From positions 1 through 33,519 of the forward strand of contig JBDRZD010000013.1 in assembly GCA_039803745.1 (NCBI GenBank): a stretch of 33,519 nucleotides of DNA, given 5' to 3'. The number at the start of each line of letters is the position of its first letter. Within the stretch, counting starts at the first letter, position 1. The notes below the pieces were generated by a model. It was not told the origin of the DNA, ran no database searches, and saw only the letters and a program-made list of their open reading frames with translations. The position numbers and the translations under genes are program-made. The stretch is from a candidate division WOR-3 bacterium. Its GTDB lineage: Bacteria; Hydrothermota; Hydrothermia; Hydrothermales; Hydrothermaceae. Positions 1 to 33,519 of this stretch are shown here, piece by piece.

Positions 1-2
1 TT

Positions 3-668
3 TTAAATCATAGTTTCAAATAATCCTTTATATGTTCCTATATCAAAAATTTTTTTATTTTTTATTTTATAAGCCATAAGTTCTTTTAAAGAAATAATTT
101 TATAAAAGGCATCTATTAAATCACTTTTTCCATTTTTTATATAATTAAAAAATTCTTTTCTGAAAATTCCTATACCTGAATATGTTAAAACTTTCTCTTT
201 ATTTTTTCTTTTTAAAATATCAACAACATAGTTATCCTTTATTATGAATTCACTTTTTGAATAACTTTCAAATATTAAAACACTTCCTATCTTTTTATGG
301 GATTTATGAAATTCAATAAACTCTTTTAAGTTTAAATTGTGATAAATATCAACATTATGAATAAAAAAATCATCATCTATATATTTTTCAAAATTTTTAA
401 CTCCTCCACCTGTTCCCATAAGTTCTTTTTCCTTATAAATAAAAATTTTTTCCCTAAACTTTGATTTTTTCAAAAACTTCTCTATTTTCTCTTTTTTATA
501 ATAAAGATTTATATAAAATTTTTCAACACCATATCTTTCAAGATTTTCAATTATATTAAAAATAATCCTTTTACCATTTATCTTTATGAGTGGTTTTGGA
601 ATAAAAAATGAAATTGGTCTTAATCTTTTTCCATAACCTGCTGAAAGTATTATTGCATTCTTAACCAT
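3..668 (-). CDS. Nucleotidyltransferase (NTP_transferase family), MurU-like / sugar-1-phosphate nucleotidyltransferase
   Basis: N-terminal AIILSAGYGKRLRP...PKPL signature, ELMGTGGG, and C-terminal FDIGT motif; 221 aa with no hexapeptide tail, the size typical of MurU-like enzymes. Confidence 0.85.
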   Translation of the reverse strand: MVKNAIILSAGYGKRLRPISFFIPKPLIKINGKRIIFNIIENLERYGVEKFYINLYYKKEKIEKFLKKSKFREKIFIYKEKELMGTGGGVKNFEKYIDDDFFIHNVDIYHNLNLKEFIEFHKSHKKIGSVLIFESYSKSEFIIKDNYVVDILKRKNKEKVLTYSGIGIFRKEFFNYIKNGKSDLIDAFYKIISLKELMAYKIKNKKIFDIGTYKGLFETMI

Positions 669-1164
669 ATAAAAATTTTTTTAAATATGTCAAAGAGGCA
701 ATTATAAAAAAGGAAATTGTAAGATAAAGGAAAAGAAATCTTAATTTTAATTTAAAAAGAAAAAGTAAAGTTGTTATTGCAAATAAAAAACCAGAAATTT
801 TTCCAAATATGTTTGAACCAAAAATTTTATCTTTTTTTAATATATAAATTCCAAAAAGAAGACTTATAAAGTCCCTTGAAATTATCAAAATTAAAGCCCA
901 TAATGGGAAATCCCTTAAAAAATAAAGAGTTGTTATTATCCAGGCAATAACAAATTTATCTATAACATGGTCAAGTATCTTGCCAATCTTTGTTTCTTTA
1001 TAAAAAATTCTTGCAATTAGACCATCAAGTGCATCAGTTAATACTATTATTGATAACAAAATAAAGGAAACAAATATTTCATTTTTTGAAAGGAAATAGG
1101 AAAAAAATGGGGTTAAAAAAATTCTTGATATGCTTAATAAATTTGGAACATTTAAAAGATTCAA
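661..1164 (-). CDS. CDP-alcohol phosphatidyltransferase (PgsA-like)
   Basis: NVPNLLSISR start and TDALDGLIAR...GKILDHVIDK, matching DxxDGxxAR...GxxxDxxxD; hydrophobic; TTG start overlaps the recN TGA stop. Confidence 0.9.
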   Translation of the reverse strand: MNLLNVPNLLSISRIFLTPFFSYFLSKNEIFVSFILLSIIVLTDALDGLIARIFYKETKIGKILDHVIDKFVIAWIITTLYFLRDFPLWALILIISRDFISLLFGIYILKKDKIFGSNIFGKISGFLFAITTLLFLFKLKLRFLFLYLTISFFIIASLTYLKKFLYG

Positions 1165-2825
1165 GATATCTTCTTCCCTTCTTCTAATAATGCCTCTGCA
1201 TGCTTTATTGAAGTTTCTGTTATCTTTTCACCTGCAAGCATCCTTGCTATTTCAAAGAGCCTTTCCTTTTTTGAAAGTTTTTTAACAGTTATGAATGGTT
1301 TCCCTTCCTTTTCTATTTTTTCAACTTTAAAATGGGTATCAGCAAGAGCAGCAATCTGTGGAAGATGGGTGATACATATAACCTGCCTTTCTTTACCTAT
1401 CTTTTTCATCTTTTTACCAACCTCTTCTGCAACTTTACCACCTATTCCAACATCAATTTCATCAAATAAAAGACCTGAAACAGAATCAACCTTTGCAAGG
1501 AGAGATTTTATACCAAGCATTATCCTTGAAAGTTCCCCACCTGATGCAACCTTTGATAAAGGGAATGGCTTAATACCTTTATTTGTTGATATTAAAAACC
1601 TTATTTTATCTTTACCTTTCTCATCAAGTTCCTTTTCAGTAATTTCAACTTTAAAATCAACATATGAAAAACCGAGTGGCTTTATTTCATTTATTACTTC
1701 CTTTTCAAAACTTGAGGAAATCCTTTTTCTTTCTTTTGATATTTTTTCTGAAAGGAAATTTAACTCTTTTTCAATCTCCTTTATTTTTTCTTCTTTTTCT
1801 TTTAATTTCTCTTCTCTTAAAGAAAGTGTTTCAAGTTCCTTTTTAAATTTTTTAACATTTTCAATAACTCCTTTTAAATCTGTTCCATGCTTTTTCTTTA
1901 AACTGTTTATTATACTTAACCTTTTTTCTTTTTCTTCAATCTCTTCCTCATCTATTTCAAACTTATTTTTCTTTTCATTCAAAATCCTTACAATCTCCCC
2001 TATTTTTATTTCCATATCTTCTAAAATTTTATAAATCTCCTCCATTTCTTTATCAACCCCTTTAATTTCAAAAAGGTTCTTCAAAATCTCTTTTAAATAA
2101 AAACCTATTGAATAATCATCCTCATATAAAAGATTTAAAGAATATGTTATTCTTTTTAAAATATCTTCCTTTTTTGAAAGGAAAGATAATTCCCTTTCAA
2201 GTTCTTTATCCTCCCCTTCTTTTATATTCAATCTTTCCACCTCCTCTATCTGAAATTTTATATAATCCTCCATTTCCTTTAATTTCAAAATCTCTTCTTT
2301 TTCTTTTTCATATTCCATTTTTAATTTTCTATATTCTTTCAAAATCTCAGAAAGTTTTTCTCTTTCACCACTTATTCCTGCAAAGGCATCAAGAAAGTAA
2401 AAATGGGTTTCTTCATTCAAAAGGCTCTGATGTTCATGCTGACCATGAAAATCAAAAAGATCACCGACAAGGTTTTTTAAAAGGGAAAGGGGAACCATTA
2501 CACCGTTTAAATAAAATCTTGAAACTTTTTTTGAAGGTATTATTATTCTTTTTATGTATATTTCATCCTCAAAGGGTATACCATTTTCTTCAAATCTATT
2601 TTTTAAATGGAAAGGAGCACTAAATATTCCCTCTATTTCTATTTCTTTTTCATCTTTAAATATTTCCCAGTCTATTTTTTCACCAAAAAGATAAAGTAAA
2701 CTTCCAGCAACCATTGATTTTCCTGCACCTGTCTCACCTGTAAAAACATTAAAATTTTCACCAAATTCTATATTCAGTTCATCAATCAAAAGAAAATTTT
2801 TTATCCTTAATTCTTTTATTCCCAT
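1161..2825 (-). CDS. recN: DNA repair protein RecN
   Basis: Walker A TGETGAGKS, HGQHEHQSLL, coiled coil, ASGGELSRIML, FDEIDVGIGG, QVICITHLPQIAA, EIARMLAG; follows nadK as is usual. Confidence 0.97.
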   Translation of the reverse strand: MGIKELRIKNFLLIDELNIEFGENFNVFTGETGAGKSMVAGSLLYLFGEKIDWEIFKDEKEIEIEGIFSAPFHLKNRFEENGIPFEDEIYIKRIIIPSKKVSRFYLNGVMVPLSLLKNLVGDLFDFHGQHEHQSLLNEETHFYFLDAFAGISGEREKLSEILKEYRKLKMEYEKEKEEILKLKEMEDYIKFQIEEVERLNIKEGEDKELERELSFLSKKEDILKRITYSLNLLYEDDYSIGFYLKEILKNLFEIKGVDKEMEEIYKILEDMEIKIGEIVRILNEKKNKFEIDEEEIEEKEKRLSIINSLKKKHGTDLKGVIENVKKFKKELETLSLREEKLKEKEEKIKEIEKELNFLSEKISKERKRISSSFEKEVINEIKPLGFSYVDFKVEITEKELDEKGKDKIRFLISTNKGIKPFPLSKVASGGELSRIMLGIKSLLAKVDSVSGLLFDEIDVGIGGKVAEEVGKKMKKIGKERQVICITHLPQIAALADTHFKVEKIEKEGKPFITVKKLSKKERLFEIARMLAGEKITETSIKHAEALLEEGKKIS

Positions 2826-3601
2826 TTTAGTTTCTCTTTAAGCCTTTTTATTAAATTGAAATCAAATCCAGAGGGAATTAAAAATTTGCATTTTCTTTTT
2901 GATACAAAAAATTCTGCCTCCTCATTATACACAAATTCAACCTCCTTTTGACCATCAATCCAGAAAGAAGCCCTTTTTGTCTTTTTACCAAGAAAAACTT
3001 TAACCCTTTCAAATTTTGAAACAACAATCGGTCTTAGAGAAATATTGTGGGGTGATAAGGAATTTAAAATAATACATTCTATATTTTCATCAACAACAGG
3101 ACCATAATTGGCAAAATTGTAAGCAGTAGAACCTGTTGGTGTTGAAACTATAAGTCCATCTGAAAGAAAATTCAATTTCTCTCCTTTTAAAATAACATTA
3201 TATTCAATAAGTCTTCCGGGAAATTTGTTTGTAAGAACTATATCATTTAAGGCAAAAAAATTTTCACTTTTTAAATTCATCTCAACAAGCGTTCTTTCTA
3301 TTATCTTGTATTTTCCATCGCATATTAAATCTATTGCCTCTTTCCATTCTTCATAATCTATATGGGCTAAAAAACCAAGTTTACCCATATGTATTCCACA
3401 TAAAGGAATATCAGGGAAAATATGAAAACCCTTTAAAAATGTTCCATCACCCCCAATTGTTATAACAAAATCACCTCTTTCTGAAATATTTTCTTCTATT
3501 ATTTCACTTTCTATATTCTTTTTCTTTAAATAATCAACTATTTCTCTTGCAAGTTTTACTCCTTCAGGCTTTTCAAGATTAACAACAATTAAAATTTTCA
3601 T
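2816..3601 (-). CDS. nadK: NAD(+) kinase
   Basis: GGDGTFL, GKLGFL, ALNDIV and DGLIVSTPTGSTAY motifs. Confidence 0.96.
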   Translation of the reverse strand: MKILIVVNLEKPEGVKLAREIVDYLKKKNIESEIIEENISERGDFVITIGGDGTFLKGFHIFPDIPLCGIHMGKLGFLAHIDYEEWKEAIDLICDGKYKIIERTLVEMNLKSENFFALNDIVLTNKFPGRLIEYNVILKGEKLNFLSDGLIVSTPTGSTAYNFANYGPVVDENIECIILNSLSPHNISLRPIVVSKFERVKVFLGKKTKRASFWIDGQKEVEFVYNEEAEFFVSKRKCKFLIPSGFDFNLIKRLKEKLKWE

Positions 3602-3640
3602 AATTTTTATATTATAATTATAAACAAATTTTAAATCAAA
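3602..3640. promoter_or_regulatory. Divergent sigma70-type promoter region between nadK and rfbD
   Basis: Palindromic ATTATAAT (3611-3618) gives TATAAT on both strands; the minus strand reads TTGATT(3639-3634)-17 nt-TATAAT(3616-3611). Confidence 0.55.
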
Positions 3641-4486
3641 ATGAAAAAGGTTTTTTTAACTGGTGCAAGTGGGCAATTAGGTAGAGAAATCATAGAAATT
3701 TTAAAAGAGAAATATATTGTGATTGCGCCAAAAAGGGAAGAATTTGATTTAGAAAAATTTGAAAAAATAAACAATTATTTAAAAGATATTAATCCTGACA
3801 TAATTATACTTTCAGGAGCATATACAGATGTTGATAAGGCTGAAGAAGAAAAAGAGAAAGTTTATAGAATAAATTTTTTGTCTGTAAAAGAGTTTGTAAA
3901 ATACACAAAAGAGAAAGATAAAAATCTTATATTTATAAGCACAGATTATGTATTTGATGGAAAAAAGGAAATTTATAAAGAAGAGGATAATCCAAATCCT
4001 TTAAATTTTTATGGAAAAACAAAATTTTTGGCAGAAAGGGAAATAATTTCAAATTTAAAAAAATATTTTATAGTAAGGACATCATGGCTTTATGGAGAAG
4101 GTAAAAAAAATTTTGTTTATAAATTTATTCAAAAATGTAAAGAGGAAAAAATTTTAAAAGTTGTAAATGATAGATATGGTTCACCAACTTATACAAAAGA
4201 CCTTGCAGAGGGAATAGAAAAACTCATAAATTCTTCAAATTATGGAATATACCATATAGTGAATACAGGAAGGATATCAAGATATGATTTTGCGATGGAA
4301 ATTGTTAAAATATTAAATTTAGATGTTGAAATAGTTCCTGTTTCTTCTGATTATTTTAAGGAAAAAGCAATAAGACCTTTTTCCTCTGCTCTTGATAACA
4401 AAAAATTTTCTTCATTATTTTATGAATTAAGAGATTGGAAGGAAGCCTTAAAGGATTTTTTGAAAAATAGATGGAAATTTTTATAA
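3641..4486 (+). CDS. rfbD: dTDP-4-dehydrorhamnose reductase (RmlD)
   Basis: TGASGQLG, AYTDVDKAE, ISTDYVFDG, YGKTK (YxxxK), RTSWLYG and DRYGSPTY motifs. Confidence 0.95.
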   Translation: MKKVFLTGASGQLGREIIEILKEKYIVIAPKREEFDLEKFEKINNYLKDINPDIIILSGAYTDVDKAEEEKEKVYRINFLSVKEFVKYTKEKDKNLIFISTDYVFDGKKEIYKEEDNPNPLNFYGKTKFLAEREIISNLKKYFIVRTSWLYGEGKKNFVYKFIQKCKEEKILKVVNDRYGSPTYTKDLAEGIEKLINSSNYGIYHIVNTGRISRYDFAMEIVKILNLDVEIVPVSSDYFKEKAIRPFSSALDNKKFSSLFYELRDWKEALKDFLKNRWKFL

Positions 4487-5574
4487 TAGGTGGAGGAATT
4501 TCTGGACTTTTCTGTGGCATAAATCTTGCAGAAAGTGGAATTGATGTAAAGATAATTGAGAAAAAGGAAGAAATTGGAAAGCCTTTAAAATGTGCAGAAG
4601 GTGTAAGTGAAAATGGAATTGAAATTTTAGGGGATAGGGAAATAATAGAAAGTGTTAAAAAGAAAGAAATTAAAGGAAGTGTAATGATTTTGCCAAATGG
4701 TAAAAAAATTTATTTTATTAAAAAGGGATTTTTGATTGACAGGGAAAAACTTGAAAAACTTCTTGAAATGAAATTTTTAAAAAATGGAGGGAAAATAATA
4801 AGGGATAAAGTTGAAAGAATAGAGGGAAATAAAATTTTTGGATTAAAAAAAATTTATAAAGGAGATTTGATTGTAATAGCAAGTGGAACAAATTTTATAA
4901 AGGGAATTGAATATCCCTATAAGGGTTTTTTATTTGCAACTGAAAAAAGAATAAAATCTAATGAGGAAAATGAATTTCTTAAGTTTTATTATGGAGAAAT
5001 TTATAAACCGATATACATGTGGAAATTTTATCATGGTGATTATTTTGGAATTGGGAAAGCATATAGAGATAAAAAGGAGTTTGAAATAATAAAAAATTTT
5101 TTAAATGAAAGGGATGTTTTTAAAACAATAACAGGTAAACTCCCTTTTCCTTTAAATCCTCCAAAATTTTTATATAAAGATAAAAAATTTTTCATTGGAG
5201 ACGCAGGTGCCTTTGTTAACCAGTTAACCTTTGCAGGAATTCACGGTGCTTTACTCTCAGCAATTTTATGTGCCGAAAGAATAAAAGAATTTTTGAAAAA
5301 CAAAAATTATAATGAACTTGAAAAATTTAATGAAAATTTAAAAATATTGCCTATTTTCTCAAAATCAATTTATAAGGCAAGAAATATTTTATATTCATCA
5401 AGTGATTCAGAATTAAATTTAATTGGAGAACTGATGGACAGAAGAAAGTATGACGAAATTCCCTATATAAAGGCAATTAAAAATTTGATAAAAAATCCAT
5501 TATTTACAAAGACATATTTAAAATTTCTATATGTTGAAAAAATTTTTAAGAAATGTGAAAATTTTTCCTTTTAA
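4471..5574 (+). CDS. FAD-dependent oxidoreductase, geranylgeranyl reductase family
   Basis: IIGGGISG FAD fold, EKKEEIGKPLKCAEG, IDREKLEK, YMWKF (YxWxF-like) and GDAGAFVNQLTFAGIHGA (GDAAGxVNPxTGxGI-like). Confidence 0.8.
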   Translation: MEIFIIGGGISGLFCGINLAESGIDVKIIEKKEEIGKPLKCAEGVSENGIEILGDREIIESVKKKEIKGSVMILPNGKKIYFIKKGFLIDREKLEKLLEMKFLKNGGKIIRDKVERIEGNKIFGLKKIYKGDLIVIASGTNFIKGIEYPYKGFLFATEKRIKSNEENEFLKFYYGEIYKPIYMWKFYHGDYFGIGKAYRDKKEFEIIKNFLNERDVFKTITGKLPFPLNPPKFLYKDKKFFIGDAGAFVNQLTFAGIHGALLSAILCAERIKEFLKNKNYNELEKFNENLKILPIFSKSIYKARNILYSSSDSELNLIGELMDRRKYDEIPYIKAIKNLIKNPLFTKTYLKFLYVEKIFKKCENFSF

Positions 5575-5575
5575 A

Positions 5576-5584
5576 TGTTATAAT
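5576..5584 (+). promoter_or_regulatory. Extended -10 promoter (TGnTATAAT) for the DUF401 gene
   Basis: TGTTATAAT at 5576-5584, 9 nt before ATG 5594, with no Shine-Dalgarno sequence. Confidence 0.55.
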
Positions 5585-5593
5585 TAATCACTT

Positions 5594-6793
5594 ATGTTTA
5601 CAATTTTAAAACTTATAGTTTTAATATTATTTATTTTACTCCTTGTAAGACTGAAGGTAAATATTGCCCTGATTTTATTTTTTCTAATAATAGCAACAGG
5701 TTTAATTTTTGGATTCAAAATTAGTGAATTTAAAGATTCAATTATAAAAGCCTTTAAATCCTATTATACTTATGAATTGCTTGGAATAATTATAATAATA
5801 CTTTTTCTTGAAAAAATAATGGATGAAAAGGAAATTTTAAAGGGGATTGTAAATTTTTTTCTATATTTTAAAGACAAAAGATGGGCTTTAATCCTGCCCC
5901 CTGCAATAATAGGTCTTTTACCAATGCCAGGTGGAGCCCTTGTTTCAGCACCTGCTGTTAAGATTGCATCAGAAAATTTTAAAATATCTCCATCAGAAAA
6001 AACATATATTAATTTCTGGTTCAGGCATGTATGGGAATATTTCTGGCCTTTTTATCCAGGTCTTATTGTTGCTTCTGCAACATTGCATGTTCCAATTTAT
6101 AAACTGATGATATACCTTTTCCCCCTTTCTATTGTTTCAATAATATCAGGACTTTCATTCACAATTCCAATTTTAAAAGAAAAAAAGAAAAATGGAAATG
6201 GGAAAATTGATATAAAAGCCCTCTATCCTCTTTTACCAATTGGAATTATTATAATTTTAACAATTTTAAAAATAAATTTTTTGATTTCCCTTCTCACAGG
6301 AATAATAATTACATTATTTATAACTAAAACTTGCTTTAAGGAAGTGCCCAAAATTTTTTATAAATCCTTAAATTTAACAATAATTTTTCTTGTTATATTT
6401 ATAATGATATACAGGGAAATAATAATAACCGCTTCTATTTTTGAAAGGATTCAAAAAGAAATTTATTTATCAAATGTTTTAAATTATTTAATAATCACCT
6501 TTATTTCATTTATAATGGGATTCTTAACAGGAATAAATCAAATTTATGCAGGTGTTGCATTCCCTATGCTTGCCTCATCTTTTAAAGGGAATATAGATTA
6601 TGCATGGGTTATGCTTGTATATACCTTTGGATTTTCAGGAGTTCTTTTAACACCTGCCCACCTCTGTCTTTCCTTAACAAAAGAATATTTTAAGGGTGAA
6701 TGGAAAGAAATATATAAAAGATTATTACCCACAATATTACCTGTAATTTTATTTTCAATTTTTTATTTCTTTATTTTAAAAAAATTTCATTAA
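5594..6793 (+). CDS. DUF401 family polytopic membrane protein (putative transporter)
   Basis: PAIIGLLPMPGGALVSAP, NFWFRHVWEYFWPFYPG and TPAHLCL motifs; about 10-12 hydrophobic segments. Confidence 0.85.
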   Translation: MFTILKLIVLILFILLLVRLKVNIALILFFLIIATGLIFGFKISEFKDSIIKAFKSYYTYELLGIIIIILFLEKIMDEKEILKGIVNFFLYFKDKRWALILPPAIIGLLPMPGGALVSAPAVKIASENFKISPSEKTYINFWFRHVWEYFWPFYPGLIVASATLHVPIYKLMIYLFPLSIVSIISGLSFTIPILKEKKKNGNGKIDIKALYPLLPIGIIIILTILKINFLISLLTGIIITLFITKTCFKEVPKIFYKSLNLTIIFLVIFIMIYREIIITASIFERIQKEIYLSNVLNYLIITFISFIMGFLTGINQIYAGVAFPMLASSFKGNIDYAWVMLVYTFGFSGVLLTPAHLCLSLTKEYFKGEWKEIYKRLLPTILPVILFSIFYFFILKKFH

Positions 6794-7708
6794 TTTTGAA
6801 ATAAATCTTATTGAAAATAAAGTTGATTTTATATCTGCAATATTTTTATTACTTATTTCATAAGCAGGACCATGAATTGGGGAAACTCTTAAAAAGGGTA
6901 GACCAATTGTAAGATTACATCCTTTGCCCTTTGAAAGTATTTTAAAAGGGATAAGACCCTGATCATGATATATGGCAAATATGAAATCAAAATTTTTATA
7001 CAAATCTTTTGTAAAAAAGGAATCAGATGGATAAATTCCTTTTATAAAATCAAATTTTTTAATAACTTTTTCCATAATTTTTTCCTCTTCTCCATTTTCT
7101 CCTTTATGGGGATTTAAAGATAAAAAGGCAATTTCTGGAACTTTATTAAAAAATTTTTTGTTCCATTCTAAAAGAATTCTTATCTTTTTTTCTAAATAAT
7201 CCTCTTTAATGAATTTATGAACTTTTTTAATTGGAATATGGGTTGTGAGTAAAGCAACTTTTAAATTATCTGAAATAAAACTCATTAAAACATCATCCTC
7301 TTTTAAACCAAAAATTTTCGCAAGGAATTCTGTATGCCCTTTGAAATCTATTCCATTTAGAATAATACCTTTTTTACTTACAGGAAGCGTAAGGAGTGCC
7401 TTTATTTTTCCCTTTTTTAAATCATTTATTGCATTAATAATTGATTCGTAAGCATATCTTCCGCCTTCCTTTGAAGGATGCTTTAAAGGTATTTTTTTTA
7501 TTTTGTAAACATTTTCTATCATTAAATTTTCAGGAAACTTAATTTTTAATTTTTTTGCTGTATTTTCAAAAAAATTTAAATCACCATAAAGAATGAAATT
7601 AAAATTTTTATCTTTAAAAATATTTAATGACTTCAAAATAATTTCAGGACCTATACCAAATGGATCCCCTGATGTTATTCCTATATTAAATAATTTCTTT
7701 TCTTTCAT
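6776..7708 (-). CDS. pdxA: 4-hydroxythreonine-4-phosphate dehydrogenase (PdxA family)
   Basis: GDPFGIGPE, GHTEFLA, TTHIPI, LNPHKGE, YHDQGLIPFK motifs; lies downstream of surA. ATG 7708 is preferred over the ORF-track GTG 7732 because it gives the usual N-terminal length. Confidence 0.9.
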   Translation of the reverse strand: MKEKKLFNIGITSGDPFGIGPEIILKSLNIFKDKNFNFILYGDLNFFENTAKKLKIKFPENLMIENVYKIKKIPLKHPSKEGGRYAYESIINAINDLKKGKIKALLTLPVSKKGIILNGIDFKGHTEFLAKIFGLKEDDVLMSFISDNLKVALLTTHIPIKKVHKFIKEDYLEKKIRILLEWNKKFFNKVPEIAFLSLNPHKGENGEEEKIMEKVIKKFDFIKGIYPSDSFFTKDLYKNFDFIFAIYHDQGLIPFKILSKGKGCNLTIGLPFLRVSPIHGPAYEISNKNIADIKSTLFSIRFISKLMKFF

Positions 7709-7955
7709 CAGATAAAATTTCAAAATAATCACCTCTTTCTTTTTTTGAAATGCTTTTTTTATCAGGAACTTTTTTAACCTTTATCTTTATACTCCTTAAA
7801 GGAAAATCAAGAAAAATTATATCGCCTTCTTTAACTTCTACAGACCCTTTAACTTTCCTTTCATTTATAAAAACATAACCTTTTTCACAAGCCTTTTTTG
7901 CAACTGTCCTTGATTTAAGAATCCCTATTAAAAATAAATATTTATCAATCCTCAA
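7686..7955 (-). CDS. S4-domain RNA-binding protein (Hsp15/YabO-RqcP-like)
   Basis: MRIDKYL...KSRTVAKKACEKGYVFIN...KGSVEVKEGD; 89 aa; TTG start. Confidence 0.88.
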   Translation of the reverse strand: MRIDKYLFLIGILKSRTVAKKACEKGYVFINERKVKGSVEVKEGDIIFLDFPLRSIKIKVKKVPDKKSISKKERGDYFEILSDERKEII

Positions 7956-9204
7956 ATCCTTTTATTTCAACAAAAACATTCTTTTTAATCTTTTCAGTTA
8001 TTCTCTCTATTTCTTTTTTGAGTTTTCTCTGCATGATTAAATTTTTCAAATCATTCTGAATTTCCTCAAAGGAAGGTTTTCCACCTTTTTCATATTTATC
8101 AAGTTTAAATATATGATATCCGATATCTCCAAGAATTATTTCTGATATTTCATTCTCTTTTAATTTTTTTAAAACATTCTTTATTCTCTCATCCATTCCC
8201 CTTGAAGGTAAAAATCCGAGACTTCCACCTTCTTTTTTTGTTATAAAATCATCCGAGTATTTTAAAACCGCCTTCTCAAACCCTTCTTTTATTGCATACT
8301 CTCTTGCCTCTTTTGCTCTTTCAAAAGCCTTTAATGTATCCTCATTTTCAGGTAATGCACCTATAACAATTTGAGCAATCTTAACTTCATCTTTCTTTTT
8401 ATCAAGCACTTTAAATATATAATAACCATAATCACTTTCAATTGGCTCTGTAAATTCACCTTTTTTTAAGGAAAAAATTTTATTTTCAATCTCAGGAGGT
8501 AAAATACCCTTTCTAATATATCCAACTTCACCTCCTTCAAGAGCAGTTTTTCTATCATCAGAATATTTTAATGCTAAATAACCAAAATCACCACCACTTT
8601 TAAGTTTTTTATAAACTTCTTCAGATTTAATTTTTGCTTCTTTTAATTTTTCTTTATCTGGCAAAATCCTTATTAAAATATGAGAAATATAAAAACCCTC
8701 CTCTTTTTCAGGAATTGAATCTTTCTTCTCTTCATAAAATTTTTTAACTTCTTCAGGAGAAATTACAATTTTTGGATAAATATACATTGAAATATATTTT
8801 TGAATGAAAAGACTCCTTCTTATATTTTCCCTATAATTTTCCTTAAGTTTTTCAACTGTAAGACCTTCTTTTTCAAGTTCTTTAAAAAAATTTTCTTCTC
8901 CAATCTGATTTTTAATCTCCTCTATTTTATTATCAAGTTCTTTTTCAACTTCTTCATCCTTAACATTTATTAAAGTATCCTTTTTTGCCTCTAAATATAA
9001 AAGTTTTTCTCTTATGATTTCCTGAAGAATTTGCATCTTCACTTCCTTTTCTTCTTCAGGAGAAAAATCTTTACCTGATTGCAATTTGTAAAAATCAAAA
9101 ATCTCATCTATTTCAGAAAGTAAAACAACTTCCTTATCAATAACTGCAACTATTTTGTCTTTATATTGAGAAAAAATAACTATCAAAAATAAAAAAATTT
9201 TCAT
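7945..9204 (-). CDS. surA: SurA-like periplasmic chaperone / parvulin peptidyl-prolyl isomerase
   Basis: DKIVAVIDKEVVLLSE SurA N-domain and two parvulin domains (SHILI...LALKYSDD...GGEVG; KYSDD...GGSLG...GYHIFK); surA-pdxA synteny. Confidence 0.88.
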   Translation of the reverse strand: MKIFLFLIVIFSQYKDKIVAVIDKEVVLLSEIDEIFDFYKLQSGKDFSPEEEKEVKMQILQEIIREKLLYLEAKKDTLINVKDEEVEKELDNKIEEIKNQIGEENFFKELEKEGLTVEKLKENYRENIRRSLFIQKYISMYIYPKIVISPEEVKKFYEEKKDSIPEKEEGFYISHILIRILPDKEKLKEAKIKSEEVYKKLKSGGDFGYLALKYSDDRKTALEGGEVGYIRKGILPPEIENKIFSLKKGEFTEPIESDYGYYIFKVLDKKKDEVKIAQIVIGALPENEDTLKAFERAKEAREYAIKEGFEKAVLKYSDDFITKKEGGSLGFLPSRGMDERIKNVLKKLKENEISEIILGDIGYHIFKLDKYEKGGKPSFEEIQNDLKNLIMQRKLKKEIERITEKIKKNVFVEIKGFED

Positions 9205-9211
9205 AAGTTTA

Positions 9212-9265
9212 ATATTAAAGTTAAAAATGTAATGGTTGCAAATAAGTTTAAAATTTTAATATAAT
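9212..9265. promoter_or_regulatory. Back-to-back promoters for surA (-) and tRNA-Ser (+) sharing a palindromic -35
   Basis: TTGCAA (9236-9241) is self-complementary; TATAAT (+, 9260-9265) and TAATAT (-, 9217-9212) each lie 18 nt away. Confidence 0.5.
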
Positions 9266-9275
9266 TTATACCTTT

Positions 9276-9365
9276 GGAGGGGTGCCCGAGCAAGGTTTAA
9301 GGGGTCCGGCTCGAAACCGGATATCCCCTTATAGGGGAGCGTGGGTTCAAATCCCACCCCCTCCG
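9276..9365 (+). tRNA. tRNA-Ser (anticodon CGA), 3' CCA not encoded
   Basis: Acceptor GGAGGGG/CCCCTCC; anticodon stem TCCGG/CCGGA with loop CT-CGA-AA (9312-9314); long variable arm TCCCCT-TAT-AGGGGA; T arm GTGGG-TTCAAAT-CCCAC; discriminator G. Confidence 0.96.
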
Positions 9366-9366
9366 C

Positions 9367-9396
9367 TTGACTTAATTATACTTTATCCCTTAAAAT
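9367..9396 (+). promoter_or_regulatory. Putative sigma70 promoter for the tRNA-Trp-rpmG-secE-nusG-rpl-rpoBC operon
   Basis: TTGACT(9367-9372)-18 nt-TAAAAT(9391-9396). Confidence 0.5.
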
Positions 9397-9425
9397 ATAA
9401 AACTTAAATTAATTAAGCAAAAATT

Positions 9426-20575: not shown

Positions 20576-20994
20576 AAGAATATATAATTATAGAATGTCC
20601 ATTCTGCAAAACGAAATATAAATTACCAAAAGAAAAGGCAAAACCTGGTATAAAGGCGAGATGTAAAAAATGCGGAAATATTTTTCCAATTGCAGCTATA
20701 GAAGAAAAAAAAGAAGAAAGAAAATATGTTCCACCAAAGGACGAAGAAGAAAGAAAACTTTATGAAAAGGCAAAAAGGCTTGCAAGGATTCTTGCTAAAG
20801 ATATAACGAATTATTATAGAGAAAAATGGGAAATGGGATTAAAAGAAGGAAATTTAAAGGAAATCCTAAAAGAAGAAATCAAAAAATCGTGGGAATATTA
20901 TTGTGAGAAAATTCCTGAAGAAATAAGAAAAAAAACGAATTTCTTTGAAGAGGCTTTCAATGAAATAGTAGGAAAAGGTCAAAAGATATTTTAA
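20572..20994 (+). CDS. Zinc-ribbon (MJ0042-type finger) protein with a helical C-terminal domain; probable ATA start; absent from the ORF track
   Basis: Frame is open 20548-20994 and reads IEEYIIIECPFCKTKYKLPKEKAKPGIKARCKKCGNIF...AKRLARILAKDITNYY...FEEAFNEIVGKGQKIF (140 aa from 20572). AGGAGG at 20559-20564 lies 7 nt before ATA; the stop abuts the next ATG. Confidence 0.82.
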   Translation: MEEYIIIECPFCKTKYKLPKEKAKPGIKARCKKCGNIFPIAAIEEKKEERKYVPPKDEEERKLYEKAKRLARILAKDITNYYREKWEMGLKEGNLKEILKEEIKKSWEYYCEKIPEEIRKKTNFFEEAFNEIVGKGQKIF

Positions 20995-22260
20995 ATGAAT
21001 CAAAATTCAAAAGGTGAAGGAATCGTAAAGGGTTCCTTTTATATGATTTTAGCACTCGGAATAACAGGTTTTTCCCTTTTTTTATTTCAAATACTTGCAG
21101 CAAGAAAAATAGGAAAAGAAGAATTTGGGAAATTGAGCATTTTTTATTCCTTGTTTTTTTTACTTGCGGATTTTTTCTCTTCAGGATTCAGAGACTTCTC
21201 TTCAGTTGAATTATCAAAGATTTTTGATAAAGAAAAGTTAAAAGACTTTTTAAAAAAGTATTTTTCTTCCTTTATTTTTTACTCAATAGCATTTTATACT
21301 TTAATTTTCCTTTTATCTCCCCTTTTTCTTAAAAAATTCTTTGACAAAAATTTTGTAAATTTCTTTTTATTTTCCCTATGTTTTTTGTTTATGTTTTCAA
21401 CAATTTTTTTAAGAGGGGCACTCCTTGGATTCAGAAAAATAAGTTATGTTGCAATTTCAAATCTATCTTTTGGAATATTGATATTAATTTCAGGATTATA
21501 TTTTTATTTAAGGGAAAGTAAATTAATCCATTTTGAAATTTCCTATTTAATTTCTGTATTTTTAACATTTCCCTTAACCCTTTATCTTTTAAAAAGACTT
21601 ACCCCTTTTTATCTTTCATTCAATTTTAAAGAAATAATCCTTCCAAAAAATCCCCTGATGATGTCAAGTGTAAATTCAATCCTTGAAAGTTATTTTTATA
21701 TCGGAATAATTTTAATGAAAATAAAAAACGCGCCTTATGGAGATATAGGGACATTAAGTGCCATTTTAACATTTTTTCTTGGAATAAAAACCCTTTTTAC
21801 GGGAATATTCATTCCTTTGCTTCCAAATCTAAGTTATGTTCTTTCTTTAGAAAAAAAAGAAAAATTTTACAAATACATCAAATTGACCGGATTTCTCATA
21901 ATTCTTACTCTTCTTTTATTACTTATCTTATCTTTTACAATTTTACCCTCCTTATGGCAAATATTTTTTGGCAAGGGTTATAAATTCCAAAAGATTGACT
22001 TTGTTTTAATTTCAATAATAATTTCAATTTATTTAATGATAAGACTTTTATCAAGAGCATTCTTTGCAATAAAAGAAATAAATTATATATTTTTTACAAT
22101 CATAATTTTTTTAATTTTACTCTCTCTTGTTTTCTTTTTATTACCTTTAAAACCTTTAATTTCCATAGAAATCTCTTTTTTATTTTCAAGTTTCATAGTT
22201 TTTTTTCTCCTTTATTTAAGACTCAAAAATTTTTCCTTTAAAATCTCTTCTGGTGAATAA
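20995..22260 (+). CDS. Oligosaccharide flippase (Wzx/MOP superfamily)
   Basis: About 12 TM segments; N-terminal KGSFYMIL...QILAARKIGKEEFGKLS resembles the Wzx ARxLGxxxyG motif. Confidence 0.8.
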   Translation: MNQNSKGEGIVKGSFYMILALGITGFSLFLFQILAARKIGKEEFGKLSIFYSLFFLLADFFSSGFRDFSSVELSKIFDKEKLKDFLKKYFSSFIFYSIAFYTLIFLLSPLFLKKFFDKNFVNFFLFSLCFLFMFSTIFLRGALLGFRKISYVAISNLSFGILILISGLYFYLRESKLIHFEISYLISVFLTFPLTLYLLKRLTPFYLSFNFKEIILPKNPLMMSSVNSILESYFYIGIILMKIKNAPYGDIGTLSAILTFFLGIKTLFTGIFIPLLPNLSYVLSLEKKEKFYKYIKLTGFLIILTLLLLLILSFTILPSLWQIFFGKGYKFQKIDFVLISIIISIYLMIRLLSRAFFAIKEINYIFFTIIIFLILLSLVFFLLPLKPLISIEISFLFSSFIVFFLLYLRLKNFSFKISSGE

Positions 22261-22814
22261 CCTTTAAGGGTTAAAAGAATTGAGGAATAAAAAAGAAGGG
22301 CGGAAAGAGACTCCTTATTAAATTTTCTCTTTCTAATTATCTCAAAAATTTTTTTCTCAATATCTTTTTTATTTATTTTTTTACCCAATCTTTTCATCCT
22401 TTTTAAAATTTTTTCACATAAAAGCAAGGAAGGCATCGTAATATTCAAATCTTCTTCTTTTTTCTCTGATTCCCAGTATTTTAAAAATTCCCTTTTATTT
22501 TTAAATTTAACATTCTTAAAAACATGGGGATGTTTCCTTATTATTTTTTCCTTTAAATCTTTGAGAAGTTTTTCCTTTTTAAAGTATCCCTTTTCGTCCC
22601 CTATTTTTATCATTAAAAATAAACTCAAAATAGCATCCCCTATTTCTTCTTTAATTTTTTCATAATCCTTTTTATTTATTGCATCATGTATCTCATAAAC
22701 TTCTTCAAGAAGTTCTTTTTTCATTGAATTTAATGTTTGAACCTTATCCCATGGGCACTTTTTTCTTAAAACTTCAACAATTTTATAAATATCTTTAAAA
22801 TCTATTTTTTTCAT
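22212..22814 (-). CDS. mazG: MazG family nucleotide pyrophosphohydrolase
   Basis: LRKKCPWDKVQT, LLEEVYEIHDAI, EEIGD, KIIRKHPHVF, WESEK; the second MazG domain is degenerate; ATGA-coupled to the upstream peptidase. Confidence 0.92.
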   Translation of the reverse strand: MKKIDFKDIYKIVEVLRKKCPWDKVQTLNSMKKELLEEVYEIHDAINKKDYEKIKEEIGDAILSLFLMIKIGDEKGYFKKEKLLKDLKEKIIRKHPHVFKNVKFKNKREFLKYWESEKKEEDLNITMPSLLLCEKILKRMKRLGKKINKKDIEKKIFEIIRKRKFNKESLSALLFYSSILLTLKGYSPEEILKEKFLSLK

Positions 22815-25800
22815 CTCAAAACAGCAATCTTTTCAATTATCCTTTTTATTTTATTCCCCCATTTTCCTTCTATATAAAGAATATAAACACCATTTGAAAC
22901 TTTATTACCAAATTTATCATTTAAAAACCATTCAACCCAGTGAATCCCCTTTCTTGTAAGGGGCGGTCTTATAGGATCTTGATAAGGGTCAAATTCATAA
23001 ATTTCTCTTCCTGAAACTGTAAGAATTTTTATTTTTATTGACTCAAGTTCCTTTGTATTCTCAAAGACAATAACAACCTTATCTTTTCTTGCAGGATTTG
23101 GATAAATTCCTTTTAATATTATATCAAAGGGTTCAAATATAAAGAAGGAAATTGTTTTTGAAGAAAGATTGCCAAGACAATCATAAATTTTAATTTCAAG
23201 GGCATGAATCCCTTCTTTCAAATTCTTTAATTTATAACTTGAGGAAATCATCTTTGGGTTTTGAATTCCTTTATTAAAATTCAAACTATCAAATATATCT
23301 ATTCCGTCTAAAAGTATTTCTGGCTTTTCATAAAAAAGGTCAATACCACTTGAATCAGAAAAAACGAAATCAAGACTCATTCCTTTTTTAATTTTTGCAT
23401 TCTCTTCAATTTCTTCCCCATTTAAAAGACATTTTATTAAAGGACCTCTTTTATCCTTAATATAACCAAAGGAAAATATACCCGATTCCTCTGCTCTCCA
23501 CAAGGAAAAATCATTACCATCAATTCCTTCAATCTTATGCCATAATGAGTCATTCTTTGAAAAGATAAAAAGAAAAGTTGTATCAGAAATTGAATGAATC
23601 TTAAATAATATTTCAAAATCTTTTTTATTCATCAAATTTTCTATAATTATTCCTGAAAGAGTATCTATAAAATATATCCCCGGATTTTTTAAAAAATCTT
23701 TTCTTATTTTAAACTCAAAAATACCTGTATCACTCCTTATCTTAAAATAAGAAGAATCCTCAAAACTTATCCATTCTGTTGAGTCTTTAACAAATATATA
23801 AGGATTTTCAATCTCTATAATTAAAGAATTGTTATTCTCGTTTGATTCAGGAATTTTATTATCAAAATCCAGATTATAATAAATTTTTAATTTGCCAAAA
23901 TAAATAAAATCTTTTAAGTCTAAAAATAAAGTATCATTAAAAGAAGCCTTTAGACTCATACTATCAATTCTTGAAAAAATAGTGTCATCATTTTTTATTA
24001 TTTTAAAAATATACTTAAAATTTTCGGCGTCCCTTTCACCACCATTTATTATTGGAAATATAAGTTTTAAATTTTTATCCTTTATAAAGGGCAATATACT
24101 TATCTTACCTCCTTTAAGATCTGCCAACTCGGGAACTTTATATGTGAATGTATCTGTATAAAAGATGATCCCTGATGTATCTTTTATATAAAAGCAAATA
24201 GAGAAATTATTACCGGGATAAAGGGGACCTATTGGAATTTGTGTTAAAAATGTATCATGAATTCTTTCAAGGTTAATAAAAATAGGATTTGAAATTGAAT
24301 CACCATAATTCCATAAAAGGAAAATTGTATCTATGTTTCTAACTGATTTTATTATTGATTTCACATAATGAAAGGGAGTATCAATTAAAAGTGGTGGAAT
24401 AAATTCAACATTTTCAACAAAGGCACCATTCAATGAAAAATTTGAAAAGCCTGTCCCCTCTTTTTTTAAACTGGGATTATAAAAATAAATCCTTACTTCG
24501 CCCTTTGAATTAATTCCTGAATAGTTTATTATTGCAGTATCAACAAAGGGAAGAAGATTATAATTTTTAAATTTATAAAAAACTATACCTGTATCCTGAT
24601 GAGAAACTTTTATTCTTTCAAGAGCCTTTCCATATGGAATATTATAAGGATAAGAATATATAAAAAGAGAGTCATTGGGTAAAAGAGGATTTGGGAAAAC
24701 CTGCAAACTCTCTTTTTCAGGTAAGGGAAGTTTTAAAAGTGGATCACCTATTAAATTAAATGTATAATAAACATTTTTTGATTCACCTTCTAAATAGGGA
24801 ATGTAAAGTAATGTATGGAGTCTTGAAAATAAATGAATTTCACCCAATCTTTTAATACCCTCTTTAAAAAATCCCTTTAAAAATCCTTCTGGTAAAAGAT
24901 AAGTAATATTCTTATAATTTCCATATTCAGGCGAAGGTGAGGAGGCTGTAACTCCAGCATAACCTATTATTCCTCTTTGAGAAAGGAAAAGGGGAATTTC
25001 AAGAAAGGATTTACCAGTTTCAGGTGCATATTTTTCAGAAAAGCCAGCAAAATCACCAACCCAGCAACTCATCCCAATAAAAAATGGCAATTTTCTAAAA
25101 TTATAAATATCATACCATCTTTCAGCCTTGAATGTTTTGTTCCTGAAAATTGTTCTGAATGTTGTTGATGCATGACCTATGAATGTTATAACTAAACTTC
25201 CCTTTGAAAGTTCTGTTAAAATTTCAGGAAATGTATAGCCTTTAAAATTAGGGACAGTTGATAATGTAATTATTCTTGAATCCAAATAGGATAAACAATT
25301 TTCCTCTTTCAATTTTTTACAGGCATCATAAAAAATTTTTCCATCCTGCTCATGAACCTCTGTTAAAAAATAAGGAGATATTCTCCACCATCCATATTCA
25401 GGATTTTTTTCATATTCAATCAACTTATTTAAAAAGATATCACATTCATTTAAACTATTTACTGGAATTCTTCCAAGTAAAATATCAGGGAATGGGTCAT
25501 CTCCTATAAGAAGTGTATAATATATATCACTTGAGGCAGGTCTTGAATAATATACTGCCTGTCCAGGTGCTTTTGCAGGATATAAATATGTAGGAATAAA
25601 ATCAATACATTCATTTTCTATATTTTTAGGGTCATAAGAGGCGTCACCAAAAAGAATTACTACAAAAGGAGATGGATTCCATTTTATTATTGCATTTTTT
25701 AAGAATTCCCTGATAGCCTCAGGCTCCTTTATCCCATAGGAAAATTGATTGTATATATCAGAAATTTTAACAATTTTAACCCTATAACCTTCTGACTCTC

Positions 25801-27199
25801 TATAATTTTTATAAATCAAACATTTTTGATAGAATTCCTCTGGAGTGATTATCACAATATCTGCGCCTCCAGAAGGATTTATTATTTCCTCTTTTTCATA
25901 AAACTCAATTTTTTCAGGAATAAAAAATGTATCTGCAATCAAATAATATCCTGATGGAAAACTTTCAAGGGTAATTTTATATTCATAATATCCCTCTTTA
26001 AAATTTCCTCTTATTTTCCCAAATTTTATTGATGGATAAAAATAAAGAGAAACTTCTTTTTTCCTTCCTTTTTTTAAAACAATTGAAAAAGTATCAGAAA
26101 AAGGATAGATTTTATAGAAATGGGACAAAATTTCTGGTGAAAAGTTTCCCTCAATTTCAAAAAAATTTAAAATACTTGAAATATTACTGAAAGTTGAATC
26201 TTCCTTTAAGATTAAATAGTTGTTTCCGCTTTTTAAAAATTTACCGGGAATAAAAATTGAATCAATATAAGGTAAATTATCCTCCCAGATAAATGTATCT
26301 TCAAAAATTTCATTTATTTTTATAAGGGTTTTATGTTTTGGGAAGGGGACATCTTGCGTCTCAAAGGTTTCAAAGTAGAATTTAAATTTAAAAAGAGAAC
26401 CTGTATCTGGATTTTCTATTTTAAAACTAATTGTTTCAGGTTTTTGAAAAGAAATTATTTTCCAGTACCATAAATCAAGGGAATCAGTATTTTCCATTCT
26501 CATCTTTGTAAAATCCATAAATATTGAATCTTTTTCAAAATGGTATTTTTTCAAAAAGTATTTAATAACCTTTAGTGAATCAAAAGGAACCAAATTTTTA
26601 TTTATAAATCTCAAACCATTTTCCAAATCAAAATATAAAAAATAAGAATTAAAATCTGTATAGGGATGATGAAAGGTTTTCTCACCCGTTAATTTTTCTG
26701 CAATAAATTCAATATAATCACCATCATTAAATACTTCATCTTCCTCACCATAAAAATAAAAAGGAACCTCCCTTCCTCTATAAAAAAGATGTGCCTTTTT
26801 AGGATTCAAAGTATCTATATCTATACCTATTCTCCTTAACATATTCCCATAAATTCTATAAACCCCTTCCTCTTTTGTATATATTTTAATTGCGTGGTTG
26901 AATGGAATTTGAGGATTATCAAGTATTAAATCAATCCTATAAGAGAATCTATCAATATCCTCTTTATTCAAGATTATTTTTTCAAGAACATCCTTAAAAT
27001 TTTTATTAAAAGAGCCATTCCCTTTCTCACCCTCTATTTTTAAACTTTTAATTTCAGGAATATCAAAAATACCAACCTTTAAATTCCTTATCCATCCTTT
27101 TATCAAAGGTCTTATTTCTTTACCATTGCAAATAACTTTAAATTCGCCATCTGGAATTGCAAGAAGAGAATAGGAAAAAATAATTATTTTTAAAATCAT
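22811..27199 (-). CDS. C25 (gingipain) family cysteine peptidase, PorU-like sortase, with CARDB and C-terminal FlgD-Ig/T9SS-type domain
   Basis: KIYTKEEGVYRI N-region; DIVIITP...IYNQFSYG...AIREFL...LFGDASYDPK...LGRIPV; catalytic FIGH (His codon 25174-25172) and MSCW (Cys codon 25066-25064); NLIGDP; IPESNENNN (CARDB); YPNP...SGREI...NGVY...KIAVLR tail. Confidence 0.88.
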   Translation of the reverse strand: MILKIIIFSYSLLAIPDGEFKVICNGKEIRPLIKGWIRNLKVGIFDIPEIKSLKIEGEKGNGSFNKNFKDVLEKIILNKEDIDRFSYRIDLILDNPQIPFNHAIKIYTKEEGVYRIYGNMLRRIGIDIDTLNPKKAHLFYRGREVPFYFYGEEDEVFNDGDYIEFIAEKLTGEKTFHHPYTDFNSYFLYFDLENGLRFINKNLVPFDSLKVIKYFLKKYHFEKDSIFMDFTKMRMENTDSLDLWYWKIISFQKPETISFKIENPDTGSLFKFKFYFETFETQDVPFPKHKTLIKINEIFEDTFIWEDNLPYIDSIFIPGKFLKSGNNYLILKEDSTFSNISSILNFFEIEGNFSPEILSHFYKIYPFSDTFSIVLKKGRKKEVSLYFYPSIKFGKIRGNFKEGYYEYKITLESFPSGYYLIADTFFIPEKIEFYEKEEIINPSGGADIVIITPEEFYQKCLIYKNYRESEGYRVKIVKISDIYNQFSYGIKEPEAIREFLKNAIIKWNPSPFVVILFGDASYDPKNIENECIDFIPTYLYPAKAPGQAVYYSRPASSDIYYTLLIGDDPFPDILLGRIPVNSLNECDIFLNKLIEYEKNPEYGWWRISPYFLTEVHEQDGKIFYDACKKLKEENCLSYLDSRIITLSTVPNFKGYTFPEILTELSKGSLVITFIGHASTTFRTIFRNKTFKAERWYDIYNFRKLPFFIGMSCWVGDFAGFSEKYAPETGKSFLEIPLFLSQRGIIGYAGVTASSPSPEYGNYKNITYLLPEGFLKGFFKEGIKRLGEIHLFSRLHTLLYIPYLEGESKNVYYTFNLIGDPLLKLPLPEKESLQVFPNPLLPNDSLFIYSYPYNIPYGKALERIKVSHQDTGIVFYKFKNYNLLPFVDTAIINYSGINSKGEVRIYFYNPSLKKEGTGFSNFSLNGAFVENVEFIPPLLIDTPFHYVKSIIKSVRNIDTIFLLWNYGDSISNPIFINLERIHDTFLTQIPIGPLYPGNNFSICFYIKDTSGIIFYTDTFTYKVPELADLKGGKISILPFIKDKNLKLIFPIINGGERDAENFKYIFKIIKNDDTIFSRIDSMSLKASFNDTLFLDLKDFIYFGKLKIYYNLDFDNKIPESNENNNSLIIEIENPYIFVKDSTEWISFEDSSYFKIRSDTGIFEFKIRKDFLKNPGIYFIDTLSGIIIENLMNKKDFEILFKIHSISDTTFLFIFSKNDSLWHKIEGIDGNDFSLWRAEESGIFSFGYIKDKRGPLIKCLLNGEEIEENAKIKKGMSLDFVFSDSSGIDLFYEKPEILLDGIDIFDSLNFNKGIQNPKMISSSYKLKNLKEGIHALEIKIYDCLGNLSSKTISFFIFEPFDIILKGIYPNPARKDKVVIVFENTKELESIKIKILTVSGREIYEFDPYQDPIRPPLTRKGIHWVEWFLNDKFGNKVSNGVYILYIEGKWGNKIKRIIEKIAVLR

Positions 27200-28494
27200 A
27201 ATCCTATCAGTTTAATTCTTTCATTATTCTCTTGAATAAAAATTATACCATTTTTAAAATCCTTCAAAATTCTTCTTCCATTTATGTCAAAAAAAATCCC
27301 ATTTTTATAAACTTCTCTAATTCTTTTGATTTTTAAGATATTTGGTTTAAAAGCAAGATTTTCTAATTTACCAACATCTTTAAATTTATAATAAATTTTT
27401 GAGTAAAATGGCAAATTTAAACCCTTATCCCTTTCATCTGTCCAGAATAAATAAATTTTTACTTCTTTTTTTGAATAAAAAGAATGAGGAGAATAAGAGG
27501 GAAAAGGAGTAAATGTGAGTTTTTCTAACTCTGAAAAATTTGTGCCTCCATAAGAATAAATATAAAAAATATCAGATTCCTCACCGCATCCTGCTGTAAA
27601 AAAAACATGGACAAAACCAAGGGAATCACAGCATCCATTTATTTCATAAATATCTTTATATTTTAAAATTTCTCTATTTTCTATTATCTTACCTGTTAAA
27701 ATATCATAAATTGCAAAAAAAAGGCTTTCATTATTTGTATAAAATATAAAGATTTTTGAATTAAAATAAGGTAAAGAAAAGAAATATTTTATATCATCTC
27801 CGAGGGAATATAAGATGTTTTCCTTAAACACATCTTTCAATTTATTTAGAGTTATAAATGAATTTGATGAAAAGAATTTTAAATAAAATATATAAATTGT
27901 ATCTTTAACCTTTATTATTTGGGGAAAAATGTTATCCCCTCCTTCACTTATTTTTTTAATTTCAAAATAAAAGGGATTTATTCTTTTGGCATGGTATATA
28001 TTAAAAGAATTCCCTGAATCACTTGAAAATAAAAGATTTATTTTGCCGTCATTATCAAAAACAAAATTTAAAGACAATTCACTCCACTTTTGCGAGCCAA
28101 AATCGATTTTTTTAGGATATGTGAAACTTTCATAATTTGCAGGTGATTCCGAAACTTGATAATAAATTGAATAAGGTTCATATTTTTTTAATCTTTGATA
28201 AAATATATAAAGAAAATTATTCTTATCAGAGAGGATAACAGGATGCTCATCAAAATCTTCTCCATCATGGGGAATTTTCTTTGGACTCCATACACCATTA
28301 AAGGGTTTAAAATATATAAAATTTCTTGATTTTAACCAGTTTGGATTTTCATAACCTGATATTATTATATGAAAATCGTTTTCACATATTGAATTCTGAA
28401 AAGAATGGGGAAGATATTGATTTGAATTTGGATTTTGATCAAGGAGAAAATCACCTGACCATCCGTTTAAAAATAAAAATATTAAAATTATCAT
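27196..28494 (-). CDS. Secreted beta-propeller (BNR/sialidase-like blades) protein with a short T9SS-like C-terminal motif
   Basis: Hydrophobic N-terminus; repeated blade-like units (PVILSDKNNFLYIFY, FVFDNDGKINLLF, CDSLGFVHVFF, IYLFWTDER); tail FDINGRR...NGIIFI...IKLIGL. Confidence 0.62.
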   Translation of the reverse strand: MIILIFLFLNGWSGDFLLDQNPNSNQYLPHSFQNSICENDFHIIISGYENPNWLKSRNFIYFKPFNGVWSPKKIPHDGEDFDEHPVILSDKNNFLYIFYQRLKKYEPYSIYYQVSESPANYESFTYPKKIDFGSQKWSELSLNFVFDNDGKINLLFSSDSGNSFNIYHAKRINPFYFEIKKISEGGDNIFPQIIKVKDTIYIFYLKFFSSNSFITLNKLKDVFKENILYSLGDDIKYFFSLPYFNSKIFIFYTNNESLFFAIYDILTGKIIENREILKYKDIYEINGCCDSLGFVHVFFTAGCGEESDIFYIYSYGGTNFSELEKLTFTPFPSYSPHSFYSKKEVKIYLFWTDERDKGLNLPFYSKIYYKFKDVGKLENLAFKPNILKIKRIREVYKNGIFFDINGRRILKDFKNGIIFIQENNERIKLIGL

Positions 28495-29363
28495 ATTTTA
28501 TTAAAGGTTAAAGAAATTGAATGAACAACCCCTATTACATTCTTTTTAAATCCATAATCAACATCAAAAAACTTAAATTTTAAACCTATACCAATTGAAA
28601 AATAATCAAAGTATAAAAAACCAATTCTTAAAAATAAAGTTTCAAAAAAGGAAGATTCAACACCAAAAGAATTGTATAAATCATAGTCATAAAAAGTATT
28701 TGAAAAAATTTTTAAATTTAAAAAATTGAAACTCTTTGAATAACAGAATCCAAAATGATATGCAGGACTCTCCTCTCCCCTTTCCCTATCTCCCCATGAA
28801 ACCTTTGTCCCTCCTATATCCTTTAATACAAAACCAAAATAAAAATTGCCAAATTTTGTAAATTTAGAATATCTTGTTCCAAAATCAAAACCTATCCCTT
28901 TACCTTTTGCTTCAAGCATTTTTTGGTTTATAATTTTAAAATTAATGCCAAAGGGAAATTTTTTATGGGAAAAATTTAAAAGGAATGCCCTTTGTGAAAA
29001 ATCAAAATATTTTTCAGGAGGATAAAAATTTGTGTCACCGGGTTCAATCTCCTTTGAATAAAATGGAATATCAGGTATATTAAGGATTAAAAAACCAGAA
29101 GAAAGATAAATTTTTTTAAATAAGGGTAAACAAAAACCAAGATAATTGTATTCCATAATTCCATCAAAGGCATAAGATTTATTTAACATAATTGAAAAAT
29201 TATCAGAAATGGCACAGGCAGGATTATACAAAGGTGCAGAGGAAGGAGATAAGAGAACTATATCTGAATTTGAAAGAGATATCTCTCTTGCCCCTGCTCC
29301 AAATTTTAAGAATTCAAGTGCATATTCTCCTTTTAAGAATAAGAAAATTAAAATAAATTTCAT
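28491..29363 (-). CDS. PorV/PorQ family outer-membrane beta-barrel protein
   Basis: EFLKFGAGAREISLSNS...LYNPAC matches the FLxxxxGARxxxxG...NPA plug motif; amphipathic beta strands GINFKII, GFDFG, FLRIG, GIGLK, VDYG, HSISLTF. Confidence 0.85.
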   Translation of the reverse strand: MKFILIFLFLKGEYALEFLKFGAGAREISLSNSDIVLLSPSSAPLYNPACAISDNFSIMLNKSYAFDGIMEYNYLGFCLPLFKKIYLSSGFLILNIPDIPFYSKEIEPGDTNFYPPEKYFDFSQRAFLLNFSHKKFPFGINFKIINQKMLEAKGKGIGFDFGTRYSKFTKFGNFYFGFVLKDIGGTKVSWGDRERGEESPAYHFGFCYSKSFNFLNLKIFSNTFYDYDLYNSFGVESSFFETLFLRIGFLYFDYFSIGIGLKFKFFDVDYGFKKNVIGVVHSISLTFNKI

Positions 29364-29378
29364 AGGTTAAGTATAAAG

Positions 29379-30263
29379 TTAAAGAAATATTTCTTTCAAA
29401 GGCTCAATTTCCTTTATATTTAATTCTCTCAAAATTTTTTTTATTTTTCTTTCTGCCACTTTTATGTATTTTTTAAATTCTCTTTTATTTTTAAAAAATG
29501 AAAGATTTACATATGCAGCAAGTGCCTGCATAAGTCTTTGAACTCCTGTTAATTTGAGATAGAAATGAAAATCATTAAAATTTAAATTTATTTTATCTCT
29601 CATCTTTTCATAATAATGTTTTAAAAGTTTTTCTATAACTTTTTCATCTAAATCAACATAAGGGTCAAAAATTAAAGAGGCAAGGTCATATGTAAAGGGT
29701 CCTTTATGGGCTGTCTGGAAATCTGTAATTTTTATTTTTCCATCCTTTATAAAAATATTCTTTGACTGGAAATCTCTATGCATAAAAAAGTAATTGAGTT
29801 TTGAAATTTTTTCTGCAAGAAAATCAAAGGAATTTTTTATTTCTTTTTTAAATTTAATTTTAAGATAATTCATTAAATAAAAATTTTTAAAATATTCTGT
29901 TTCATAAAGGAGTTTTTCCTTATCAAAAATTTTTTTATAAGGCAATCTTAAATTCATAAAGCCTTTTATACCTTCAACCTGCATTTTCACCAAAAAATCA
30001 ATAACCTTTATATAATTTTTCTCTTCAGGACTTTTAAAAAGTGAATTTTTGCCAAGGTCTTCAACAATAAGAATACCATTATTTAAATCAAAATAATAAA
30101 TTTCAGGAACACCAAGATTTTTCTTTTTTAAAAATCTTTGAATTTTTATATAAGAGATAAAATCATTTGAAAAAGGGTTATCCTTTATCAAAACAAAACT
30201 ATCTTCATTTTTAATCCTTAAAAATATTCTATCAGAACCACCTATAATTTTTTCTATTTTCAT
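29379..30263 (-). CDS. APH-family phosphotransferase, AmgK-like (anomeric MurNAc/GlcNAc kinase)
   Basis: GGSDRIFLRI, VEDLG, HRDFQSKNI, DFQTA..GPFTYDLASL and QRLMQAL motifs. Confidence 0.82.
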   Translation of the reverse strand: MKIEKIIGGSDRIFLRIKNEDSFVLIKDNPFSNDFISYIKIQRFLKKKNLGVPEIYYFDLNNGILIVEDLGKNSLFKSPEEKNYIKVIDFLVKMQVEGIKGFMNLRLPYKKIFDKEKLLYETEYFKNFYLMNYLKIKFKKEIKNSFDFLAEKISKLNYFFMHRDFQSKNIFIKDGKIKITDFQTAHKGPFTYDLASLIFDPYVDLDEKVIEKLLKHYYEKMRDKINLNFNDFHFYLKLTGVQRLMQALAAYVNLSFFKNKREFKKYIKVAERKIKKILRELNIKEIEPLKEIFL

Positions 30264-30293
30264 TTGAAAGTCAAATTAAAAATTATTTATAAT
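30264..30293 (+). promoter_or_regulatory. Putative sigma70 promoter for the PHP hydrolase gene
   Basis: TTGAAA(30264-30269)-18 nt-TATAAT(30288-30293); purine-rich AAGGGGA precedes ATG 30322. Confidence 0.5.
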
Positions 30294-30321
30294 ATTAAAG
30301 TAAAATAAAGAAAGGGGACAA

Positions 30322-32244
30322 ATGAAAAATGGATGTGTAATTTTAATTTTATTGAATATAATTTATGCAAGGATTCCCCTTGAGAATGACTTAATAATTT
30401 ATAAAGGAATAAAAACTTCGGGTGAAAAAGATATTATAATTGATTTTATTTCTCCTTTCAATTTCAAAAAAATATATTTAAATATTGAAGGAATAGAAAG
30501 TTTTGAATTATTTTTAAATGATAATTTTCATGGAAAATACAATTCAAATAGTTTTTACCATACAATAAATTTAAAAAATAATTTAATTAAAGAGGGAAGA
30601 AATTCTCTTTTAATTAGAACTTATGAAAAAAACAATATAAAAATTACATTATGGGCAACAAGATATGAATGGTTTTATGGAACATTTCACATCCATACAA
30701 CATATTCTGATGGTCTATATACAGTGAGTGAAATACTGAATATGGTGAATAATCTTGGTGGTCATTTTGCTGCCCTTTCTGACCACAATACACTCCAGCA
30801 GTGTTATGATACAGCCTTCCATCAAACTGGAAATTGTATGCCAATAAGGGCAACAGAATGGACAACAAATGATTCAGGTCATACAAACATTCTTGGACCC
30901 GAAGGAAGCGAAGTTTTTGAAATTTCTTCAATTAAAAAAATGATTGATGATGCAACATACAGAGGTGGGCTTGTTCAGATAAATCATCCCTGCGATGAAG
31001 AACTTGGTTTTGGATGGGGTCATTATCCAAATGTTGATCCCGGAATAGATATAATTGAAATATTTAATGGACTTATATGGTTCCCAAAAAATGGGATTAA
31101 AACAGATGCTGAGGCTGTTGCATGGTGGCATAGTTTATTGTGTGAAGGAAAAAGAATAGCAGCAACAGGAAATTCTGATTACCATGGATATGAGCCAGGA
31201 GGTAATCCATTAAAAGCCCATTCAGCAGTTTATGCATCATCAAATCATCCTGATACAATTTTAAAGGCAATAAAATTTGGAAAAGTGATGATATGTGATG
31301 AAATGGAAGATTCAAGGCTTTATATATATGCTGATACAAATTTAAATGGAATAATGGATTTAATTATGGGAGAAAACATAATTATAAATTATGGAAGCAA
31401 GAATGTAAAATTTAAAGTTGAAGTTGAAAATTCAGATCTTTTTGATGAGTTAAGAATCTGCTCAAAACAAGGGATTATATACAGCACCACTTTATATGGA
31501 GGAAATTATGTTTATGAATTTGAAAAAACATTTTCCTCTCAGGATACTGATTTTATAAGGGCAGAAATTTTAAACTGGCTTGGATATTATGAATATGCAA
31601 CAAATCCAGTCTATGTTAATTATCCTGATTATGAACTTGGACCATGCAATTTATCTATTACATGGGATATTCCTGATACAATATGGAGTGGGGAAACACA
31701 AATATTTTTTCATTTGAAAAATTCAGGACTTGTCTCACCTTATAGGTTCAGTATTTTTGCAATGGTTGACACAAATGAATTTTATATAACAGAATATCAA
31801 AACGCAGGTCCTGGAATAGGAGAAGTTATACATATTCCCAATTTTTATGGATATGAACTCATTGAATGGAAAGGTGGTTTTCCTTATTCTGTAAGACTTT
31901 CACCAGATACAGAATTTTCATACTGGCTTAAATTGGTTCCTAAAACAAATGGTATAAAAAGTATCTATACGAGAGCATATGCAGATGATAGACTCTTTAT
32001 AATAGATAAAGAACCTGATACAGGATTTATAGGTCCTGATGGAGAAAGATGGTATAAGATAGATATTTATGCAGTAAATATTAAAGAAGTTAAAAAAGAA
32101 AATAAAAATAAAGATTTAAAATATTCATTAAAGATATTTGATGCTTCAGGAAGATTAAGAAAAGACAGTTTTAAAAGGGGAATATACTTTCTTATTCCAG
32201 AAAAGAGAGTAATAAAAAGCAAAAAGTTCATAGTAATAAAATAG
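30322..32244 (+). CDS. Secreted PHP-domain metallohydrolase (CehA/McbA-like) with a short T9SS-like C-terminal motif
   Basis: HIHTTYSDG, SDHNT, EW...GH, INHP, EIFNG, GNSDYH metal ligands; signal peptide ending IYA; tail IFDASGR...RGIYFL...KKFIVIK. Confidence 0.85.
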   Translation: MKNGCVILILLNIIYARIPLENDLIIYKGIKTSGEKDIIIDFISPFNFKKIYLNIEGIESFELFLNDNFHGKYNSNSFYHTINLKNNLIKEGRNSLLIRTYEKNNIKITLWATRYEWFYGTFHIHTTYSDGLYTVSEILNMVNNLGGHFAALSDHNTLQQCYDTAFHQTGNCMPIRATEWTTNDSGHTNILGPEGSEVFEISSIKKMIDDATYRGGLVQINHPCDEELGFGWGHYPNVDPGIDIIEIFNGLIWFPKNGIKTDAEAVAWWHSLLCEGKRIAATGNSDYHGYEPGGNPLKAHSAVYASSNHPDTILKAIKFGKVMICDEMEDSRLYIYADTNLNGIMDLIMGENIIINYGSKNVKFKVEVENSDLFDELRICSKQGIIYSTTLYGGNYVYEFEKTFSSQDTDFIRAEILNWLGYYEYATNPVYVNYPDYELGPCNLSITWDIPDTIWSGETQIFFHLKNSGLVSPYRFSIFAMVDTNEFYITEYQNAGPGIGEVIHIPNFYGYELIEWKGGFPYSVRLSPDTEFSYWLKLVPKTNGIKSIYTRAYADDRLFIIDKEPDTGFIGPDGERWYKIDIYAVNIKEVKKENKNKDLKYSLKIFDASGRLRKDSFKRGIYFLIPEKRVIKSKKFIVIK

Positions 32245-32267
32245 AGAATTCTTTTATAATTAAAACT

Positions 32268-33050
32268 ATGAAAATGTTAATTACAAAGAAATTTACTTTT
32301 TCTGCTTCTCATAGACTTTATAATGAAGAATGGGATAAAGAAAAGAATGAAAGGGTTTTTGGGAAAAACATAAATTTACATGGACATAATTTTGTTGTTG
32401 AAGTAACTCTGTCAGGAAAATTAAATGAAGAAACAGGAATGATAATGAATATAGATGATTTAAAAGAAACTTTAAATGAAATAATTTCTGATTTTGACCA
32501 TAAGAATTTGAATGAACTCCACCATTTTAAAAAAATTCAACCAACAATAGAAAACATTGCAAAAATTTTATTTAATTTGATAAAGGATAAACTTCCTGAA
32601 AATGTTAAACTATACAGAATAAAAGTTTATGAATCAAATGATTTCTGGGCAACCTTTTATGGAGAAGATTTTGAAATTTCAAAAAAAATAAAATTTTATG
32701 CTTCCCATAGATTATTTAAAAAGGATTTAAAGGAAGAAGAGAATATTAAACTTTTTGGAAAATGTGCAAATCCCCATGGCCATGAATATAATTTAATTTT
32801 AACATTTAAAGGAGAAATTGATAAAAAGACTGGTTTTTTAATAAAAAGAGATGAAATTGAAAGAGAAATAGAAAAAATAAAAAATTTATTAAATTATAAG
32901 GATTTAAACAAGATAAAATTTTTTAAGGATAAAAACCCAACAGGGGAAAATATTTTGATTTATTTAAAAGATAAAATTAAGAACAAAAAAATTTCAAAAA
33001 TAAAAATTTATGAAACAGATGAAAACATATTTGAAGTGGAGGCTCTGTGA
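32268..33050 (+). CDS. Tandem two-domain 6-pyruvoyl-tetrahydropterin synthase / QueD-like protein
   Basis: Two T-fold repeats: FSASHRL...HGHNF...DHKNLN...PTIEN...VYES and FYASHRL...CANPHGHEY...PTGEN...IYET; upstream of folE. Confidence 0.9.
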
Positions 33051-33519
33051 AAAAGATTGAGAAATACATTTATGAAATCATAAAATATATTGGAGAGGAC
33101 CCAAAAAGGGAAGGGCTTAAGAAAACGCCTTTAAGAGTTTGCAAAATGTATGAAGAATTTACAGAAGGATACAGGCAGGACCCTGAAGAAATTATAAAAG
33201 GGGCAATATTTGAAGTTGATTATGATGAAATGGTCCTTTTAAAGGATATAGAATTCTATTCATTATGTGAGCACCATTTACTTCCTTTTTTTGGAGTTGC
33301 CCATGTTGCATACATACCAAAGGGAAAAGTTCTTGGTGTATCAAAGATTGCAAGGATTGTTGATGTTTTTTCAAGAAGATTACAGGTTCAGGAAAGAATG
33401 ACAATAGAGATAGCAAGATTTTTAATGGAAAAATTAAAACCCTATGGGGTTGGAGTTGTTGTTGAAGGAATACATACATGCATGATGGTAAGGGGAGTTA
33501 AAAAGGCAAAACCAAAACT
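33047..33519 (+). CDS. folE: GTP cyclohydrolase I (runs off the window end); absent from the ORF track
   Basis: GTG start overlaps the upstream [53 protein letters not shown] and [11 protein letters not shown]. Confidence 0.97.

Follow-up and report, generated by a model that had tools for sequence, protein, structure and literature searches.

Ultra-short hydrophobic leaders on exported proteins of a candidate division WOR-3 bacterium and its relatives

Results

Five leaders in the window

The window, the whole stretch of 33,519 nucleotides of WOR-3 DNA that was analysed, encodes five proteins for which an earlier note had quoted very short N-terminal leaders, and all five quotations match the sequence. 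A SurA-family periplasmic chaperone of 419 aa (7945..9204, minus strand) has one Pfam SurA_N and two Rotamase domains and a PRK10770 match below cut-off (E 1.8e-42). Its 12-residue leader MKIFLFLIVIFS (9169..9204, minus strand) is followed by Gln13, presumably the +1 residue, since orthologues have a normal leader ending in Ala before a Gln at the same place. A -10-like hexamer TAATAT (9212..9217, minus strand) stands 7 nt before the ATG, from which a leaderless transcript is predicted, and the nearest upstream in-frame stop (9256..9258, minus strand) leaves 17 free codons. The PorU-like C25 peptidase with a T9SS C-terminal domain (1462 aa, 22811..27199, minus strand) begins with the 14-residue leader MILKIIIFSYSLLA (27158..27199, minus strand), four free codons from a stop at 27212-27214 and in an ATGA overlap with the upstream gene. 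The next protein, of 432 aa (27196..28494, minus strand), belongs to no recognised family and has a C-terminus that looks CTD-like by eye; its export would follow from the operon context. Its leader MIILIFLFLN(G), 10-11 residues without any charged residue (28462..28494, minus strand), also starts in an ATGA overlap, one free codon from a stop at 28498-28500. The PorV/PorQ-family-like outer-membrane barrel of 290 aa (28491..29363, minus strand; NF052325, E 1.6e-21, and NF033709, E 2.1e-18, both below cut-off) carries the leader MKFILIFLFL(KG), 10-12 residues (29328..29363, minus strand), which is backed by orthologues and again has one free codon (stop 29367-29369). Here the -10-like hexamer TATACT (29370..29375, minus strand) lies 6 nt before the ATG and likewise predicts a leaderless transcript. 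A CehA/McbA-like (PHP) metallohydrolase (30322->32244, plus strand; NF038032 above cut-off) has the 16-residue leader MKNGCVILILLNIIYA (30322..30369, plus strand), six free codons from a stop at 30301-30303 and preceded by a Shine-Dalgarno-like AAGGGG (30312-30317).

The '-like' names are correct because the PorV and PorU matches fall below curated cut-offs; the name 'propeller', which the earlier note gave to the 432-aa protein, finds no support in Pfam or NCBIfam. Sec signal peptides usually have about 18-30 aa, and four of the five leaders are indeed ultra-short, but the PHP leader, with 16 residues, an n-region MKN and an I-Y-A site, is low-normal. Three leaders had been said to have no A-x-A site; a literal Ala-x-Ala is absent from four, yet all five would fit a loosened (-3,-1) rule, with a small residue at -1 and an aliphatic one at -3 (IFS↓Q, LLA↓I, LNG↓W, LKG↓E, IYA↓R). 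The 432-aa protein has no Lys or Arg in its leader and each of the other four has one. Neither a lipobox Cys after the core (Cys5 of PHP lies before it) nor the Tat motif S/T-R-R-x-F-L-K was present in any of the five, and their cores of 7-11 residues do not match an uncleaved signal anchor of about 17-22 hydrophobic residues. TatC and one Tat-like substrate were recognised by motif elsewhere in the genome.

Start sites

Four of the leaders cannot reach a normal length from any start codon because stops lie 1-6 codons upstream; for these four the earlier claim that no upstream start would give a normal leader holds, and both ATGA overlaps are real. In SurA the 17 free codons are polar and include three ATT, and the stop precedes the ATG by one codon in an orthologue of the same genus and by three codons in one of the same family. 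Among 900 genes without a Shine-Dalgarno sequence, -10-like boxes peak at this spacing, 73 of them lying at 6 nt while positions 10-24 have 11-34; these boxes and the orthologues support the annotated SurA start as the likely one. Several independent assemblies encode proteins of the same length with the same start. The family models agree with these starts: SurA residue 12 corresponds to position 22 and PorV residue 13 to position 24.

A genome-wide class of short leaders

Many proteins bound outside the cytoplasm in this bacterium and its relatives were confirmed to begin with 7-13 mostly hydrophobic residues, compared with the usual ~20. Hydrophobic leaders of <=13 residues were found on 78 soluble proteins of the genome, about six of them cytoplasmic false positives as judged by eye; BamA, TolC and T9SS cargo are included. 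Among 1006 TM-free proteins a hydrophobic stretch occurs at the start in 21.4% versus 0.8-1.3% at four internal offsets. The class thus retains the N-terminal hydrophobic core of a Sec/SPase I signal; its length (7-13 residues, and 10-16 in the window) falls short of about 18-30, and a positively charged n-region is lacking: 40 of the 78 have no Lys or Arg, 36 have one and two have two, against two or more in 78 of 125 longer leaders. T9SS-CTD proteins have leaders of <=13 residues in 12 of 29 cases (median 15), and outer-membrane barrels with short leaders comprise BamA, TolC, the PorV-like protein and a TonB-dependent receptor. Lipoprotein candidates carry 13-17 residues in 30 of 31 cases. 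Within the genome shortness is not offset by hydrophobicity, because short cores (median 3.33) are no more hydrophobic than long ones (3.36), and extra hydrophobicity was accordingly dropped as an explanation.

It is scarcely credible that all this is an annotation artefact in which the true starts lie upstream, at near-cognate codons or through recoding, and the leaders are normal. One of the 11 members of the SurA cluster is called 30 residues longer, and 29 of the 78 short leaders have no stop that limits them at 17 codons. Against this, four of the five window genes have an in-frame stop at a distance of 1-6 codons upstream, as do orthologues, and -10 boxes abut two ATGs. For 49 of the 78, no more than 17 codons separate the upstream stop from the first charged or Gln residue, and free codons number zero for BamA and one for one TolC. 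Nor is there a hidden n-region, because Lys or Arg makes up 27% of the five upstream codons of short leaders and likewise 27% in other genes. Upstream and near-cognate starts were rejected on these grounds.

The five window leaders are therefore no outliers, and the abbreviated export signal proposed from them is supported. Its attribution to 'the lineage' was too narrow, since the trait is present there but phylum-wide. AT bias was rejected as the cause: a genome of 31% GC (G108) has 1/27 short leaders and one of 53% GC (G019) has 9/18. GC3 of short-leader genes within the genome is slightly lower (0.175 vs 0.193). Loss of deformylase, which would keep the N-terminus uncharged, was discarded, as Def, Fmt and Map motifs are present. 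No published account of these short leaders was found.

Gln at the end of the core

Of 100 short leaders, 26 have Gln directly after the core, where 4.2% would be expected (binomial p 4e-14), and internal hydrophobic stretches are followed by it in 5/154; its position in the leaders peaks after residues 10-11. In 13 relatives 27 of 64 short leaders end at Gln. This enrichment at +1, the mark of the Q-rule, presupposes a cut at the core end. The Gln is constant among SurA orthologues, whose leaders range from 15-17 residues with a final Ala down to 7-11 residues with a final Ser, Ala, Phe or Val. The genome encodes an M28 type II glutaminyl cyclase homologue (G000:C7; match to 6QRO, E 1.5e-26), whose best solved relatives are bacterial glutamine cyclotransferases and whose gene has no ATG, GTG or TTG start and no lipobox; the plant-type family PF05096 was not found in the genome family search. 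Because of the Gln excess at the core end and this Bacteroidetes-type homologue, the leaders are probably cleaved at the core end before Gln.

The residue at -1 is less orderly. Gln ends no more than a quarter to a third of the short leaders, and Ala, Gly or Ser precedes it in 6 of 24 sites of this genome; the other 18, and the 10 of 24 Gln-ended leaders that have no canonical site at any cut from 7 to 25, suggest an atypical peptidase specificity genome-wide. For the five window leaders the atypical specificity of the earlier note is not needed. A canonical site occurs in 58/78 short leaders, no more often than in random 19-residue spans (72%). Ala or Ser stands at -1 in 14 of 27 Gln sites of relatives, and in two families leaders of 7-9 residues mostly have it (e.g. 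MVTLILA↓Q, MLFFLLA↓Q), which points to an SPase I site in those families.

Export machinery and the fate of the leader

LepB and SecY were found by family search, and SecA, SecE, SecG, SecDF, YajC, YidC, LspA, Lgt and Lnt by motif. LolA-like ORFs were seen by eye, and the LolA family search gave no match. The genome has one S26 peptidase, LepB, which differs from the E. coli enzyme in the S1/S3 pockets (residues as given in the available text of PMC2259416) only by the conservative changes F84Y, I101L, V132I, Y143F and I144V; Val144 occurs in 30 of 32 WOR-3 LepBs whatever the -1 usage. A second or remodelled signal peptidase was therefore rejected. A cut after Phe, Met or Ile would be unexpected, because this pocket is ordinary and P1 is small in 99% of 107 E. 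coli substrates (PMC2259416, in the part available).

An unlikely way around this difficulty is that the short core targets Sec and is pulled through whole, after which SppA and periplasmic aminopeptidases trim the stub to Gln, where pyroglutamate caps it and -1 is unconstrained. A core of 7-9 residues is too short for a stable membrane anchor, an SppA-like protein and several M28 peptidases are present, and pyroglutamate has been proposed as a guard against aminopeptidases (PMC10653852, available text); bulky -1 residues would thereby be reconciled with an ordinary LepB. However, the Ala/Ser retained at -1 in the 7-9-residue leaders of other families points to an SPase I site, and most short leaders, having no Gln, would offer no stop signal. 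Still more improbable is a leader that stays on, as a short hydrophobic tail that is merely tolerated or that holds periplasmic proteins at the inner membrane's outer leaflet. The missing and chance-level canonical sites speak for it, but BamA, TolC, the PorV-like protein and the TonB-dependent receptor must leave the inner membrane, and the sixfold Gln excess with a cyclase homologue makes sense only if Gln is exposed. We give slightly less credit again to another membrane protease, of rhomboid or RseP type, that would cut ultra-short leaders where the core ends and leave a 15-20-residue class to LepB. Two leader classes do exist side by side, and rhomboid and RseP motifs accompany the single S26 peptidase; these are, however, ordinary housekeeping genes, orthologues with an unchanged +1 Gln grade from one class into the other, and no dedicated gene was seen near secY, secA, secDF, yidC or lepB.

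Apparent SRP loss and SecY

Neither Ffh nor FtsY was found in any of the 46 class genomes. The SRP RNA search was positive in 1/5 genomes, an insensitive result that missed an Ffh-positive genome too. The gene ffh is known to lie beside rpsP; it is absent from that place here and not adjacent in four Ffh-positive relatives either, so that this synteny is uninformative. SecY has a class-specific Ser405Arg (E. coli numbering; 42 of 46 class genomes), adjoining prlA positions 407/408 and with an Asp at 197 nearby; SecY of the SRP-containing class has no Arg405.

Leader length in SurA was compared as residues before a conserved Asp, with 12/79 loci dropped for lack of an anchor match (3 of the own class, the window's included; 2, 3 and 6 outgroup) and one own-class locus without an N-terminus excluded beforehand. 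The SRP-containing class has <=16 residues in 11/17 loci (median 14), the own class has a median of 22 (15 in the window SurA), and the outgroups have 0/14 at <=16 (median 32). Although GC-rich outgroups have uncertain starts, the latest usable start still gives 0/14. Neither SRP loss nor Arg405 is required, because the SRP-containing class without the Arg has the shortest SurA leaders. SRP loss as a cause, which would have allowed signals to be short and very hydrophobic, might seem attractive in samples of 114-200 kb, where short leaders number 56/207 in ten genomes without Ffh versus 4/69 in three with it (Fisher p 8e-5, but kin are not independent) and an AT-rich SRP-positive genome has 1/27. 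It is very improbable nonetheless: besides the SurA result, leaders of 8-10 residues occur in two SRP-positive genomes (G075 and G144), and three SRP-negative ones have only 1/18, 1/12 and 1/13 short leaders. As a necessary cause SRP loss is largely refuted.

Discussion

The short WOR-3 leaders strain textbook rules on how an export signal is built and cut. SurA and outer-membrane barrels must be exported, and leaders this short are seen on such proteins. We lean, with some reserve, towards genuine Sec/SecA export signals, cleaved by LepB with a relaxed P1 and followed by pyroglutamate capping. The signal would consist of Met and a 6-10-residue Ile/Leu/Phe core, without a basic n-region and with little of the c-region left. 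With no SRP found in the class, SecA presumably binds this very hydrophobic core and passes it on to SecYEG; in E. coli, highly hydrophobic signals are recognised by SecA during translation (PMC9192764, available text). SecY Arg405 might conceivably lower the gate's demand on the signal. A core with little or no positive anchor would not be held at the cytoplasmic face and could move across to the periplasmic face, and there the one ordinary LepB would cut at the core end; a small -1 would be retained in some families, and Phe, Met, Ile or Asn tolerated in this one. The type II glutaminyl cyclase homologue would then cyclise the exposed Gln in the manner of the Bacteroidetes Q-rule. Lipoproteins retain a basic n-region and 13-17 residues, which would fit their need to remain anchored for Lgt and LspA. 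A bolder version, which we regard as doubtful, is that the class has a Sec pathway re-tuned to work without SRP: a natural PrlA-like SecY, with Arg405 possibly salt-bridged to Asp197, would admit charge-free signals of 7-11 residues, processing would go by position (the core end, in this genome about 10-11 residues after Met) and not by the (-3,-1) rule, and pyroglutamate would cap the product.

If the reading that we favour is true, bacteria can naturally use signal peptides of half the accepted length that have no positive n-region and are cut after bulky residues, and standard predictors probably overlook much of the WOR-3 secretome. How small an export signal can be and what purpose the n-region serves could then be tested on natural substrates, in a phylum of which a member is now in culture, and two whole classes of free-living diderm bacteria would join the short list apparently living without SRP.

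Among known systems, as described in the available text of the papers cited, the tripartite n-h-c signal of bacterial Sec/SPase I (PMC5875014) shares the N-terminal place and uninterrupted hydrophobic core, the periplasmic, outer-membrane and T9SS cargo, the complete Sec machinery with one LepB, and, in many WOR-3 leaders, an Ala, Ser or Gly at the end. The WOR-3 leaders differ in having 7-13 residues in all, no Lys or Arg in 40/78, essentially no c-region and, in this family, often Phe, Met, Ile or Asn at -1. With the Bacteroidetes Q-rule they share Gln after the leader far above background and a type II glutaminyl cyclase homologue; yet Gln marks about a quarter of WOR-3 leaders versus about 71% in Bacteroidetes, and the WOR-3 homologue has no lipobox. 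WOR-3 is not named among Q-rule groups in the text available from PMC5837995 and PMC10653852. Leptospira (PMC4758666, available text) likewise lacks Ffh, FtsY and SRP RNA, has a bulky lipobox -1 (Leu, Phe) and has thin cells, the WOR-3 isolate sy37 being 0.3 um wide (PMC12285271, available text); however, it belongs to another phylum with an independent loss, and that part of PMC4758666 does not describe ultra-short SPase I leaders. The E. coli prlA alleles I408N and L407R (PMC11494458, available text) share with WOR-3 SecY a charged residue where TM10 begins, by the pore ring and plug, whereas the WOR-3 change is natural and fixed, lies at 405 instead of 407/408, is possibly paired with Asp197, and does not occur in the SRP-positive class, which has short leaders too.

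Short export leaders in the window and in the genome

The window is a contig (C13) of the WOR-3 genome G000 (1.67 Mb, 29.6% GC, 93% complete), whose proteins share 90% clusters with entries called 'candidate division WOR-3 bacterium'; the source on a cultured WOR-3 strain describes a thin Gram-negative rod with two membranes (PMC12285271). The earlier note had ascribed very short signal peptides to SurA, a PorU-like protein, a 432-aa protein (there a 'propeller'), a PorV-like protein and a PHP (CehA/McbA-like) protein, and the five N-termini quoted all match the window sequence. Sec signal peptides normally comprise 18–30 residues. Upstream in-frame stops leave 4, 1, 1 and 6 free codons for the PorU-like, 432-aa, PorV-like and PHP proteins, so that these leaders cannot reach normal length under any start codon and the concern that their true starts lie upstream falls away. 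The window SurA has 17 free codons upstream, which are polar (1 and 3 in close orthologues); a −10-like box lies 7 nt 5' of its ATG, and one of 11 cluster members was called longer. Mis-annotated starts are a very remote explanation; family-model alignments start 10–11 positions early in the window SurA and PorV-like protein. The PHP leader, at 16 aa, counts as low-normal and not as ultra-short. Four of the five leaders have no literal A-x-A site, but each allows a cut with a small residue at −1 and an aliphatic one at −3, and thus the window leaders alone show short signals, not an odd peptidase.

TAnnnT or −10-like boxes peak 6–9 nt before G000 starts without a Shine-Dalgarno sequence (73 of 900 genes at 6 nt), which suggests that many mRNAs may be leaderless, those of the window genes at 9204 and 29363 among them.

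The five are not outliers. A custom script called 1543 ORFs in G000. Among 1006 TM-free proteins, 21.4% have a hydrophobic stretch at the N-terminus, compared with ~1% at internal offsets. With Cys-containing leaders excluded, the first Asp, Glu, Lys, Arg or Gln fell within 13 residues, our cut-off for a short leader, in 78 proteins (about six being cytoplasmic false positives by eye) and later in 125. Lys and Arg are absent from 40 of the 78, and an upstream stop limits 49 at 17 codons. No hidden basic stretch was found upstream of the short leaders (27% Lys/Arg, as in other genes). Protein sets chosen without regard to the N-terminus agree with this survey. The T9SS-CTD model (TIGR04183) has 44 matches, 31 of them in ORFs with a complete 5' end; 29 start hydrophobically, with 12 leaders of ≤13 residues and a median of 15. 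The main Omp85 protein begins MQNFLLIFFLL immediately after a stop, both TolC proteins have short leaders (11 and 13 residues), as does one of three TonB-dependent receptors (10 residues, then Gln). We are confident that the leaders of the five proteins and their like are genuine export signals.

The T9SS-like cargo set is large and accompanied by PorU-like and PorV-like genes (window 22811–29363) in a phylum outside Bacteroidota. Lipoprotein candidates of G000 have leaders of 13–17 residues in 30 of 31 cases, nearly all with a basic n-region. The residue before the lipobox Cys is Phe, Thr, Met, Tyr, Val or Leu, rather than Ala, Gly or Ser, in 11 of the 31, resembling Leptospira as described in PMC4758666.

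Proposed cleavage site and mechanism

The first polar residue to follow the core is Gln for 26 of 100 short leaders of G000 (4.2% expected; 5/154 at internal stretches), mostly behind residues 10–11. It comes first in 27 of 64 short leaders from 13 related genomes, one false positive and one duplicate included, and SurA orthologues keep it while the leader goes from 15–17 residues ending in Ala down to 7–11. In Bacteroidetes, Gln at this place is described as the +1 residue, which is cyclised (PMC5837995; PMC10653852). The closest solved relatives of the glutaminyl cyclase homologue of G000 are bacterial glutaminyl cyclases; that leaders stay uncleaved is improbable. The gene of this type II homologue (G000:C7:38122-38940) has an apparent ATT start after GGAGG and a short leader without a lipobox.

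If Gln is taken as +1, the −1 residue in G000 is Ala, Gly or Ser in 6 of 24 cases and otherwise Phe (5), Asn (5), Met (3), Thr (2), Ile (2) or Val (1); 10 of the 24 leaders lack a canonical site at every cut from 7 to 25. In the relatives, Ala, Gly or Ser precedes 14 of 27 Gln sites, and leaders of 7–9 residues mostly keep Ala or Ser (e.g. MVTLILA before the cut, Q after it). A small P1 residue is reported for 99% of 107 E. coli substrates (PMC2259416). The single LepB has its catalytic Ser and Lys and only conservative pocket changes. The suggested atypical peptidase specificity finds no counterpart in the pocket, but residues other than Ala, Gly or Ser at −1 of 18 of 24 putative cut sites speak for it; either an ordinary-looking LepB accepts bulky P1 residues or trimming completes the processing. 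Translocation of the whole protein with subsequent trimming of the leader is unlikely, and a cut by another protease is less likely still. At G000:C16:6948-9175, lepB directly follows a gene whose product, by eye, resembles an HtrA-type protease.

We infer the cleavage site and mechanism from sequence and lean, with some reserve, towards export by SecA and SecYEG with cleavage by LepB. SecA would drive a charge-poor minimal core through SecYEG, the unanchored core would slide to the periplasmic face, LepB would cut at the core end with a relaxed P1 requirement, and Gln, if exposed, would be capped as pyroglutamate. SecA is described as handling very hydrophobic signals co-translationally and as a back-up where SRP is missing (PMC9192764).

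Distribution, SRP and SecY

Short leaders are real, genome-wide and phylum-wide, uneven in occurrence and independent of GC content. The conserved Asp of SurA is preceded by 15 residues in the window. The median is 22 over 26 sequences from the class of G000 (minimum 12), 18 over 10 from a second class and 14 over 17 from a third, 11 of which have ≤16 residues; it is 32 over 14 outgroup sequences from other phyla, none of which has ≤16. PorV-like orthologues have ~8–9 residues before the conserved motif in the sister family, with stops 1–4 codons upstream, and at least 20 in most other families. The short-leader share in 13 relatives (114–200 kb samples) ranges from 0/16 to 8/13. The trait hence occurs in the lineage, as proposed, but is not limited to it.

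The SRP proteins Ffh and FtsY were not found in the class of G000. The ffh family matches 0 of its 46 genomes, and an SRP54 family search of 41 class genomes (two in 3–4 contigs) gave partial P-loop matches only (best E 2.8e-7; controls 14/14 matched). Ffh proteins of four relatives found no match in G000. The 15 genomes of the second class yielded at most one weak match, none over the cut-off, versus matches in 89 of the 90 remaining WOR-3 genomes. SRP loss is described in Leptospira, Dehalococcoides and SAR86 (PMC4758666). Short leaders were commoner without Ffh in random samples (56/207 versus 4/69) of genomes that are kin; however, SurA leaders are shortest in a class with SRP and without the SecY exchange described below, and the hydrophobicity of short cores does not exceed that of long ones. 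The evidence is that SRP loss is not required, and we give it little credit as the cause of shortening.

SecY of G000 carries Arg at the position of the conserved E. coli Ser405 (in 'GGTS'; G000:C8:25408-25431) and Asp at that of Ala197, which might form a salt bridge beneath the plug. Arg405 is class-specific: 42 of 46 own-class genomes have it and none of 105 others do, four pattern matches being Ser codons. Of 80 outgroup SecYs, 73 were scored, all lacking it. The two points raised against SRP loss, the class with the shortest SurA leaders and the core hydrophobicity, likewise speak against a causal role of Arg405.

The secY gene lies in a short block, rpsE-secY-adk-map-infA (G000:C8:23010-27117), among non-ribosomal neighbours in a partly masked stretch; the spc and alpha operons look broken up. 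Window positions 9276–20397 hold tRNA-Ser(CGA), tRNA-Trp, rpmG, secE, nusG, rplKAJL and rpoBC, tRNA-Ser coming first and tuf being absent from the cluster. The first tRNA of this arrangement is usually Thr, Tyr or Gly, and tuf is usually there.

Comparison with known systems

The literature covered (full text of mostly open journals) gave no account of SRP loss in WOR-3 or of bacterial signals that are short, ultra-short or minimal, and the text of two WOR-3 papers lacks the term 'signal peptide'; the Q-rule paper has a species table that may be relevant to WOR-3. The finding should surprise a secretion specialist and is directly testable. The prlA mutants, which let defective signals through, include L407R and I408N in TM10 of E. 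coli SecY according to PMC11494458, whereas the Arg of the class of G000 stands at 405. Bacterial signal peptides are defined as tripartite (PMC5875014). The WOR-3 short leaders would function as Sec/SPase I signals that end according to the Q-rule, yet they depart from that class in n-region and length.
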